Shown here: piece by piece, positions 1 through 64,000 of the stretch
Layout: every line of letters begins with the position of its first letter
How positions within the stretch are numbered: the first letter of the stretch is position 1
Source: Candidatus Hydrogenedentota bacterium
Lineage (GTDB): Bacteria; Hydrogenedentota; Hydrogenedentia; Hydrogenedentales; SLHB01
Assembly (NCBI GenBank): GCA_963674865.2
Contig: CAXXYE010000008.1
Location: 128,001 to 192,000 of the forward strand
Direction: 5' to 3'
DNA: 64,000 nt
Notes under the pieces: model-generated
What the model saw: only the letters and a program-made list of their open reading frames with translations
Databases searched by the model: none
What the model was told of the DNA's origin: nothing
Made by a program: the position numbers and the translations under genes

Positions 1-1254
1 GAGGCGCTGGTGCGGCGCTTTCAAGACATGGCGGTGGGTTGCGCCTACGCGATCCTCGGCGATTTCGGGCACGCGGAGGATGCGGCCCAAGAGGCGTTCA
101 TCCGGGCATTCATGTGTATCGAGCAACTCCGCGATGCAAATGCCTTCCCGGGATGGCTTCGGACTATCGTGGTGCGCCAGTGTGGACGCCATACGCGCCG
201 GAAGCGCATTCCGACGGTGTCTCTTGACGCCGGTGTGGATAGGGCCGCACTGCTTCCTTTCGACACGCCCGAGCATCGCGAAATGCGGGAGCTTGTTCGG
301 GCCGCTCTCGCGGGACTGTCCGCAAGAGAGCGCGAAGCGACAACGCTCTTCTACATCAATGGCTACTCGATGGCCGAAGTCGGCGCATTTCTTGACGTCC
401 CCGTTACCACCGTCAAGAGCAGGCTCCATTCGGCGCGTGGCAAGCTTCGGGAAAGGATGGTGAACATGGTTGAAAACACGCTCAAGGCCGACGCGTCCGG
501 CTCCGGCGAGATGCCCGACCGTATTGCGTTCCTCTTCGAGCTGGCCAAGCCCTTGGCTGGGGGCGTGCCTCTATTGAAGGCCCTGAAGCAGTCCGAGGGG
601 GCCGTGAAATCAACCGAGTTGAGAGAGGTTGTCCATGACTTGCAGATGGATATCCAGGCAGGCCAAACGTTTTCCGGCGCGCTTGCACGGTATCCCGACT
701 TGTTTCCCGCGAAGGCGATATCGCTGATTCGTGATGGCGAATACTGTGGCAGAGTCGCGGTTTTCACGCGGTTGGCGGGGGAATGGCTCGAAACCGGCCG
801 CTGTGAAGTCGATCCTTACGTATTCACACGCTGCGTTCACGCGTCGCACTGGTTCAGTGATGCCGTTGATGTCGGCGCGGAGGCTGTCCTGATCCGCGCC
901 GAAGAGGAGGGCCAAGTGGGCCAGGGCGAGCCGCGTGTATGGCTTGAGTTTCTCATGCCCCGCGGCGCGACGGAGAAGATCGCGCCCGCCTTCTCGCGCG
1001 AAGAGGCCAGGCGATTGTCCGTCGAACCCGAGCCTTTCCGCTCGCTGGCCCAAGCCGTCAGCGTTGTTCAGGAACTGAAGTTGAAGACGGTTCTCGACGC
1101 TGTGCAGGACGGCGACGACATGACGGGAATGCTAAGAATCCGGCTCAGGCCGGATGATTCGAATGAGGTCCTGCTGCCGATTGTGTTTTCCCCGAACTCC
1201 GACATGGATGAGGTCCGCATCGACCTCACATCGCTTCTGGGAGCGGGCGCGTGA
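1..1254 (+). CDS. ECF sigma-70 factor with long C-terminal extension (T2SSF/PilC-like domain plus further domain); 5' end lies outside the window
   Basis: Frame is open from base 1 (EALVRRFQD...). Region 2 DAAQEAFIRAF..AFPGWLRTIV; region 4 LSAREREATTLFYINGYSMAEVGAFLDVPVTTVKSRLHSAR; then GVPLLKAL..DIQAGQTFSGALARYPDLF..LIRDGEYCG, which resembles T2SSF. Confidence 0.85.
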   Translation, partial: EALVRRFQDMAVGCAYAILGDFGHAEDAAQEAFIRAFMCIEQLRDANAFPGWLRTIVVRQCGRHTRRKRIPTVSLDAGVDRAALLPFDTPEHREMRELVRAALAGLSAREREATTLFYINGYSMAEVGAFLDVPVTTVKSRLHSARGKLRERMVNMVENTLKADASGSGEMPDRIAFLFELAKPLAGGVPLLKALKQSEGAVKSTELREVVHDLQMDIQAGQTFSGALARYPDLFPAKAISLIRDGEYCGRVAVFTRLAGEWLETGRCEVDPYVFTRCVHASHWFSDAVDVGAEAVLIRAEEEGQVGQGEPRVWLEFLMPRGATEKIAPAFSREEARRLSVEPEPFRSLAQAVSVVQELKLKTVLDAVQDGDDMTGMLRIRLRPDDSNEVLLPIVFSPNSDMDEVRIDLTSLLGAGA

Positions 1255-1263
1255 GTGGAGAGT

Positions 1264-2235
1264 TTACCCCTGCGGCGGCTCGATGGGCTCGTCCCGGCTG
1301 AGGACCTCTCCTACCACGAAATGCGGCCGCCCCTGCACCTCTCGGTAAACCCGGCCCAGGTATTCCCCCAGGATGCCCACCGAGATCAACTGCACCCCAG
1401 CGAAGAGAATCACCACCAACAGGACGAGCCACGTGGCGCCGTTGCCCCAAGGCCGAGATAGCGCTGTCGCGAGGCCGAGCCAGGCCAGCGCGCCGCCGCT
1501 CAGGAAGAAGAGCAGCCAGCCGATATAGAACGCGAAGCGAAGGGGGATCACCGTGAAATTCGTGATGAAATTCAGCGTCAGCGCAACAAGTTGCGTGACG
1601 TTGTACTTCGACTGCCCCGTGAGCCGCTCCGCGTGCGATACCGGCACCGACGCCCAGCGTCCGTAGCTCAACCAGGCGAACAAGCCGCTGAAGTACTTGG
1701 AGCGCTCATTGTATAGGTTGATGGTTTGGACAAGCCGCCGATCCATCGCAATGAATCCGCTCGCGCTGTCCGGCACATCGATGCCTGTGACGCGATACAG
1801 AAGATGTGACATGAGCCATGATCCGACCCGGCGAACCAGCGAGCCGACACGCCCCGTCCGGATTCCGTAGACGATGTCATAGCCCTCTTTGAGCTTGTCC
1901 ACGAGGCGCGGAATCTCCTCGGGCGCCACCTGGAGATCCGCATCCAGCAAGACGATCACATCCCCCCGGGCGTACTGGAATCCCGCGGCCAAAGCCATCT
2001 GCTGCCCGAAATTGCGGATGAATCTTACGACGCGTACCGCCTCTTCCCGCTCGAACAGCCCCTTCAAAATCTCGAATGAACCATCGCGGCTTCCGTCCTC
2101 GATGAACAAGACCTCATAGCTCTGGTGGTATTGCAGCAGCGTTTCCTTGAGGCGTTCATATAAGCGCTCGAGGTTGCCCGCTTCGTTATAGACGGGCACG
2201 ATGATCGTCAACGCGGGATGGTGTGGCTCGCTCAC
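1264..2235 (-). CDS. GT2 glycosyltransferase, ArnC/GtrB-like (polyprenol-phosphate glycosyltransferase type)
   Basis: IIVPVYNEAGN, EDGSRDGS, RNFGQQMAL, LDADLQ, two C-terminal TM helices, GILGEYLGRVY. Confidence 0.9.
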   Translation of the reverse strand: MSEPHHPALTIIVPVYNEAGNLERLYERLKETLLQYHQSYEVLFIEDGSRDGSFEILKGLFEREEAVRVVRFIRNFGQQMALAAGFQYARGDVIVLLDADLQVAPEEIPRLVDKLKEGYDIVYGIRTGRVGSLVRRVGSWLMSHLLYRVTGIDVPDSASGFIAMDRRLVQTINLYNERSKYFSGLFAWLSYGRWASVPVSHAERLTGQSKYNVTQLVALTLNFITNFTVIPLRFAFYIGWLLFFLSGGALAWLGLATALSRPWGNGATWLVLLVVILFAGVQLISVGILGEYLGRVYREVQGRPHFVVGEVLSRDEPIEPPQG

Positions 2236-2269
2236 TGGACGCGGCTCCTTTTCCGCTCAATACTCTCTA

Positions 2270-2947
2270 TCATATCAGTTCCCCGCCTTCCGGGCCCTCA
2301 TTCAGTAGAAGGTCGATGGCCGACAGGTGGGACATGAATGGCTCGAATTGCTGGCGATAGGGCCGGCACACGTAGTCTTGGAATTCCACTTCAAGGCCCG
2401 CCGCCTCGAACTGCGCGGCTTCGATGAAGGTCTTGCCGGTGCTGCCCTCCCGGAACGTGTGTCCTCCGACGGCCTTCAGCAAATCCACCAGACTCTTCGT
2501 CTTATCCGGGCCGAACGTCACGGGGATGTCGCTCAACATCTTGCAGGGAGTCGCAATCCCAAACTCCTTCGCCAAGAACTCGACAAAATGCATGTCCAGA
2601 TCGAGGAGAATATTCCATTCACGTTTGAAGGCGTCCTCGATAAAGGGCGCGTAGTCCTTCCAATACGGCGCCTTTGCATAGTTCTGGCGGAGCAAGTTCC
2701 AATGGCGGCGACCCCATGCCTGGCCGTTGTCAATCTCCACCTCGTTGATGCGGGCCGTAGACGCCACGCGTTTCACCGGGACGGTGAGATAGGCGAAGTC
2801 CTTCGCCGTGCGGATGCGGTTCCGGTTGCGCCAGTCCTGCTTGGTGTACTGGAGGTTATCTTCGACAATGAAGAGATCGCACCGCTTCATGAGGTCGAAG
2901 AAACCCACCCAAGGCAGGTACCCCGGTTGCAGCGCCGCGACGATCAT
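2270..2947 (-). CDS. WbqC-like family protein
   Basis: MIVAALQPGYLPWVGFF, QYTKQDWRNRNRI, LTVPV, LSAIDLLLNEG. Start placed at the ATGA overlap with the upstream stop. Confidence 0.88.
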   Translation of the reverse strand: MIVAALQPGYLPWVGFFDLMKRCDLFIVEDNLQYTKQDWRNRNRIRTAKDFAYLTVPVKRVASTARINEVEIDNGQAWGRRHWNLLRQNYAKAPYWKDYAPFIEDAFKREWNILLDLDMHFVEFLAKEFGIATPCKMLSDIPVTFGPDKTKSLVDLLKAVGGHTFREGSTGKTFIEAAQFEAAGLEVEFQDYVCRPYRQQFEPFMSHLSAIDLLLNEGPEGGELI

Positions 2948-4500
2948 ACCTCTCCGCCTTCCTTGTCGATATGCAACCGGCACCATTCCCGCACGCACAG
3001 CAGCGTCCAGATCTGCCACCCGTTATTGCGCGTTCCCGTGAAGTGCTCCTCCACAACCGCCGCTACCCCCGCCGGATCGAAGAGCTCCCAGAAGAATCCA
3101 GTGTCTTCCCGAAGCTGTGCCCGGATGTGCGGCTCGAGGCCCTCCCGCAGCATCTCTCCCATGGGTGTGCGAAAGCCCACCTTCGCCCGATCGATGATCG
3201 CGTCGGGCACGAGCCCCCGCACCGCCCGCTTGAGGAGCGCCTTGGGCTGATCGTCGGCGCATTTCACCTCGACGGGGATGCGGAGCGCCAGATCAATGAC
3301 TCGCCGATCCAAGAACGGCGCCACCGGTTCCGTGCCGAAGTGCGTGCTCAGCTTGTAATCGAGCGTCAGCCAATTCGCCATCAGTGTCCGGAAATCGAAG
3401 GCCAGTGCCCTTTCCAAGAGAGTATCCCCAGGACACGCGGCGAAGATGGCGTCATAGGCCGTCTCCGGCTCATAGCCCACCGCCTTGATAAATGAGGCCC
3501 GAAGCAGCCGCGCCCGCTGCGCCGGGTCGAACAGCGTCCGCCGCGCGCGATGGCCGGTTAGGCTGGCCTGTTTGTGCGAGTCGTATCCGGTGAACAGCTC
3601 GTCCGCGCCCCGGCCTGAAACCATGATCCGGTGTCCTGCCTGATGGGCCGCCGCTTCGAGCAGATAACGCGGGAACACGGGCGGATGACATTTCGGCTCC
3701 TCCGCGGCGCGCATCAGCCCGGTTAGGGCCTCGGGGAAGTCCTCGGCTTGGGGAATGACTCGTGTAAACGCGGCGCCGATCTGATCGGCCACCAGTTGGC
3801 CGTAGGGTGATTCATCGAACCGCGCATAGTCCGGGAAGGCCGCCACGTAGGCCTGCGGCGGCATCCCCGCCAACTCCGCTAGCAAGACCGCCATCAGACT
3901 CGAGTCGATCCCGCCGCTCAAGTGGCAGCCTACGCCGGGCTGTGCGAAGGGGAGAACGACCTGCTTCAGCGTGTCGATGATCTCCTCGCACCACGTTTCC
4001 TCGGAGCGGTTCTCGGGATGGTGCTCGAACGTAAAATAGGACTTGACCCGGCCATTATCCAATACGGCCCCGGCCGGCAATAACTGGACGCCCTCGAAGA
4101 ATGTCTTGCCGTCGAGCGACCACACGAAGGTGAGGTAATCGAGGAGCGCCGCCGCGTTGAGTCTTGTGTCTTTCAGGCGTGGCAGCAGGTCGCCGATCCG
4201 CACCGCAAATAACAGTTGGCCTTCTGTTGATTCCGCGTAGTAGAGCGGCACCGTGCCGGCGGCATCCCGTGCCAGAAGTGTCCGCGGCGCCTTGGAATCG
4301 TGCAACGCCAAGGCGAAGCCGCCTTCGATGTGTTCGGCGAAGGCGGCCCCATGGCGAGCGTAGAGCCCCGTGAGATACGGGCCCGGTTCCATGCCTTGCG
4401 GTGTGCGGAGCCTGCCCGCCCATTGCACGGTGACTCCCGTGTCCTTATCCGTGTAACGAGGCCCGCTGCCCTCGAGTGTCTCGGCCGCCTCACCGTGCAT
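2944..4500 (-). CDS. Asparagine synthase-like ATP-dependent amide ligase (no N-terminal Cys1)
   Basis: EGGFALAL, LARDAAGTVPLYY, PP-loop LSGGIDSS, SGRGADELFTGY, PFLDRRV, KVGFRTP. Confidence 0.85.
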   Translation of the reverse strand: MHGEAAETLEGSGPRYTDKDTGVTVQWAGRLRTPQGMEPGPYLTGLYARHGAAFAEHIEGGFALALHDSKAPRTLLARDAAGTVPLYYAESTEGQLLFAVRIGDLLPRLKDTRLNAAALLDYLTFVWSLDGKTFFEGVQLLPAGAVLDNGRVKSYFTFEHHPENRSEETWCEEIIDTLKQVVLPFAQPGVGCHLSGGIDSSLMAVLLAELAGMPPQAYVAAFPDYARFDESPYGQLVADQIGAAFTRVIPQAEDFPEALTGLMRAAEEPKCHPPVFPRYLLEAAAHQAGHRIMVSGRGADELFTGYDSHKQASLTGHRARRTLFDPAQRARLLRASFIKAVGYEPETAYDAIFAACPGDTLLERALAFDFRTLMANWLTLDYKLSTHFGTEPVAPFLDRRVIDLALRIPVEVKCADDQPKALLKRAVRGLVPDAIIDRAKVGFRTPMGEMLREGLEPHIRAQLREDTGFFWELFDPAGVAAVVEEHFTGTRNNGWQIWTLLCVREWCRLHIDKEGGEV

Positions 4501-5665
4501 CGCTGCCCTCGCGGTGATCGGAGGATGATACCTCCGCGCCGGTTGTCACGCGCTTGTGCTCCAGGTGGCAACACCCCTGGCATATCTCAAACGGCCTTTG
4601 CTGGAGGTGCTGCCGGAACTGACGCATCCGCGGCCCGTTCCAGATAGCCTTCAATGAGTTCTCACGGACGTTGCCGATGCGGTAGATAAAGCAGGGGAAA
4701 ACGTCCCCCTTCGCGCCGATGTAGACGTTTGTCCAGGGACTCCGGCATTGAAACTGGTTGAGGTCGATTCCGCCGCTATAGTAGCGGACAATATCCTCGC
4801 GGGGCATGCGCGGTAGGCGAAGCTCGATGCCTGCTTTCTTCGCGGCCTCTTCAGTTGCCGACAGCGCCTGTTGCAGCGCTGTGGCATCGATGCGGGGCAG
4901 CGTGATCTGATCGATGCCGTAGATGCACGGCAGGGCGTCGCCCATGCCTTGGATGTCGTGAAATCGAATTTCCACTTCCAGGTTGAGCACGTCCGCGCCC
5001 GCCTCCGCCGCGATACGCGCCATCTCGGGCAGCACCCCGATGTTCTCTTCCTGGATTACTACCGTGAGGTGGATATGGGGGCACCGCTTCTTCGCCGCGG
5101 CTCGATGACGCGCCAGCGCCCGAACGGCCGCGGTGGTGCGCTCATAGGCCCCCGGCTTGCGGACAATGCGATCATGGATCTCCGCCGTGCCTTCGAGCGA
5201 GACGCCGACGAAGTTGAGGCCCTTGCCCCCCAGTCGGTGCGGTGCCAGCGCGACGCAGGCCGCCGCCCGCTCGTCCGTCACGCGATTGCCGTTGGTGATG
5301 ACATGCGTCCGGCGATGCTGGCCGGCGTGTTCGAGCAGGGCCATGAGGTCCTCGCGTACGAACGGCTCGCCGCCCGTGAACGTGAGCAGGCTGAACCGGC
5401 CCATCTGATCGATGACGCGCTTCCATTCATCCGTCGTCAATTCTCCCTCGGCCTGCGCGGCGGCGGGAGTCTTCTCGTACCACAGGCTGTATTGGCACAT
5501 GGCGCACCGCAGATTGCACCGGCGCGTTACCTCGAGGAAATAGTGCCACGCGGGGAAGGCGTAGCCCCCGCGGAAGAAGCGGAAGGGAACCGCGCTGTGC
5601 GCCCTCATGATCAGGTGATACAGATCCGAGAGGCGATGCCGGCTGCCTTGCTCTTGTCCACTCAT
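4490..5665 (-). CDS. Radical SAM protein with SPASM/twitch domain
   Basis: CNLRCAMC, FTGGEP, ITNG; C-terminal CRSPW..GDVFPC..GNV..CQGCC. Confidence 0.9.
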   Translation of the reverse strand: MSGQEQGSRHRLSDLYHLIMRAHSAVPFRFFRGGYAFPAWHYFLEVTRRCNLRCAMCQYSLWYEKTPAAAQAEGELTTDEWKRVIDQMGRFSLLTFTGGEPFVREDLMALLEHAGQHRRTHVITNGNRVTDERAAACVALAPHRLGGKGLNFVGVSLEGTAEIHDRIVRKPGAYERTTAAVRALARHRAAAKKRCPHIHLTVVIQEENIGVLPEMARIAAEAGADVLNLEVEIRFHDIQGMGDALPCIYGIDQITLPRIDATALQQALSATEEAAKKAGIELRLPRMPREDIVRYYSGGIDLNQFQCRSPWTNVYIGAKGDVFPCFIYRIGNVRENSLKAIWNGPRMRQFRQHLQQRPFEICQGCCHLEHKRVTTGAEVSSSDHREGSDAR

Positions 5666-5837
5666 TGATTACCCTTGCTTGTGGGCAGGTCGCCCCGCCC
5701 CGGGCCCGTGAAGCACACGCCAGGATGCGGGGGATTATAGAACAAACGGCGTCGCCTATGCAGTTCTGCGTGTTCTTGCGTACGGTTTTCCGCGCGATCC
5801 GCGAGCACGGCGTGCGTGAGGTTTGGAAACGCCGCGG

Positions 5838-5870
5838 AAAAGAGAGGCGGACCCCTTTTTCAAGGGGCCC
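5838..5870 (-). terminator. Possible intrinsic terminator ending the small-ORF transcript
   Basis: Minus strand gggcccctt-gaaa-aaggggtcc hairpin followed by gcctctctttt; the U-tract is offset from the stem. Confidence 0.4.
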
Positions 5871-5883
5871 GAGTTTGGGGAGA

Positions 5884-6030
5884 GGGCCGAGCCACACATC
5901 CGGGGGCCTGGGGACCCCTGCGCTGGCGGAGAGAGGAGGATCCAGCCCGGGCAAGATTGCCCCAAGCCGAAAGGCGGCTCGGCCCGTTGGCGGAAGTGGA
6001 GCCCCGGTGGTCAGGCCGGGGATTGGGCCG
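5884..6030 (-). ncRNA. Highly structured non-coding segment (3' UTR or candidate sRNA)
   Basis: 10-bp closing stem gggccgagcc (5884-5893) / ggctcggccc (5976-5985) encloses four hairpins; a further hairpin ccccgg..ccgggg lies at about 6002-6021. Confidence 0.45.
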
Positions 6031-6201
6031 TTAATTCGCTGGAACCAGCACCCACCGGGTCTTGTACAAGACCGTGCCGAAGAAGATGCCCTGCGGCTCA
6101 CGCCAACGTGAGCGGATCTCTCGTCCGCAGAATACCTGGAGATACCAGGCTACCAAAGGCGACTTCGTCCGGATAGTCCCGCTGGGGCTGATGCTAAACA
6201 T
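6031..6201 (-). CDS. Small hypothetical protein, 56 aa (MFSISPSGTIRTKSPLVAWYLQVFCGREIRSRWREPQGIFFGTVLYKTRWVLVPAN); not in ORF track
   Basis: Hand-translated. RBS gggaggagga 8 nt before the ATG; sigma54 promoter about 70 nt upstream. Confidence 0.65.
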   Translation of the reverse strand: MFSISPSGTIRTKSPLVAWYLQVFCGREIRSRWREPQGIFFGTVLYKTRWVLVPAN

Positions 6202-6273
6202 GGTGACGTTCCTCCTCCCAAACGTCGTTGGGTATCTGTTCTTGTTTTCCTCTCAACTGTCGCCACTCTTTCG

Positions 6274-6290
6274 AGCAACGCGCGTGCCAA
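6274..6290 (-). promoter_or_regulatory. sigma54 (-24/-12) promoter
   Basis: Minus strand TTGGCACGcgcgTTGCT, an exact match to YTGGCACG-N4-TTGCW. Confidence 0.8.
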
Positions 6291-6308
6291 CTCGTTCCTT
6301 GTCTTATG

Positions 6309-6321
6309 TAAGCCCTTGTTA
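6309..6321 (-). promoter_or_regulatory. IHF-like binding site just upstream of the sigma54 promoter
   Basis: Minus strand TAACAAgggcTTA versus WATCAANNNNTTR (one mismatch), at about -47 to -59. Confidence 0.55.
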
Positions 6322-7055
6322 ATGAGCACCTTAGATGTTTGGTGCGGCAGGAAGGCCGCGAATTGGACTCCAAACGCGCCCCGATCACCGTCCAATTCTG
6401 TGCAGCCATGGTGCGGTAAGAAGACGGTGTTCAAATTTGTATCCTGATGTCGAGGATTGTATACGGCGGAGTTCCCGGTTAGGCGCGTAACGTGGGATTG
6501 CACGGGCAATGGGGCGTGATCAGAGAGGGATGACGCTATAGCATTGGGAGCATCGGAGGCTGCGACTCTTGTTCTAAGTTATTCGCAGGTAGTTACTTGT
6601 GGCATATTGCGGTTGTGCGGCGGTATCCGACGTCACCGCGCACAAAATTGTTCCCGCCGGCTTCGGCCCTTTTCCTTCATGATGGAGAGGCACTTGAACC
6701 TTCGCAGGAAGTGGTTCCCCCTGGTGGCCTCCATGTGCCAAGGGCGCGGCGTCTCCTATCGTGGAAAATGCCCAACGTCGTTCCGCTCCCCCGTATGGGG
6801 GTCGACTCTCGGGTCGTTCTTGCGATTGTACCGTTCGTGCGGATTCCAGATGACCTGGCCGGGCGTCGCGCCCGCATAGTGCTGCGCTCCCTGCTCCCGG
6901 CCCCGGCAATGCTGCGACGCGTCTTCCCACAGCCTCGTTGTCTGGAGTGTTGCCTCAGGCTTCTTGTGCATGGCGGGAAGAACATCGCGCGCCTGAAGGC
7001 CGCCTCACCTTCCTCAGCCTGACTCGCCGATCGCGCTGCGCCCGGCGACACTTGT

Positions 7056-7085
7056 TTGAAGGCGCGTCCCATCGTTTGCTATACT
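7056..7085 (+). promoter_or_regulatory. Putative sigma70 promoter for ndk
   Basis: TTGAAG-N18-TATACT with an extended -10 TG. Confidence 0.45.
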
Positions 7086-7212
7086 TTCAAAGATCTTGTG
7101 GGTGAAGTGTGCCCGCCGGCGGTCTCAGCGTGACATTCCCATACCGCTTTGGCGGGGCGGCGTGTCCCGTTTATTGACTATCTTCCGTGGAATGACAGAT
7201 CGGTGTTTCAGC

Positions 7213-7668
7213 GTGGTTGAGCGTACATTTGTTATGATCAAGCCCGACGCCGTCGGGCGGCGTCTATGCAGCACCGTCATTGGGCGTTACGAGGCGAAGG
7301 GACTCCAGCTCATCGCGATGAAGATGCAGGTTCTGTCAACCGAATTGGCCGAGAAGCATTACGCGGAACACGTTGGGAAGCCGTTTTTTGAGTCCCTGAT
7401 GGCTTTCATTACCTCAGGCCCCACAATTCAGATGGTATGGGCGGGCGAGAACGCCGTCGAAGTGGCGCGTAAGCTCAATGGCGCCACCAGTTGCCAGGAC
7501 GCGGATGTAGGTACTATCCGCGGTGACTTCGGCCTCGACACGAGGCATAACCTGGTGCACGCGTCCGACTCCGTCGAGACGGCCCAACGCGAAATCGCCT
7601 TGTATTTCCGACCTGATGAGCTATGTGAGTACGCCATGCCCGATGGGCATTGGTTCGGCGAAACCTGA
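7213..7668 (+). CDS. ndk: Nucleoside diphosphate kinase
   Basis: ERTFVMIKPDAV, HYAEHVGKPFF, GTIRGDFG, NLVHASDS. GTG start chosen by family length. Confidence 0.97.
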   Translation: MVERTFVMIKPDAVGRRLCSTVIGRYEAKGLQLIAMKMQVLSTELAEKHYAEHVGKPFFESLMAFITSGPTIQMVWAGENAVEVARKLNGATSCQDADVGTIRGDFGLDTRHNLVHASDSVETAQREIALYFRPDELCEYAMPDGHWFGET

Positions 7669-7709
7669 CAATGCCGGGGCAATCAGCCAGTCACTAAAGG
7701 AGAAAATGG

Positions 7710-7799
7710 ATGGCCGGTGGAAGAAAAGTTCGGCGCGCGAAGATCGCGAAACACAAGCGTAAGAAGAAGCGCCGTGCCAATCGCCATAAGAACAAGTAA
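7710..7799 (+). CDS. Small basic ribosomal protein, bS22/mS38 (AURKAIP1/COX24-like), 29 aa MAGGRKVRRAKIAKHKRKKKRRANRHKNK; not in ORF track
   Basis: RBS aaaggag 7 nt upstream; KIAKHKRKKxxRxNRHKxK pattern; terminator follows. Confidence 0.8.
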   Translation: MAGGRKVRRAKIAKHKRKKKRRANRHKNK

Positions 7800-7844
7800 C
7801 GGCCGCGCCCTGCGCGCCGTGTTCCCGCGTTAACTGTCCCGACC

Positions 7845-7870
7845 CCGGCCCCCTCGGGGGCCGGTTCTTT
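7845..7870 (+). terminator. Intrinsic terminator
   Basis: ccggcccc-ctcg-ggggccgg followed by ttcttt. Confidence 0.7.
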
Positions 7871-7926
7871 GTCGCCGCCTCACGGGCTACGGCCCGTCGC
7901 GGCCTCGAGAGAAGGAGGTCAGCCCG

Positions 7927-8361
7927 ATGGCAGACGAAGATGCAAAGAAGATCATCGTTGACGAGGACTGGAAGGCCCAGGTTCAGCGCGAGAGGGAAGA
8001 GGCCCGCAACAAGGCTGACGAGGAGCCCGCGGCGGACGAGGAGAAGACTCCCGGCCGAACGGAGGGCGCCTCATTCGTCAACCTCGTGACGGACTTGGCC
8101 ACGCAAACGCTCTTCGCGCTTGGATTCATCGCCCCTCAGGGCACCAAGGAAGTCATGGTCGACATCGCGCAGGCCAAGTACCTGATCGACACCTTGATGG
8201 TGTTGCGCGACAAGACGAAAGACAACTTGGCCCCCGAGGAGGAAGGCCACCTGCGTGAGGCCCTCGGCGAACTCCAGCGGGCCTATGTAGCTCGCGCCCA
8301 GCAGGTCCAGGAGGCCGAGCTGAAGAACGCTGGCGTCGATCCCAAAGCGCCCTTGAAATAG
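7927..8361 (+). CDS. DUF1844-like protein
   Basis: KIIVDEDWKAQVQRERE, AKYLIDTLMVLRDKTKDNL; RBS aaggagg. Confidence 0.8.
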   Translation: MADEDAKKIIVDEDWKAQVQREREEARNKADEEPAADEEKTPGRTEGASFVNLVTDLATQTLFALGFIAPQGTKEVMVDIAQAKYLIDTLMVLRDKTKDNLAPEEEGHLREALGELQRAYVARAQQVQEAELKNAGVDPKAPLK

Positions 8362-8389
8362 CTTTGCGCGGGCGACGCCGTGCGCATAA

Positions 8390-9739
<1,350 letters not shown>

Positions 9740-9892
9740 GATCCCGCTTGGCCCGAATAGCTCGCACGCGGTTGTCCGCGCCGTAATCTTCTCCATTGCC
9801 CAACGGCAGGCCCCTGAGGTGATGCGCTCATTCCGCATGATATGGGCGCGCTCTCCTTAATCGGGCCGTGCGAGGAGCCGGTTAGGGGAGCT

Positions 9893-11143
9893 ATGTACAC
9901 GCGAAACGCTGTGGCCATTGCCGTCGTGGCCTTGCTCCTGGGAGGGTGCCTGGGCGGAGGGGATGCCGTCTCGCCCCACGAGGCGCTTACCATGGCCGCG
10001 AGCCGTATCAAGGCCATAGCCGCCGAGGGGGTCACCGGCGAGTGCCGTCCGCTCGTTGAGTCTTCCGAACCACCCAAAGACCCTGCCGCTGTCTCCGTCT
10101 GGTTTTGCGACCATCCACTTATTGCGCCGGGGCTGCTCCGCCCCGCGCCGCTCCAGGCGTTCCGCGATGCATATCCCGGTATATCCCTCAAACCTCAGCT
10201 TATCGGCGAATGGCACATCGCCATTCAGAAACTGACGGTGGCCTTGGCGTCAGGGCCCGTGCCTGATATCGCCCTTGTCAAACGCTCCTGGATTCCAAGG
10301 CTTGCGGAGGCAGGGCGCATTGCCCCCCTCGATCAACTGCTTCCCGCCGAACTCGTCAACGATCTGCAGCTCACCGTGCGGCGGGGCCTCACGTTCCAGG
10401 GACACCTGTTCGCTCTTCCCGCGGACGGCTCTTGCTCCGTGCTCTTCTACAACAAGCATCTTGCTGAGCCACCCCCGCGGACTTGGGAACAACTTCGCCA
10501 AGCCGCTCAGAAGATCGGCGAGCCGTCGGCCGATGAGACTGAACCTGTCTTCCCCCTCGGATATGTCCCCTTCATTGAAGCACTGTGGTCGGCAGGCGGC
10601 GAAGTCATCGACAACGGGGCGGGCGGGCTTGCCTCGCCACAAGCGCACGAAGCCATGGATTTCCTTCTGTCGCTGCGTAACGACGGCCTTGTCTGTCCTC
10701 ACGGACTCGAGAACTCCGACTACGCCTTTCAGCTATTCCTTGCGGGACGCGTGGCGATGACCGTTGCGTCGAGCATGCGTCTCTCCGACATCGGCCGGGC
10801 CGCCTTCCCCGTTGCCGTCGCGCCGGTGCCCGGCAGGGACGAGCCCGTGTCTATGCTGTCCGACAATGCCCTGGTGGTTTTCGGCGATTATGCCACCGCC
10901 AAGGCCGTGCCCATCGCCGCCGTGATGGACTTTCTCACGGGGCCCTCGATGCAGGGCTCCGAGGCCGTCTCGAAAGGCTCCTGTCCCGTGCGCGTGAGCG
11001 TGACACGCGAGGTGGCCGCCCCCGACGGCCTTGCCGATGCCTTCCGGCAGGCGCGTCCTGCCCCGTTGTCCGGGGTGTGGGACGCGATACAATCCGAAAT
11101 TGACCTCTACCTAGGCCTTGCCTATCGCTGGCGTGGGCGTTGA
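9893..11143 (+). CDS. Extracellular solute-binding lipoprotein (sugar ABC SBP family)
   Basis: Lipobox LLGGC; PDIALV, LFALP, VLFYNK, PPRTWEQL, FLAGRVAM. Confidence 0.8.
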   Translation: MYTRNAVAIAVVALLLGGCLGGGDAVSPHEALTMAASRIKAIAAEGVTGECRPLVESSEPPKDPAAVSVWFCDHPLIAPGLLRPAPLQAFRDAYPGISLKPQLIGEWHIAIQKLTVALASGPVPDIALVKRSWIPRLAEAGRIAPLDQLLPAELVNDLQLTVRRGLTFQGHLFALPADGSCSVLFYNKHLAEPPPRTWEQLRQAAQKIGEPSADETEPVFPLGYVPFIEALWSAGGEVIDNGAGGLASPQAHEAMDFLLSLRNDGLVCPHGLENSDYAFQLFLAGRVAMTVASSMRLSDIGRAAFPVAVAPVPGRDEPVSMLSDNALVVFGDYATAKAVPIAAVMDFLTGPSMQGSEAVSKGSCPVRVSVTREVAAPDGLADAFRQARPAPLSGVWDAIQSEIDLYLGLAYRWRGR

Positions 11144-11306
11144 ATCACCCGGGCCGCTTCCCTAAACTGGCCCTGCCTCGGACGACGCCTATGCGCGTGC
11201 CGTGGAACGGGCGAAACTTCTGTGCAGGGCGGGCGGTCTAACACGTATAAACGCAGTCCTGTTCTCTGATGCCTTACAGGGGACGTACATGCCAAGGGAG
11301 AGTGCC

Positions 11307-13034
11307 ATGTATCCGTGCCGTCTCATCATCGCGATGCTTCTTGCCGTAGGATCCGCCGCGCTGTGTTTCGCGCAGGAGCAAGAGGATGAAGCGCCGCTGG
11401 GTGCCGAGACCGCCGAGTCCTTGAAGTTGCGGATTGATATCGACCTCATTGATCTCGATGACCTCTACGAAGCCGTCGGGCAGCCATGGAGCACCGAGGC
11501 CTCCCCGCTGACCCTCGAGGGGTGTGTGCGGCGAGCACTCGAGGCCAATCCCGACCTACTCGTTACCTCCTACGAGCCGCTGAAAGCCGACGGCGACGTG
11601 ATGACGGCGAAGGGCGAGTTCGATCCCGTGCTCTCTTCCCAGGCTACATACTCCCGTGCCAGCCAGGCGGCCAATCCCGAAGCTATCACCTATGGCGGGC
11701 TTACCACCATCGAGGCGTTCAGGACCACTACTCAGACGTCCCTGGGCGGGAAGTTGCCGTGGGGAACGGAGTACGCCGCCACCCTTACCCTCGGCAAGGA
11801 AGAGACCACCTACAACGCCTTCAGAGAGGAGTGGAGCGGCGGCCTGACCTTCTCGCTGACACAGCCGCTATTCCGCGGGCGCGGCAAGTCGTCCAATCTC
11901 GCCCGGCTGCGGATCGCCCGCAACACGCGCACCGCCTCGGAAGACCAAGTCCGGCTGGCCGCGCTCAACACCGCCGCCGAGGTGGTCAAAGCCTACTGGG
12001 ATCTTGTCGGAGCCATCGAAAGTGTGCATGTCCGCGAGGAATCCCTGGCCAACGCCGAGCGCCTCCTCGAGATCAGCCAGAAGCGTCTTGATATCGGCGC
12101 CGCCGCCGCCATTGAGGTGCTTCAGGCCAAGGCGGGCGTCGCCACGCGGCAAAGCGACCTCATCTCAGCGCGTTCGGCCGTGGCGGACGCGGAGGACGTC
12201 CTCAAGCAATTGCTCGACCTGCGCGAGGGGGAGGCGTTCTCAGCGCAAGGCATCGCGCCGGTGGATCGGCCGGAGATCGTCGAAGCCGACCTCGACGAGG
12301 GCGCGAGCACCGAGCTTGCGCTTCAGGTGCGTCCGGAAATCCACGCCGCCCAGATGGATGTCGAGAGCGCCGACGTCGAGGTCAAACGGGCCGCGGGGGA
12401 CCTCATGCCGCAACTCGACTTCACCGCCTCCGTGACGCAGGGCGGCCGCTCCCACAAGGTCCGTGATGTATTCGACAGCATCGGCCAGGCCGATGAGGCC
12501 TTCACCGGCATATTCAAAGGCCTCAAAGAGGAGAACGACACCAGCTACACCCTGGGCGTCGTCGGCGCCGTGCCGCTGGGCAACCGGGCCGCCCGCGGCG
12601 CGTACCACCGCGCTCTCATGGCTCTGCGTCAGGCCCGGCAGCAACTTGAGAAAGTGAAGCAGGAGGCCCGCCTCCGTGTGCGCATGGCCACGCGCGGCGT
12701 GCGTACAAGCCGCGTCCTCGTGGCAAGCAACCGTCAGACAAGCAACCTGCAGCAGGCCAACGTCGCCGCCGAAGAGAAGCGGCTAAGGCTGGGTGTCACC
12801 ACAAGCTACCGCGTTCTCGAGGTGCAAGAGGACCTCACCGCCGCGCAAACCGCCGAGGTCCAGGCCCGCGTCAACCTCCGCAAAGCCCTGGCGGACCTGA
12901 GCCTGGCTGAAGGAAGCCTGCTCACCGGACTCGGATTCGATTTCGAGCCGCCCGCACCTGAGCCCGCCGTCGGCTTCATGCGCAGCGTTATCCCCATCAA
13001 CGTGCGCTACGAGAACCCGTCTGATGGCGACTAG
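11307..13034 (+). CDS. TolC-family outer membrane efflux protein
   Basis: Signal peptide; LTLEGCVRRALEANPDL, SLTQPLFRG, VVKAYWDL, RPEI, VPLGNRAA, LGVTTSYRVL. Confidence 0.9.
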   Translation: MYPCRLIIAMLLAVGSAALCFAQEQEDEAPLGAETAESLKLRIDIDLIDLDDLYEAVGQPWSTEASPLTLEGCVRRALEANPDLLVTSYEPLKADGDVMTAKGEFDPVLSSQATYSRASQAANPEAITYGGLTTIEAFRTTTQTSLGGKLPWGTEYAATLTLGKEETTYNAFREEWSGGLTFSLTQPLFRGRGKSSNLARLRIARNTRTASEDQVRLAALNTAAEVVKAYWDLVGAIESVHVREESLANAERLLEISQKRLDIGAAAAIEVLQAKAGVATRQSDLISARSAVADAEDVLKQLLDLREGEAFSAQGIAPVDRPEIVEADLDEGASTELALQVRPEIHAAQMDVESADVEVKRAAGDLMPQLDFTASVTQGGRSHKVRDVFDSIGQADEAFTGIFKGLKEENDTSYTLGVVGAVPLGNRAARGAYHRALMALRQARQQLEKVKQEARLRVRMATRGVRTSRVLVASNRQTSNLQQANVAAEEKRLRLGVTTSYRVLEVQEDLTAAQTAEVQARVNLRKALADLSLAEGSLLTGLGFDFEPPAPEPAVGFMRSVIPINVRYENPSDGD

Positions 13035-13476
13035 CCCGCTTTTCTCACAGCCGCGTACCGAGACTGCACGCATGTCATGCGGAACGGGCGCGTTACCTCA
13101 AGGGTCTGCCGCAAGGGAGTTTGGCAGAGCGTCTCATGATTTCCTCGACGGCTTGTCGCCACCAAGCCCGTTCCCGTTGGACAGCAGGGGAGAAAAGCGG
13201 GGCGCAGACAACTACGTGTGAGATATTCGCGCTAGAGGTGCGGCCAGAAAGCCACCCAATGACGGGGGCGACAGGTCTGGGCTGTGATGTAAAAGGACTT
13301 ACAAATGCTTTCTGGCCGCATCCCACCAGGACCCGCGCTTTCAGGCCAGACTTCTAGGAGTGTGCGCGGGGCCGCGCTACCGGCGGCGCGTTGATCAGAA
13401 CCATCCTTTTTATCATTATGCTATGGGAGGGGTGTTAGTAGATTAGGCTCGCGTAGCTGCTCACGGGGGTGGATGC

Positions 13477-13827
13477 ATGCGCGCCAGAAGGAAGTCGGAG
13501 TTCAAGACCGCCATACGCGATCAAGCGCGGCGCAAGGTAGGCGTGCCCAAGTACGATGCTACCACGCAGGCGCATTACCACGAAGAGGTCGAGAAAGGAC
13601 TCCAGAACCTTCGCAAGATATCCTCCGAAGGCGGCGACCCTCGCGGCAAAAAGGCCAAGAACGAGCTGCTTTACCTCCTCAACAACTACTCGCCGAAGTA
13701 CGATACACGTATCGAGCAACTCATCGACCTGTGGCGGCGAAGCGGCGATCCCTCCTACGACCCCTCCATACGGACAAAGCTGCGCCAGGCCCGCCGCGAG
13801 CACATGAGCAAGAGCAATCCCCTTTAG
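13477..13827 (+). CDS. Hypothetical basic cytoplasmic protein, 116 aa
   Basis: Host-like GC3-rich codons, purine-rich RBS, AT-rich stretch upstream; no motif recognised. Confidence 0.7.
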   Translation: MRARRKSEFKTAIRDQARRKVGVPKYDATTQAHYHEEVEKGLQNLRKISSEGGDPRGKKAKNELLYLLNNYSPKYDTRIEQLIDLWRRSGDPSYDPSIRTKLRQARREHMSKSNPL

Positions 13828-13884
13828 CGGCCATGCCGCCGCTACGGACGTGGCGTGCCAATTGGCACCGTCCGTTCCCCCGCG

Positions 13885-15561
13885 TCATTCCTCCGGCAGC
13901 AAGTGAGATTGAGCGTCGCGGTTGTTGTGCATCACGAGGCCGTGGTTTTCGCGGACAGTGATGACCGCGTCGTGCTCCAGGAAGTGATTGTCTGCGATGC
14001 GGACATTCTCCACGCCTTCGAGGCGAAAACCCCCATAGATGCGACTGTTCTCGACGACGACATCATGTATCGCACGGGGAGGTGCCGCGGCCTTGCCGTC
14101 TCCGGACACGCCCTGTGGAAGACCGGAGAAGATGAGCGCGTTGTCCGGATTGCCGCGTCCCCGGTGGAGCGTGCAGTTCTTCAGGCTAACGCCAGAGGGA
14201 AAGGGGCCCTCGACGTGTTCGCAATAGAACCAGAGGAGGCCCGTCACCGTGCAGCCCTCCAGCCGCACCGGTGATTGGAGCCGGCAACTCATCCCGATCG
14301 TGCAATGGCGCAGCAATGTGTCCGGATTGGCGCATTCAGGATCCCAAACCATCGTTCCCGATTTCAGGTTCGGCGCCGGCGTATCGAGGGACAGCGCGAT
14401 TTCGGCCGGTGCCGCAGGGTGGCCGCCGATCGTACGTATCGGGCCCGCCTCCACGGCCACGACGCGGTGCGATGAACAAAGCCTCCCGGTGTGCTCATCC
14501 GCGGCCGCCAGCATCGCGCCTTCCCGCCATGGTAGGTACGCCAACGGGAATTTCTGCCTTACGACGATGCGATCCGGAGCAGACACACGAACGACCTCGC
14601 TCGAATGGGTCGAGATATTGAAGGCATCATCATTCATGCCGTAGACAACACAGTCCTCCCAACGCAGTGACGCGCGGTTTCCCTTGACGTGGAACCCATC
14701 CCGCCAAAGCGACATGAGCCGGCTCGAACCGGGGCGTGGCCGTATATTGACGCGTCGAAAAGCGACTTCACCTTCGTTGCGCAGGATGCTGAAGCCGAAC
14801 CACGGCGCCGACCAGAGCTCCACATCCTCGAACGCCACATCGGCGTTATCTTGTACTCGAAAACACGGCCCGGGGCCGTATCGGTGTGCAACGCCCGGTG
14901 TCGGCACACTAATCTGCGTCGATTCCGGCTGAATGTGGGCGAAGCCGGTGAATTCATCCGCGGCGTACACGCGGATGGTGTTCGCCGCCTCCGTGCGCTC
15001 TATCCGCGCCGTCCAGTAGTGCCGGCTCACCGGGCCGTAAGGCCCTTCGTGCCACAGCATCGAGAAGAAGGCCTGTTCGCCGTCCTCATGGGCGGGGCCG
15101 CCCGATGGGACCCCTCCCTGATTCGGCCACAGCCGAACCTCTACGAAGCGCTTTTCCCTACTTACATCTGAGACAACGCCCTCCACGAATGGCAGCGGGT
15201 CGAAATCCACCTTGAGATTGCGCACGGTAACCTGACGCGAGTCCGTCAGACTCATGAACCGAAGGTTGGGATCGAGAAGAAAGAGACATCCCCCGCCGTC
15301 CACCACAAGTTCGGAGATCTTCTCAAGAGGAAAGAGGTACCGTGTCGGCGATGTCTTGGCACGGATCGTCCTCGCCGCGGGAAAGCGCAAGAGAACGGAG
15401 CCATCGTGAGCGCTTGCGGCTTCTAGCAGACGTGCGATCGCCGGGCCGTCATCCGTCTGCCCATCGGCCGCCAATCCGAAGTCCGCCGCTTCCAGTGTGC
15501 GCGTTTCTGCCTCTGCGGCGCCCATGAGGAAACCCATCACTGTTAGAAGGACCGTAATCAA
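13885..15561 (-). CDS. Secreted right-handed beta-helix (pectin lyase fold) protein, GH110 alpha-galactosidase-like
   Basis: AADFGLAADGQTDDGPAI, VTVRNLKVDFDPLPF, DGFHVK, MNDDAFNIS. Start uncertain (TTG ahead of a signal peptide). Confidence 0.7.
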   Translation of the reverse strand: MITVLLTVMGFLMGAAEAETRTLEAADFGLAADGQTDDGPAIARLLEAASAHDGSVLLRFPAARTIRAKTSPTRYLFPLEKISELVVDGGGCLFLLDPNLRFMSLTDSRQVTVRNLKVDFDPLPFVEGVVSDVSREKRFVEVRLWPNQGGVPSGGPAHEDGEQAFFSMLWHEGPYGPVSRHYWTARIERTEAANTIRVYAADEFTGFAHIQPESTQISVPTPGVAHRYGPGPCFRVQDNADVAFEDVELWSAPWFGFSILRNEGEVAFRRVNIRPRPGSSRLMSLWRDGFHVKGNRASLRWEDCVVYGMNDDAFNISTHSSEVVRVSAPDRIVVRQKFPLAYLPWREGAMLAAADEHTGRLCSSHRVVAVEAGPIRTIGGHPAAPAEIALSLDTPAPNLKSGTMVWDPECANPDTLLRHCTIGMSCRLQSPVRLEGCTVTGLLWFYCEHVEGPFPSGVSLKNCTLHRGRGNPDNALIFSGLPQGVSGDGKAAAPPRAIHDVVVENSRIYGGFRLEGVENVRIADNHFLEHDAVITVRENHGLVMHNNRDAQSHLLPEE

Positions 15562-15754
15562 GCTACAGACCTCAATGGATGCGCGATACCGAGATGGACA
15601 TGGCCTCGTTATAGTCGTGGTCGTGATTTGTTTCAAAGTACAGCCCGTAGCGCAGAGATCCCGAGACGCTGCGACGCTCTCGCCTCCGGTTCCGGGGCCA
15701 TCATCTCGCCTAGGAGCGATTCGAGTCAATGGCGGGACGGCCTTTGGAAAGGCT

Positions 15755-16438
15755 TCAGCCCTCGTCCACAAGCCGTCCGTCCTCCAGGCGCACGACACGA
15801 TGGAAACGCTCGTAGACGCGGGGATCGTGCGTGGCCAGCAGGACGGTCAGCCCCTTCTCCGATGCAAGGGATTCGATCGCGTTCAAGACACGCTCCGCTG
15901 AATCCGCGTCGAGATTCGCAGTCGGCTCATCGGCCAACAACAGATCCGGCCGGTGCACCACGGCACGAGCCACGGCCACACGCTGCTTCTCGCCACCGGA
16001 AAGCTGCGCGGGGAAACAGGTTTTCTTATCCGAGAGGCCCAAGTCCTTCAGGATGTCCGCCGCTGCCCGACGCCGCGCCGCCTTGGGGGTGCGCAGAAGT
16101 GCCAGGGGAAGTTCGGCATTCTCATGCACCGTCAGTTCGGGCATGAGCGCGTCATCCTGAAAAACGAGGCCTACGTGTCGACGCCGGAACTCCGCCGCGG
16201 CCTTTTCGCTGAGCGTTGTGATAGTCCTTTTCAGACAATGCACCGCGCCCTCATCGGGGCGATCCAACGCCCCCACGAGGTTGAGCAGCGTGGTCTTGCC
16301 CGACCCACTTGGCCCGACGAGCGCCAACCGTTCGCCATGGCGCACTTGTAGACTGACCTTCGACAAGGCAGTCACTTGCGAATCCCCGCTGGCAAAGCGC
16401 CGAGTGACCCCTTCGAGCAAGACGGCATAGTCCATCAT
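15755..16438 (-). CDS. ABC transporter ATP-binding protein, LolD/MacB-like
   Basis: GPSGSGKTT, LSGGEKQRVAVARA, LADEPTANLD, ATHD; ATGA overlap with the permease stop. Confidence 0.93.
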   Translation of the reverse strand: MMDYAVLLEGVTRRFASGDSQVTALSKVSLQVRHGERLALVGPSGSGKTTLLNLVGALDRPDEGAVHCLKRTITTLSEKAAAEFRRRHVGLVFQDDALMPELTVHENAELPLALLRTPKAARRRAAADILKDLGLSDKKTCFPAQLSGGEKQRVAVARAVVHRPDLLLADEPTANLDADSAERVLNAIESLASEKGLTVLLATHDPRVYERFHRVVRLEDGRLVDEG

Positions 16439-17622
16439 ACGTCCCTCATCCCGCCCGCGACGCGCCGTCGGGCGGCAATGGCGGCAGGCCACAGCGCCGA
16501 TACCAACCCAGCGCATAAGGCCAAGATCTGTGGCGTGAGCGTCATGCCCATGGTGACGCGCGGATGCACGATGGGATCCACGCTGAAATGGGGGTTGTAG
16601 GAGGTATACCGAGAGAGGTCGAGCCCGATCTTCCCCCAGGCGGCGGCTGCGCCGACGCCCAGGATCGTTCCCGCAACCCCGGCAGCAAAGCACATGGCGA
16701 AAGCCTCCAGCATGATCAAGGAGGCGATTTCTCCAGGCCGGGCGCCCAGGGCTTTGAGCACCGCGAAGTGGCGGTAGCGATCCATCACGGAGATGAGAAG
16801 GGCATTGGACACCCCGAACCCGAGAATGACTATCACCATGAGGATCACGATCCGCATCGAGAACTCGTTCAATTCGACTAGTTGGGCCACCTCGGGCGAG
16901 AGTTCCTTCCATGTTTCCACTGATTCCTCCGCCTGGGCCTGCGCAGCCAGAACGTCCCGCGTTTTGTCGAGCACGGCGTCATCCGTAAGAAACACGGCCA
17001 CCTCAGGATACACCTGCGACTCCGCCAGGGCTTTCGCGTCCTGGACGCCGATGTAGATCACGCTTGCATCCGCGGCAGGTATGCCGATGGCATACACGCC
17101 GGAGACGGTGCGGGTGTATTGCGCCGTCGGCGTCACAAGGGTGAATGTGTCACCCGGCGCCACGCCCAGATTCTCTGCAGCCACCGCGCCGAGTATCGTG
17201 TCGCCCGGCTCGCTAAGGTATGTCCCCTCCGTCATGCAATGGGCAGTGGGGGTGGAACGACGCTCCTCCTCCGGCGCTACGGCCCAGACCACAACCGACT
17301 GTGTTCCGTTCTTGGACTGGGCCAATGCCTGAAACCGGCAACGCGGCAGCGCGCCGCGCACTCCTGGAATGGCCCCGGCCTGTGCGGCTAGCCGTTCGGT
17401 ACGCGCCAGGGCCGCTGACATCTCGACGGGACGCCCGGAGAATGCCACCTGCCCCGACTGGACCGCGACGGCGTTGCGCACCATCGTGTCGTTTACGCCA
17501 ACCATGATGGCGCCCAGCACCACCAGCGCCGCCACGGGGAACGCGATGCCTGCCAGCAGGATGCCCGTTCGACGGCGACGCCGTAAACAGGAACGGATGG
17601 CAAAACGAAGCCAGAAGCTCAC
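16435..17622 (-). CDS. ABC transporter permease, LolC/E-MacB (FtsX) type
   Basis: N-terminal TM, large periplasmic domain, VSNALLISVMDRYRHFAVLKALGA, further TMs. Confidence 0.9.
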   Translation of the reverse strand: MSFWLRFAIRSCLRRRRRTGILLAGIAFPVAALVVLGAIMVGVNDTMVRNAVAVQSGQVAFSGRPVEMSAALARTERLAAQAGAIPGVRGALPRCRFQALAQSKNGTQSVVVWAVAPEEERRSTPTAHCMTEGTYLSEPGDTILGAVAAENLGVAPGDTFTLVTPTAQYTRTVSGVYAIGIPAADASVIYIGVQDAKALAESQVYPEVAVFLTDDAVLDKTRDVLAAQAQAEESVETWKELSPEVAQLVELNEFSMRIVILMVIVILGFGVSNALLISVMDRYRHFAVLKALGARPGEIASLIMLEAFAMCFAAGVAGTILGVGAAAAWGKIGLDLSRYTSYNPHFSVDPIVHPRVTMGMTLTPQILALCAGLVSALWPAAIAARRRVAGGMRDV

Positions 17623-18647
17623 AGGGCGATCTCCTGGGCCTCCCGGCGCAGGGCACGGGCGCTGCCGGCATAGATGCCAGACGCTACGGCCGTCGCTAGT
17701 GCTCGGGCGTGAGCATCGGTGAATCCAGGGATCTCGCCGGTAAGTCCCGACTCGGCTTCGCGGAACAGGCTCCCGGCCAACGCCAAGCTCGCATGCCGCG
17801 CCTCCGCCAACAACGTAACCACCTCCCTCGCCGGCCTGTCGCCGCCAGCCAGGAAGTCCTCCACCAGTTCCCGTTCACGAAGATCTGTCCCATAGGCCGC
17901 GAAGGATACAAGCAGGTTGTGTTGCCGCCGCTCGAGGTCGGTGGCGGCATCCTGGATGTCGTCAAGGACTTGGCATGCCAGACCTAACATGCGCAATGCC
18001 TCCGACACGGGCCCGCATCGGCCCGCGGGAAGTTCATCCATCGAAACCAACAAGGACAGGGGCGCCTGAAAGAGCAAGCCCGTCTTCCGATGGTGGACGA
18101 CCTCGAGTACATCGGTTGGTGTCAGGAGAGTCTCCGCGGGCCCGGCCTCCTCTTCGTGCTCCTCGAGCCCGCTGGGCACGAGCACCGCCAGCACGCTCGA
18201 CGACAACCGCGTGACTTGCTCCAGCGTTAGGCGTCCTGCCGCCTGTTCCTCCGCCGCAATGTCCGAGAGGACGCGGTCGGCTGCCATGATCATCAACACG
18301 GAGCGGAACTTGGTGCCGCTGTCATCCAGGGCGAACGCGATCACTTCCTTGAACTCATCGTCCAGAATGTTGTCGCACCCTGTAACCAGGGCGCGAACTG
18401 CCTGGTTTGCCATGGCATAGAACCGGGCCTTCTCTCGTGGCAGGCCCAAGGCCAGCGACGCCGTGATGAAAAGCGTCGAGAACAGGTTGCGCTCGGGCGC
18501 CAGGACGGCCCCGTTGAGAGGCCGCAGGGCGCACGACTCCCTCAGAATGCGCGCACACCTTGCATGGAAATCCACAAGTGTACGGCGTTGGATTTCATCG
18601 GCCTCGGCCCAGAGCGGGCACTTCTGGAGTATGCTCAAGTCATCCAA
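17619..18647 (-). CDS. Class I isoprenoid synthase-fold protein (polyprenyl synthetase-like, atypical)
   Basis: CDNILDDE (first Asp-rich motif), RKTGLLF, QVLDDIQD (second Asp-rich motif). TTG start inferred from overlap. Confidence 0.75.
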   Translation of the reverse strand: MDDLSILQKCPLWAEADEIQRRTLVDFHARCARILRESCALRPLNGAVLAPERNLFSTLFITASLALGLPREKARFYAMANQAVRALVTGCDNILDDEFKEVIAFALDDSGTKFRSVLMIMAADRVLSDIAAEEQAAGRLTLEQVTRLSSSVLAVLVPSGLEEHEEEAGPAETLLTPTDVLEVVHHRKTGLLFQAPLSLLVSMDELPAGRCGPVSEALRMLGLACQVLDDIQDAATDLERRQHNLLVSFAAYGTDLRERELVEDFLAGGDRPAREVVTLLAEARHASLALAGSLFREAESGLTGEIPGFTDAHARALATAVASGIYAGSARALRREAQEIAL

Positions 18648-19341
18648 GGTTAAGCCCCTTGTGCGCCGATAGCACGGCGATGTATCCCGAGAACCGTTTC
18701 GTCCTCGCAATGTCCTTGAAACCGGCCCCTTCGATCAGGTTTGTCATGATTCCATCGATGTTCTCTTTGATCTCAGGTTGTAGCAGGACAAGCCAGCCCG
18801 CGACGGCCATGAGCCATCCCAGGGCGGTATAAGGCCGCTCGATATCCGCCACCACAAGTTGCCCGCCGGGCTTGAGAACGCGCCGGGCTTCCGACAGGGC
18901 CTGCGATTTGCACACCCGGTTCACGTGATGAAAGAAGAGCGCCGACGTGACGATATCGAAATCCCCGTCGCCGAATGGCAGATCCTCGGCCACGGCTTGC
19001 CTGTACGAAATCCGTCCGCCGGCCCGCTTGCGATGCGCCACCTCAATCATGGGGCGCGACGCGTCGATTCCGATTACCTCGCAGGATGAATGTTTCTCCG
19101 CGATAGCCTGCGTTAGCAGGCCTGTGCCGCAGCCGACATCCAGGATCCGCGCTCCGGGGGCGGGTTGCAGCGAAGCGGCCACCCAGCGGTTGAGTCGGGC
19201 CTCCTGTCCCAGGGTGACGATGGGCTGCACGGCGTCGTAGATCCGTGCTGCTTTTGTCAACACGCGCCCCTGCGTCGGCAGCGCATCGAGTGCCTCGTTC
19301 TCATTGGGAGTTCTGCCGGCCTGATGAAGTGCCGTGGGCAT
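18640..19341 (-). CDS. Class I SAM-dependent methyltransferase (UbiE/MenG-like)
   Basis: ILDVGCGTG, GIDAS, AEDLPF..FDIV, RVLKPGG. Confidence 0.9.
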   Translation of the reverse strand: MPTALHQAGRTPNENEALDALPTQGRVLTKAARIYDAVQPIVTLGQEARLNRWVAASLQPAPGARILDVGCGTGLLTQAIAEKHSSCEVIGIDASRPMIEVAHRKRAGGRISYRQAVAEDLPFGDGDFDIVTSALFFHHVNRVCKSQALSEARRVLKPGGQLVVADIERPYTALGWLMAVAGWLVLLQPEIKENIDGIMTNLIEGAGFKDIARTKRFSGYIAVLSAHKGLNLG

Positions 19342-19343
19342 GA

Positions 19344-19802
19344 TCAATTCCCCGCGAAGAACAGCGCCTGAATCCCATGTGTGAGAACGAGGGGAACTAA
19401 GGCGTAGCCGCCGTACTTGTGCACTCGCCTCAACCCTTTGGAACGCCGGAACCGCTTGGTGCTCAGGGTGAAGGCCACGACAAGAAGCGCCAAGGCCGTC
19501 GTGAGTCCGAGCGGATTGCGCCAGCGAAAGTGCCAGTGGGCCGTCGCTGCTGCTAGCGCCAACACCCCGATGGGCACGTGTAGTCCTCGCGCGGCGGCGG
19601 CAAGCCGTGACGTGCCGCGCCGAAGTGAACCCGTCACCACGCCAGTAACGATAAGCAAGAACGCGCAGAGGCCGAACACGACGCCCAGCGGCGCATCGGA
19701 TTGGTAGGTAACGCCGAAGCGAACGCACGCCAGACATGCCGCGAGGGCCACTGTGACGGCCCAAGCTGCGCTCGACAGCATTCTCCTGCGTGCGCGACTC
19801 AC
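19344..19802 (-). CDS. Small multi-pass membrane protein with paired His residues
   Basis: About 5 hydrophobic segments; LHVPIG..AHW and VHKYG..LTHG. GTGA overlap with the upstream gene. Confidence 0.7.
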   Translation of the reverse strand: MSRARRRMLSSAAWAVTVALAACLACVRFGVTYQSDAPLGVVFGLCAFLLIVTGVVTGSLRRGTSRLAAAARGLHVPIGVLALAAATAHWHFRWRNPLGLTTALALLVVAFTLSTKRFRRSKGLRRVHKYGGYALVPLVLTHGIQALFFAGN

Positions 19803-20569
19803 TTCTGAGCCTCTTTGGCCAGGCGCGTTGCGCCTTGAAGTCGGGCCTCGGCCGAGGAAAGGAAGGCCTCGGGCCGGACCTTGCTGATAGGCTCCTCATC
19901 TATGGAGCCTTCGCGGCCATTCTCGTCGCCATAGCCCACGAAGGATAGCTTGGCGGGGGCACCCGAAAGGCCGTCCAATGTCGCGGCGAACACCATCGAG
20001 GGGATCTTGTCCCGGGCAACGTTCAGTTCGACGCGGCAGACGACCTTGTCTTCAGTGAGGCGCTGCCTTACCTCCGGACTAAGCGTAAAGGCTCTGGTGA
20101 AGACTTGTGCCTTCGTTGTTGCTCCGGATATTGCGTCCGGCAGAGGCTTGTCCTTTGGGGGGTAGTAGCTCTTGCCGTAACGGACGTTGCGCGCGTGAGC
20201 CCACACCGGCAGGCAGCCGGGGACGGAGCGGAGCGTGAAGCCAAACAACCGTATATAGCTGTTTCCGAGTCCCTGGCGTGCTGTAGCGTCCGTCACAAAG
20301 AGAGTCTCGACGTACTTGCCGTGCGTGTCTTCGAGCCAAATGGCCATCTGATAGTAGTCATCACTGAGAGCATTAGGCCCGAATTTGAGGCTCACGTTCA
20401 GCGTCCCCGCCTTCGTACTGTCGGCGGCTAATGCGAAGCCGGCCAAGGCCAATAGGACAAAGCAGGCTCCCACGTATCTCAAGCACATACGGAGTCTCAT
20501 CAGCATGTACCTCATCGGCAAACGGCCAATGCCAACCTTCGCGGCATGCCGAACGCCGCCGCTCAGCAA
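19799..20569 (-). CDS. DUF2271-like exported protein
   Basis: Signal peptide; QMAIWLED..GKYVETLFVT, LPVWAH, PDAISGAT. True start is probably at 20488-20515. Confidence 0.7.
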   Translation of the reverse strand: MLSGGVRHAAKVGIGRLPMRYMLMRLRMCLRYVGACFVLLALAGFALAADSTKAGTLNVSLKFGPNALSDDYYQMAIWLEDTHGKYVETLFVTDATARQGLGNSYIRLFGFTLRSVPGCLPVWAHARNVRYGKSYYPPKDKPLPDAISGATTKAQVFTRAFTLSPEVRQRLTEDKVVCRVELNVARDKIPSMVFAATLDGLSGAPAKLSFVGYGDENGREGSIDEEPISKVRPEAFLSSAEARLQGATRLAKEAQK

Positions 20570-20738
20570 CCGGAAAAACTATCGATATGAGACGAAACAA
20601 GAGCAGCAGGGGCTGTTGTTCCCCAAACAGGATCATCAGGTAATTCCTCATGGCTGGTTGTATTGCGCGTCCGCCGTGGTTACACTTCGCGCCACAAACC
20701 CATGCTGCATGCACGTTTCGTGAAAGACTTGGGCTCTG

Positions 20739-21035
20739 TTGTTCTCTCCGAGTTCCTCCACTGGACGTACCATTGCTGGACTGACCCTCTTTCTGTGCCT
20801 CGCTGGTTGCGCGGTGCATCAGGTCGCTCTCAGCCCTCGCCCCACCATTGATGCGCCCCCCGCTTATAGTGTGGAGCCCGAGGTTGGAGGGGCCCCGAGC
20901 GATGCCTGGTGGCTGGCCTTCGACGACGCGAGACTCAACGAACTCATTGAGGCTTCTCTCGAGCAGAACATCACTGTGGCGCAGGCCCTTGAGCCTGCCG
21001 CGCATGGCTCCTTCGCCCCCACGCCAAGGCCATAG
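20739..21035 (+). pseudogene. N-terminal fragment of an OprM/NodT-type efflux lipoprotein
   Basis: Lipobox CLAGC, then AWWLAFDDARLNELIEASLEQNITVAQA; similarity ends abruptly near 20990. Confidence 0.75.
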
Positions 21036-21046
21036 CCAGGCCTCAG

Positions 21047-21286
21047 GTGGAAATGTCGGCGGGTCGGCGCCGCTTCCGCCCGATTCTCCTCACGAGTCTA
21101 ACCACCTTCGTCGGCCTTATGCCCATGATATTCGAGACCTCCAGCCAAGCCCGCTTCCTGGTTCCCATGGCCATTGCCCTCGGATTCGGCACCTTCTTCT
21201 CTGCTCCCGTTGTGATGCTCCTGCCGGCGTGTCTGCGCTCCAACGGATGGACCCGGAGGACTCGTTCTCAACCTGCGGCTAATTGA
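21047..21286 (+). pseudogene. C-terminal fragment of an AcrB-type RND permease
   Basis: [43 protein letters not shown] (last two TMs only). Confidence 0.8.
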
Positions 21287-21517
21287 CCGGCCGCTTCCCG
21301 TGGGCGCCTTGCCGCCTCCGTAAGGAGCGCCGGCAAGAGCGGCTGTGATAACGCACTCGCTACGGGAGAAGCCTTAACCAACCTCGGGCCAAGGGTTTAG
21401 GGCAAGATTTCGAAAAGGAGTGACTTCCTGATCTGGGATTTGCTACACTGAATGTGGAGATGTGTGTTGGCTGCATCACATCCTCCGCTCACAATGGGAA
21501 GCAGAAGGAGAAGGACA

Positions 21518-22822
21518 ATGAGGTCGACTTACTTGGGGGCAACCTTGATGGCGTTGGCGGTTGTAGGTTTATGGACTGCACCTGCATCCGCAGACGTCCT
21601 GTATGGCGTCGAACGCGTGTCCGGCGACGTCATTCGCATGGATGTGGACCAGAATGCGTTGACGTTCAACGTCGCTATTCTCGGCAACACACAGGACATC
21701 TATGATCCGGTGACTTCCGGCGTGCCGCTCGAGCAGTCGCTGATTTCGTCCAACGGGTTTGCGTACGACGCGGTTCACCATCGGCTCTACTACGGCGTGC
21801 CGCAAGATCCCAGTGACGGCATGAGTCCCAGCACGCTCTACTACCACGCTCTGGACGGCAGCGACACGGACGCGGGCACCAATGTGTTGGCAGGCCCCAT
21901 ATCGGGCAATTCGGCCGACGGTGCATTCTACAACGGCTCTTACTACTACATCGCAAATGGCACCGATGATCTGTATCAGGTGCCGCTGGACCCCGTTGCG
22001 GGCGTCGTGAACGGCGCGGAGATAGTCATTGCCAACATCTCCGGCGCCGCTGACCTTGCCATGGGCTTCGGCGATATCGATATCACCGACGGCGGATTCC
22101 TGTACGGCACTGCCAACACCCGGACCGGTTACAAGTACATCTTCTTCACGCTTGACCTGAATGATGCCAATCCGCCCGACACATACGCCGAGATTCTAAA
22201 AGACACTGACAAGACGCGGCCGCAGTTCGCGCTTGGATGTGAAGGACGGCTCTGGGCCAACGATACGCCGGACGGACAGTTCTACAGCGTTTCTGATAAC
22301 GGCCAGTTGACTCCGGTTTTCGTGGGGCCGTTGCTCAATGACCTTGCCTCGGGCGAGTGTGACATGCCTTGCGAGAACATCACCGTCGTGCCCCTTTGCG
22401 CCGGACAGGACCTGCCGGTTGGCACCGTTACGGTGGCCAATGACGATGCTCAAGTCTGTGTAACCTACGAAGTGCTGGGCGACTGGTACATCGAGGCGAC
22501 CCACCTCTCGATACACACCGACGCCAGTGCCTTCCCGCAGACCAAGTCGGGCAATCCAAAGGTTGGGAAATTCGAGTACGGCGACTGCTTCGAAACGCCC
22601 GTACAAGTGGTACAGTATTGCTTCACCTTCGAAGACCTCGGCATTGGCCTCGACACGGCGATTGTCATTGCGGCGCACGCGGCCGTAGTGAGGATGGAGG
22701 CCGGTGAGGTCGTTTCGGGTGAGACCGCATGGGGCGACGGCTGCGAGGGAACCGGCTTCCCCGGCAAGAGTTGGGCCACCTACTTCACCCACTTGGTGCA
22801 ATGCGGCTACGTGGAGCAGTAG
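21518..22822 (+). CDS. Secreted acidic protein: beta-propeller-like N domain plus a Cys-containing C domain
   Basis: Signal peptide; SNGFAYD..RLYY, FGDIDITDGGFLYG blades; C domain AGQ..VGTVTV..THL..GNPKVGKF..IAAHA..ETAWG..SWATYF. Confidence 0.75.
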   Translation: MRSTYLGATLMALAVVGLWTAPASADVLYGVERVSGDVIRMDVDQNALTFNVAILGNTQDIYDPVTSGVPLEQSLISSNGFAYDAVHHRLYYGVPQDPSDGMSPSTLYYHALDGSDTDAGTNVLAGPISGNSADGAFYNGSYYYIANGTDDLYQVPLDPVAGVVNGAEIVIANISGAADLAMGFGDIDITDGGFLYGTANTRTGYKYIFFTLDLNDANPPDTYAEILKDTDKTRPQFALGCEGRLWANDTPDGQFYSVSDNGQLTPVFVGPLLNDLASGECDMPCENITVVPLCAGQDLPVGTVTVANDDAQVCVTYEVLGDWYIEATHLSIHTDASAFPQTKSGNPKVGKFEYGDCFETPVQVVQYCFTFEDLGIGLDTAIVIAAHAAVVRMEAGEVVSGETAWGDGCEGTGFPGKSWATYFTHLVQCGYVEQ

Positions 22823-22855
22823 CGTCGCGATAGAAGCATTCTTAAAGCCCTTATG

Positions 22856-22891
22856 GCGGGGCCCCTTCGCGGGTGCCCCGCTTCTTCTTTT
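22856..22891 (+). terminator. Intrinsic terminator
   Basis: gcggggc..gccccgc stem followed by ttcttctttt. Confidence 0.7.
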
Positions 22892-23553
22892 GCTCCCGTA
22901 CCTTTCTCGCGCTTCCCGAGGTTAACCTACCGCATTTGTTGTCTGCACGCGTCCGGACACAACGTCTGACAACGGCGAACACAGTTCAACGCGGCTTGCC
23001 GATGCGCGATGCCTTTCTTCTGCTTCCTGTTATAACGGTTGACGCCCCATAGGTGATTCTGGTCAAATGCTGTCTAACAGCCGTGGTTAATACAATTGTA
23101 GTGGAGAGGCCGTATCTCCGTACTTCTCTGGTCTTGTTCTTCTTAAGGAGGCGGCCGTTGGTTTCGGCAAAGTTGAGCGAGTCCGGACATTGGCGTTGCC
23201 TGCCGCGCCACCTGGCTCAACGCGGTAGGAACTTGAGGCCGCTTTCGTCAAGTGCGGAGGCGATGGGACAAGCGCCGAAGAACTCAGAGGGCCATTTGCC
23301 TCTAGCTAAATGCTGATCCTCCACGGCGGATGATGCGGCGGTTCCTTATGGTACCGTAGTTGAAGCCGGGCGATTGAGGGAGAGCGGGGCGGGGAAGGAA
23401 GACCGGAAACGACAGCAGAAGGAGGAGGAACACGGCACGTGGCACCGACGCCGGTGGCGATGAAGTCCGGTTCATTTGAGCAGTCCATCAGAGTGGTCAA
23501 AGTCGTTGAAGATCCTTAGTGAATACCGTTTTGCTGCCCCAACATGGAGATAA

Positions 23554-26500
23554 GTGATGCAGGATATGCTGCGCCTTGTGCTTGATACCTCACCCAACTG
23601 CGTGTTCGTCAAGGACGGCCAGGGGCGGTATGTGCTTGTCAACCGAGCCATCGCGGACCTGTACGCTACCTCGCGGGAGAGCATGATCGGACATACGGAC
23701 GAGGAACTCCTGAGCGCAAGCCAGGAAGATGCCCGGCGTTTCGTCCGCGATGACCGCAGAGTGCTCGATACCGAACAGGAAGTGGTGATCCCCAAAGAGC
23801 GGTTTCTTCTTCCGAACGGCTCGGTGAAGTGGTTTCGCACCGTCAAGACGCCCATAGTCCTTCCCTCGGGCGCGACCTGTGTCCTGGGCATTGCGGTGGA
23901 TATCACGACGCAGACGGAAACAGAAGAAGCCTTACGCGAGCGCCAGCGCATGCTCGATCAGACGGGGGCCATGGCTCGCATAGGCGGATGGGAATACGAT
24001 CTGGAGACCGGGAAAGCCGTATGGACCCGCGCCCTCTATGACATCATGGAACTCGACTACAATGCCTCGCCGCCCGGACTCGATGAACACCTGCTCCATT
24101 ACCCTCCCGCCTCAAGGACCGTCCTTGAAGAGGCCTACCGAGGCGCCGTCAACCAGGGGATCCCTTTCGACCTTGAGTTGGATGTCTATACCGCCAAACG
24201 TGAACCTCTAAGGTGCCGTGTCTATGGCGAGCCGGCGTTCCAGAACGACAATTGCGTCAGGCTGAGGGGGACTATCCAGGATATCTCCGCCCGTAAGGGC
24301 GCGGAAGACGCGTTGCGCGAGAGCGAAGAGAAGTACCGGCTCCTTGCGGAGAACACCCTCGACTGCATCTGGGTGATGAACATGGAGTTTGTGTTCACCT
24401 ACGTCAACCCGGCCGTCAAGCAGATGATGGGATATACCGTGGAAGAGTGGCAGGGGAGCAGGCTTACGGACCATTGCGACCCAGAGCACTTTGCCCAAGT
24501 GCATGAATACCTCAAGAAGGCCATAAGGAAACTGCCCGATAACTCTCCCATTCTCATTGAAACAGAGATGATCGGGAAGGGCGGGCAACCCGTGCCGGTG
24601 GACATTGTGGCCAAGCTTCTCGTCGATGAACGCGGCAAGCCCGTTGCCTTTCAGGCGATGAGCCGCAACATTGCCGAACGGAAACGCGCGGAGAGGGAAC
24701 TGCAGAAGGCTTTGCTCGACACGCAGACCCGCGAGCGGCAGATTGCCATGCTACTCGAGTCGGCGCAGGCCGTTATGGAGTGTCAGACCTGTGAGGAAGC
24801 CCTGCAGCGGGTGTTCGATGCCTGTCGCGAGGCCACAGGGGCATCGTCCGGCTACGTTGCTCTACTTACACCGGATGGCGCGAACAGCGACATGGTTGTT
24901 CTGGACACCGGCGGATGCCCGTGTGGCGTTAATCCCGACCTCGCCATGCCCATTCGCGGCTTGCGAGCGGAGGCCTACAGCCTCCGGGATGCCGTCTACG
25001 AGAACGACTTCCCCAACAGTGAATGGGCGCGTTTCATACCCACGGGCCACACCGCCGTCGATAACATCCTGTTCGCGCCGCTTCTTGTCGATGACAGAGC
25101 CGTTGGCCTGCTCGGTTTGGCCAACAAGCCGGGCGGTTTTGGCCAAGAGGACGCCAGGCTCGCCATGGTCTTTAGCCAACAGGCCGCTATTGCCCTCCGC
25201 AATGCTCGTGACCGCGAAGCCCTTGCCGCAAGCGAGGCCAAGTACCGGAGCTACGTCAATACTTCGCCTGTCGCCATCTTTATCGTGGATCATGACGGCC
25301 ATCACCTTGAGGTCAATGAAGCCGCCTGTACGCTGCTCGGATACGCCTGCGAGGAACTCCTCGCCATGGGAGTCTCCGATGTTGATGTGCCCGACGAAGA
25401 AAGATCCCTCGGCGAGGCGTTCGACCTGTTGAAGCGCAATGGCCGTTTTAGCGGCGAGCAATCGCTCCGACGCAAAGACGGTCAGCCGGTTAGAGTGGCC
25501 CTCGACGCAACCGCTCTCGAAGACGGGCGCTACATGTGGTTCTGCGCGGACATCACTACGCGTGTTTCCCTCGAGGAACAATTGCGCCATGCTCAGAGAA
25601 TGGAGGCTGTCGGGCGTCTGGCGGGAGGGATCGCACATGATTTCAACAACATCCTCCAAACCATCATGGGCTACAGCCAGATGTTGAGCGATGAAATGGA
25701 GGAAGGTACCGACTTTCACGAGTTCGTCCATGAAATCGTGACCGGCGCGGAACGCGCCGCGGCACTGACGCGTCAGTTGCTTGCCTTCAGTAGGCGTCAG
25801 GTGCTGACGCTCGAAGACCTCAACCTGAACGAAGTCATCGAAGCACTAGCGAAGATGCTTGGACGCGTCATAGGCGAGGATGTGCGGTTAAGCTTCATGC
25901 CGGGGCGGGACCTTGGAACGGTGCGCGCCGATCGCGGCCAGATGGAGCAGATCCTGATGAACCTCGCCGTCAACGCACGCGATGCGATGCCCGGAGGCGG
26001 CGTTCTCACCATCGAAACGGAGAATATCATCATTGATACGCCCTACTGCGAGACCCACGCTTGGGCACAGCCGGGCAGGTACGTGCTCCTATCCGTTACC
26101 GATACAGGCTGCGGCATGGACAGCGAGACTATGGCACACGCCTTTGAGCCGTTTTTCACCACGAAGGACACAGGCCAAGGTACCGGCCTAGGCTTGGCTA
26201 CAGTGCACGGCATCGTGAACCAGCACTCCGGCATGATCAATGTCTACAGTGAGGTCGAAAAAGGCACGATGTTCAAGGTTTACCTGCCCTTGGTGAATCG
26301 ACCGGCTCTGACCGTGGGCTCGAAGGTTATCAAACGGGCCTCGGGAGGCACCGAGACCATTCTCCTCGTCGAGGACGATGAGATGGTCCGGCAACTGGGA
26401 AATCGCGTCTTGATGCACGCCGGATACACCGTCTTGAGCGCCGTCGACGGTATGGACGCATTGCGCGTCTTCCGGGAAAACAGCGACCGTATTGACCTCG

Positions 26501-26733
26501 TGCTTCTCGATGTGGTTATGCCTGAACTGAGCGGCCGTGGCGTCTACGATGAACTCCGCAAGACCTATCCCGACCTCAAGTTCCTATTCACGAGTGGCTA
26601 TAGCACCAACGCCATCCACACCGACTTCGTTCTTCAAGAGGGAATTGAGTTTGTACAGAAGCCCTACTCCCCCAACGCTCTCCTGCGCAAAGTCAGGGAG
26701 ATCCTGGACCGAGACGATCAAGCCTCTGAGTGA
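23554..26733 (+). CDS. Cytoplasmic hybrid sensor kinase (PAS x3, GAF, PAS, HisKA, HATPase, REC), CckA-like
   Basis: LAGGIAHDFNNIL, MNLAVNARDAM, DTGCGM, FEPFFTTK, GTGLGL, LLVEDD..LLDVVMP..KPY; no TM segment seen. Confidence 0.93.
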   Translation: MMQDMLRLVLDTSPNCVFVKDGQGRYVLVNRAIADLYATSRESMIGHTDEELLSASQEDARRFVRDDRRVLDTEQEVVIPKERFLLPNGSVKWFRTVKTPIVLPSGATCVLGIAVDITTQTETEEALRERQRMLDQTGAMARIGGWEYDLETGKAVWTRALYDIMELDYNASPPGLDEHLLHYPPASRTVLEEAYRGAVNQGIPFDLELDVYTAKREPLRCRVYGEPAFQNDNCVRLRGTIQDISARKGAEDALRESEEKYRLLAENTLDCIWVMNMEFVFTYVNPAVKQMMGYTVEEWQGSRLTDHCDPEHFAQVHEYLKKAIRKLPDNSPILIETEMIGKGGQPVPVDIVAKLLVDERGKPVAFQAMSRNIAERKRAERELQKALLDTQTRERQIAMLLESAQAVMECQTCEEALQRVFDACREATGASSGYVALLTPDGANSDMVVLDTGGCPCGVNPDLAMPIRGLRAEAYSLRDAVYENDFPNSEWARFIPTGHTAVDNILFAPLLVDDRAVGLLGLANKPGGFGQEDARLAMVFSQQAAIALRNARDREALAASEAKYRSYVNTSPVAIFIVDHDGHHLEVNEAACTLLGYACEELLAMGVSDVDVPDEERSLGEAFDLLKRNGRFSGEQSLRRKDGQPVRVALDATALEDGRYMWFCADITTRVSLEEQLRHAQRMEAVGRLAGGIAHDFNNILQTIMGYSQMLSDEMEEGTDFHEFVHEIVTGAERAAALTRQLLAFSRRQVLTLEDLNLNEVIEALAKMLGRVIGEDVRLSFMPGRDLGTVRADRGQMEQILMNLAVNARDAMPGGGVLTIETENIIIDTPYCETHAWAQPGRYVLLSVTDTGCGMDSETMAHAFEPFFTTKDTGQGTGLGLATVHGIVNQHSGMINVYSEVEKGTMFKVYLPLVNRPALTVGSKVIKRASGGTETILLVEDDEMVRQLGNRVLMHAGYTVLSAVDGMDALRVFRENSDRIDLVLLDVVMPELSGRGVYDELRKTYPDLKFLFTSGYSTNAIHTDFVLQEGIEFVQKPYSPNALLRKVREILDRDDQASE

Positions 26734-26866
26734 GGCGGGCGACCCGCGGCGACAGGCCTTGCTAGTAGCTGAAAGGAGGGTAGGTGTGCTCCGCTAAACT
26801 ATTGTATAACAATGACTTCGGCCCTCCTCCGGGGAGGGGCGAGCCTGCGCCAACGCAAAGGAGTGC

Positions 26867-26895
26867 TTGCAGGAATCCCCTAGTCTCCCTATACT
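26867..26895 (+). promoter_or_regulatory. Putative sigma70 promoter of the H-NOX operon
   Basis: TTGCAG-N17-TATACT. Confidence 0.5.
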
Positions 26896-27009
26896 GATAG
26901 ATGTCCGGTCATTTCCCGGGAGAACAACGGGATGGCGCCAAGGTGGGCGCCGGTGCCGCGAAGTTGTGTGGTCGTGCGGCGTCCGGCGTGAGGACTAGGG
27001 GAGGGCGCG

Positions 27010-27555
27010 GTGAAGGGCATCATAAACAAGGGGATTCAGGAGTTCATTGAGTCGACGCACGGCGAGGCCGTGTGGAATGCCGTGAAGGAAAGGGCAGGTT
27101 GTGAGGAGGTGCCCTTCTTCGCTGTGGGGCAAGACTATCCCGACGCAATGAGCGTTGCGCTGATCCAGGCGGCTGCGGAAACGCTCGGCGTCCCCGTCGA
27201 GACGGCAATGCTTGAGTGTGGGAAATTCATGGTGCCGAACACCGTGAAGAGAAACTACCCAAGCTACATTGCCCTCGCCGGGTCGTCGGCCCGCGAGTTC
27301 CTCCTCAACATGACGCGCATCCACCGGCAAGTGACGCGGAGCATCGCAAACGCCGCGCCGCCCAACTTCGAGTACGAGGAACTCGAAGACGGCCGTCTGA
27401 TAATGCACTACCAGTCGGAGCGGCGCCTGTGTGCCGTACTTCATGGCCTCATCCTGGGCGTCGGCGTCCTTTTCGGCGAGGACCTTGAGGTCGAGGAAGT
27501 CAACTGCGTCCTTCGAGGCGATGCGCGCTGCAGTATGGCGGTTACGTTCCCATGA
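27010..27555 (+). CDS. H-NOX (heme NO-binding) protein
   Basis: MKGII..FIE..G..W, YPD, proximal His in RIHRQV, PPNF, YxSxR (YQSER), GLILG. Confidence 0.92.
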   Translation: MKGIINKGIQEFIESTHGEAVWNAVKERAGCEEVPFFAVGQDYPDAMSVALIQAAAETLGVPVETAMLECGKFMVPNTVKRNYPSYIALAGSSAREFLLNMTRIHRQVTRSIANAAPPNFEYEELEDGRLIMHYQSERRLCAVLHGLILGVGVLFGEDLEVEEVNCVLRGDARCSMAVTFP

Positions 27556-30500
27556 GCGGCGGCGCGATTCACGTGCCGTTGGAGTCGCTCGGAAAGTTGG
27601 CTCCGTTTGTCTTGCTGGCCCATCCCGACGACGGGATTAATTGGGCAAACGAGGCCCTCGCAGGCCGTATCACCGATATCGTCGGGCGCCCGATCGGCGA
27701 TATTCTTGCACGACGAGACGGCGAGGAAGGCGCGGCTTGGGCCCTCAACGCCGTGGAGCCCGGCTTGCCGTATAAGCTCTCCCTGCTCGCGCCGAAACGG
27801 CCCTTGCCCGTCGTTGCAAGGTGTTTCCCAACAGGCCACGAGTGGCTGATTCTCGCCTCGCCCGATCCCGCCGACAGCGAGGATCTCGCCCTCTTCGATT
27901 TCGATGATTTCCCTGAGGACAGCCACACGCTCGACGTGATAGCTATGCGCGACGAAATGCGCGCGTCTCTCGAGGAAGCCGGCCGTGCGGCCGACGCCTT
28001 GGTTCGCCAGAAGCAGCAAGTTCAAGCGGCTCAACGGCAATTAGAGGCCATTTTTCAGAGTTCGCTCGTAGGCGTGATGGTTCTGGAGAACCGAATCATC
28101 AAGAAGCTGAACCGCCGCATGGCGGATATCCTCGGCTATGAGCCCGAAGACCTCCTCGATAAAGGGCCCCAACAACTGCACCTTTCCCCGGAGAACTTTG
28201 AAGAGTTCGGCCGCGAATACTACTGGAGACTTGCCGAGAAGCAGTTTGTGCAGGTCGAATACCCATTGCGCCACAGGGATGGACACACCGTCTGGTGCCA
28301 GTTCAACGGCAAGGCCATCGACCCTCCCGACCTGTCCAAAGGAGCGGTATGGGTCATCGACGACATCTCCGAGCGTAGAAGGGCGCAAGAAGCGCTGCGT
28401 GAGAGTGAAGAGCGCCTGCGTACCATTCTCGAGGCGATTCAGACGGGACTCGTCATTGTCGACGCCGAAAGCCACGCAATCATCGACGTTAATCCAGCCG
28501 CGTGCATAATGATCGGCGCGCCCCGGAACCGTATCCTGGGACACGTCTGCCACCAGTTCATCTGCCCCGCGGAAGTGGGCAAATGCCCTGTCACGGACCT
28601 CGGGCAGACTGTTGAAAACGCGGAGCGTGTCTTACGCAGAGTGGACGGCACGGAGTTGCCCGTCCTTAAGACCGTCTCTCGCATTAACATTGGCGGACGA
28701 GACTGCGTTCTCGATTGCTTCGTCGACCTCGCCATTCAGAAGCGGATGGAGGAAGAACTCCGAATTGCCAAAGAGGAGGCCGAGGCCGCTGGCCGGGCCA
28801 AAGCGGACTTTCTCGCCAACATGAGCCACGAGATCCGCACACCCATGAACGGCGTGGTCGGCATGACCGAATTGCTTCTTGGAACCACACTCACTGAAGA
28901 GCAGCGCGAATTCGCGACCACCATCGAGAAGAGCGCCGAGGCGCTCCTGACCATCATCAACGATATCCTCGATTTCTCCAAGATCGACGCCGGCAAGCTC
29001 GAACTCGAAACCCTTGAATTCGACCTGAGAACGACCCTGGAAGATGCCAATGATCTCTTGGCCTTGAGGGCCCAAGACAAGGGCCTAGAATACGCATGCC
29101 TTATCGAGCCCGACTTGCCCGTGTTGCTTGTGGGCGATCCCGGACGCCTTCGCCAAGTGATTACAAACCTCGCCGGCAACGCCGTCAAATTCACGCAAGA
29201 GGGTGAGATCGTCCTCAGCGTTGAGCTGCTTAGCGAAACCGAGGGCGAGGTCAAAGTGCGTTTTGCCGTGAAGGATACCGGCGTCGGCATCCCTCAGGAC
29301 CGCCTCGATATACTCTTTGAGGCCTTCAGCCAAGCCGACACCTCCATTTCACGTCAATACGGCGGAACGGGCTTGGGCCTTGCCATATCCAAGAGTCTTG
29401 CCGAAATGATGGGCGGGGAGATCGGCGTCGAAAGCGAGGAAGGCAAGGGCTCCACTTTCTGGTTCACGGCCGCCTTCAGTAAGCAAGCTCCTGACGCCGC
29501 GTCTGCTGCCCCGTTGGCCGATCAGATTGACGTCTCCCTCAAGGACGGGCGAATCCTGCTTGTGGATGATAACGAAACCAACCGACTTGTCGTGAAGCGG
29601 CAGCTCGAATCTTGGGCCATCGAATACGCAGAGGCCGACGCGGGAGAGGCGGCCCTCGCCGCCTTGCGCGCGGCTCTGAATGACGGAAAGCCCTTCACTA
29701 TCGCGTTGCTTGATATGCAGATGCCGCGCATGGACGGTGAAACCTTGGGAAGGCGCATCAAGGAAGACAAGCATCTAAAGGACGTCGCCCTGATCATGAT
29801 GACATCTGTCGGCCGCCGCGGCGATGCCAAACGACTGAAGGACGTCGGTTTTGCTGCCTATTTAACCAAACCCGTGAAGCAATCCCAACTACTTGATTGC
29901 CTTGCCACTGTCGCCGGCGCCGCGGGAGGTGCAACTGAAAACAAAGGCAGCGCGCCGATCATCACGCGGCATACGCTGGCCGAAAGCAAACGCCGTGCGA
30001 TCCGCATCCTGCTCGCGGAAGACAACCCCACCAACCAGGCCGTTGCCATCGGGCTCCTCAAGAGAATAGGCTATCAGGTTGATGCTGTCGGAAACGGCAA
30101 GGATGCCGTCAAGGCCCTCGAAACACTTCCCTATGACCTAGTCTTGATGGATGTTCAGATGCCCACTATGGACGGCTTCGAGGCCACCCGCCTTATACGC
30201 TCCGGCACCGTCGATCTGCGCAATCCCAACGTGCCGATCATTGCGATGACCGCCCATGCCATGCGAGGTGACAGGGAGAAGTGCCTGGAGGCCGGTATGG
30301 ACGACTACGTATCCAAGCCCATTCGGCCCGCGGAGATCGCCGAAGCGGTTGAACGCCAACTCACCAAGGGAGATGCAAGACAAATGAAGTCCGAGGCCCA
30401 GCCATCTGATGCGCTCAACGAACTGCCGGTCTTCGACAAGGAGTCCCTCATCGAGAAGGTGGGCGACGACCCCGAACTGGTGGCGGTGATCATCGAAACC

Positions 30501-30749
30501 TTCGTAACCGACGCCGGCTCCCAGATCGAGGCGCTCGAAGCGCTTCTTCGAGATGCAGACGCGCAAGGATTTGCCGCCCAGGCCCATTCGCTCAAAGGGG
30601 CCGCGGGCAATGTCGGGGCGCAGCGCGTCTACAAGCTGAGTCTGGACCTCGAAATGGCGGGCAAGGAAGAGCGCCTGGAGGGGGCGCATGATATACTGGC
30701 GACGTTGAAGGAGAAGTTCCAGGAGTTCACACAAGCCATTGCCACATAG
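27552..30749 (+). CDS. Hybrid histidine kinase (PAS, PAS, HisKA, HATPase, REC, REC, Hpt)
   Basis: [22 protein letters not shown], two receivers (LLDMQMP, LMDVQMP), Hpt [17 protein letters not shown] overlap with H-NOX. Confidence 0.95.
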
Positions 30750-30789
30750 CTCGTGCCCGTCTCGAAAATGCGCCGATAGGAGACATATA

Positions 30790-31698
30790 TTGCGCGTATT
30801 GGTTGCCGAAGACGACGCAACATCCCGCCTTGTGCTCGAGACCACCCTTCGCAAGCGCGGATACGAAGTCGTTTCCGCCGAAGACGGAGAAATGGCCTGG
30901 GGCTATCTCAGCGGAGAAGACCACCCACGTTTGGCCCTGCTCGATTGGATGATGCCCGGCCTGAGCGGGCTTGAGGTATGCAAGAAGATCCGTCAGCGAA
31001 GCGACGCCGACGAAAGATACGTGTACATCGTCTTCCTTACCGGCAAGGGAGACATCAAAGAGGTCCTCGCCGGCCTCGAGGCCGGCGCCGACGACTATAT
31101 CAAGAAGCCTTTCAATGTGGACGAACTCGAACTGCGCCTCCGCGCCGGCAAACGCATCATCGAGTTGCAGGACCAACTTGTCGAGGCCAAACAGCTGCTG
31201 CGCCATCAGGCGGAGTACGATGCACTCACCGGAATCCTGAACCGCGGCGCCCTTCTTAAGCGCGTCGAGGTCGAGTTGGCCCGTGCATCACGCGGCGAAG
31301 GCTGTCTGGGCGTCGCGATGATGGACCTCGACCACTTCAAGAACGTCAACGATACCCACGGGCACCAGGCGGGAGACGAGGTGCTGCGAGAAGCCGTGAG
31401 GCGCATCCTCGGCGTCGTGCGGCCCTACGATATATTCGGCCGCTACGGCGGCGAGGAATTCCTCCTGGTGATCCCCACCAACGCCGCCACCACGGTACCC
31501 TTCGAGCGTGTGCGGAGCGCCATCGCCGAACGCCAGTTTGCCATCGACCAGATAGAGATCCCCGTTACGCTCAGCATCGGTGTTGCCTGGAGCGATCCGA
31601 ACAGCAAGCTCGAAGAGCTCCTCGGCCGAGCCGACGCCGCCCTATACCAAGCAAAAGAAAACGGGCGAAACCGCGTCGAAGAAGCCCCGCCTTCCTGA
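30790..31698 (+). CDS. Response regulator diguanylate cyclase (REC-GGDEF)
   Basis: VAEDD, LLDWMMPG, DALTG, DLDHFKNVNDTHGH, I-site RPYD, GGEEF. TTG start after aggag. Confidence 0.93.
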   Translation: MRVLVAEDDATSRLVLETTLRKRGYEVVSAEDGEMAWGYLSGEDHPRLALLDWMMPGLSGLEVCKKIRQRSDADERYVYIVFLTGKGDIKEVLAGLEAGADDYIKKPFNVDELELRLRAGKRIIELQDQLVEAKQLLRHQAEYDALTGILNRGALLKRVEVELARASRGEGCLGVAMMDLDHFKNVNDTHGHQAGDEVLREAVRRILGVVRPYDIFGRYGGEEFLLVIPTNAATTVPFERVRSAIAERQFAIDQIEIPVTLSIGVAWSDPNSKLEELLGRADAALYQAKENGRNRVEEAPPS

Positions 31699-31748
31699 CC
31701 TTTCTTTTCGCCGCGAGCGACGGGACGCCCTCCCTGTCACCGTTTTGA

Positions 31749-31821
31749 ACCACCAAGACACCAAGACACAAAGACGCAAAGAGAGGATGTTCCCTTCGTG
31801 CCTTGGTGTCTTTGTGGTGAA
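31749..31821. repeat. Palindromic REP-like element built of roughly 8-nt units
   Basis: caccaagacaccaagacacaaag ... cttcgtgccttggtgtctttgtggtg inverted arms. Confidence 0.7.
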
Positions 31822-32001
31822 AAGGGCTTGCTGCGCCCCTGTGTCGCGCCCTGCCGACGCGGTGGGAGCCGTCCGGAGTGCAAGCTTTAGCGTGTCCCGG
31901 CACGGCCTTCCAAACGCCGGTAGGTTTCCGCTACCATTAGGGCGTTTCCTGGAATTAACGGTGTTTCCGCACATGTCGCGGATTTGGAAAGGAAGGATAC
32001 G

Positions 32002-33387
32002 ATGGCGAGCAATCGGGAGACGGTTAGCCGGCGGGATTTCATGAAGGGGACGGCAAAGGCGGCGTTAGGCACGGGCGCGGTGGCCGCGGCGACAACGGCG
32101 CGCGCGGACGTGTACAAGCGGATTCTGCCGCAGACGGTGATGGGCGCCAATGAGCGTATCCATACCGGCCATATCGGCGTAGGCGGCATGGGCAAACGGG
32201 ATCTCCAGTTCTGCATGCTCCGCGATGACATGCTGCCCATCGCAGTGTGCGACCTGTGGGAGCCGCATCGCAATCAGGCCGTGGACATCATCACCAACAA
32301 GCACCCTAAGCCCTCCACCCACGTCTACTTCGAGGACATCATCGAGAACAAGGATGTGGACGCCGTCGTCATCGTGACTCCGGACCACTGGCACTCCATT
32401 CCCTCGATGATGGCCTGCGACGCTGGGAAAGACGTCTACTGCGAGAAACCGCTGACCACCACCATCGGTGAAGGCAAAGCTGTGGTCGAGGCCGTCCGCC
32501 GCAACAAGGCCGTGCTGCAGTGCGGCAACTTCCAGCGTAGCGGTGCCCATTTCCAGGAGGTGGTCGACCTGATCCGTTCCGGCTACATCGGCAAGATCGC
32601 CCGCGTCGAGACCTGGATCCACGACGGTATGAAGATTGAGGGCATGGGCAGTCCGCCCGACCAGGACCCGCCGGAAGGACTGGACTGGGAGCGCTACCTG
32701 GGCTGGACGCCGAAGGTGCCCTTCAATCCCAACCGGTTCATCTACAATTTCCGCTGGTTCCTCAACTATTCCGGCGGAAAAATGACGGATTGGGGCGCGC
32801 ATCTCATCGATATCGTCCTGTGGGCCATGGGCGAAGAGAACCAGCCCAAGACCGTCACCGCGCAGGGCGGCAAGTTCATCCTCACCGACAACCGCACCAC
32901 GCCGGATACGCTCGAGGTGCTCTACGAGTTCGACGACTACATCCTCAGCTTCTCGAACCGCGTCTACAACGGCTTTGTCGAGCGCAACCGCTACGGGATG
33001 ATGTTCTACGGCACCCTCGGCACGCTCTACGCCGATCGGCGCGGCTACGAGATATTCCCCTTCCGCGCAAATGGCGGCTGCGAGCCGCGCAAGATCGAGA
33101 ACGTCCGCGAGATGGACATGAACATCGCCCACTGGCAGAACTTCGTAGAGTGCATCAAGTCCCGGAAAGACCCCATCAGCCACGTCGAGTCGGCCTACAA
33201 CACCGCGCGCGTCTGCCACATGGGCACGTGTGCCTACGTCGCCGGCGGCAAACTCGACTGGGACTCCCAAGCCGACCGCTTCACCGGCAAGCCAAAGGCT
33301 CTCGTCAAGAAGGCCAACGCCTTCGCGTACCGGGAGTACGAAAACGGCTGGTCGCTGAAGGCTCCGTATTGCAAAGCCTGGGCATAG
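32002..33387 (+). CDS. Tat-exported Gfo/Idh/MocA oxidoreductase
   Basis: SRRDFMK, IGVGGMG, VTPDHWH, DVYCEKP, GGKMTDWGAH. Confidence 0.93.
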   Translation: MASNRETVSRRDFMKGTAKAALGTGAVAAATTARADVYKRILPQTVMGANERIHTGHIGVGGMGKRDLQFCMLRDDMLPIAVCDLWEPHRNQAVDIITNKHPKPSTHVYFEDIIENKDVDAVVIVTPDHWHSIPSMMACDAGKDVYCEKPLTTTIGEGKAVVEAVRRNKAVLQCGNFQRSGAHFQEVVDLIRSGYIGKIARVETWIHDGMKIEGMGSPPDQDPPEGLDWERYLGWTPKVPFNPNRFIYNFRWFLNYSGGKMTDWGAHLIDIVLWAMGEENQPKTVTAQGGKFILTDNRTTPDTLEVLYEFDDYILSFSNRVYNGFVERNRYGMMFYGTLGTLYADRRGYEIFPFRANGGCEPRKIENVREMDMNIAHWQNFVECIKSRKDPISHVESAYNTARVCHMGTCAYVAGGKLDWDSQADRFTGKPKALVKKANAFAYREYENGWSLKAPYCKAWA

Positions 33388-33392
33388 CGCAC

Positions 33393-34589
33393 GTGAGTAC
33401 GGCCAATCATTCCGGACTCTCTCGACGCACCTTTCTCTCGATTGCGGGAGCGGCGCTGGCCGGCCCTGCGGGCGCGGCGTCATTCCAGCGCGTCCGTCGA
33501 GCGAAGACGGAAATCCGTCTTGGCCTGATCGGCTGCGGCATGCGTGGATCTTCGCTGCTACGCGAGAGCCAACGATTGGACAAAGCGGGCGCAAACATCC
33601 GCCTGGCGGCCCTCTCCGACGCCTACGCGCCGCGCGCGCGCCGCGCCGCCGCGGCATGTGGATCCGAGGTGGCCACCCACTGGAAGGCACTTGTCGAGCG
33701 AAACGACCTCGACGCCATCGTCATCGCCACCCCATCGCACTGGCATGCATCCATGACGCGCGCGGCGATAGACGCCGGCAAAGACGTCTATTGCGAGACG
33801 CCCATGGCCTTGTCCGCCGCCGAAGCCCGCGAAGTGCTCACCGTGCTGCGCGACTCCGACCGCGTCGTGCAGTTCGGCGCGAACGCGACTTCCGAGCCGC
33901 AGTGGAGCGTTGCGCGCGATCTTATCGACGGCGGAGCCATTGGCCCCGTCCAATGGTGCCAGGCCTATGCCCATGTGGGCGATGCTCCCGAACAGCCCGG
34001 GCCGGCCGCGTCGATAGCGCGCGCCGAGCTCGACTGGGATGCCTTCCGCGGGCCGGTTGAGCAGCCGTTCGATCCCGAGCGATTCCGCCATTGGCGGCAC
34101 TACTGGGACTTCTCGGGCGGCGTCGCCACCGAGTCCTTCTACGGCACGCTGGCTGCGCTTCTCGTAGCGACCGGCGAGCGGTATCCTACCCGCGTCGCTG
34201 CGGCGGGCGGCATATACGCATGCGATGGCCGCGAGACTCCGGACTCCTTCGTGATGATGGCGGAGTATGCCGGCGGCGCGCGATTCGTCATGGCCTCCTG
34301 CCTCCCGGGCCGTGGTGGCGCACCGAGCGCCTTCATTCGCGGCGCCGAAGGTACGCTCGAACTCCTTGGCGACCGCGTTCGCGTCACCCCGGAGGGCGCC
34401 CCTGCCTACGATGTGGCGTGCGACGCCCGTGCATCGCACCTCGATAACTGGCTCACGTGTATGCGAACGCGCGAAACGCCCGTCTGCGGCCCCGAACTCG
34501 CCTTCCGCGCGATGGCCGCTGCCGGCCTCGCCGTCGAGGCATATCGGGGGCGCAAGACTGTCATCCCCGACGCCGTGTGCCTCGCATAG
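33393..34589 (+). CDS. Tat-exported Gfo/Idh/MocA-like protein with degenerate active site
   Basis: SRRTFL, IGCGMRG, ATPSHWH, DVYCETP, GGVATESFYG. GTG start 5 nt after the upstream stop. Confidence 0.85.
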   Translation: MSTANHSGLSRRTFLSIAGAALAGPAGAASFQRVRRAKTEIRLGLIGCGMRGSSLLRESQRLDKAGANIRLAALSDAYAPRARRAAAACGSEVATHWKALVERNDLDAIVIATPSHWHASMTRAAIDAGKDVYCETPMALSAAEAREVLTVLRDSDRVVQFGANATSEPQWSVARDLIDGGAIGPVQWCQAYAHVGDAPEQPGPAASIARAELDWDAFRGPVEQPFDPERFRHWRHYWDFSGGVATESFYGTLAALLVATGERYPTRVAAAGGIYACDGRETPDSFVMMAEYAGGARFVMASCLPGRGGAPSAFIRGAEGTLELLGDRVRVTPEGAPAYDVACDARASHLDNWLTCMRTRETPVCGPELAFRAMAAAGLAVEAYRGRKTVIPDAVCLA

Positions 34590-34766
34590 CCATCACGGCC
34601 TTTCTTTCTGCCAGGTTTCGCCCCACTCGAACGCTCTGCCCGCGGATCTTCTCAAGATTCACGGCATACTTCCGAATAGACGAGTGTTCCTCTCGAAAGG
34701 CGGTAAACAGCCGCCCAAGTGAAGTCCACAAGGCAGCGAAAGGCCCTTGAATCGGGAGAAACCGTT

Positions 34767-35417
34767 ATGAGGAAACAGATTATAGGCCTCGCTTCGGGCG
34801 TGGCGCTTGCCGCCGCGCTGCTGCTGCTAGCCGGAGTCACCGAGGCCGCCGAGACTCAGAAGGGTGATGTCTACGCCCTGGACACGTGTCCCGTCCTTGG
34901 AACGAAGCTGGGCTCCATGGAGCAGGCCGTCAAGTATGACTACAAGGGCCGGCAGGTCCGCTTCTGCTGTAAGGGGTGCATATCCCAGTTCAAGGCGGAT
35001 CCGGAGAAATACCTCAAGAAGGTCGATGAAGCCCAGGTGAAGCAGCAGCTCCCCTTCTATCCGCTCAAGGCCGACATTGTGAGCGGCGCACCCCTCGAGA
35101 AGGGCACTGCTATCGACTATATTCACAACAACCGGCTGGTGCGCCTCGCGTCAAAGGAAAGCCTCGCCGCCTTCAAAGAGGAGCCGGACAAGTACTTGGC
35201 GAAACTGGATGAAGCCGTCATCGCGAAGCAGAAGGCGGCCTATCCTCTGGGCACGTGCCTCGTCTCAGGCGCGGAACTGGACAGCATGGGCGGGGGCGTG
35301 GATTACGTGACGGGTGATCGCCTCGTCCGCTTCTGTTGCCGGGGATGTGTAGCAACATTCGAGAAGGATCCGGCCAAGTACCTCAGCAAGCTCGATGAGG
35401 CGGCTCAAGAGAAGTAG
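34767..35417 (+). CDS. Exported protein with three YHS/TRASH-like repeats
   Basis: Signal peptide; CPV..RFCCKGC..F..DPEKY; CLVSG..RFCCRGC..F..DPAKY. Confidence 0.8.
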   Translation: MRKQIIGLASGVALAAALLLLAGVTEAAETQKGDVYALDTCPVLGTKLGSMEQAVKYDYKGRQVRFCCKGCISQFKADPEKYLKKVDEAQVKQQLPFYPLKADIVSGAPLEKGTAIDYIHNNRLVRLASKESLAAFKEEPDKYLAKLDEAVIAKQKAAYPLGTCLVSGAELDSMGGGVDYVTGDRLVRFCCRGCVATFEKDPAKYLSKLDEAAQEK

Positions 35418-35548
35418 CCTTGAAGGCGCAGGGAAGGGGCGCGGCATTCACTGCTCCGCTCATGGAGAGTGGCCGGCCGAGGCGGCATCGAAGGATTGAA
35501 GGATCTTTTGGGGCCGCCTCGGCCTGTTGCTTTTTTGCATCCCACGCA

Positions 35549-36289
35549 TTACGTGCTTCGCTCGAGCAGGCACAGAAGGTCGGGGGAAGACGCCGCATCG
35601 AAAGGGCTTTGTCCGTAGTCGCCGAACACCTCGTGCACGGCCATGCCTGCGTCCATCGCAGCGTCAGCCACGGCGTCAAGCGTCCAGTGCTGAAGTACCG
35701 TTGCCTCGCTGATATGCCGCCAATTCCCGCCGTCCAGCACGTGGAATGTCGCGGACAGAAGCGTCTCGCCACCCCGTGGCGCCAGGCTTTTCACCGCAAT
35801 GACCTCGCCACCGTCAAGGTGTTTCCGCTCCACCCGGTGGCGGGGCTTCCGCGCATCATCCGCCTCGTAGTTGAGCAACTGGATTAGGAACAGCCCGCCG
35901 GGCGTGAGGGACGCGCCTATCGCTTCGCAGACCCGGAGAATGTCCTCCTTGTCCCTGAGTAGCGACAGCGAGTTACCCAGGCATATCGCCAAGTCCCAGG
36001 GGCCGCTTGGAAGACGACGCATATCGGCGACGATGTACTCGATGGAGGGATGAGGATGGTGAGCCCTTGCGTAGGCGATCATTTCGGGGGAGATATCGCA
36101 CGCTGTGACTTGGGCGCTCAGACTCGCGAGATACGCGGCATGAAGGCCGGTGCCGCATGCAAGGTCCACGACGCGGCCGCCGCGAACGCGCCCGAGCAGC
36201 GCCGCCAACAACGGGCCTTCTCGCTCCAGGCGTGCCTCACTTTCCGAGAAGATCGCGTAGTAATCCGCAATCGAGTCGAACGCAGGCAC
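35549..36289 (-). CDS. Class I SAM-dependent methyltransferase
   Basis: VVDLACGTG, DISPEMI, ADMR, ICLGNSL, LTPGG. Confidence 0.9.
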   Translation of the reverse strand: MPAFDSIADYYAIFSESEARLEREGPLLAALLGRVRGGRVVDLACGTGLHAAYLASLSAQVTACDISPEMIAYARAHHPHPSIEYIVADMRRLPSGPWDLAICLGNSLSLLRDKEDILRVCEAIGASLTPGGLFLIQLLNYEADDARKPRHRVERKHLDGGEVIAVKSLAPRGGETLLSATFHVLDGGNWRHISEATVLQHWTLDAVADAAMDAGMAVHEVFGDYGQSPFDAASSPDLLCLLERST

Positions 36290-36352
36290 GTGCTGTACCT
36301 CGATTCAGGTTTTCCCGGCGGGGCGCGTAAGACTACGCGTGAGTCATTCGGC

Positions 36353-36907
36353 CTATTTCGCCCCGCTGTTGCTGGATTCCTTGGCCGGGCCGGCTGTGGC
36401 CGGTGCTTCCTCGGCGGCCTTGCCACTAGCCGCCGCCCCAGCCTTGGACTTCTCGTAGCGCTTCCAGACGGTTGTCCTGCCGATAAGCGAAATGCCGATA
36501 TAGCCGCGTACGTCGAGGGTTTTCGGATCCTTGAGCGTCATCTTGCACTTGTACGTCTTGCCGTTCTCCGGATCGTAGATGGTGCCCTTGGCCCACACGT
36601 TCTCTCCGGCGTACTTAAAGTCCTTGATAAGCTGGAGGCCGAGAAGAGGCCGATTCTTCAGTTTATCATCGGGATTCTCTCGATCATGTTTTACCTTGCC
36701 GGCTTCCTTATCGTCTGGCGGATAATTGGCCTCGCGGAGCCAGGCGATCTTGCCCGAGTATTTCCCGGCGGACTTCGTGATCTCGATCCGGCTCTTCCCA
36801 CCGTCTGTTACCCAGGTTCCAAGAACGGCGTCGGCCCCTTGTGCAAATGCGGGCCCGGCGATCAGGGCCATAAGGGATGCAATGAGAGCGAACTGAATGA
36901 TGCGCAT
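36353..36907 (-). CDS. DUF2147 domain exported protein
   Basis: Signal peptide; GTWVT, GKIAWL, DRENPD..RPLLGL, GTIYDPENGKTY, VRGYIGISLIGRT. Confidence 0.9.
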   Translation of the reverse strand: MRIIQFALIASLMALIAGPAFAQGADAVLGTWVTDGGKSRIEITKSAGKYSGKIAWLREANYPPDDKEAGKVKHDRENPDDKLKNRPLLGLQLIKDFKYAGENVWAKGTIYDPENGKTYKCKMTLKDPKTLDVRGYIGISLIGRTTVWKRYEKSKAGAAASGKAAEEAPATAGPAKESSNSGAK

Positions 36908-37044
36908 GACGGATCCTCCTCCGAGGCGGCTCAATACCCGGTTAATGAGGATAGCATGACCTAATAGCGGCCGCTCAATCAACACGGCACATTGACTTGC
37001 AGTTGCCGAATGACCAAACGGCGCCGCGCACACGACGTGTCCTT

Positions 37045-37061
37045 CAACTCGGCTCCCGGCA
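37045..37061 (+). repeat. 17-bp target site duplication, left copy
   Basis: caactcggctcccggca, identical to 38644-38660. Confidence 0.92.
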
Positions 37062-38643
37062 TGTCAAGACTCTTTAGAAATGTCACATGTTGGGACTCAT
37101 TAGAAATGTCCTATGCTCGATGGTTGCAGAAGCGAGTTATCCAAGGTCTGTGGTCAGGTGCGTAGCAGCTGTCCCCAGACCGTCATATCCACATCCAGCG
37201 CGAAGCGCGCGGGCGCATAGCGCTCGTCGAGGATGTGGATATGTGGGTAACTCGCGTGCTCACCTTTCTTTTGCGTTCATGAGAGGTAGGCGTTGGACGT
37301 TGGGCCGCCAGCGCTTGTAGGGCGCGGGGGGAGCGTTCTTCTTCTTGGGCTTGGCGGGGGGCTGGACCTGTTGGACTCGTTGCTGCCCTTCTCGTTTGTA
37401 TTGCTTGACCGTGAGCCTGCGGTAGTCAAGGTCCTGGTCTTTGTAGAGCAGCCTGATGCCGCCGTGCAGATGGGTGCGGACCAGAATCCTGTCTTTGGGC
37501 CGGGGCAGAGGACTGTTGTTCTTGAGGATTTGGTAGTAATGATTCCCGAAACGGACGGTCCAGTCGTTTTGGACGACGCGCAGTTCCTCGAAGCAAAAAA
37601 TGTCATGCAGCTCAAGGCCTTTGGGTGGAGGACGGTGATAGTCCAGTTCCTCACGGGGCGCAATGGCGAACTTGGCGTTCAGAGCGTCACAAAAGCTTTC
37701 GTAGAGCAGCTTGTCGGCGGTGGCGATGGTGGTGATGCGCCGCAAGGCGAGTTCCTTGACGAACCGGTTCTGGTATGTGCCGTTGGAGCGCTCGACGCGG
37801 CCTTTGGCTTGAGGCGAAGTCGCGGGGATGATGACGATTCCCAGCTTATAGCAGGCCTCTCCGAATTGAGTCAGCGGCTCGCGCCCCGCCAGTTGCTCTT
37901 CGAGCGTGGGCTCCCGGCCGGTGATGTAGACGTTCTTTCGGTCCGTATACAGCGCCCGAGGAATACCGTATTTCTCGATCCACCGCCACAGAAGCTGCAT
38001 GGCGGCCTGCTTCGTTTCTTGCTCGGCCATGAGCGCCAAGGTTTCTCCTGTGGCGTCATCTATCATGTTCATCAGACAAGTTTGGCCTTGGTCCGGCCCG
38101 AACCAGTGGTGGTGACTCCCATCCATCTGCACCAGCTCTCCGAAATGGGCTCGCCGCTCCCTGCGGGAGCGATGCCGGCGCCCGGTGTCTCCCTTCGCCC
38201 AGAGCCCCTGCTCAAGCAGCCAGCGCCGTAACGTCTCGTGGTCGATGCACAGGCCTTCCTCCGCCAGCTTCTCCGCGGCCAGGGTCGGCCCCAAATCGTG
38301 TTCTCTATAGCGTTCCTGATAGCGCCGAAGGACTTTGTCCCGGAACGCGGCAGGCTTGGCTCGATTAGACGCCCGGCCCCGGTTGCGATGCACCAACCCC
38401 TCATCTCCCTCTGACACGAAGCGTGCGTGTATCCGCAGCGCCTGCCGGTAGCTCACTTCCATGCGCCGCGCCGCTTCCGCCAGGGTCATATGCTTTCCCA
38501 CAACAAGCTCCAACAACGACTTACGCATCAATTCCTTGCGACTCATCTTCAAATGCCCTTCCACGGCAGCCCTCCAAGTGAAAGGCTCCAATTGTGACAT
38601 TTCTAATGAGTCGAGGGGGTGACACTATCAAAGAGTCGCGACA
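37062..38643 (-). mobile_element. Insertion sequence, IS1202-type (formerly ISNCY), 1582 bp
   Basis: TGT...ACA ends; each end has two copies of a gactc(a/t)ttagaaatgtcac-like motif; 17-bp flanking direct repeat; one DDE transposase. Confidence 0.9.
37260..38564 (-). CDS. DDE transposase (IS1202/ISNCY type)
   Basis: HTH N-terminus, GELVQMDGSHH, IDDATG, ALYTDRK, SPQAKGRVER. GTG start after ggaggg. Confidence 0.93.
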   Translation of the reverse strand: MEGHLKMSRKELMRKSLLELVVGKHMTLAEAARRMEVSYRQALRIHARFVSEGDEGLVHRNRGRASNRAKPAAFRDKVLRRYQERYREHDLGPTLAAEKLAEEGLCIDHETLRRWLLEQGLWAKGDTGRRHRSRRERRAHFGELVQMDGSHHHWFGPDQGQTCLMNMIDDATGETLALMAEQETKQAAMQLLWRWIEKYGIPRALYTDRKNVYITGREPTLEEQLAGREPLTQFGEACYKLGIVIIPATSPQAKGRVERSNGTYQNRFVKELALRRITTIATADKLLYESFCDALNAKFAIAPREELDYHRPPPKGLELHDIFCFEELRVVQNDWTVRFGNHYYQILKNNSPLPRPKDRILVRTHLHGGIRLLYKDQDLDYRRLTVKQYKREGQQRVQQVQPPAKPKKKNAPPAPYKRWRPNVQRLPLMNAKER

Positions 38644-38660
38644 CAACTCGGCTCCCGGCA
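38644..38660 (+). repeat. 17-bp target site duplication, right copy
   Basis: caactcggctcccggca. Confidence 0.92.
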
Positions 38661-38777
38661 TTGATTTGGAGACTGTGGAAGCCTAGAATATCCGTGAACG
38701 TTCCCTCATGCGGACTCGGGCCGTCCGCACATCAGGCTACTGGCGCTTCCACACTTGACGCAGGAGAAATTGCTTCC

Positions 38778-39524
38778 GTGGGCATCCTTGAACTCGATCA
38801 TGTAACCCTTGCGCTTGGCGGTAAGCGCGTTCTGAATGATGTGACCGCCGACTTCTGGGCAGGCCACATTCACGCGCTCATTGGCCAGAACGGTGCGGGC
38901 AAGTCAACCCTGGCCGGCGCCATCATGGGACTTCCCGACTACCGCCACCTGTCCGGCGACATTCGCTTCGAAGGGGCCTCCATCAAGGACTTGCCCGTAG
39001 ACGAGCGCGCCCGGCGAGGCATCACACTGGCCTGGCAGGAGCCGGCCCGGTTCGAAGGGCTGACGGTTCGGAAATTCGTAGCCGCCGGTGCGAAAGACAA
39101 GAGTCGCGAGCGCGTGGCTGCGGCACTCGAAGCGATGGGCCTGGAGCCAAAGGAGTACCTGGATCGCGCCGCCGACAAGACGCTGAGCGGGGGAGAGCGG
39201 AAGCGGGTTGAGCTGGCCTCGATCCTGGCCCTTGATCCCAAGCTGGTCCTTATGGATGAGCCTGATTCCGGTATTGACGTGGCCGCGCTTGATCACATCT
39301 TCCGGGCGCTGGACGACCTCAAACAGAAGGGCGCCACGGTGATTCTTATCACCCATAGCCTTACCGTGCTGAAACAGGCCGAGCACGCGTTTCTCATGTG
39401 TTGCGGGCGCGTGCTCGACAAGGGGTCCGTGGACAAGATCGGCGGGTACTTCGAGAACAAGTGCATCCCCTGCGACCACGTCAACGTGCCCGATGCGAGT
39501 GAGATTGCCGAGGTGGCCTCATGA
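38778..39524 (+). CDS. SufC-like ATPase with C-terminal CX20CX2C (SmsC type)
   Basis: GQNGAGKST, WQEPARFEG, LSGGERKRVE, DEPDSGID, FLMCC..YFENKCIPC. Confidence 0.88.
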   Translation: MGILELDHVTLALGGKRVLNDVTADFWAGHIHALIGQNGAGKSTLAGAIMGLPDYRHLSGDIRFEGASIKDLPVDERARRGITLAWQEPARFEGLTVRKFVAAGAKDKSRERVAAALEAMGLEPKEYLDRAADKTLSGGERKRVELASILALDPKLVLMDEPDSGIDVAALDHIFRALDDLKQKGATVILITHSLTVLKQAEHAFLMCCGRVLDKGSVDKIGGYFENKCIPCDHVNVPDASEIAEVAS

Positions 39525-40462
39525 GCAAGACGAAGGATGCTCTCGTAGAAGAACTGCTCGCCTCGATTGGAATGACGCACGCGCAATTGCTCGGAGAGGA
39601 CGTCGCCCGCCTCCAGGTGCATCACAACAAAGTCATCGGAAGCCACCTGCTGCCCGGCCTGGAAGTGGACGTAGACGAGAAACCCGACGGTATCGCTGCG
39701 GCTATTCGCGTTCGCGAAGGGGTGGCCATCGAGAAGCCGGTGCATGTTTGCTTTGGTATGCTGCCCGAGGAGGGGCTCCAGGAGATCGAGTTGGACGTCG
39801 ATATCGAGCCCGAGGCATCCGCCTCCATCCTCGCCCACTGCACGTTTCCCAACGCCAAGAACGTGGAACACAAGATGGACGCGAGAATTCAGATCGGATC
39901 GGGCGCCACCTACGCCTACTTCGAGCGGCACGTGCACGGCGCGGAAGGCGGTGTCTTCGTGCTGCCGAAGGCGAGCGTCATCGTCGGCGAAGGGGGGCGC
40001 TTCAAGACCGAATTCGAGTTGATCAAAGGACGCGTTGGAGCGATTGATATTCGGTACGACGTGGAGTGCCACTCCCGAAGCGTGCTCGAGATGATCGCGC
40101 GTATCAGCGGCCGGGGGGAAGACAAGATCACCATTCACGAGACGGGCCGGCTTGTCGGCGAGTCCGCACGCGCTGCGCTGACCTCCCATATTGCCCTGCG
40201 CGATGACGCCCGCGCGGAGGTGTATAACACGCTTACGGCAAGCGCGCCCAATACCCGAGGCCACGTAGACTGCAAAGAGATCGTCCAGGGAAACGCCCTT
40301 GCCAAGGCCGTTCCCATTGTCGAGGTAAACGACCCGACGGCGCACGTTACACACGAGGCGGCCATCGGCAGCGTGGACTCCAGGCAGCTGCAAACCCTCC
40401 TCGCACGCGGACTGACGGAAGATGAGGCGGTGGAACTCATCATCGAGGGGCTACTGAGCTAA
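39521..40462 (+). CDS. Short SufB/SufD-family Fe-S scaffold (SmsB type)
   Basis: PVHVCFG, AHCTFPNA, RGHVDCKEIV, THEAAIGSVD, ARGL; ATGA overlap. Confidence 0.9.
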   Translation: MSKTKDALVEELLASIGMTHAQLLGEDVARLQVHHNKVIGSHLLPGLEVDVDEKPDGIAAAIRVREGVAIEKPVHVCFGMLPEEGLQEIELDVDIEPEASASILAHCTFPNAKNVEHKMDARIQIGSGATYAYFERHVHGAEGGVFVLPKASVIVGEGGRFKTEFELIKGRVGAIDIRYDVECHSRSVLEMIARISGRGEDKITIHETGRLVGESARAALTSHIALRDDARAEVYNTLTASAPNTRGHVDCKEIVQGNALAKAVPIVEVNDPTAHVTHEAAIGSVDSRQLQTLLARGLTEDEAVELIIEGLLS

Positions 40463-40551
40463 CCTGTGCTGCGTTTCGTGCCCGTCTTGACTATACTTGG
40501 CTTGGTGTAAACACCGGGGCATTCTCATAGGCCAGACAGGGAGGAAAACTC

Positions 40552-41670
40552 ATGGCGGCGGCACTCATGCTCTTTTCGGCTTTGCTCGCGGCGGATGAAG
40601 CGGAATCCGACCCATTTCCGGGGCGGTTCCGCGAAGACCTGGACGCGTCTCATGACATTCGGCAAGAGCAGTTCAATCAAATTAAACACTACGTTGAGCA
40701 GCTCGCCGGAAAAGCGGACGTCAAGCGCGCCGAATGGTTCGAGCCGGATTTCGCCGATATAGAAACGTATACAAAGTCGCTCGACCCCTTGCGAAAGCGC
40801 GTTCTCGAGCGCATTGGCTTTCCGCCGCCGGACGTCGCCTCTGATATGAAACCCCGCTGGACACTCGTGGCGGAAGACGCCTATGCCAAGATCTACCGCA
40901 TGTGGTACGAGGTGCTCGAAGGCGTCGAGCTCTACAGCATGCTCTGGATCCCGAACGGCCTCGACAAGCCCGCCCCGCTGATCATCTGCCAACACGGCGG
41001 CGACGGTAGCCCGGAGGTCATTGGAGGCGTGAGCGCGAAGGAAGGAGACGGCTCGTTCAACTACGGCTGGATGGTGCAGAAGTCCGTCGAGCAAGGCTAT
41101 GTGGCGTGGGCGCCGAGCCTCATCTTTCGTGTCGGGGGCGTCGAGGAAATCGAGGGGCCGGGCCGGCGGGCGCTCGACAAGCGGGCGCGCTATGTCGGCA
41201 CCTCTATCCTCGCCATCGAGCTGTGGAAGATCATGCGCGGACTGGACGTGGTGCTTGAACGCCCCGAGGTCGACGCGTCCCGCGTGGGCATGATCGGCCT
41301 GTCGTACGGCGGATGCTACACCCTCTACATGGCCGCGCTCGAGCCGCGCATCGACGTGGCCGTGAGTTCGTGCTTCTTCAACGACAGGACGCAGTACGCT
41401 TGGGACGACTGGGCGTACTTCAACGTCTTCAACGAGTTCACCGACCCGGAATTGTGCGCCCTGATCTGTCCCCGGCCGCTGATGATCGAGGTCGGCCAAC
41501 ACGATACGCTCTTTGACGTAGAACCCGCCCGGCGGCAGGCGGAGCGCGCCGGGACGTACTGGGAACGGCTCGGCCTCGCGGAGCGATTCGTCTTCGTGGA
41601 TTTCGACGGCGGCCACGAGTTCTGGGGGCGTCAGGCCTACGATTTCGTGAACCGATTCCTGAAACCGTGA
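40552..41670 (+). CDS. Exported alpha/beta hydrolase (dienelactone hydrolase/esterase-like)
   Basis: CQHGG, nucleophile elbow GLSYGG, ICPRPL, Asp in HDTLF, His in GGHEF. Confidence 0.82.
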   Translation: MAAALMLFSALLAADEAESDPFPGRFREDLDASHDIRQEQFNQIKHYVEQLAGKADVKRAEWFEPDFADIETYTKSLDPLRKRVLERIGFPPPDVASDMKPRWTLVAEDAYAKIYRMWYEVLEGVELYSMLWIPNGLDKPAPLIICQHGGDGSPEVIGGVSAKEGDGSFNYGWMVQKSVEQGYVAWAPSLIFRVGGVEEIEGPGRRALDKRARYVGTSILAIELWKIMRGLDVVLERPEVDASRVGMIGLSYGGCYTLYMAALEPRIDVAVSSCFFNDRTQYAWDDWAYFNVFNEFTDPELCALICPRPLMIEVGQHDTLFDVEPARRQAERAGTYWERLGLAERFVFVDFDGGHEFWGRQAYDFVNRFLKP

Positions 41671-41716
41671 TGGAGCGCTTGGTGTTACCTCGGTGACTGC
41701 CCAAGGAGGGAACAAG

Positions 41717-44065
41717 ATGAACACGACATGCAATCGCGCCCAGAGCATCCTATGCCGGGCCGTTGGCGTTTTGGCGTGCGTCGTGCTGCTGACGGGCTGC
41801 GCGGCCATGCGCGCCGCCACGCAGAGGCCGGCTGGCCCCGCGGCGGGACAAGGTGGCCTCCCGCCGCTTGCGGCGCGCTGGGATCCGAGGGACGCTCAGG
41901 TGGGCGTGGCGGCTATGCCTTTCCCAAAAGACGCGCCCATCCTGGCCCGCGCCGGCCTGGAACTCCTCCAGGTTAACGACGTCTTGCTTCAGAAGCAGGT
42001 GCTTTCTCCCAACGGCCTCGCGCCTCCCGAACGCGCCATCCTCCGCTGGATCGACGACACCCTGCCTGATGTGCTCACCGGCGATGTGGCCTATCCACGC
42101 GATCTGCCCCAGGATGCCGGTTGGACATGGCGCTACCGGCTCGTCGAGGAGAGCGCGGAGGAGGTGCCGTGGCTCCCGGCGATGCGGAACGTGCCGCTGG
42201 ACAAGACCGAATACGAGATGTACCAGCTCGATCTCGAGCACGGCGGCGACACTCTCGGCGTCCGCATGGGCCTGCGCCTCAACGACCGCATCTACTGGTG
42301 GCAATTCATCCGCGCCGATTTTCTCCAACGCGGGCCGGTATTCGACCTCCTGCGCGTCGGCGGGCCCATCTACAATGAGGAGAGCACCATCCAGGCCGAT
42401 CTCTACCTGATCCTGTATGCCAACGGCCTCATCGAAGCCTACGCCCACTTCATCAACAACCAGCGCGAAGGAGTCGGCACCGAGGCCCACGGCATACCGG
42501 TAGTCGCCTTCGACCTACCGGACAAGCCGGCCGTTGACAACACCTTGGACGGAACGCGCGCCGTCTTCGACGTCGGCTCGCACCGGATCAGTCTCGGCCA
42601 ATGCGCCGCCTACGCCGATGCGCAGCGCCCCGGCGCTCTGCGTACGGAAGATGGCCTGGTGGTTTTGCAGGCCTGGATGGATCAGGAGATCTGGGGCGAG
42701 TTGCTCTGCGAGTACGAAGGTATTCCCGAAGAGAACATCGTGCCGGAGAAAGGCCGCAGCGGCACGGGCGATGGATTCTGGGTGGCCAAGCTCGGTGGAC
42801 GGACGATTCCGAGAGGAATGGCGCGCACCCTGCGCTTCACCATGAGCCCAGGCGATATGTCCCCCGAGGTCGTGCGCTATGACGCTCCTGGCTGGTGGCA
42901 TGCGCAGACAGGCGCATTGCCGACGCAAGGCTATCTGCCCACGGAATGGTGGGCTGTGCCGCGCGCCCTTGAGGTCGGCGGCGAAGGATACTTCACGCCC
43001 CACCCCCGGCACGGCCCCTTCGAACTCGGCTGCAGCGGCCGCGATCAAGACGGCACCCTCGGCGCAGCCATGCTGATGTTAGGCTACACCACGGGCGAAA
43101 CCCGATTCTGCACCCACGCCCTGCTCTCGGCCTATTGGTGGGCGGACATCGCCACCGACCACGTGGACTTCACCGTCCACGAGTTGCCGAAATACAGTTG
43201 GCAGTGGATTGTCCAGCCCTACATGCGCTGGACGGAACTCGTCTATGCCTACTGGGAAACCGGCGATCCCTACTTGCTCGAAACCGCCAAGTTCACCGCC
43301 GATGCCTACTATCGGTTCTTCTGGACAAACCGTCCCCACCGTTTCGTCGGCCGCGACGCTCTGCCTTGTTCCGGACTTCTGGCCCTCTGGCAAGCGACGG
43401 GCCAGTACATGTACCTCCAAAGGATGGGGGAGATCATCGCCGAGGGGCGCCGCTCCTATGGGCAGACGGATGACTACTGGCCCGGACATCAGTCCGGCTG
43501 CGGGCCGAACGGCGTGGCCCGGCAGCCCAGCTACGATTACATCCCCATGGTGCTGGCGCGCGTACAGACTCAGTACCTTGAGGCAATGAAGGGGCGTTGG
43601 CGTAGCGATGAAGAAGCCGGCTGGGACTTCATCCGCTCCATGCTCGAGCTTGTGGACAGCCACGAGAAGGGCGATTGGGCCAAGCGGGCCGTGGATCTAT
43701 CCTACTTCCCCTTCATCGCCATGGCCGAACACTTTCCCGACGAGGCCGACTACTGGCTCGATATGATGAACCGCTGGAACGCCGAGATGGAAATGCCCGA
43801 TACCCACGACGGTGGCAAGGCCTATTCGTGGGTGATGAGCGCCATCCGCTTCGACGCCTGGGCCTGGGGCGCGCGCTGGGAGGACGGCACGCTAGTCCTT
43901 TCTCCAAGCACGAAGCTCCTCGAAGATCCCCGTGCCCCTGAGACCGCCCGTATCTGGACCCCCGAAGGCTGGGTGACACTCGCCTATGCCAACGGCGAGG
44001 CCCGCGCCGTCAGTCCGAAAGGCTTCCCGGTGGAAGTTGCATCAAATCGCGAGGGCGCCCATTGA
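41717..44065 (+). CDS. Large hypothetical lipoprotein, probable alpha/alpha-toroid C-terminal domain
   Basis: Lipobox LLTGC; repeats LGYTTGETRF, AYWETGDPYLLETA, LWQATGQYMYL. Confidence 0.65.
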   Translation: MNTTCNRAQSILCRAVGVLACVVLLTGCAAMRAATQRPAGPAAGQGGLPPLAARWDPRDAQVGVAAMPFPKDAPILARAGLELLQVNDVLLQKQVLSPNGLAPPERAILRWIDDTLPDVLTGDVAYPRDLPQDAGWTWRYRLVEESAEEVPWLPAMRNVPLDKTEYEMYQLDLEHGGDTLGVRMGLRLNDRIYWWQFIRADFLQRGPVFDLLRVGGPIYNEESTIQADLYLILYANGLIEAYAHFINNQREGVGTEAHGIPVVAFDLPDKPAVDNTLDGTRAVFDVGSHRISLGQCAAYADAQRPGALRTEDGLVVLQAWMDQEIWGELLCEYEGIPEENIVPEKGRSGTGDGFWVAKLGGRTIPRGMARTLRFTMSPGDMSPEVVRYDAPGWWHAQTGALPTQGYLPTEWWAVPRALEVGGEGYFTPHPRHGPFELGCSGRDQDGTLGAAMLMLGYTTGETRFCTHALLSAYWWADIATDHVDFTVHELPKYSWQWIVQPYMRWTELVYAYWETGDPYLLETAKFTADAYYRFFWTNRPHRFVGRDALPCSGLLALWQATGQYMYLQRMGEIIAEGRRSYGQTDDYWPGHQSGCGPNGVARQPSYDYIPMVLARVQTQYLEAMKGRWRSDEEAGWDFIRSMLELVDSHEKGDWAKRAVDLSYFPFIAMAEHFPDEADYWLDMMNRWNAEMEMPDTHDGGKAYSWVMSAIRFDAWAWGARWEDGTLVLSPSTKLLEDPRAPETARIWTPEGWVTLAYANGEARAVSPKGFPVEVASNREGAH

Positions 44066-44108
44066 TGCCGGTGTGCATTACAGAAAGTTCTCCGAGGCGG
44101 GTGTAGCG

Positions 44109-44861
44109 ATGGCTCAGACGAAGCTGCCCGTAGGCAAGTCGGTGCGCGTGTCCATGCTTGTGGCGGGACTCGCGCTGTGCTTCCTTGCCTACATCTACAG
44201 AGCCCAGTTCCGCGCACTGGTGCTGCCGGGAGTCTTCACCGTCTCGGGGCGTGTGCATCAATACGGCGAAGTTGTTGAAGCGCGTTTGGCCTCGGATTTC
44301 GAGCGGGCCGAGTTGCCCTACCCGCCCGCGAAGATGATTCTCGTTGCTCTGAAGCGGGAGATGAAGATCGAGGTATGGGCGGCGGCGGCCGAAGGGCGTT
44401 TCAAGCTCGTGCGCACCTATCCCATTCTGGCGGCGAGCGGAACGCTCGGGCCAAAGCTGCGGGAAGGCGATAGGCAGGTTCCGGAGGGCGTGTATCGCGT
44501 CGAGTCGCTGAATCCGAACAGCGCTTTCCATCTTGCATTGCGCCTGAATTATCCGAACGCATTTGATCGAGCAAAGGCCCAACTCGATGGGCGGAGCGAT
44601 CTCGGCTCGGACATCATGATCCACGGGCCGTCATCCTCCATCGGCTGCTTGGCGGTGACCGAGGAAGCGGCCGAGGATCTATTCGTCCTGGCGGCCGAAA
44701 CGAGGCCTCGCAATATCGCCGTGATTATCAGTCCGCTGGATCTCAGGAGTTTGGATGTGCCGAACGACGTGCCCAATCTGCCGGATTGGACTTCTGATCT
44801 CTACAACACCATCCGGGCTGCTCTGAAAGAGTTGGATAGAGGTTTTGAATCAACGGAGTGA
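44109..44861 (+). CDS. L,D-transpeptidase (YkuD) family protein, YafK/DpaA-like
   Basis: GPKLREGDRQVPEGVY, NPNSAFHLALRLNYPN, IMIHG..SIGC. Confidence 0.9.
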   Translation: MAQTKLPVGKSVRVSMLVAGLALCFLAYIYRAQFRALVLPGVFTVSGRVHQYGEVVEARLASDFERAELPYPPAKMILVALKREMKIEVWAAAAEGRFKLVRTYPILAASGTLGPKLREGDRQVPEGVYRVESLNPNSAFHLALRLNYPNAFDRAKAQLDGRSDLGSDIMIHGPSSSIGCLAVTEEAAEDLFVLAAETRPRNIAVIISPLDLRSLDVPNDVPNLPDWTSDLYNTIRAALKELDRGFESTE

Positions 44862-45008
44862 GCCGTGCCATACACAGCGGCTTGTGGAGCAGAGGTCGCC
44901 CTGCCGTCGGGCGCGTCGCTGCACGACGCGTCCGCGCCTGCGCGATAGTGTACACTGGAGACGTACGCGTGCTATTATGCACAACGTGGCACAAACGGGG
45001 ATCACGGC

Positions 45009-46172
45009 ATGCCAACTCTTCAAGTATGCTTCAGGCGCCATTGGCGCGGCTTCATCTTCCTCGGGGCGGCAATCGCCGTTGCCCCGGTGCTCTCCTGCCG
45101 CAGCGATCCGCCGCCGCCCCCCCTCGATAAGACCTTCGACGGCAATACGCGCGATCTTCGGCAAACTCAGGTTGCTCCCACGCTCGATACGCCTATGGAA
45201 GAGGGGAAGAACGTCGTGTGGTGTGCCACCTTCGCCGCGGGATGGAAGAAGTTCCAAGAGGATGTCTTGGATGAACCGGTAGCGCTGGAGGGCGCCGACG
45301 CTGCCTGCGCCCGGCTGAACGCGGCGCCGAATCCCGAAGCGGATCTTCCTGAGGGCGATCACTACACGGCTGCGGGCTGGGAAGACCAAGGCATTGTCGG
45401 CAAGGTTCATCAAGACATGGCCAAGCTCTTCCCCCAGAAGCGGGCGCCGACCTTCCCCGGCATCATTCCAGGCTCTTTTCTTATGTATGCGTACCTGGAC
45501 ACTGGCGTCCCGTTCACTATTCCCTACTTCGAGAGCCGTGAGCCCCTTGTGTTTGTTGACAGCGCCGGCAGAGCCACGCAGATTAGGGCCTTCGGACTGC
45601 GCCAATCCGATACGGATCGCTACTATTCGCTCAGAAAACAAGCCCATGTCCTTTTTGCCACAGTCGAGGAGACTGAAGATACGCGCGCGGCCAAGGAATT
45701 TGCCATCGATCTCTGCCGCGACTCGACGCCGAATCAGCTTGTGTTCGCACGTGTCGAACCTAAGGGGACGCTGGCCTCGACGCTGAAGACTATCGAAGAG
45801 AAGAGCCGCGCCTTTCAGGAGGGGCGGCCCGAGAAAGGATTAGGAGGCGAGGACTCGCTTCTCGTACCGGACATGTTCTGGCGGCTCGATCATCACTTCG
45901 CCGAGTTTGAGGATAGACCGTTCAAGAACACGCGATTAGGCCATCAGGCCATGAGCGTGGCCCGCCAGGATATCCAGTTCCGAATGGATCGCAGCGGCGC
46001 GGAACTGTCGTCAGAAGCTGAGGCGTACAACTATTCGACCCTGGGAGTTACCTATACCGGCGAAGGCCCCTTCCTGATCTACATCAAGAAGCGCGGAGCG
46101 AAGCAGCCCTTCTTCGCCCTCTGGATCGATAACGCCGAACTGCTCCAGCCATGGCCGAGTGGTAAAGAGTAG
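45009..46172 (+). CDS. Serpin-like lipoprotein, copy 1
   Basis: Lipobox VLSC; C-terminal QDIQFRMDRSGAELSSEA..GPFLIYIKK..PFFALWI resembles the serpin hinge and signature. Confidence 0.6.
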   Translation: MPTLQVCFRRHWRGFIFLGAAIAVAPVLSCRSDPPPPPLDKTFDGNTRDLRQTQVAPTLDTPMEEGKNVVWCATFAAGWKKFQEDVLDEPVALEGADAACARLNAAPNPEADLPEGDHYTAAGWEDQGIVGKVHQDMAKLFPQKRAPTFPGIIPGSFLMYAYLDTGVPFTIPYFESREPLVFVDSAGRATQIRAFGLRQSDTDRYYSLRKQAHVLFATVEETEDTRAAKEFAIDLCRDSTPNQLVFARVEPKGTLASTLKTIEEKSRAFQEGRPEKGLGGEDSLLVPDMFWRLDHHFAEFEDRPFKNTRLGHQAMSVARQDIQFRMDRSGAELSSEAEAYNYSTLGVTYTGEGPFLIYIKKRGAKQPFFALWIDNAELLQPWPSGKE

Positions 46173-46310
46173 ACTACATTCCAGACCTCTGCGACTCCCC
46201 CGGAGTAGGGATTTCGACCCGCTTGTCGGCTGCTCCGGCTGCCCCGATAGCATGCACTGCAAAAGTATACGTGCTATTATGCGTGACGTAGCGCAAAGGA
46301 GGATGACGGT

Positions 46311-47474
46311 ATGCCGAATCTTCACGTATGCTCCAGGCGCCACTGGCGTGTCTTCGTCTTCTGTGGGGCGGGAATCGCCGTTGCGCTCATGCTTTCCTGC
46401 CGTAGCGATCCACCCGCGCCGCCGCTCGATAAGACCTTAGACGGCAATACAAGTGATCTCCGGCAAACTCAGATTGTTCCCACCCTCGACACGCCCATGG
46501 AGGAGGGGAAGAACGTCGTGTGGTGTGCCACCTTCGCGGCGGGATGGAAGAAGTTCCAAGAGGATGTCTTGAATGAACCGGTAGCGCTGGAGGGCGCCGA
46601 CGCTGCCTGCGCCCGGCTGAACGCGGCGCCGAATCCCGAAGCGGATCTTCCTGAGGGCGATTACTACACGGCTGCGGGCTGGGAAGACCAAGGCATCATC
46701 GGCAAGGTTCATCAAGACATGGCCAACCTGTTTCCCCAGAAGCCGGAGCCGACCTTCGCCGGTATCATTCCAGGCTCCTTTCTGATGTACGCGTACCTTG
46801 ACACTGGCGTCCCGTTCACTATTCCCTACTTCGAGAGCCGTGAGCCCCTTGTGTTTGTTGACAGCGCCGGCAAAGTCACGCAGATCAGATCCTTCGGATT
46901 GCGCGAAGCCGATAGGGACCGGTATGGCCCGCTCAGGCAGCAGGCACGCGTTCTCTTTGCCGTCATTGAGGAGACTGAAGATACACGTGTGGCCAACGAA
47001 TTCGCCATCGATCTCTGCCGCGACTCGGCGCCGAATCAACTCGTGTTTGCGCGCGTGGAATCCAAGGGCAACTTGGCCTCGACGCTGAAGACTATCGAAG
47101 AGAAGATCCGAGCATTTCAGGAAGAGTGGCCCGACATGGGCCTGGGAGGAGAGGACCTGCTTCTCGTGCCGGACATGTTCTGGCGGCTCGAGCATCATTT
47201 CGCCGAGTTCGAGGGGAAATCCTTCAAGAACACGCACCTGAGCCAACAAGACATGACCGTGGCCCGCCAGGATATCCAATTCCGAATGGATCGCAGCGGC
47301 GCGGAACTGTCGTCAGAAGCTGAGGCCCACTGGCCGTCTGCCCAAGGCGGGACCTATACCGGCGAGGGGCCCTTCCTGATCTACATCAAGAAGCGCGGAG
47401 CGAAGCAGCCCTTCTTCGTTCTCTGGATCGACAACGCCGAACTGCTCCAGCCATGGCCGAGTGAAAATCGGTAG
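46311..47474 (+). CDS. Serpin-like lipoprotein, copy 2 (tandem paralog, 1302-bp period)
   Basis: Same length (387 aa), colinear, long near-identical DNA blocks shared with copy 1. Confidence 0.6.
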   Translation: MPNLHVCSRRHWRVFVFCGAGIAVALMLSCRSDPPAPPLDKTLDGNTSDLRQTQIVPTLDTPMEEGKNVVWCATFAAGWKKFQEDVLNEPVALEGADAACARLNAAPNPEADLPEGDYYTAAGWEDQGIIGKVHQDMANLFPQKPEPTFAGIIPGSFLMYAYLDTGVPFTIPYFESREPLVFVDSAGKVTQIRSFGLREADRDRYGPLRQQARVLFAVIEETEDTRVANEFAIDLCRDSAPNQLVFARVESKGNLASTLKTIEEKIRAFQEEWPDMGLGGEDLLLVPDMFWRLEHHFAEFEGKSFKNTHLSQQDMTVARQDIQFRMDRSGAELSSEAEAHWPSAQGGTYTGEGPFLIYIKKRGAKQPFFVLWIDNAELLQPWPSENR

Positions 47475-47516
47475 AGCAAGGCCCATCGCGTCCTTCTGCC
47501 CTGCATCGCGCAGACT

Positions 47517-48722
47517 TCAGGCCAGGTGTTCTGCGATGCGGTCGAGCAGGACTTGGGCGAGTTCATCCTTGGTGAGGAGGTCGAGTTCATCAACACTGCC
47601 GTCGGCGTCGATGATGGCGGCGCGGGTGGTATCCGTCCCGAAATCGGATCCCGCTTCGCCGATCTGATTGGCGACGATGAAGTCCAGGTTCTTCCTTCTG
47701 AGCTTCTGTGTGGCGTTTCGGATGAGATCGCTCGTCTCGGCGGCAAATCCGACCAGCACCTGCCCCGGCCGCTTCGCTTCGCCGAGCCCGGCGAGGATGT
47801 CGGGATTCTCGGTGAGAGTGAGGGTGACCGGCTGGCCGTCGCGCTTGTGCTTCTCGGACGAGGGGCTTTCGACGCGGTAGTCGGCGACCGCGGCCGCTCC
47901 GACGACGATGTCCGCATTCTGGGCGAGAGACTTTACCGCGAGGCCCATCTCGTTGGCCGTCTTCACGTTAACGACTTCCGCGCCGTGCGGGGGCGCCACG
48001 TTCGCGGGGCCGGTGATGACGGTTACCACGGCGCCCCGGGCCAGGGCCTCCAACGCGAGGGCGCGGCCCATCTTGCCGGACGAGCGATTCCCGATGTAGC
48101 GCGCCGGATCGATGGCCTCGTGATTCGCCCCGCTCGTGATGAGGACGCGTTTCCCAGCGAGGTCATCCCGGCCCGAAACCAGCGGCGCAGCCGCCTCGAT
48201 GACCGTCATCGGCTCGATCAAGCGGCCCGGCCCCTCCGTTCCGCAGGCCAAGCGGCCCGACCCCGGGCCGACGAACCGGCAACCGCGCGTCCGGAGCGTC
48301 TCGATGTTGGCTTGCGTGGCAGGGTGCGTGTACATGTTCGTGTTCATGGCCGGCGCGAACAGGATGGGCGCGCGCGTGGCCAAGAGCGTGGTGCTGAGCC
48401 AGTCGTCGGCGATGCCGTGGGCGGCTTTGGCCAGGATATTGGCGGTGGCGGGGGCGATGAGGAACAAGTCGGCGCGTGTGGCAACGGCGATGTGTTCGAC
48501 CTCGGGATTCTGGAGGGGCTCGAACATCTCGATGATGGCCCGGTTGCCCGTGATGGCTTCCAGAGTCGCCGGCCCGATCAGTGCCCGCGCCGAATGCGTC
48601 AGCACCGGCGTTACACGGGCGCCGAATTCGACGAGACGCGACGCGATTTCGCACGCCTTATAGGCGGCGATGGACCCCGTCACGCCAAGGACGATTTCCT
48701 TATTCGAGAAAATCTTCTTCAT
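47517..48722 (-). CDS. coaBC: Phosphopantothenoylcysteine decarboxylase/ligase
   Basis: GVTGSIAAYKA, APATAN, PAMNTNM, LACG, IGNRSSGKMG, AAVADY, VGFAAET. Confidence 0.97.
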   Translation of the reverse strand: MKKIFSNKEIVLGVTGSIAAYKACEIASRLVEFGARVTPVLTHSARALIGPATLEAITGNRAIIEMFEPLQNPEVEHIAVATRADLFLIAPATANILAKAAHGIADDWLSTTLLATRAPILFAPAMNTNMYTHPATQANIETLRTRGCRFVGPGSGRLACGTEGPGRLIEPMTVIEAAAPLVSGRDDLAGKRVLITSGANHEAIDPARYIGNRSSGKMGRALALEALARGAVVTVITGPANVAPPHGAEVVNVKTANEMGLAVKSLAQNADIVVGAAAVADYRVESPSSEKHKRDGQPVTLTLTENPDILAGLGEAKRPGQVLVGFAAETSDLIRNATQKLRRKNLDFIVANQIGEAGSDFGTDTTRAAIIDADGSVDELDLLTKDELAQVLLDRIAEHLA

Positions 48723-48924
48723 CGCTGCCGCCGGTTCGATACGAAACCTTGCCGTCGAGAATCTCCTCGAGGGCGGCGGTGGTGGGCTTCTTCTGGCTAC
48801 CGCCTGCGAGAAGCGAACGCGCGTCCGGCCGGTTGAGTTGCTTGGCCCGGTGGGCCGCTATCACGACGAGCCGATACAGGCTGTCGATCCTGTTTTCGAA
48901 CTGCTCAATTGACAATTGATCCAT
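48700..48924 (-). CDS. rpoZ: RNA polymerase omega subunit
   Basis: SLYRLVVIAAHRAKQL, KPTTAALEEI; lies between gmk and coaBC. Confidence 0.93.
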   Translation of the reverse strand: MDQLSIEQFENRIDSLYRLVVIAAHRAKQLNRPDARSLLAGGSQKKPTTAALEEILDGKVSYRTGGSDEEDFLE

Positions 48925-48946
48925 GGATGGCTACTCCCAAACGCTG

Positions 48947-49528
48947 TTATTCTTCTGATGCATCATGCCTATTCCGGCGCAGAATCCGCTCCAATTCCTG
49001 AACGGCTTCCACCACCGTGTCGTTGACAATCACGTGGTCATACTCGCCGCGCGCCGCCATCTCCTCTTCGGCGTTGCGCAGCCGCAGGGCAATCTCCTCC
49101 GGGTGGTCGGTTCCGCGTTCGCGCAACCGGCGGCCCAGCTCCTCCAGAGACGGCGGCGCGATGAAGATAGTGACCGCATCCGGATACACCGCCTTGACGC
49201 TCCTCATGCCCTGCACGTCCAACTCAAGGATCACGTCGCTGCCCGACGCGATGAGGCGCTCCAATTCCTCGCGGAGCGTACCGTAATGGTAGCCGTGGAC
49301 GTTGGCCCACTCGACAAAGTCGCCCGCATCGACCCGCGCACGAAACGCGTCCTCGCTCAGGAAGCAATAGTCCCTCCCGGGCACCTCACCGGGCCGCGGC
49401 GGACGCGTCGTCGCCGACACGCTGTATTCTAGCCCTTCGTTGCGCTCGAAGACCTCATGAAGCAACGTGTGCTTGCCGGCGCCCGAAGGCGCTGAGACGA
49501 CGTAGACTTTGGGAGTTGCTGCCGGCAT
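48947..49528 (-). CDS. gmk: Guanylate kinase
   Basis: SAPSGAGK, SVSATTRPPRPGE..GRDY, YGT, LDVQG, FIAPPS. Confidence 0.96.
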   Translation of the reverse strand: MPAATPKVYVVSAPSGAGKHTLLHEVFERNEGLEYSVSATTRPPRPGEVPGRDYCFLSEDAFRARVDAGDFVEWANVHGYHYGTLREELERLIASGSDVILELDVQGMRSVKAVYPDAVTIFIAPPSLEELGRRLRERGTDHPEEIALRLRNAEEEMAARGEYDHVIVNDTVVEAVQELERILRRNRHDASEE

Positions 49529-49538
49529 CGGCGTTCGT

Positions 49539-50417
49539 CTACTCGATATTCTGGACCTGTTCGCGGATTCTGTCCAGCTCGGCCTTTAGGACAAACACCT
49601 CTTTGGCGACGTCCGAGTCGCGGACTTTTACGCCGAGTGTGTTGATTTCGCGATGGATCTCCTGCGCGATGAAGTCCAGCCTCCGCCCTACAGGTTCGCC
49701 AAGCTCAAGCAAGTCGATGGCGTGATCCAGGTGCGTACGCAGGCGAAGCAGCTCTTCCGTAACATCGCCTTTCTCGGCCATGACCGCCACTTCCATGGCG
49801 ACGCGATCCTCGGCTACGGCCGGCTCCAGGCGAAGCTCTTCGATCCGAGTCCGCAGCCGCTGCTCATACAACGCGTTGACCTCCGGCAGATGCGCCTCGA
49901 TATGCTCGAGCGTAGCGCGTATCTCGCCCGCGCGCCCCGCCACTTCCTCGGCCAGCGCCTTGCCCTCTTTCTCCCGCATGGCGATCATCATGGTGAGGGC
50001 GTCTTCCACCGCGTCCGTGACGACCTCCTTGGCCCCTTCCAGGTCCTCTTCAGGCTCTTCCAGGCTGAACACGCCGTCGAGTCGGGCCAGAACATCCACC
50101 GAGAGGGGCTGATCCGAGCCCATCAGGCGGCCGAGGCCCCGCGCCGCGTCGACATAATCCCGCGCAAGCTCGACATCGAACCGCACCCGCGCGCCGGAGG
50201 ATTCGCCGCGCTTCCGGCTCACCGTGACATTGATCTTGCCGCGGGCGGCACGTGCCTTCACGCGCTGCCGGATCTCGTACTCGAGCGCCGACCACGAGCT
50301 AGGCAACCGAACGCCGCAGTCGAGATATCGGTGATTCACCGCGTTCAGCTCGACGGTTATGGCATCCTGATTGAATTGCCGTGTCGCCTTGCCGAACCCA
50401 GTCATACTACGCGCCAT
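49539..50417 (-). CDS. yicC: YicC/YloC family endoribonuclease
   Basis: SMTGFG, VNHRYLD, RGKI, DVTEELLRL, GRRLDF, REINT, IREQVQNIE. Confidence 0.95.
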   Translation of the reverse strand: MARSMTGFGKATRQFNQDAITVELNAVNHRYLDCGVRLPSSWSALEYEIRQRVKARAARGKINVTVSRKRGESSGARVRFDVELARDYVDAARGLGRLMGSDQPLSVDVLARLDGVFSLEEPEEDLEGAKEVVTDAVEDALTMMIAMREKEGKALAEEVAGRAGEIRATLEHIEAHLPEVNALYEQRLRTRIEELRLEPAVAEDRVAMEVAVMAEKGDVTEELLRLRTHLDHAIDLLELGEPVGRRLDFIAQEIHREINTLGVKVRDSDVAKEVFVLKAELDRIREQVQNIE

Positions 50418-50535
50418 CGGTGTGTTTCCCTCTTATTTAACCAGAAGCGAGATTATACGAAAAAATCGCCTGTTATGGCAACTTCTGTGCCTCCCGCAAT
50501 CGCCGGATAACTCAGCGGTGCCGCGCAAAGACAGA

Positions 50536-50703
50536 TCAGCTCCCCCCGAACAAGGCCATGACACGCGAGACGGCTTCATCCACGGCGGGGGCATTCGCAC
50601 GGTAGAACACGGCGGAGAAGCGGATGAGGTAAAACGCCGTCGTGCCGAATATCCACACGCCGGCGAGGGCAACCCCGAATCGCCTCCACGCGGCCCTACT
50701 CAT
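50536..50703 (-). CDS. Small single-TM protein, 55 aa (MSRAAWRRFGVALAGVWIFGTTAFYLIRFSAVFYRANAPAVDEAVSRVMALFGGS); not in ORF track
   Basis: Hand-translated. ATG overlaps the DUF2304 gene end by 8 nt; basic N-terminus followed by a hydrophobic helix. Confidence 0.65.
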   Translation of the reverse strand: MSRAAWRRFGVALAGVWIFGTTAFYLIRFSAVFYRANAPAVDEAVSRVMALFGGS

Positions 50704-51058
50704 CGCCCTTGCCTTCTGGTTGCTCGAGCGCGTTGGCTAACAAAGCGACCTCCTGCGTAAGCTCGCGGTTCCTTTCCACGAGCCGGGAGATCACAATGGA
50801 AAAACTGAGCAGCAGCGCAAGAATGAACAGAAAAGCCGCCAGAAACATGACGGTAACAAACTGCAATCGCGTCCATTCCGCGAACTTCACGATCAGCATC
50901 GGAAACACGCCCACCAGCAGCCCGAACGCCGACGTGGCCAGCCACAGCAGCGCGTAGCGCTCCTTCAATAGTCCGCGCCGAACCAATTCGAGTACGACAA
51001 GCAGGAGCAGGATACTTAGCACCAGGAGCGCCAGTCGGTGGGACGTGTAAATGGCCAT
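50696..51058 (-). CDS. DUF2304 membrane protein
   Basis: LVRRGLLKERYALLWL, three TMs, RELTQEVALL; directly follows a GT2 gene. Confidence 0.88.
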   Translation of the reverse strand: MAIYTSHRLALLVLSILLLLVVLELVRRGLLKERYALLWLATSAFGLLVGVFPMLIVKFAEWTRLQFVTVMFLAAFLFILALLLSFSIVISRLVERNRELTQEVALLANALEQPEGKGDE

Positions 51059-51076
51059 GTGCTCTGCCCCTTTTCT

Positions 51077-51799
51077 CTAGATGTCCTCGGGCGCCCGCGT
51101 GAATTTCCGAAAGAGATCGACGAATATCGCCAACGCGACCTTGGCCATATAATACGCCGCGTGCGGCGGCCGGATGCTCGTTCGCCCGCCCTGGCGCGGC
51201 TGCATCGTCACGGATACTTCGGCCGCCCGCAGGCCGGACTTGTGCAAGATGACGAGCGACTCGGCTTCCGGATAATCATCCGGGTAGTGCCGGGCAAACG
51301 TCGCGATAACCTTCCGATTGCAGGCCCGGAACCCGCTCGTCGTATCCGTGATCCCGCCGCCGATGAGGCCGTCGATCAGCCGTGACAGGATCGACTTGCC
51401 GACCCGCCGGCTCATGGAAGGCGCGTAACCTGTGTCGACCACGTACCGCGAACCGATGATCAGATCCGCCTTGTCTGCTTCGATGTGTTCGATCAGCCGG
51501 GATAGCTCATCCACGGGGTGTTGCCCGTCCGCGTCGCATTGCACGGCAATGTCGTAACCCTTACGTAGAGCGTACTTATAGCCGGTTTGCACGGCGGCGC
51601 CGATGCCCAAGTTGTACGGCAGGCGAATGAGGGCGACGCCCGGCGCCCGCGCCACAGCCGCCGCGGTGTCATCTCCCGAGCCGTCGTCAACGACGACCAC
51701 ATCGTAGTCAGGGACAGCCTCCCGCAGCCGGGCCAGCACCTGCGGTATGGCCTCCGCCTCGTTGTAGGCGGGGATGATAACCAATACCCTCCTGTTCAC
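51077..51799 (-). CDS. GT2 glycosyltransferase (DPM1-like)
   Basis: IIPAYNEA, VDDGSGD, NLGIGAAVQTG, DADGQH, GSRY, DTTSGFR, DYPE. GTGA overlap. Confidence 0.92.
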   Translation of the reverse strand: MNRRVLVIIPAYNEAEAIPQVLARLREAVPDYDVVVVDDGSGDDTAAAVARAPGVALIRLPYNLGIGAAVQTGYKYALRKGYDIAVQCDADGQHPVDELSRLIEHIEADKADLIIGSRYVVDTGYAPSMSRRVGKSILSRLIDGLIGGGITDTTSGFRACNRKVIATFARHYPDDYPEAESLVILHKSGLRAAEVSVTMQPRQGGRTSIRPPHAAYYMAKVALAIFVDLFRKFTRAPEDI

Positions 51800-52794
51800 G
51801 CGCTCACCTTTCGTCGAACGATGAACCGCCACGCGCCGTGGAGCATGCCGACTCCTCGCGCCGCATCGCGCAAGAGAGCCACGTCCAGAAACCACAACAT
51901 CCGAAGGTCGCGGCTCGCCCGGATCATCCGTCCCAACAATCCAAGATAGACCAGCACGAAGGCCGACAGCAAGATCAGGAGCACCGTGGCCACGACCGCG
52001 AGCGCGCTGCCGAAGGCCGCGGCCACCGGCGCCGCGATAAGTCCCACCGCGATCAGGAGCGCCAGTGCCGGCGCCGCCAACTCCGGCCCGCGCGCGTAGC
52101 GATCTCCCCGTGCGCGTCCGGGATGGCCCGCATAGAGCTTCATGCGCCAGAATCCATGACGCATCTGAGTTCTCAGGTAAGACGCCAGCCGCGCGGGATG
52201 GTAATGGGCCACCCGCGCCCCGCGCACGAACCGAAGCCGGCCCCCGGCGTCCATGAGCCGGTAGGCCAGGTCGTTATCCTCCGCGGAGGCCGCGGAATAC
52301 GTCTCATCGAAGCCGCCAACGGCCTCGAAAGCGTCCCGCCGGTACGCGACGTTGAAGGACCCCAGGAAATCTACCTCCTCGCCGAACCGTGCATGACGGG
52401 CGAGAATTTCCCCATGCACCACCCGGGCCAGCAGACTCTCCGGATTCGCAATGCCATAGGTTCCGCCAACGCCCACGACGTGCTCATCGGTGAAGCCCGC
52501 CGCCAAGTGCTCGAGCCAGTCCGGCTCCGGGATGCAGTCCGCGTCGGTGAACGCCACGATGTCGCCCTCGGCCTCGTGCGCGCCGCGATTGCGTGCCGCC
52601 GCCGGCCCGGCCCGATCCTGCCGGAGGTAGCGCACGGGCAAGGATTCGGCCGCCCGGGGAGTATCATCCGTCGAGCCGTCGTCCACGACAATCACCTCCC
52701 TCGGGCGGCACGTCTGATTCAGGCACGCCGCGAGGCATTCGGGCAGCGTTTGCGCCGCGTTGTGCGCCGGAATGACCACCGTCACTTGCATCAC
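51796..52794 (-). CDS. GT2 glycosyltransferase with C-terminal TMs
   Basis: VIPAHN, VDDGSTD, GPAAARN, FTDAD, GGFDE, EDNDL. Confidence 0.92.
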   Translation of the reverse strand: MMQVTVVIPAHNAAQTLPECLAACLNQTCRPREVIVVDDGSTDDTPRAAESLPVRYLRQDRAGPAAARNRGAHEAEGDIVAFTDADCIPEPDWLEHLAAGFTDEHVVGVGGTYGIANPESLLARVVHGEILARHARFGEEVDFLGSFNVAYRRDAFEAVGGFDETYSAASAEDNDLAYRLMDAGGRLRFVRGARVAHYHPARLASYLRTQMRHGFWRMKLYAGHPGRARGDRYARGPELAAPALALLIAVGLIAAPVAAAFGSALAVVATVLLILLSAFVLVYLGLLGRMIRASRDLRMLWFLDVALLRDAARGVGMLHGAWRFIVRRKVSA

Positions 52795-53279
52795 AGGCGC
52801 CCCAGGGCCATCACGCGCTCAATATCATCGCGCAGCGCGGCCACGAGCCGGGCCTCGGCGGGCCGGTAGGACGGAGGCGCGGGCGTGGGATTGGCGCAGG
52901 CTTCCGCGAGGAGGGCCATATCCATCACCATCCTGCCCCAACCGCGCCGCTGTACCGCTTCCGCGATGTCGAGCTGGTGGTCGCTCATGTGTTCATTGTA
53001 CTTCTTCAGCCTGGGCACAACGACAAACGGCCGCCGCGCTTCGAGCGCGTCGAGAACGGAGCCGATCCCGGCGTGGCACACGATCACGCGCGCCTCGCGT
53101 TGGATCCGCAGGATCTCGTCCCTTGACTTGAAGTCAAAGAACTCGCAGGTTTCCGGACGCGTTTGCCCCAAACCGATCTGGATAACCGTCTTCTCGCCCG
53201 TCGATAAGGCGATCTCATCCATCTTCCGAATCAGTCTCGGGAAATCCAGGAACATCGTGCCCAGGGTGACGTAAATCAT
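52791..53279 (-). CDS. PssE/CpsG (Alg13-like) glycosyltransferase subunit
   Basis: MIYVTLGT..FPRL, IQIG, VCHAGIGS, VVPRLKKYNEHMSDHQ. Confidence 0.9.
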   Translation of the reverse strand: MIYVTLGTMFLDFPRLIRKMDEIALSTGEKTVIQIGLGQTRPETCEFFDFKSRDEILRIQREARVIVCHAGIGSVLDALEARRPFVVVPRLKKYNEHMSDHQLDIAEAVQRRGWGRMVMDMALLAEACANPTPAPPSYRPAEARLVAALRDDIERVMALGRL

Positions 53280-55243
53280 GCCGTGCGCTCCCCTCGACGC
53301 CTGCCGGCTCGCCTACTCCAGCCCGGCACGATGAACGTCGCCACAAGGCCCAGGCCCAACAGCCGGTGCTTGAATCCCGTCCACGTGGTGAGTCCCGGAA
53401 GTTGCCGCATGAGAAATCGCGGCCGGCAATAGAACTTGCGCAGCGCCTTGCGGTACTGCCGGGCCACGACGCGGGACGTCAATTCGCCGGAGTCGAAGGC
53501 CATGGAGCCATACGACGCCAGATCATCCCACGCGTCAATCCGAAGGCGGCCGCTCGTGACCACTTCGTCATACAGCGCCGTGCCGGGATAGGGCGTTGCC
53601 ACCGTGTACTGAGCATAGTCCGGATCGAGTTCACGGCAGAAGCGCATCGTCGCTTCCGTGTCGGCCAGCGTTTCGCCCAGGTTCCCGAGCATGAAGTACA
53701 CGCCCACCTCGAGTCCCGCCTCGTGCGCGGCGCGGACGGCGGCCCGCACCTGCTCGATGGTGATGTTCTTGTTGAGAGAGTCAATGACTCGCTGCACGCC
53801 CGATTCCGCGCCGAAGTAGACGCGGTAGCAGCCCGCCGCCTTCATGGCCTGGAGCAGTTCGGGCGTCACGTGGTTCACACGAAGGCCGTTTGTCGTCGAC
53901 CACGGTATCCTGGCCAGCCCGCGTTCCGTCAGCATCGCGCAGATCGCCTGGACCCGCTCCGCATCCGCCGTGAACACATCGTCAATGACCGCGATCTCCC
54001 GAGCGCCGTAACGCTCGACGAGGAACTGCCACTCATCCACGACGTCCGCCGCCGGCCGGAGGCGGAGGCGTCGCCCGAAGACTCCCTTGTAGCAGAAGGT
54101 GCATCCATACGGGCAGCCCCGCGAGGTGATGATGGGGAGGCAGAAATCGTTCCGGCGCGCCAGGCTCGAATAGCGCCCGAGGGGGAACAGCGACCAATCG
54201 GGACAGGGCAGGGCGTCCAGCTCGGCGCACAAGGGGCGCTCCGGATTGTGGACGATGCGCCCGTTCTTGCGCCACGAGACGCCGGCCACGCCCTCAGCGT
54301 CTTGGCCCTGGGCGAGGCGTTCCACCAACTCGCCCAGGGTGACCTCGCCTTCCGAACGGACCACGTAGTCGAAGGCTCCTTCCGCAAGCAGCTCCTCCGG
54401 CAGAACCGTCGCATGAGGCCCGCCCGCTATCAGCATCGGCGGCTGGCCGAGGGCGCGGATGCCCTTGACGATGCCCAGCGTCCCCGGCAGGAGCGGCGTT
54501 GTCACCGTGAAGCACACGAGGTCCGGCGCCTGGCCGGCGATCAGTGCCGTAACATCCTGCGCGGACAGCCGCTCGGCGTTCGCGTCGATCACGCGCACCT
54601 CGCAGCCGTGCCCTTCGAGGGCCGACGCGATGTAAGCCAATCCCATCGGCGGCTGATCGCTCGAAAATCCCCCGGCGTACGCCGATTGCACCAAAGTTGC
54701 CTTCAGGCGCCGCTCACGGCTCCGATCTCCGCCAATCGGCTCATCCTCATCGATCAGGCTCCCACGCATCCGCGCGCGCGGGCCGTAGACGCGCAGCAAC
54801 TCGCGCCACTGCACATAGAATCGATCCGCGAGCCAGTACATCAAACGGCCCGTCCAGGAAGGACGCGTTACTTGCGCGCCGCACTCGATGTACACACTCG
54901 GCACGCGAAAAAGCTTGGCTACCAGCACCACCGGAATCGCGATCTCGGCGCCCGTCGATACAACGAGATCCGGCCGCTCCTTCCTGAAGATCCGCGCCAG
55001 CCGAAACAGGTTAGCCACGAAGGCGAGGGGATTGCGCGGCCGGTTAGGCACGAGGTGCGCACGGGGGAGCGCGCGCGTCGTATCCGCGTCATAGCAGAAG
55101 TAGAAAGCGTCGTGCCCCTCGAAGGCTTCGGCGAGACTGAGCATTTCCGTCAGGTGCCCGCCGTGGGAGCACGCGAGGCATATGGACAGCCGTTTCACCG
55201 TCTCCGCGTTCGTCTCCGTGCGCATCCTCGTGTTCCGACTCAT
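53276..55243 (-). CDS. Fusion: PssD/CpsF (Alg14-like) domain plus B12-binding radical SAM enzyme
   Basis: CLACSHGGHLTEM, ERPDLVVSTGAEIA, YIE..PSWTGRL..FYVQW; then PPMGLAYIA, GGPHAT, EGE, TSRGCPYGCTFC, FGAESG, TPYPGT. Confidence 0.88.
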   Translation of the reverse strand: MSRNTRMRTETNAETVKRLSICLACSHGGHLTEMLSLAEAFEGHDAFYFCYDADTTRALPRAHLVPNRPRNPLAFVANLFRLARIFRKERPDLVVSTGAEIAIPVVLVAKLFRVPSVYIECGAQVTRPSWTGRLMYWLADRFYVQWRELLRVYGPRARMRGSLIDEDEPIGGDRSRERRLKATLVQSAYAGGFSSDQPPMGLAYIASALEGHGCEVRVIDANAERLSAQDVTALIAGQAPDLVCFTVTTPLLPGTLGIVKGIRALGQPPMLIAGGPHATVLPEELLAEGAFDYVVRSEGEVTLGELVERLAQGQDAEGVAGVSWRKNGRIVHNPERPLCAELDALPCPDWSLFPLGRYSSLARRNDFCLPIITSRGCPYGCTFCYKGVFGRRLRLRPAADVVDEWQFLVERYGAREIAVIDDVFTADAERVQAICAMLTERGLARIPWSTTNGLRVNHVTPELLQAMKAAGCYRVYFGAESGVQRVIDSLNKNITIEQVRAAVRAAHEAGLEVGVYFMLGNLGETLADTEATMRFCRELDPDYAQYTVATPYPGTALYDEVVTSGRLRIDAWDDLASYGSMAFDSGELTSRVVARQYRKALRKFYCRPRFLMRQLPGLTTWTGFKHRLLGLGLVATFIVPGWSRRAGRRRGERTA

Positions 55244-55408
55244 AATCGACGTTGCTCATCTGGGGATGAAGGGGCATGAAGAGAAGGCGAAAAACCGGGA
55301 CTGACACAAGCGGCGTCCGCCGTAAGCGGACGAGACGTGTCTGTCCCTGCTTTTCGCAAGAACATGACGCCATCACCATGACTCATGCCACTTGCACCTT
55401 TCCCACAC

Positions 55409-56905
55409 TCAGCCGAATAGGCTGACCTTTCCTGCCTTGAGGCTGTTCTTCACCATCACGCCCACAATGCGCGCCGCGTAGGCGAAATCCTCAGCCGTCG
55501 CCATCTTCCTGCGAATCTCGCCGATACCTTTAGGCGTGAAACAACGCGCCACCCGCTTCCGGATGAAACGCCAGTAGATCTCCTGCCGCTTCGCGTTCAG
55601 CTCATCCGCGGTGAAGTGCTTCGTGTGATACGCCGTGTGAAAGATCGTACTGGCCTCGGCATGCGGTACATCGAGCAGGCCCAGGGACTTGTAGACCTTG
55701 TAGAGATCCGATCCGGCATAAGGCTGCGCGATGTACAAGCTGATCATGTCCAGGCCCGAATCGACGGCAAACTGGGCCGTCTTCTCGACGCTTTCAGGCG
55801 TCTCCTCGGGAAATCCAATGATGAAATTGCCGTAAGTCCATATGCCGAGGCGGTGGCAGAGCTCGACAGTCTCGAGGACGCGGTCGAGGTCCACCTTCTT
55901 GCGGATGAACCGGAGTATCTCCGGATCCCCGGACTCGATGGGGAAGCAGGCGCGATAGAAGCCCGAGGCGCGCATCGCCTCCAGCAATTCCTCGTTGACG
56001 CGCCATATCGAGAGGCCCGGCGGCACCGTCCAGGTAACGTCGATATCCTGCTGGATGAGGTCCTCGCAGAGCGCCATTACCCGCTTCGGCTGAGCCAGGA
56101 AGCTGTCATCCTGAAAGGCGATCTCCCGCACACCGAACGTCTCCACCATGTACTCGATCTCGTCCACCACACGCTCCGGCGCCCGGGGACGCCACGTGCG
56201 CCAGAACCGCTTGGTGCTGCAAAACACGCAGTCGTAGGGGCACCCGCGGCTCGAAATCAGAAAACCGATGGGCCAGCGCTTCGCGAACGGCATGAGAGGC
56301 CGCTGATCTTCGAGGTAGACGTCCATTGGCAGCAGATCGCGCGCCGGCAACGGGAGGCCGTCCAGGTCCTCGATAAGATCCGCCAACGGATTCACGGCGG
56401 CTTTCGAGGTCGTTCCCGGAAGATCCTCCGGCAACGCTTTGTCGGCCTCCAAACGCGCAAGGAGAGCCGTTAGCACGGACTCTCCTTCGCTGCGGACGAT
56501 GAGGTCAATGTTCGGATCCTCGATCAGCGCTTCGGAGCGTTCACTGGCGTCCGGCCCGCCGACAACCACCGGCACGTCTCCCAGCGTCGCCTTCACGAGC
56601 GCCGCGATCCTCAGCGTGTCGCGATCGAATCCAGTGAACTGGCACGTAATGCCCACGAGATCCGGTGCTTCATCGTGCAGCCGCGCCGCAATCTCCTCAT
56701 CAGGCATGCCCACCCGGACCAAGTCCCCATCTTCGCGGCGCACCCACCAGCCTTCCGCCATGCAGTCGAGGACGACAGGCTCGTGCCCCGCCTCGCGCGC
56801 CGCCGCAGCCAGATAGGCGAGTCCGAGGGGCTCGTACAAGTCGGGCCGCGTCTGCTTCTTCGGCAGCCGCCCCGTGAAGGTCGGGCGAATCAACAGCACC
56901 TTCAT
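55409..56905 (-). CDS. B12-binding radical SAM protein
   Basis: EPLGLAYLAA, VGGP, EGE, SSRGCPYDCVFC, FQDDSF, IESG, FIIGFPEET, PYAGS. Confidence 0.92.
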   Translation of the reverse strand: MKVLLIRPTFTGRLPKKQTRPDLYEPLGLAYLAAAAREAGHEPVVLDCMAEGWWVRREDGDLVRVGMPDEEIAARLHDEAPDLVGITCQFTGFDRDTLRIAALVKATLGDVPVVVGGPDASERSEALIEDPNIDLIVRSEGESVLTALLARLEADKALPEDLPGTTSKAAVNPLADLIEDLDGLPLPARDLLPMDVYLEDQRPLMPFAKRWPIGFLISSRGCPYDCVFCSTKRFWRTWRPRAPERVVDEIEYMVETFGVREIAFQDDSFLAQPKRVMALCEDLIQQDIDVTWTVPPGLSIWRVNEELLEAMRASGFYRACFPIESGDPEILRFIRKKVDLDRVLETVELCHRLGIWTYGNFIIGFPEETPESVEKTAQFAVDSGLDMISLYIAQPYAGSDLYKVYKSLGLLDVPHAEASTIFHTAYHTKHFTADELNAKRQEIYWRFIRKRVARCFTPKGIGEIRRKMATAEDFAYAARIVGVMVKNSLKAGKVSLFG

Positions 56906-57849
56906 CGGCGGGCCGCCTCCGGGATAGGGGCGGTGAGTCCCTTCAGAATTCCCCACGAATATGGCCAGATGACGACCCACCGCGCCGCCCACCGGGGCAG
57001 CGCAGCGCCAAGGCCGCCAAACTTGAACGTCAGGAAAGCCAAGGTAGCCGCGAGCGGAGCCGCCATGGTGGCCAGCCCGAGCCAAGGCCATTTCATGAGC
57101 AGGAGCGCCCCCGCCAGCAAGGCCAGCGGGAACAGCGGAATGGCCAGCGTGTACCACCATAACGCTTCGTACCACCCCGCCGCGCGCAGCATCACGACAA
57201 TATCCTTCCCCATCATCACGCTCTTGCGCCAGAGCCCGCGCAGGCGCGTCTCGTAGCGATGTTGCGCCGCGATCCCCTCGTCGAACCAGATCCGGTGTCC
57301 GGCCTTCCGCAGGGCGACGGAGATGTACACGTCCTCGGCGGCGCTATGGCCGCTGAGCGGGAGCCAGCCGCCCGCCTCGCGCAGCGCGGCCGTTCGGAAA
57401 TAGCTATTCCCGCCGATGACCCCCGATGTCTCGCCCGTTTCGAGCGTTTCCACGACAAACCACATGTGGTGGAGCCATGCCGCCAGATTTCGCTTCCCCA
57501 CTGGAGGATGCCGGCCGGTGCCCGCCGCCACGTCGGGCCGGGCGTCCAGCACCGACTTCGCACGCGCAACCCACTCCGGCACGAGGGTGCAGTCTGCGTC
57601 GGTGAAGGCCAGGTAATCCGTCTCGCAGGCCTTCAATACGGCATTGCGGGCCTCATATAACCCCGTCGTCTTGCTAGCGATCACCCGCGCCCCATACCGC
57701 TCCGCTACGGCCACCGTCGGATCCGAGGGGTCGTCGACGGCCACAACGATCTCGTCAGGCGGGGCGGTTTGCCGCTGGATGCTTTCGAGACAGTCCCCGA
57801 TGATGTCCTGCGCGCTTCGCGCACAGATCGCCAACGTCAGCGTACTCAT
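56902..57849 (-). CDS. GT2 glycosyltransferase with C-terminal TMs
   Basis: IGDCLESI, ARN, AFTDADC, AEDV, hydrophobic C-terminus. Confidence 0.85.
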   Translation of the reverse strand: MSTLTLAICARSAQDIIGDCLESIQRQTAPPDEIVVAVDDPSDPTVAVAERYGARVIASKTTGLYEARNAVLKACETDYLAFTDADCTLVPEWVARAKSVLDARPDVAAGTGRHPPVGKRNLAAWLHHMWFVVETLETGETSGVIGGNSYFRTAALREAGGWLPLSGHSAAEDVYISVALRKAGHRIWFDEGIAAQHRYETRLRGLWRKSVMMGKDIVVMLRAAGWYEALWWYTLAIPLFPLALLAGALLLMKWPWLGLATMAAPLAATLAFLTFKFGGLGAALPRWAARWVVIWPYSWGILKGLTAPIPEAARR

Positions 57850-58187
57850 GACGCTCCTGAAGAACGACGGGGACAAAGGAAAGACGCCGCGCCGCGGGGG
57901 CCCGCCTGTACCCACCGCGCCGCTCGTGACGGCGCGAAGGCCCAAATCGCCCTCGCCCGCACGCTTCTCCACCAACGTCGAGCCAACGAAGGAATCCGAA
58001 ACGATTCTAGTGCATGATCCGGGGAATCACAAGGAGGTCGCCTCGTCCGAGAGAGACCTACCCGCCACCGCATACCATCAGGAGCCGCACTTTCTGGCCG
58101 GACATCTAAGTTTGGTCCTTGCGGTCTTCGTGGCGCGGAGTAGGCCCGGCTTCATTGGCCGGCGCGAACGACACGAAGGAATGCGAA

Positions 58188-58244
58188 GGAAAAGGGGACA
58201 TGTTCCAAGCGCCGTCCCCGGCGCGACTACGTGTCCCCCTTTTC
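58188..58244. repeat. Inverted repeat, REP-like
   Basis: gaaaaggggaca ... tgtcccccttttc in the divergent intergenic region. Confidence 0.5.
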
Positions 58245-58609
58245 TGTGTCCGGCGCCTCACGTAACTCGTTTATTCATAATGACATAACACATTGCGGCT
58301 CGCGGCCGTCAGCCGGCCGAGACAAATCTCGAAACAAGGGGTATTGACTTGACAAGGCGACACGGCCTCGCAGTTTGCTCTCTCACCATCGGCCACCACC
58401 CATCGGCATGCCTATCAAACGCTTGCGCAGGGAAGACTGCAACGCCTTGGGCTAATCAATAGAGGGCCTTCACCTCTAGGAGTTCGTCTCAACACGGATC
58501 GCTGACAGTGTTCCGGCGGCACAATTGGCAACCCGGCCACGGGGGAATGCGCGCAGAATAGATCCGTGGTATCATTCGTTTGGTCTAGTGAAAGGGGAGA
58601 CATAGCGAA

Positions 58610-59509
58610 ATGCTCAGATTTCGGTTGTACGGCCCGATACTCGCGGCCCTGGCGCTCGTGCCCTTGCTGGCCGGGTGCCCCGTCTTGCCGTCCTATTCCG
58701 TCAAAATCACCTCGGATATCGTCTTCGCCACGGGCGTCGTATCAGATGGCGCCGAACCGGCCGTCTGGCAAACCAAGGACCTCCTCCTGGACGTCTACGA
58801 ACCGGAGGGCGAAGACGACAGCCCCAAGCCGGCGCTCATCATGATCCACGGCGGCGGGTTCATGGAGGGCGACAAAGACAAAAGCCAGATCGTGGATTTC
58901 GCGAACTACTTCGCCCGCCGCGGCATTGTCTGCTTCAGCATCCAATATCGTTTGATGGACGACCATCCCCCCGCGCCGAGCTACTGGGACAGCGTCGACC
59001 TGGTGGCCGCCGCCCATGCGTCCATGGTCGATGTAAAGGCGGCCATTCGGTTTGTCCGCGCCAACGCCGCCACCTATAACGTCAACCCGGACAAGATAGC
59101 TCTCATGGGCGAGTCCGCGGGCGCCATCGCAGGCGTTACCGCGGCCGTCACCAACGATGGCCAATACGACACCGACGGGCCGGATTTCCCCATTCCCGAG
59201 TCCAACTACCCCGGCGTCACGGCCAGCGTCGCAGGCCACGTCCAGCTCTGGGGGAGCGCCGACCACGTCCTCGTCGACATCGACCCGAACGATCCGCCCA
59301 TCATGATCGTGCACGGCGACGACGACGACAACAATCCCATCACCACCATCGGCGCGGCCAGGCGGCTCCACCTCGCATTGGAACTCTGGGACATCCCACA
59401 CGAGTTCTACGAGGCCGAGGGCTGGGGCCACAGCGCCTGGAATTACCGCGAGAACGGCAAAACCCTCGAGCGCCTCATCTACGATTTTCTCAACGAGTAC
59501 GTGGTCTAG
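58610..59509 (+). CDS. Lipoprotein alpha/beta hydrolase (HSL-type esterase)
   Basis: Lipobox LAGC, LDVYEP, IHGGGF, GESAG, VHGDDD, GWGH. Confidence 0.9.
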   Translation: MLRFRLYGPILAALALVPLLAGCPVLPSYSVKITSDIVFATGVVSDGAEPAVWQTKDLLLDVYEPEGEDDSPKPALIMIHGGGFMEGDKDKSQIVDFANYFARRGIVCFSIQYRLMDDHPPAPSYWDSVDLVAAAHASMVDVKAAIRFVRANAATYNVNPDKIALMGESAGAIAGVTAAVTNDGQYDTDGPDFPIPESNYPGVTASVAGHVQLWGSADHVLVDIDPNDPPIMIVHGDDDDNNPITTIGAARRLHLALELWDIPHEFYEAEGWGHSAWNYRENGKTLERLIYDFLNEYVV

Positions 59510-59651
59510 CGCATGCCTTTACAGGCCCGGCCGCCGTGAGGCTATCACCGCCCATTGAAAGCCCCTCGCCCGTTTCCCTATCATCGCTTCCCGGTGAAAC
59601 CGTCCGGGGTGGGCGGCCTGTCCCACACCGCCTGAAGGGAGCGATCATCAC

Positions 59652-61154
59652 GTGTCGAACGTAGTCAACGATGGCCACGGCGCCGAGAAAGGGGCCCTCA
59701 CCCAAGAGGAGCGCCGGCGGCATTACGACGCCATTGCGTCGAACCGCGATACCTGGATTCGGCGGCATCGCTACTACCACGAGGCGCTACGCGATTTCTA
59801 CAGGATGACGATCCCCGAGGGCAGCTCCGTCCTGGAGGTCGGGCCGGGGACGGGGGATTTGCTCGACGCCCTCAAGCCCGCTCATGGCGTCGGTGTGGAT
59901 TTCAGCCATGAGATGGTGCGCTTGGCGCGCGCGAAGTATCCCCGCCTCGAGTTCGTCCAAGGCACGGCCGAGGCCCTACCTGTTCAGGACATATTCGATC
60001 ATGTCGTGCTCTCGAACGTCGTGGGCGACTTGTCGGACGTTTGGCAGGCCTTTCGCGAACTTCACCGCGTCACGCGGCCGGATTCCCGCGTCGTTATCAC
60101 CTACTACAACTTCATCTGGGAGCCCATCATCAAGCTCGGCGAGAAGCTTGGCCGCAAAATGCCGCAGTACAGCCAGAACTGGCTCTCCGTCGGCGATATG
60201 GCCAACCTGCTCGAACTCAACGGCTTCGAGGTGGTCCGCCGCGGTTATCGTGTCCTCCTGCCCATCGGCGTGCCCCTGCTCGCGCCGCTCTGCAACCGTG
60301 TCCTCGGCAAATTGCCGCTCCTGCGCCAGTTCTGCATGGTGAATTACCTGGTTGCCAAACCTTTGCCGGAGCCTCAGGCCCAAGCGCCCGCGGAGCTGAC
60401 GTGTTCCGTGATCATTCCTACGCGGAATGAGGCGGGCAACATCGAGCGCGCCGTCGAAGAGACGCCGGACATGGGCGGCCACACGGAGCTGGTGTTCGTT
60501 GATGGGGACTCGACGGACGGGACGGTTGAGAAGATCGAGGCGTGCATCGAGCGATTCCGGGGGCGCAAGGACATCAAGCTCATCCACCAGGTTCCCCGAG
60601 GCAGCAAGGAGGCCCATACGGGCAAGATGCTTTCGCTCGGGAAGGGCGACGCTGTCAGGAAGGGCTTCGACGCCGCCCAAGGCGACATCCTCATGATTTT
60701 GGATGCCGACCTCACCGTCCCGCCGGAGGACCTGCCCAAGTTCTACCGGGCCGTCGTGGAGGGCCGCGGCGAACTCATCAACGGCACGCGCCTCGTTTAC
60801 CAGATGGAGAGGCAGGCGATGCGCCTCTTCAACATCCTCGGCAACAAGGCCTTCAGCCTCGCCTTCACCTGGCTCCTCGAGCAGCCCATCAAGGACACCC
60901 TCTGCGGTACCAAGGCCCTCCTCAAGGAGGACTATGAGCGCATCAAGGCCAACAGGGCCTATTTTGGCGATTTCGACCCCTTCGGCGACTTCGATCTTCT
61001 CTTCGGCGCGGCCAAACTCAATCTCAAGATCGTCGAGGTGCCCATACGATACCGCGCCCGAACCTACGGCGACATCAAGATCGAACGCTGGAAGCACGGC
61101 GTCCTGCTGCTCAGGATGTGCCTGATTGCGCTCAAGAAGCTCAAGTTCAACTGA
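59652..61154 (+). CDS. Class I methyltransferase-like / GT2 fusion protein
   Basis: VLEVGPGTG, GVDFS; then IIPTRNEAGNI, VDGDSTDG, GKGDAV, LDADL, DTLCGTK, DPFGDFDL. Confidence 0.9.
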   Translation: MSNVVNDGHGAEKGALTQEERRRHYDAIASNRDTWIRRHRYYHEALRDFYRMTIPEGSSVLEVGPGTGDLLDALKPAHGVGVDFSHEMVRLARAKYPRLEFVQGTAEALPVQDIFDHVVLSNVVGDLSDVWQAFRELHRVTRPDSRVVITYYNFIWEPIIKLGEKLGRKMPQYSQNWLSVGDMANLLELNGFEVVRRGYRVLLPIGVPLLAPLCNRVLGKLPLLRQFCMVNYLVAKPLPEPQAQAPAELTCSVIIPTRNEAGNIERAVEETPDMGGHTELVFVDGDSTDGTVEKIEACIERFRGRKDIKLIHQVPRGSKEAHTGKMLSLGKGDAVRKGFDAAQGDILMILDADLTVPPEDLPKFYRAVVEGRGELINGTRLVYQMERQAMRLFNILGNKAFSLAFTWLLEQPIKDTLCGTKALLKEDYERIKANRAYFGDFDPFGDFDLLFGAAKLNLKIVEVPIRYRARTYGDIKIERWKHGVLLLRMCLIALKKLKFN

Positions 61155-61222
61155 CGAGGCGGGCGAGGGCGCTCGGGGGACGCAGACAACGGCGTGTGAG
61201 CCGTTCACGTTAGATTGGCCCG

Positions 61223-61251
61223 TTGACGCTCCCAAGGGCCTTTGCTACACT
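61223..61251 (+). promoter_or_regulatory. Putative sigma70 promoter
   Basis: TTGACG-N17-TACACT with an extended -10 TG. Confidence 0.55.
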
Positions 61252-61275
61252 TCATAATCTACATGGAGTGAACCC

Positions 61276-62643
61276 ATGCCCGACGAAACCCCCGCAGCCG
61301 TTTTACTTGTGGACAGCGATCCCAATATCGCCCAGGAAGTCATGGCCTTTCTGGAAGAACACGGCTATGAGGTCGAGTGGGTGCAGGACGGGGAGAAGGC
61401 CTATAACCGGCTGGACAGCCGGATCTTCGATGTCCTCGTAACGGAACTCAACATCGAACGGATCGATGGAATGAGGCTCATGGCCGTGGCGAAGGACCGC
61501 AATCCGGAAATCTGCGTCGTGTTTATCACGGAGCGGACTGACGTGGCCTTGGCAACGGAGGCGATGCGTCAAGGGGCCTATGATTTCCAGACGAAGCCGC
61601 TCAACCTGGGCAAACTCGAAGCCGTCATCCAGCGGGGGCTGGGCCATCAACGGCTTGTCTTCGAGCAACACGAGCTGAAGCGCCGCTTGGACGAGCGCTA
61701 CGGGCTGGGCAACCTCGTCGGCAAGTCGCGCCAGATGATCCAGGTTTACAACGCCATCCGCCAGGTGGCGCCGACGAAGACCACGGTACTTATCCAGGGG
61801 GAGACGGGCACGGGCAAGGACCTCATTGCCCAGGCGCTCCACAACAACGGCCCCCGTCGCGATGCGCCTTTCGTCAAGCTCAACTGCGCCAGCATTCCCG
61901 AGGCGCTTGTCGAGAGCGAGCTGTTCGGCCACGTGCAAGGGGCCTTCACGGGGGCCGTCCGGGCGCGTCAAGGCCGTTTTGAACTGGCCGACAAAGGCAC
62001 CCTCTTCCTGGACGAAGTCGGCGAACTGACCCCCGCCCTCCAAGCCAAGCTTCTCCGCGTGCTCGAAAGCCGGCAATTCGAGCGCCTCGGCGATTCCCGC
62101 ACCATTTCGGTGGACGTGCGGCTCATCGCCGCATCAAACCGCTCCCTCGAGCAGATGGTTGGGGCGGGCGCCTTTCGCGACGATCTCTACTACCGGCTGC
62201 GCGTGGTCACCATCACGGTGCCCCCTCTTCGCGAGCGCCGGGAGGATATCCCGCTGCTCACCACCCGTTTCATTCGAGATGCTTGCGAGGCCAACGGCCG
62301 GGGGACGCACGGGATTACACGCAACGCCATGGACCTGCTCATGCGCTACGACTGGCCGGGCAACGTCCGCGAGCTGAAGAACATCATCGAGGGGATGGTG
62401 GTCATGACGCGCTCAGAGCGCACACTCGATGTAAACGACGTCCCCAGCCATGTGCGCCGCACGACCGCCCCGGAAGTCGGCGAGATACGCATCCCGACGG
62501 GCGTGCCGATGAAAGAGGTCGAGCGCATCGTCGTCGAGGAGACGATGAAGGTGTGCGGATTCAACAAAGAGGCGTGCGCGAAAATGCTGGGTATCGGGCT
62601 GCGGACGCTCTACCGAAAAATCAAAGAGTACGACATCCGCTAA
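61276..62643 (+). CDS. sigma54-dependent enhancer-binding protein (REC-AAA-Fis HTH) with atypical receiver
   Basis: GETGTGKD, ESELFGH..GAFTGA, LFLDEVGE, FRDDLYYRL, WPGNVREL, LGIGLRTLYRK; receiver reads VTEL instead of VTDL. Confidence 0.95.
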   Translation: MPDETPAAVLLVDSDPNIAQEVMAFLEEHGYEVEWVQDGEKAYNRLDSRIFDVLVTELNIERIDGMRLMAVAKDRNPEICVVFITERTDVALATEAMRQGAYDFQTKPLNLGKLEAVIQRGLGHQRLVFEQHELKRRLDERYGLGNLVGKSRQMIQVYNAIRQVAPTKTTVLIQGETGTGKDLIAQALHNNGPRRDAPFVKLNCASIPEALVESELFGHVQGAFTGAVRARQGRFELADKGTLFLDEVGELTPALQAKLLRVLESRQFERLGDSRTISVDVRLIAASNRSLEQMVGAGAFRDDLYYRLRVVTITVPPLRERREDIPLLTTRFIRDACEANGRGTHGITRNAMDLLMRYDWPGNVRELKNIIEGMVVMTRSERTLDVNDVPSHVRRTTAPEVGEIRIPTGVPMKEVERIVVEETMKVCGFNKEACAKMLGIGLRTLYRKIKEYDIR

Positions 62644-62670
62644 GGGGCTTGCGCCGGGACGCGGGAAATC

Positions 62671-62856
62671 CTACTCCCCTTCCTTCTTCTCGGGGTCTTC
62701 GGATTTTTCGGCAGTGTCCTTGTTCTTAACGCTCTCCTTGAACTCGGAGATGGCGCCGCCAAGCGAACGGCCGACTTGGGGGAGTTTTCCCGCGCCGAAG
62801 ATGATCAGCACGATGGCGAGGATGACGATCAGCTCGCCCATTCCTGGGGTCCACAT
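62671..62856 (-). CDS. tatA: Twin-arginine translocase TatA
   Basis: GMGELIVILAIVLIIFGAGKLPQVGRSLGGAISEFK. Confidence 0.95.
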   Translation of the reverse strand: MWTPGMGELIVILAIVLIIFGAGKLPQVGRSLGGAISEFKESVKNKDTAEKSEDPEKKEGE

Positions 62857-63037
62857 AGGACTGCTCCTGAAAAATAGCCTGTTTCTCTCTCAATACGACT
62901 CAATTAATTATAGTCTTTTCCTGTAAGGGTTCGCAATGACGCTATTTCGGCCCCGGTGGCTGGGTTGCCGATCGTGCCGTGCGTCAAGTCATTGGAAATG
63001 AAGACACCGACGAGACGGCCGGCCTATCCCACCGACA

Positions 63038-63128
63038 GCCCCGAAGGGGCGGCCGCATGTAGCCGTGGGTGAGCGAAGCGAACCCACGGACATAGCCGCC
63101 CAACAGTCCATAGCCCCGAAGGGGTGGC
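63038..63128 (+). repeat. REP cluster, left
   Basis: agccccgaaggggcggc..gtagccgtgggtgagcgaagcgaacccacgg, plus a second agccccgaagggg. Confidence 0.75.
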
Positions 63129-63160
63129 CGGTACTGAGAGCAGGCCCGACCTTCGGTGGA

Positions 63161-63381
63161 ATGTTCACGAATCCCCAGTGCCACGTGGTGTTTAGCACCA
63201 AGAGCCGCCTCCGCTGATTTCCGGTCAATTGCGTCCGTGTCTTCACGATTACATCGGCGGAACGCTTCGAAAACGTGAGGGCCTGCTCCACGAAATCGCT
63301 GGTACGGCCGACCACGTGCATCTCGTTCTGCGCTGGCGGCCTGATGGCTCGGTTTCGGATTCCGTGCGGGATATCAAGTGA
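63161..63381 (+). pseudogene. Decayed IS200/IS605-like (Y1 HUH, RAYT-type) transposase
   Basis: Fragments FTNPQCHVVFSTKSR*, GTADHVHL (HUH) and SVSDSVRDIK* with stops and frameshifts; C-terminal half absent. Confidence 0.7.
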
Positions 63382-63396
63382 AGCAAAGGCGCTGTC

Positions 63397-63580
63397 ACCC
63401 CGTTCGGGGCTCTCGATGGGGAGGTCCCGTGTCCGTGGGCTCGCTTCGCTCACCCACGGCTACACGCGAGCGCCCCGTTCGGGGCGCGGGGCAATCTGCA
63501 TCAGGGTGTTCAGCCGAGGTGCCATGTCCGTGGGGTGCGCCGATCGTCCACCGGCATGGGCCATCACCCCGTTCGGGGCT
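63397..63580 (-). repeat. REP cluster, right, inverted relative to the left cluster
   Basis: ccgtgggctcgcttcgctcacccacggctac and three ccccgttcggggc hairpins. Confidence 0.75.
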
Positions 63581-64000
63581 TCTGATAGTGTTTGATGTAC
63601 CGCCCTTCCCATGGTTCGCGCCTCCCCCGCAGGAACCGCACTTCCCGGGCAGATTCCTGGGCTAGAATATGTCGCCGGAACGGCTTCGATGCGGCCAAGG
63701 CGCTTTGCCTTACGGAGGAGAGGTTCCAGAGGGGGCTACGCGCGAGATGGTTCGGGCGGGTCCTCGTGGAGGCCCGCGCCAAACGCTTGGGACTTCCCGG
63801 GGAAGAGGGCGGAAACGAGCGCCTTTTCGTTCTGAAGCCGACTTTGCCGGCTCTTCTGAGCGCCGTTTTTCCGAGGAAAAGCGGCGATTGTAGATATGTG
63901 TCTACAGGAAATGCGTGCAAAACCAATGAAAAGCCGCAAAACCCCTTTCCATGACGCAGATCCGTCGTGCATTCTCTGAATACGCGGCGCGCGGAGGGTG

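Follow-up and report, generated by a model that had tools for sequence, protein, structure and literature searches.

An ECF sigma factor of a Candidatus Hydrogenedentota bacterium whose C-terminal tail joins a soluble T2SSF bundle to a degenerate secretion-ATPase N2 domain

Among alternative sigma factors the ECF class is the largest, and some of its members carry fused C-terminal extensions, such as the SnoaL-like domain of ECF41 and the TPR domain of ECF42; to our knowledge, the control of ECF sigma factors that have no anti-sigma partner is understood for only a few types of tail. A SnoaL_2 extension is reported for ECF56 (PMC7730460). In Planctomycetes, duplicated ECF sigma factors keep a similar core, while their C-terminal extensions are unrelated to one another (Pinto and da Fonseca 2020, PMC7671368), and the model given in that paper is one of “fortuitous insertion”, in which the tail need not have a function. 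Tail swapping in related sigma factors is already known from that description. The main text and one supplement of PMC7671368 make no mention of T2SSF, PF00482, secretion or phenylalanyl, and our literature searches found no description in which an ECF sigma factor bears a T2SSF + N2 tail, in agreement with the original prediction that no ECF group with such an extension had been described.

The window analyzed here, a stretch of 64,000 nucleotides, opens with a 417-aa open frame whose 5′ end is cut by the window edge. The missing N-terminus was retrieved from the genome, where the complete gene (L001:1444-2754) is intact and encodes 436 aa; its start codon is a GTG located 57 nt upstream of the window and preceded by GGTGAGG, and this long start agrees with the N-termini of aligned homologues. 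Pfam places Sigma70_r2 and Sigma70_r4_2 at residues 3-69 and 97-149 of the window ORF, respectively, and the scores are those of an ECF (group 4) sigma factor (PF04542; PF08281, 43.7 bits against a cut-off of 25.7; TIGR02937 sigma70-ECF, 79.1 against 42.9), with neither a sigma-1.1 nor a sigma-3 domain among the six Pfam families listed at E ≤ 10. None of the NCBIfam equivalogs reached its cut-off, the best being SigM with 86.4 bits vs 190. The gene lies between mutS upstream and a convergent GT2 glycosyltransferase gene 9 nt downstream, with no anti-sigma gene beside it; a scan for sigma-70-type promoters around the gene gave 0 sites, and no ECF-type promoter could be seen by eye upstream of it or of its paralogue. 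No membrane helix is present in the protein, the highest 19-residue Kyte-Doolittle mean being 1.23, which bears out the earlier claim that no such helix follows the T2SSF domain. The gene product, which is intact and soluble, is an ECF sigma factor followed by a tail composed of a T2SSF bundle and then an N2 domain, without an ATPase domain (Table 1), and we regard this architecture and the underlying homology assignments as all but certain.

Table 1. Coordinates of the sigma factor gene and its parts in the window
Feature	Position	Strand	Details
ECF sigma / T2SSF / N2-like fusion CDS	1..1254	+	5′-cut; stop codon 1252-1254
Sigma-70 region 2 (sigma-2)	7..207	+	Pfam PF04542, E 1.6e-12, 47.4 bits, cut-off 24; TIGR02937
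Sigma-70 region 4 (sigma-4)	289..447	+	Pfam PF08281, E 2.2e-11; PF04545, E 3e-10
Candidate internal start	451..468	+	SD-like GAAAGG 451-456, 9-nt gap, in-frame ATG of Met175 466-468
Flexible linker between sigma-4 and tail	469..531	+	pLDDT <50, residues 176-187 of the 436-aa protein
Soluble T2SSF helical bundle, PilC/GspF cytoplasmic-domain type	532..789	+	PF00482, 2whn, OutF 5nbg
Degenerate N2 domain, GspE/PilB-type secretion ATPases	823..1242	+	Model, EpsE 1p9w, Foldseek, hhalign

The T2SSF match (window-ORF residues 178-263) has an E of 1.6e-9 and scores 38.3 bits where 25.2 are required, but covers only positions 2-88 of the 125 in the profile, which constitute the soluble bundle, and both this span and the hydropathy maximum indicate that the membrane-spanning helices after the bundle are absent. 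Sequence matches in PDB include the PilC N-domain 2whn (3.3e-7) and M. xanthus PilC, and the bundle of the full-length model superposes on OutF 5nbg with a TMt of 0.83 and an rmsd of 1.1. It is the same bundle as cytoplasmic domain 1 of PilC/GspF (T. thermophilus PilC 2whn, V. cholerae EpsF 3c1q/2vma and D. dadantii OutF 5nbg; TMt 0.77-0.83 and rmsd 1.1-2.2 for domain 1 of PilC/EpsF/OutF), and its FP...GE..G motif is kept, with the hallmark residues F254, P255, G265 and E266 invariant in the family alignment. The Pfam, PDB and fold matches bear out the PilC/GspF-type domain that had been proposed. Unlike the PilC/GspF platform, the sigma tail has one bundle instead of two (each of the genome’s own PilC/GspF genes contains two T2SSF stretches) and lacks membrane helices, and therefore the protein is not a platform protein. 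The top ESM Atlas scores of 0.78-0.79, all to T2SSF-domain clusters, are under the meaningful level, and a word-based protein search with the tail returned six ordinary PilC proteins and nothing more.

The last ~150 residues have no Pfam match at E ≤ 10; they are modeled confidently (pLDDT 90.7, pTM 0.84), and the fold is that of a secretion-ATPase N2 domain. The best 21 Foldseek rows are all GspE/PilB/PilF extension ATPases (E 1.7e-4). A VIA-align comparison with 48,161 chains puts N-domains of the PilB/PilT/VirB11-type hexameric ATPase class at all of ranks 1-13; twelve belong to secretion, pilus or archaellum motors and the one at rank 7 to an archaeal RuvB-like helicase. Residues 121-229 of V. 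cholerae EpsE 1p9w align with the N2 model at Z 10.6 (rmsd 3.2, 103 aligned), and the first match outside this class has a Z of 4.3. Profile-profile comparison with hhalign, using a CTD-only profile, gave an E of 3.4e-4 with the ten GspE N2 domains of the genome itself and 1.8e-5 with those of the T2SSF-fused ATPases; when full-length sequences were used for the CTD rows, the probability was only 5.6 % and P was 0.0068. These three methods uphold the proposed N2 domain of the GspE/PilB type, degenerate and lacking an ATPase. The fold is shared with the GspE/PilB/PilF N2, as represented by EpsE, in register over the whole domain, whereas of the 13 columns that are invariant in the genome’s ten GspE N2 domains only 4 are kept and 9 are replaced, by manual reading of the alignment in the register of the run with full-length CTD rows; in the same reading, the lost residues include Asp and His of ASDIH as well as each of the four invariant arginines. 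Unlike the GspE/PilB/PilF ATPases, the protein has no RecA-like domain with Walker motifs: it ends 4-10 residues after N2, and PF00437 is not matched at E ≤ 10.

The tail profile aligns with residues 114-336 of the metagenomic protein P0031, comprising its second T2SSF bundle and N2, over 206 columns (hhalign probability 97.9 %, E 5.8e-13). In each of P0031, P0051 and P0103, a full T2SSE domain (E 1e-128 to 5e-106) comes after two T2SSF stretches, and the order of T2SSF bundle, short “A..L..G.F” linker and N2 is identical to that in the tail; unlike the sigma protein, these metagenomic proteins contain a second bundle and a complete ATPase, but no sigma domains. As judged from such profile alignments, the tail is a colinear homologue of the N-terminal half of little-known GspE/PilB ATPases that bear soluble T2SSF bundles, and the new element is that the T2SSF + N2 tail, i.e. 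the C-terminal 250 residues, is a single two-domain unit. It follows that the mimics of platform and motor invoked in the original prediction are real as domains, but were recruited jointly, as a colinear segment taken from the N-terminal half of T2SSF-fused GspE ATPases. We found no paper on T2SSF-fused GspE-type ATPases; of two papers containing the terms, the one covered deals with Tad pili. The same degenerate unit also occurs in proteins without sigma domains, namely P0011, which has three T2SSF stretches, and P0071/P0295, where it accompanies a 3-keto-disaccharide-hydrolase domain. Fusion of T2SSF and N2 in both the ATPases and the sigma factor provides a “Rosetta-stone” hint that the platform bundle and the motor N2 work side by side, a contact that is still debated for type IV pili. 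Soluble T2SSF modules were met in fusions with ATPases, with a TIR domain or with a domain of the glycan-binding type; such fusions suggest an unexplored adaptor role of the T2SSF fold.

The search for other proteins of the same architecture showed that it is common, as a whole, to ~19 metagenomic protein clusters. Both tail domains are kept in 18 full-length homologues, which are 27-54 % identical and end just past N2; pairwise identity within this set averages 35 % in T2SSF and 26 % in N2, as compared with 47-49 % in the sigma domains. Within the organism’s phylum, a tail profile built from only three sequences detected the tail in 1 of 135 representative genomes, and its absence from the 134 others makes the gene look imported; it may lack a native partner. 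Among the 120 core relatives listed, 9 carry T2SSF and 34 carry the PheS-like PF01409, and others have ankyrin, HEAT, TPR, GNAT or BNR tails or no named domain. The T2SSF-type sigma cores do not form one clade (AU p 0.0065). A metagenome scan with sigma-core patterns kept 80 loci, none of them with the tail by tblastn, while genome-contig scans for homologue loci with narrow patterns confirmed 0 of 113 and 0 of 137 stretches, and a CTD profile search that allowed longer proteins added only P0296. Two candidates for independent stand-alone tail genes, P0012 and P0015, were rejected, as both begin inside the sigma-4 end motif; they are truncated calls or calls at an internal start.

The tail may also be produced on its own. 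Met175 is invariant in 18/18 family members, its ATG is preceded by an SD-like GAAAGG (Table 1), and the gene call P0015 starts exactly at the equivalent Met. In the 9 clade loci compared, which are related to each other, were chosen for having the Met and include the window gene as the sole T2SSF-type DNA, an SD-like 4-mer is found at −16..−5 in all nine, against a background of 634 out of 3983 windows (0.159). In 7/7 loci with Arg at −4 the codon is AGG, vs an AGG usage of 0.152; the other two loci have Gly (GGG/GGA) at this position and keep the purine run. The SD-like string overlaps the codons of the conserved motif E/K-R-M, which counts against a separate start signal. Together, the string and the invariant ATG suggest, at the level of sequence, additional synthesis of the tail as a separate protein, and we consider actual use of the internal start plausible, at slightly under an even chance.

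How might such a tail operate? It is probably a selected regulatory module, while action via a component of a T2SS or type IV pilus is a more tentative proposition, possible but somewhat doubtful. The explanation that we find best overall, and to which we would give an even chance, is that of a regulatory tail which replaces an anti-sigma factor and is likely docked to a secretion or pilus machine. The tail would serve as the input domain of the sigma factor in place of an anti-sigma factor. Since it would be a dead copy of the part of the motor that touches the neighboring ATPase protomer and the platform, it would most likely dock to a motor or a platform, with one of about ten GspE/PilB motors or PilC/GspF platforms as the target; the genome offers 10 two-domain PilC/GspF and 10 full GspE/PilB genes as candidate partners. 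When docked, the tail would keep the sigma factor off RNA polymerase until the state of the machine changes. The internal start may also give a free tail of ~262 aa, which could compete with the tethered one and thereby set a threshold. Several observations speak against this explanation: T2SS/pilus genes do not cluster with the sigma gene, the T2SSF and ATPase profiles matching nothing else on the 628-kb contig; the organism’s genome contains no T2SSF-fused ATPase of the donor type; the gene looks imported; unrelated tails on the same core and the non-monophyly of the T2SSF-type cores leave room for a tail without function; and N2 is conserved at only 26 %. Complex prediction for the C4-cluster GspE (N2 + ATPase) and tail residues 186-436, performed with an alignment of 10 GspE paralogues, scored 0.00 in both runs, with controls not folded, and thus speaks neither for nor against docking.

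The same evidence may be read, at rather lower probability than docking to a machine, as describing a purely cis-acting tail, which would form a lid on sigma-2/sigma-4 or sense a small ligand, with no link to secretion or pili; both the T2SSF bundle and N2, with its PAS-like fold, would then have been co-opted, resembling the tails of ECF41 and ECF42. The lack of a nearby anti-sigma gene, the loss of catalytic-type residues from N2 and the distance from T2SS/pilus genes would all fit, as would the full-length model, in which the sigma part is closest to compact, anti-sigma-bound sigma factors (SigW 5wur, TMt 0.68, rmsd 4.4; CnrH 4cxf, TMt 0.71), with rmsd >20 to polymerase-bound structures. 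However, lone ECF sigma factors are often drawn compact by AlphaFold, which makes this a weak argument, and the full-length model, with a pTM of 0.57, does not establish that tail and core touch in a fixed way. Moreover, one core serving unrelated tails argues against a specific packing surface, and the T2SSF + N2 unit occurs without any sigma domain and therefore has a function of its own.

It is improbable that the tail is a functionless by-product of evolution, left after duplication of a sigma-2/sigma-4 cassette and its insertion into, or in front of, the gene for a T2SSF-fused ATPase. The unrelated tails on the same core (T2SSF and PF01409 among those counted above) and the non-monophyly of the T2SSF-type cores fit the “fortuitous insertion” model, as outlined for Planctomycetes in PMC7671368, and conservation is weaker in the tail than in the core. 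Nevertheless, the 18 homologues, down to 27 % identity, retain both well-folded domains and stop at the same place, with the four T2SSF hallmark residues unchanged, whereas a neutral tail of 250 aa would be expected to decay or gain stops. A misassembled or decaying gene is the least credible reading, suggested by a nearly identical gene in another public assembly that is split by frameshifts into 231-aa and 160-aa pieces (P0165 and P0290), but opposed by an intact frame collinear end to end with full-length homologues and by contigs of 9,902 nt and 4,897 nt, from two public runs of one sample that may itself be the source of the assembly, which span all domain junctions without a single difference or indel and show no sign of misassembly.

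A regulatory tail docked to a secretion or pilus machine could be taken further, in a version that we consider unlikely in its entirety: the sigma factor would read the assembly state of the T2SS/T4P via the dead motor half, with the free tail tuning the response, and the clade as a whole would consist of dead-subunit sensors. The dead half would slot into the GspE/PilB ring or onto the platform, tethering the sigma factor until the motor engages or falls apart, and in the clade at large, e.g. in members with PheS-like tails, dead copies of machine subunits would sense unassembled partners. A tail derived from the front half of a secretion/pilus motor would represent a new type of input for an ECF sigma factor and, if it does dock to a motor, would wire a nanomachine directly to transcription, by a logic comparable to that of FlgM/sigma-28.

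As in the Planctomycetes ECF duplicates (PMC7671368), a core of ~50-55 % identity is found on many tails, and the histories of core and tail differ; unlike in those duplicates, the tail here is conserved over ~19 clusters. As in ECF41, ECF42 and ECF56, a minimal sigma-2/sigma-4 core without an adjacent anti-sigma gene is joined by a flexible linker to a soluble C-terminal domain; unlike their extensions, the tail consists of unrelated folds, a T2SSF bundle and a secretion-ATPase N2 domain.

In P0001, a complete ECF sigma factor core is followed by a conserved, folded and soluble tail, a dead version of the N-terminal half found in secretion ATPases that bear T2SSF. This tail, which comprises the C-terminal ~250 residues, begins with a bundle of the PilC/GspF platform type (T2SSF) and ends, over the last ~150 residues (the CTD), with a domain resembling N2 of GspE/PilB-type ATPases. 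The N-terminus lying outside the window (which corresponds to G000:C8:128001-192000, G000 being the genome) could be retrieved: the gene starts at a GTG 57 nt upstream of it, preceded by GGTGAGG, and the resulting 436-aa protein has its long start matched in alignment by the N-termini of homologues. The shorter public call, P0291, is probably 22 codons too short; the 22 residues that it omits lie in sigma region 2 and are conserved in homologues. The gene is preceded by the 3′ end of mutS, and a convergent family-2 glycosyltransferase gene follows 9 nt downstream, so that the gene is either monocistronic or read from mutS, and no anti-sigma gene adjoins it on either flank. The convergent genes downstream resemble an operon for modifying glycans or peptides.

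Coordinates of the fusion gene and of other loci discussed in the text
Feature	Position	Strand	Remarks
Sigma/T2SSF/N2-like fusion gene	window 1-1254	+	417-aa frame, open at the 5′ end; stop codon at 1252-1254
P0291, public call of the same gene	window 10-1254		414 aa; begins at the GTG at nt 10
Candidate internal start	window 466-468	+	ATG, codon of Met175; GAAAGG (451-456) 9 nt before
Convergent cluster downstream	window 1264-5665	-	GT2 glycosyltransferase, WbqC-like protein, asparagine-synthase-like amidotransferase, radical-SAM/SPASM enzyme
Closest paralogue in G000	L002:1437-2684 (G000:C4, about 76.3-77.6 kb)		PheS-like tail
ECF sigma next to secretion genes	L032:1459-3091 and L042 (G000:C4:671.9-676.8 kb)		200-aa ECF sigma, then 336-aa protein; GspE-type ATPase and PilC/GspF directly downstream

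Over window positions 1-1400, no differences or indels were found relative to contigs from two public runs of one sample, and one of these contigs spans the segment as a single 9,902-nt piece; as the assembly may itself derive from that sample, the match provides consistency rather than independent proof. On a 32-kb contig of a second public assembly, the gene is broken into pieces of 231 and 160 aa (P0165 and P0290) by at least two frameshifts at window positions of about 550-1050, with one additional Met-to-Val change, reflecting either an error in sequencing or genuine decay of the gene in a sister strain.

The sigma part is complete, its region 4 being intact as originally described, with Pfam matches to Sigma70_r2 (E = 1.6e-12) and Sigma70_r4_2 (2.2e-11), and the ECF superfamily model TIGR02937 is matched at 79.1 bits against a cut-off of 42.9; no NCBIfam equivalog reached its own cut-off. 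The predicted PilC/GspF-type bundle after sigma region 4 was likewise recovered, with T2SSF matching residues 178-263 of the window ORF (Pfam E = 1.6e-9, 38.3 bits versus a cut-off of 25.2) over profile positions 2-88 of 125 only, so that the soluble bundle is covered and the membrane part is not. PDB sequence matches include the PilC N-domain of T. thermophilus (2whn, 3.3e-7), M. xanthus PilC and EpsF, and there is no membrane helix in the protein (top 19-residue hydropathy mean 1.23). In the full-length AlphaFold model (18-row alignment, pLDDT 82.7, pTM 0.57), residues 176-187 form a disordered linker, and the T2SSF part superposes on OutF (TMt 0.83, rmsd 1.1) as well as on EpsF.

The last 152 residues, modelled alone from a 22-row alignment (pLDDT 90.7, pTM 0.84), yielded Foldseek matches of which ranks 1-21 among those listed were all GspE/PilB/PilF extension ATPases, with E-values from 1.7e-4. 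VIA-align against 48,161 chains placed N-domains of the PilB/PilT/VirB11-type class of hexameric ATPases at ranks 1-13, twelve of them from secretion, pilus or archaellum ATPases and one, at rank 7, from an archaeal RuvB-like helicase; Z-scores ran from 10.6 for EpsE residues 121-229 through 9.6 (BfpD), 9.0 (DotB) and 8.6 (PilT) down to 5.8 (HP0525), and the first match outside this class scored 4.3. An 18-row CTD profile matched N2 of the ten GspE ATPases of G000 (E = 3.4e-4, 101 columns) and N2 of T2SSF-fused ATPases (1.8e-5, 100 columns). Only 4 of the 13 columns invariant across the ten G000 domains are retained when the profile alignment is read by eye, and the Asp and His of ASDIH and all four arginines are replaced. 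The earlier designation as a degenerate N2 domain without an ATPase is a fair one.

A possible source of the tail is provided by the metagenomic proteins P0031 (611 aa), P0051 (643 aa) and P0103 (633 aa), which are complete GspE-type ATPases (T2SSE E = 1e-128 to 5e-106) with two soluble T2SSF bundles where N1 domains usually sit; by domain content, each is a natural platform-motor fusion. Full-text search returned no paper on T2SSF-fused GspE/PilB ATPases among the texts seen, one result concerning Tad pili. The tail profile aligned with residues 114-336 of P0031 as one colinear piece comprising the second bundle, linker and N2 (hhalign probability 97.9%, E = 5.8e-13, 206 columns), and the P0001 bundle is slightly nearer to ATPase-borne bundles (score 123) than to domains 1 and 2 of G000 PilC (112.5 and 91.6). 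Because of this colinearity and affinity, the tail is best read as the front half of a T2SSF-bearing ATPase with its engine cut off. The original prediction of platform and motor mimics held for both domains, which on this reading were not recruited separately. The degenerate unit of bundle and N2-like domain is found in proteins lacking sigma, too: P0011 combines three T2SSF stretches with the N2-like domain, and P0071/P0295 carry two such stretches, the N2-like domain and a 3-keto-disaccharide-hydrolase domain. The metagenomic proteins P0033, P0020, P0035, P0011 and P0071 are soluble, with 3-4 bundles and no membrane helices, P0033 additionally bearing a TIR_2 domain (E = 1.4e-20). T2SSF bundles thus appear to serve as a general adaptor module.

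Scanning 1.84 billion representatives for the tail with HMMER yielded 3,969 matches at E ≤ 1e-3, nearly all of them ordinary PilC/GspF proteins aligned over the bundle only. The N2-like part was reached by 17 of the best 150, most of which are about 410-440 aa long with a sigma front like that of P0001. When the scan, profile search and cluster members were pooled and examined with custom HMMs, 40 of 295 collected proteins had the whole tail, 29 of them with a whole or partial sigma core. Sigma proteins with the whole tail form about 19 clusters at 90% identity (P0296 included), so homologues of this architecture do exist. Identity to P0001 is 27-54% across the 18 aligned members, which all stop a few residues past the last N2 strand and all keep F254, P255, G265 and E266 of the T2SSF motif, as well as Q388 and G395; mean pairwise identity falls from 48.8% in sigma-2 and 47.1% in sigma-4 to 35.3% in the bundle and 26.0% in N2. 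All 41 genomes, those of G000 and of 40 relatives, contain T2SSF matches; of the matches listed (150, with 84 further ones existing), G000's alone covers query residues 1-254, the rest ending by residue 113. Judging from a three-row CTD profile, of limited sensitivity for distant members, which matched only G000 itself among 135 genomes of the phylum, the tail is unique to G000 within Hydrogenedentota, and the gene appears to have been imported.

Met175, at the sigma-4/tail boundary, is invariant in 18/18 family members and coincides with a candidate internal start. We surveyed this boundary in 82 loci with DNA aligned to the core model. Met occupies the column in 21, nine of which are close clade members sharing the motif L-[KR]-x-[RG]-M-x-x-M-V. 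An SD-like 4-mer lies at -16 to -5 in all nine, compared with 634 of 3,983 background windows in the same genes (0.159) and 21 of 77 internal ATGs in general. Arg at -4 is encoded by AGG in 7/7 loci (AGG accounts for 52 of 341 Arg codons, 0.152), and the other two have Gly, as GGG or GGA, preserving the purine run despite the different amino acid. Six close members (L056, L059, L061, L062, L064 and L068) have no ATG there, the residue being Val, Thr, Ile or Glu; by eye in the upstream 24 nt, five lack an SD-like 4-mer at -16 to -5 and L062 has AAGGAG. Naive probabilities overstate the case, since the nine loci are related and were chosen for the motif. The gene call for P0015 begins exactly at Met175 and that for P0012 three residues earlier. 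Together, these features are a moderate indication that the tail may also be made as a free protein of about 262 aa.

The tail would act as the input domain of the sigma factor and, because of its ancestry, its most likely ligand would be a GspE/PilB motor or a PilC/GspF platform. N2 packs against the ATPase domain of the neighbouring protomer in solved hexamers, and T2SSF bundles are paired in crystals. Docking of the tail would sequester sigma, and the tethered tail would face competition from a free one produced at the internal start. G000 is rich in potential partners, having ten two-domain PilC/GspF genes and ten full GspE/PilB genes, none on the contig of the P0001 gene. Counting against a link to the motor, the gene is unclustered with motor or platform genes and apparently imported, and a profile search found no T2SSF-fused ATPase, the donor type, in G000. 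The main rival is a tail that acts purely in cis, as a lid or ligand sensor, to which the compact sigma of the full-length model leans weakly. Elsewhere in G000, the 336-aa protein of L032 has a C-x23-H-x3-C-x2-C motif near its N-terminus; read by eye, it is anti-sigma-like and would form a classical pair with the adjacent sigma. A second ECF sigma (L036) adjoins another GspE/PilC pair on contig C9, and ECF sigmas may recurrently control secretion or pilus machines in this genome.

The P0001 core belongs to a large clade (50-55% identity), in which some proteins carry the label Planctomycetota or Phycisphaerae. Tails in this clade are very diverse: among the best 120 proteins of the profile search, counted by eye, 9 have T2SSF and 34 a class-II tRNA-synthetase core (PF01409), the others bearing ankyrin, HEAT, TPR, Rho RNA-binding, GNAT, BNR or methyltransferase domains, or no named domain. 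The closest G000 paralogue, 54% identical in the core, has a tail of the PF01409 type (E = 2.8e-28); with 34 of 120 members, this PheS-like fusion is much commoner and looks equally undescribed. On a tree of 129 cores (180 columns), from which 17 cluster members were omitted as redundant or fragmentary, the 19 cores of T2SSF type require 10 changes, at least three forced by strongly supported branches, and their monophyly is rejected by the AU test (p = 0.0065), on a short alignment with one divergent trio. Swapped tails on similar sigma cores have already been published for Planctomycetes (Pinto and da Fonseca 2020, PMC7671368), in a model whereby sigma-2/sigma-4 cassettes, once duplicated, land within or ahead of other genes, which are thereby captured as tails. 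In agreement with the original prediction, no ECF group with a T2SSF or N2 tail was found described in the text and one supplement of that paper, in the main text of Casas-Pastor 2021 (PMC7826278) or by full-text searches, although other supplements may contain one; in the supplement of Casas-Pastor 2021, as far as seen, T2SSF occurs once, as a neighbouring gene. P0001 thus resembles known ECF sigma factors whose C-terminal extensions are fused and swappable, but differs from them in having a tail of a type that is undescribed as far as we found, and whose origin can be traced.

Follow-up and report, generated by a model that had tools for sequence, protein, structure and literature searches.

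A tandem gene pair for membrane-anchored proteins with a divergent serpin-like fold in a Hydrogenedentota bacterium

Serpins are textbook conformational traps. In prokaryotes they have been described as rare and as surprisingly similar to the animal proteins, which has fed a debate on horizontal transfer, and the superfamily has been defined by the Pfam model PF00079 (accessible part of PMC8233489). The hinge of inhibitory serpins follows the motif ExGTEAAAA at P17-P9 (Hopkins 1993 and Irving 2000, as quoted in the same part of PMC8233489). Tandem serpin arrays with divergent reactive-centre loops are described for the animal SERPINA and SERPINB clusters (accessible part of PMC12646145). An array of five canonical serpin genes is also present in G044, a relative of the genome studied here.

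The gene pair described below lies in a window of 64,000 nucleotides (the whole stretch analysed) of contig CAXXYE010000008.1, assembly GCA_963674865.2, from a Candidatus Hydrogenedentota bacterium. It resembles these arrays in that the copies differ most in the bait loop and in the recombination between copies, and such a tandem-copy pattern is ordinary for serpins. The arrays, however, consist of canonical serpins that are proven or motif-competent inhibitors, whereas the pair would encode putative inhibitors at most.

The gene pair and its surroundings

The preliminary description had reported two colinear 387-residue genes 1302 bp apart, and this agrees with the coordinates (Table 1) and with the direct repeat of that spacing which underlies both genes. 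In a gap-free BLASTP alignment, 324 of 384 residues (84%) are identical, with 63 differences over the full 387 residues. Copy 1 and copy 2 are a tandem duplicate, and a search of the genome revealed just these two members of the family. In copy 1, an N-terminal hydrophobic anchor (residues ~13-29) and a Pro-rich linker precede the serpin-fold domain (~56-381). Whole-gene dN/dS between the copies is ~0.22 (0.087/0.403), thus both are under purifying selection. For this stretch, three DNA data sets from one study and no RNA data set were listed. Contigs of the DNA data sets cover both copies, one of them bridging positions 46132-46532. These data sets are probably the source sample and back the tandem arrangement as non-independent evidence.

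Table 1. Coordinates of the gene pair and its features within the window
Feature	Position	Strand	Basis
Duplicated upstream segment, copy 1; exact 13-mer at 44968-44980; promoter-like site at 44949-44978	44943..45008	+	repeat and consensus match
Copy 1 ORF, 387 aa	45009..46172	+	ORF call
Copy 1 loop, equivalent of the reactive-centre loop, residues 330-347	45996..46049	+	model and in-register profile alignments to PAI-1 and canonical serpins
Variable patch YNYSTLGV, copy 1, residues 340-347 (P5-P3', G330 = P15)	46026..46049	+	alignment
Duplicated upstream segment, copy 2; exact 13-mer at 46270-46282; AGGAGG-like ribosome-binding site	46245..46310	+	repeat
Copy 2 ORF, 387 aa, architecture as copy 1	46311..47474	+	ORF call
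Variable patch HWPSAQGG, copy 2	47328..47351	+	alignment

Outside the coding regions, similarity between the copies reaches only ~66 nt upstream of the ATG, and comparison of the downstream flanks revealed none past the stop codons. The 13-mer cgtgctattatgc is repeated exactly before both genes, as expected from the earlier claim that each copy has its own -10-like segment. In front of copy 1 it contains the -10-like TATTAT with a TG upstream, and a -35 element TGTACA is found at 18 nt (9 of 12 matches). This is a consensus match only and by itself non-significant, with 1 such site in the promoter scan against an average of 1.0 in shuffled sequences.

Clustering of six-frame ORFs around 76 loci of the family revealed no conserved neighbour gene, neither a protease nor another partner. 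The best neighbour family occurs in only 8 of the 76 loci, and therefore no operon partner is proposed; it reflects lineage synteny (phosphatase-like, SDR, sulfatase and ABC genes). Clusters 1 and 2 were left out of this count, as they consist of the serpin-fold family and of shadow ORFs antisense to it. Neither a sigma nor an anti-sigma gene adjoins the pair. On contig 7, the same genome encodes one textbook serpin with a canonical hinge (G000:C7:294492-295586), the sole PF00079 match, so that the organism already possesses an inhibitor of the classical type.

Fold and relationship to canonical serpins

AF2 models were calculated from alignments of 54 and 149 sequences and reached a pLDDT of 88.1 and 88.9 and a pTM of 0.85 and 0.86, respectively. 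In both models, pLDDT falls below 50 only at the N-terminus and at residues 332/333-343, and the block 331-340 has values of 33-37 in the two runs. Strand 5A (s5A, residues 314-327) is followed by a coil (328-346), s1C (347/348-350) and s4B (355-361). A Foldseek search against the PDB gave 335 matches at E ≤ 1e-3; the best rows are serpins at ~5e-11, and the TM-scores are 0.39-0.51. With VIA-align, model residues 56-381 were aligned to solved serpins with a Z of 17.6 over 282-288 residues, an rmsd of ~4 Å and 8-12% identity. In this comparison 391 of 999 chains reached Z ≥ 8 and only 3 further chains Z ≥ 2, and the best 50 rows are serpins in native or intact states. Both the canonical prokaryotic serpin miropin (5NCS chain A, Z 16.8) and the non-inhibitory serpins ovalbumin (1OVA) and PEDF (1IMV/9J3P; Z 16.7-16.9) are similar to the model. 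Models, Foldseek and VIA-align thus agree on the three-sheet, multi-helix serpin fold that had been suggested for both proteins.

At the sequence level the family is divergent from known serpins, as the preliminary description had supposed. Searches of Pfam, NCBIfam and PADLOC gave no match for either copy; the Pfam Serpin model remained silent at E ≤ 1, and both copies thus fail its gathering cut-off of 27 bits. P0082, the best relative examined, scores 19.2 bits (E 8e-4), which is also under this cut-off. A single-sequence phmmer search against the PDB gave one chance match to an unrelated chain (E 1.7). When family profiles were searched against the PDB, all matches were serpins (16 of 16 at E ≤ 10 in one instance, 46 of 46 at E ≤ 1 in another), among them thermopin (1SNG) and, as the best match, PAI-1 at 7e-5. 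The alignments are in register over s5A, hinge, loop and C-terminal signature, placing FRLDRsGAeL on canonical VNEEGTEA and P..F.FDRPFL on P..F.ADHPFL. The family consensus P-[RT]-x-[FY]-x-F-D-R-P-F-L and the canonical P-x-x-F-x-A-D-H-P-F-L have identical spacing, and the signature s1C-s4B-s5B is present. The earlier observation that the flanks of the variable patch resemble serpin s5A/hinge and the C-terminal signature is in this way confirmed. With hhalign against 15 canonical serpins of the same phylum, E-values of 1.1e-3 and 5e-4 were obtained at a probability of 21-31%. A second local profile match covers s3A-s4C-s3C, and an extended alignment (mact 0.01) spans 355 columns, with confidence only in the C-terminal 80 and the s4C/s3C stretch.

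Our data indicate that the proteins are very probably true homologues of serpins. An unrelated protein, matched to serpins only through an AlphaFold artefact or convergence, would be compatible with the low identity to solved serpins, the TM-scores of only 0.39-0.51, the low hhalign probability and the lack of a Pfam match. However, template-free models from two alignments agree, the Z of 17.6 was reached over ~285 residues of a complex fold of three sheets and is clearly separated from the values of non-serpins, and all sequence matches in the PDB are serpins that align in register at two separate motifs. Such an origin of the match therefore seems extremely improbable.

Like canonical prokaryotic serpins, the family has the overall fold, the exposed loop between s5A and s1C, the hinge glycine and a P..F..D.PF[LI] signature with the same spacing. 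The scaffold differs. In the AF2 models ~89 residues lie between s6B and s3A, compared with ~130 in alpha-1-antitrypsin, so that at least one of the helices D, E and F appears to be missing according to the DSSP strings. Judged from the models, the scaffold must be slimmer than that of a canonical serpin, by ~40 residues in this region.

Hinge, loop and divergence between the copies

In models and in-register alignments alike, the loop containing the variable patch is exposed between s5A and s1C, as expected for the proposed equivalent of the reactive-centre loop. The preliminary description had also called the hinge bulky and the loop short; the hinge is indeed non-canonical, and the loop is slightly short compared to that of PAI-1. 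Both copies read R-S-G-A-E-L-S-S-E at P17-P9. Only the P15 Gly and P13 Glu match the inhibitory motif, the P10 Ser is merely small, and 6-7 of the 9 hinge positions deviate from the consensus. Where canonical serpins have G-T-E-A-A-A-A-T, the family has G-A-E-L-x-S-E-A. Among 252 family sequences, non-redundant at 80%, G330 (P15) is invariant (252/252). High conservation was also found for A331 (203/252), for L, V or I at 333 (P12, 247/252), for S335 (224/252) and for A or S at 337 (214/252), and hydrophobic residues prevail at 339 and 341. Variable, charged residues occupy the odd P positions. R at P17 occurs in 198, E at P13 in 127 and E at P9 in 178 of the 252 sequences, and P11 is mostly K, E or R. 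Small or hydrophobic residues at P14, P12, P10, P8, P6 and P4 thus alternate with charged ones in a strand-like manner. Because of the invariant Gly and this alternating conservation within a disordered loop, the hinge fits a strand that is buried in another state.

The distance from the hinge Gly to the PF motif is 24 residues in both copies and 23 in most of the family. This loop is 1-2 residues shorter than that of PAI-1 (3Q02, 1DVN), with the family consensus requiring a 2-residue gap; the loops of the phylum's canonical serpins exceed it by 4-5 residues. PAI-1 is similar in loop length, within 2 residues, and its in-register alignment begins at s5A and continues past hinge, loop and s1C into s4B. 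On the other hand, it is an inhibitor secreted in vertebrates, and its hinge is built of small residues, whereas for the family any latency or inhibition is putative. The hinges of non-inhibitory serpins are generally degenerate. The family shares with ovalbumin and PEDF a hinge off the inhibitory consensus; its deviant hinge, however, shows strong conservation and an amphipathic pattern throughout this very large family.

In copy 1, the loop consists of the conserved hinge G330-A337 (P15-P8) and a variable distal part (338-347). With G330 counted as P15, the patch falls on P5-P3', as had been stated. It differs at 6 of 8 positions between identical flanks of 23 (residues 317-339) and 22 residues (348-369), confirming the contrast first noticed there. 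Other windows also differ, as had likewise been remarked: 309-316 at 5 of 8 positions, and 199-206, 206-213, 269-276 and 302-309 at 4 of 8 each. Given 63 differences in 387 residues, a 6/8 window is of marginal significance at the amino-acid level (permutation P = 0.069). Of the 27 nt in codons 339-347, 15 differ, a number that none of 5000 codon-position-stratified permutations reached, and these codons form the most diverged 27-nt window in the gene. Codons 317-338 show 1 difference in 66 nt. The longest identical run between the copies is 89 nt (P = 2e-4), and the three longest add up to 211 nt (0 of 5000 permutations). Along the gene, dS varies between 0.07 in codons 317-338 and 0.85 in codons 188-316. 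The two copies form a mosaic produced by gene conversion, in which the loop patch is the island of greatest divergence.

Ongoing diversification of the loop against different proteases, as proposed earlier, is not shown by these data. Family-wide, in the 252 members, the patch is only the fourth most variable window, behind 29-36, 219-226 and 269-276. Among recent paralogue pairs it ties with loop 218-227, so that relaxed constraint is enough to account for its variability. In four independent same-locus pairs, the fraction of differing positions is 0.70 in window 339-348, compared with 0.24 on average. A dN/dS above 1 is not demonstrable: the dN of the patch (0.75) is approximately equal to the dS of the unconverted region, thus its omega need not exceed 1. 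Instead of selection for specificity, the patch may be a by-product of recombination, in which conversion homogenised most of both copies and the 27-nt island, together with region 188-316, is old divergence missed by the conversion tracts or a short import from a third copy. The long identical runs, the range of dS along the gene and the near equality of patch dN and unconverted dS are what such a process would leave behind. Yet no third donor is visible in a genome with two copies only, the island, flanked by an identical run of 47 nt and, a few codons on, another of 49 nt, sits exactly at the loop tip, and divergence is concentrated in this segment in the four independent pairs as well. We consider a recombination by-product a real possibility, if not quite an even one. 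It touches the diversification claim only and is compatible with every functional reading discussed below.

A covariation analysis (MI-APC, 252 sequences, Neff 211, phylogenetic signal still included) suggested couplings 332-174, 334-164 and 343-203/204. As a weak lead, they would bring the loop close to both the top of s3A and the variable loop 198-205.

A membrane-anchored family and its possible functions

The family comprises at least 2160 clusters at 50% identity, with a patchy distribution across Planctomycetota, Verrucomicrobiota, Hydrogenedentota and others. In the ESM Atlas it appears as 'hypothetical protein' clusters and one cluster with PF00079 in 15% of its members. In the accessible literature, no published description of the family was found, nor one joining a bacterial 'serpin fold' with a 'domain of unknown function'; among the matches listed, none links 'serpin-like' to anti-sigma or ECF sigma factors. 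The best reading is that of a large, unnamed bacterial family that is sister to canonical serpins.

Membrane anchoring, as proposed for the pair, is almost general: 165 of 205 relatives carry one or more TM-like segments before the domain. Of the claim that the proteins are lipoproteins, the anchor was confirmed and lipidation is at best loosely supported. The lipoboxes VLSC (copy 1) and MLSC (copy 2), behind a basic hydrophobic N-terminus, fit a loosened pattern only, and of 159 relatives with a short N-terminus 20 have a strict and 35 a loose lipobox (strict, [LVI][ASTVI][GAS]C, scored by plain regular expression rather than by a trained predictor). Many bacterial serpins are likewise exported, and miropin has been described as a lipoprotein; the family differs from canonical serpins in that its anchor is in most cases a TM segment that stays uncleaved or a polytopic domain. 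N-terminal extensions of more than 100 aa occur in 35 of the 205 relatives, most with 3-7 TM-like segments, and the partner modules include polytopic TM regions, GYF_2, WD40 and ankyrin repeats. Three clusters among the sequences examined (P0058, P0206 and P0207, 39-41% identical to each other) consist of ECF sigma70 r2/r4, a TM segment and the serpin-fold domain, with no anti-sigma domain between. Since the sigma factor is N-terminal and followed by the TM segment, the serpin-fold domain should lie outside the cytoplasm. No fused forms of greater length (679-2000 aa) emerged from a word-indexed search, a weak negative, since a 1477-aa relative turned up otherwise.

Tentatively, and with somewhat less than even confidence, we favour a divergent serpin-type protease bait or trap. 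The proteins would be tethered on the outer face of the cytoplasmic membrane by the N-terminal hydrophobic anchor, possibly lipidated, and their body of reduced serpin fold would present the flexible loop between s5A and s1C at the place of the reactive-centre loop. This loop would act as protease bait, with its variable distal part (P5-P3', 340-347) picking the protease. Upon cleavage, the conserved proximal hinge would enter sheet A as a new strand, by which the protease would be trapped or at least consumed, and the two copies may protect the envelope from different proteases. Binding of and cleavage by a protease, insertion of the loop, inhibition and distinct targets of the copies are all inferred. 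Against a trap speak the failure of the hinge to follow the inhibitory motif, the slim scaffold and the marginal amino-acid clustering of the patch (P = 0.069). So do the lack of a conserved protease neighbour and the canonical serpin in the same genome.

Several of these points would suit a serpin-fold protein without inhibitory function, comparable to ovalbumin, PEDF or Hsp47, that is, a membrane-tethered binding, scaffold or chaperone module whose hinge is kept for partner binding or strand packing and whose distal loop is an unconstrained surface loop. The deviations at 6-7 of 9 hinge positions, the slimmed scaffold, the absence of a conserved protease neighbour and the joining of the domain to varied non-protease modules (polytopic TM, GYF_2, WD40, ankyrin) are consistent with it, as is the finding that loops 219-226, 269-276 and 199-206 are as variable as the patch. 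We nevertheless regard it as less likely than the trap, because the loop, although disordered in AF2, has an invariant Gly and ~80-98% conservation at every second position in the 252 sequences, its length is within 1-2 residues of that of working inhibitors, and recent paralogues repeatedly diverge in it. The domain could also be a protease-triggered sensor, in which cleavage of the bait loop and the conformational change are read across the membrane instead of killing the protease. The sigma-fused relatives would then release their sigma factor, and the anchor-only forms would signal via another membrane partner. This would explain the ECF sigma, TM and serpin-fold order without an anti-sigma domain in P0058, P0206 and P0207, the mostly polytopic extensions in 35 of 205 relatives, and the constant position of the domain on the extracytoplasmic side of the anchor. 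However, such fusions are rare (3 clusters among the examined sequences, in a family of 2160 clusters), copy 1 and copy 2 have a short anchor only and no cytoplasmic module, no sigma or anti-sigma gene adjoins them, and no sign of signalling was seen. A sensor thus appears distinctly less probable than either the trap or the non-inhibitory module.

A census based on PF00079 does not include this family, which joins the serpin fold and loop to a membrane tether, a slimmer scaffold and a conserved hinge of a different kind. If it is a true homologue, it would provide a deep bacterial outgroup to root serpin evolution and a natural experiment on which parts of hinge and scaffold are needed by the spring mechanism. 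If its members are inhibitors or sensors, Planctomycetota, Verrucomicrobiota, Hydrogenedentota and neighbouring groups would control proteases at the envelope by a layer that has so far escaped study. The most far-reaching possibility, to which we give little credence at present, is an ancient, bacteria-only sister lineage of serpins that serves as a protease-triggered switch of the envelope, signalling by loop cleavage and strand insertion, wired to ECF sigma factors within one polypeptide in some members and offering several baits through tandem copies. In that case the serpin mechanism would be of prokaryotic, envelope-sensing origin and not a late import from animals.

Fold of the family and its membrane tether

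Neither copy of the tandem pair matched Pfam, NCBIfam or PADLOC, and a single-sequence PDB search with the copies gave nothing meaningful. A word-indexed search returned 60 relatives, nearly all unnamed 'hypothetical' proteins without Pfam domains from Hydrogenedentota or FCB-group MAGs; an exhaustive search gave a family of 2160 clusters at 50% identity (E≤1e-3), 493 of them at E≤1e-30. Against the PDB, a 54-member family profile gave 16 matches at E≤10, all of them serpins (15 plasminogen activator inhibitor 1, PAI-1, and thermopin 1SNG), and a 149-member profile gave 46 at E≤1, every one a serpin or a C-terminal peptide of a serpin; the best was PAI-1 (7e-5). These alignments keep register over strand 5A, the hinge glycine, the loop and the P..F..D.PF[LI] signature; s3A-s4C-s3C gives another local match, a weak one. 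Alignment of the family to 15 canonical serpins of the same phylum with hhalign (E 1.1e-3 and 5e-4, probability 21-31%) spanned 76-80 columns of the same strand 5A-to-signature stretch. Template-free AlphaFold2 models from two alignments agreed (pLDDT 88.1 and 88.9, pTM 0.85 and 0.86), with pLDDT below 50 in both only at the N-terminus and at residues 332/333-343. Foldseek with the first model gave 335 matches at E≤1e-3 (best 4.8e-11; TM 0.39-0.51, solved serpins). In VIA-align, residues 56-381 of this model matched solved serpins (Z 17.6, 282-288 residues aligned, rmsd ~4 Å); 391 of 999 chains reached Z≥8 and just 3 further chains Z≥2, and the 50 matches listed were native or intact serpins. 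The serpin fold proposed in the preliminary description is therefore supported by the prediction.

The same description had called the copies lipoproteins and the family membrane-anchored. Both N-termini run from a basic stretch through 17 hydrophobic residues to V/M-L-S-C and a Pro-rich linker. The lipoprotein assignment is weak: the lipobox of both copies fits a loosened pattern only, and among 159 relatives with short N-termini the strict pattern is found in just 20 and the loose one in 35. Anchoring of the family is well supported, as a simple hydropathy scan placed one or more TM-like segments N-terminal to the domain in 165 of 205 relatives; of the remaining 40, many begin with a weaker signal peptide or are truncated at the start. 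N-terminal extensions above 100 aa occur in 35 relatives, most with 3-7 TM-like segments. In three clusters (P0058, P0206 and P0207; 547-557 aa), a single polypeptide runs from an ECF sigma factor (r2 + r4) through a TM segment to a divergent serpin-fold domain, with no recognisable anti-sigma domain. Other domain partners are GYF_2, WD40 and C-terminal ankyrin repeats. Because TM-like segments precede the domain, also in the sigma-TM-domain order, we take the domain to be an extracytoplasmic, membrane-tethered module.

Hinge, loop length and scaffold

Counting G330 as P15, the hinge (P17-P9) reads R-S-G-A-E-L-S-S-E in both copies. It fails the classical-inhibitor motif test and is non-canonical, as had been suggested, differing from the published inhibitory motif E-x-G-T-E-A-A-A-A (PMC8233489). 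The canonical serpins of the phylum, including that of the same genome, carry this motif literally. Among 252 family sequences (non-redundant at 80%), P15 (330) is always G, P14 (331) is A in 203, P12 (333) L/V/I in 247, P10 (335) S in 224 and P8 (337) A/S in 214, and P6 and P4 (339, 341) are mainly hydrophobic; E is found at P13 (332) in 127 and at P9 (336) in 178, and P11 and P7 (334, 338) are mainly K/E/R. Conservation in this loop, disordered in the AlphaFold models, nevertheless has a two-residue periodicity, as in a strand with one buried face.

The loop is also short, as first described: hinge glycine and PF motif are 24 residues apart in both copies and 23 apart in most family members, 1-2 fewer than in PAI-1 and 4-5 fewer than in the canonical serpins of the phylum. 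In the models, s6B (68-72) and s3A (157-164) are separated by ~89 residues, comprising short helices and a long one (129-140), compared with ~130 residues in canonical serpins. For this reason, one or more of helices D, E and F must be absent or vestigial in the predicted structure, as read from DSSP strings and not from a residue-level superposition.

The tandem pair, its surroundings and the loop tip

Features of the pair and its surroundings
Feature	Position	Strand	Remarks
Transposase-like ORF	37260-38600	-	HTH domains and rve integrase core (rve below Pfam cut-off)
790-aa exported protein	41693-44065	+	directly upstream of pair; signal/lipobox-like N-terminus (…LLTGCAAM…)
YkuD-type L,D-transpeptidase/amidase	43986-44861	+	Pfam YkuD 4.3e-7
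Antisense ORF over copy 1	44850-45647	-	265 aa
13-mer upstream of copy 1	44968-44980
Copy 1	45009-46172	+	ORF, 387 aa
Patch, copy 1	46026-46049	+	YNYSTLGV, residues 340-347
13-mer upstream of copy 2	46270-46282
Copy 2	46311-47474	+	ORF, 387 aa
Antisense ORF over copy 2	46437-47279	-	280 aa
Patch, copy 2	47328-47351	+	HWPSAQGG, residues 340-347
Two adjoining B12-binding radical-SAM proteins	53276-57175	-	beside two family-2 glycosyltransferases

ORF calls and a repeat search of the window confirmed two colinear direct copies at a spacing of 1302 bp, which share 324/384 residues without gaps. They differ at 157/1164 nucleotides and 63/387 residues; 63 codons have changed non-synonymously and 65 only synonymously. 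The duplicated unit comprises ~66 nt upstream and the coding sequence; comparison of the flanks found no similarity past the stop codons. The upstream segment reported for each copy is recovered as an exact 13-mer, cgtgctattatgc. In copy 1 it holds a TG-extended TATTAT, 18 nt past TGTACA; as the promoter scan found 1 site of this type and shuffles average 1.0, the putative promoter is a consensus match only. Contigs of one study, probably from the source sample and not independent evidence, cover both copies and bridge 46132-46532, which makes an assembly artefact unlikely.

The pair follows the 790-aa gene and the YkuD-type gene on the same strand, and convergent coaBC, rpoZ, gmk and yicC lie past it. 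Searches of Pfam, NCBIfam and PADLOC found nothing for the 790-aa ORF. The YkuD ORF also matches NCBIfam LdtF/DpaA/YafK (4.1e-24, far under that model's cut-off); since the longest form of the ORF shares 80 nt with the end of the 790-aa gene, translation probably starts at a later codon. The antisense ORFs are probably not genes: such shadow ORFs recur at 52/76 related loci and are expected in GC-rich genes. The transposase-like ORF lies ~6.4 kb upstream of the pair, and the first radical-SAM protein carries an Alg14/glycosyltransferase-like N-terminal fusion.

The genome (5.79 Mb, 97.5% complete) holds no further family copies and one canonical serpin, on another contig (G000:C7:294492-295586, L079:1396-2745; PF00079 E 7.5e-124, hinge EEGTEAAAAT), whose open frame continues for ~50 residues beyond the point where serpins normally end. 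In 61 genomes of the phylum, the family occurs in 4 (one again with an adjacent pair) and canonical serpins in 12. Among species-representative genomes, 270 stretches encode relatives, in Planctomycetota, Verrucomicrobiota, Hydrogenedentota, Sumerlaeota, Armatimonadota and others. Of 76 loci, 10 contain two or more family ORFs, some being frame-split pieces, and there is no conserved gene neighbour, the best recurring in 8/76.

Pairwise alignment reproduced the sharp patch, with 6/8 residues different between 23 (317-339) and 22 (348-369) identical ones. This is the protein-wide maximum, with P = 0.069 under uniform placement (permutation). The nucleotides give a strong signal: codons 339-347 show 15 differences in 27 nt, reached in 0/5000 codon-position-stratified permutations, and codons 317-338 show 1 in 66 nt. 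Identical runs reach 89 nt (P = 2e-4, permutation), the top three add up to 211 nt (0/5000 permutations), and dS across segments ranges from 0.07 to 0.85. Because of this mosaic, we read the pair as shaped by gene conversion, with the loop tip as a putative unconverted or re-diverged island. This mosaic may account for the sharp outline of the patch as much as selection does, a real possibility, though somewhat less likely than not, that is orthogonal to the functional readings. With a whole-gene dN/dS of ~0.22 (0.087/0.403), both copies are kept under purifying selection. Within the patch dS is not computable, and omega was judged against the unconverted region 188-316 (dS 0.85, omega 0.16); since patch dN (0.75) about equals that dS, its omega is estimated near 1 or above, where relaxed and positive selection are indistinguishable.

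Across the 252 sequences, residues 338-345 form the 4th most variable non-overlapping 8-residue segment (3.49 bits), behind 29-36 (linker), 219-226 and 269-276; 340-347 ranks 18th of 336. In four independent same-locus paralogue pairs (this pair, L003, L032 and P0026/P0030; L031 was dropped as the same duplication as L032), the differing fraction is 0.70 for 339-348, 0.72 for 218-227 and 0.24 on average. The loop thus belongs to a set of about five hypervariable loops and, with one other, diverges fastest after duplication. It is not uniquely variable, and the early expectation that it would exceed other surface loops in variability is half borne out. Exploratory, weak MI-APC couplings (332, 338 and 343 with 198-205; 334 with 164) are a weak lead that loop and patch 198-207 may be neighbours in space. 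An Armatimonadia MAG contig (L029:2575-11036) holds at least six full-length family copies and fragments head to tail, with 50-73% of positions differing between neighbours and a 7-residue loop insertion in one copy.

Relation to canonical serpins and possible function

We rank as likeliest, though tentatively, that the copies are divergent serpin-type baits or traps displayed on the membrane's outer face, each copy with its own loop tip. Fold, loop, conservation pattern and tether are shown by the analysis; by inference, the loop would be cleaved and inserted, proteases would be inhibited, and the two copies would differ in their targets. Canonical serpins also occur in arrays whose tandem copies differ in the bait loop, a familiar pattern that the pair resembles. 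The hinge periodicity would fit a segment inserting into sheet A; it equally fits a strand-forming binding segment, and a non-inhibitory serpin-fold module, with a hinge unlike that of classical inhibitors, is a rather unlikely but serious alternative. A protease-triggered sensor appears improbable; sigma factors are fused to the domain in some relatives, and no protease or sigma factor gene adjoins the pair in the window. That the copies are unrelated to serpins is very hard to reconcile with the models and profiles, and we give it almost no weight.

A relative's genome carries five tandem canonical serpin genes (G044:C17:1493097-1499728; L083, L091, L094-L096). Their reactive-centre loops differ, and the N-termini are of lipobox-like or signal type. 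In another genome, a 454-aa membrane-anchored ORF (G022:C1:5604826-5605161; L092:1492-2853, - strand) matches PF00079 over its C-terminal third only (E 3.6e-13); with its odd hinge (…ENGIGGGP…) it may be intermediate between canonical and divergent serpins.

No description of this family was found in the literature searched. PF00079 is the definition used in a published superfamily census (PMC8233489). The family is a branch of the serpin superfamily outside PF00079, with a distinct hinge, a reduced scaffold and tethering to the membrane.
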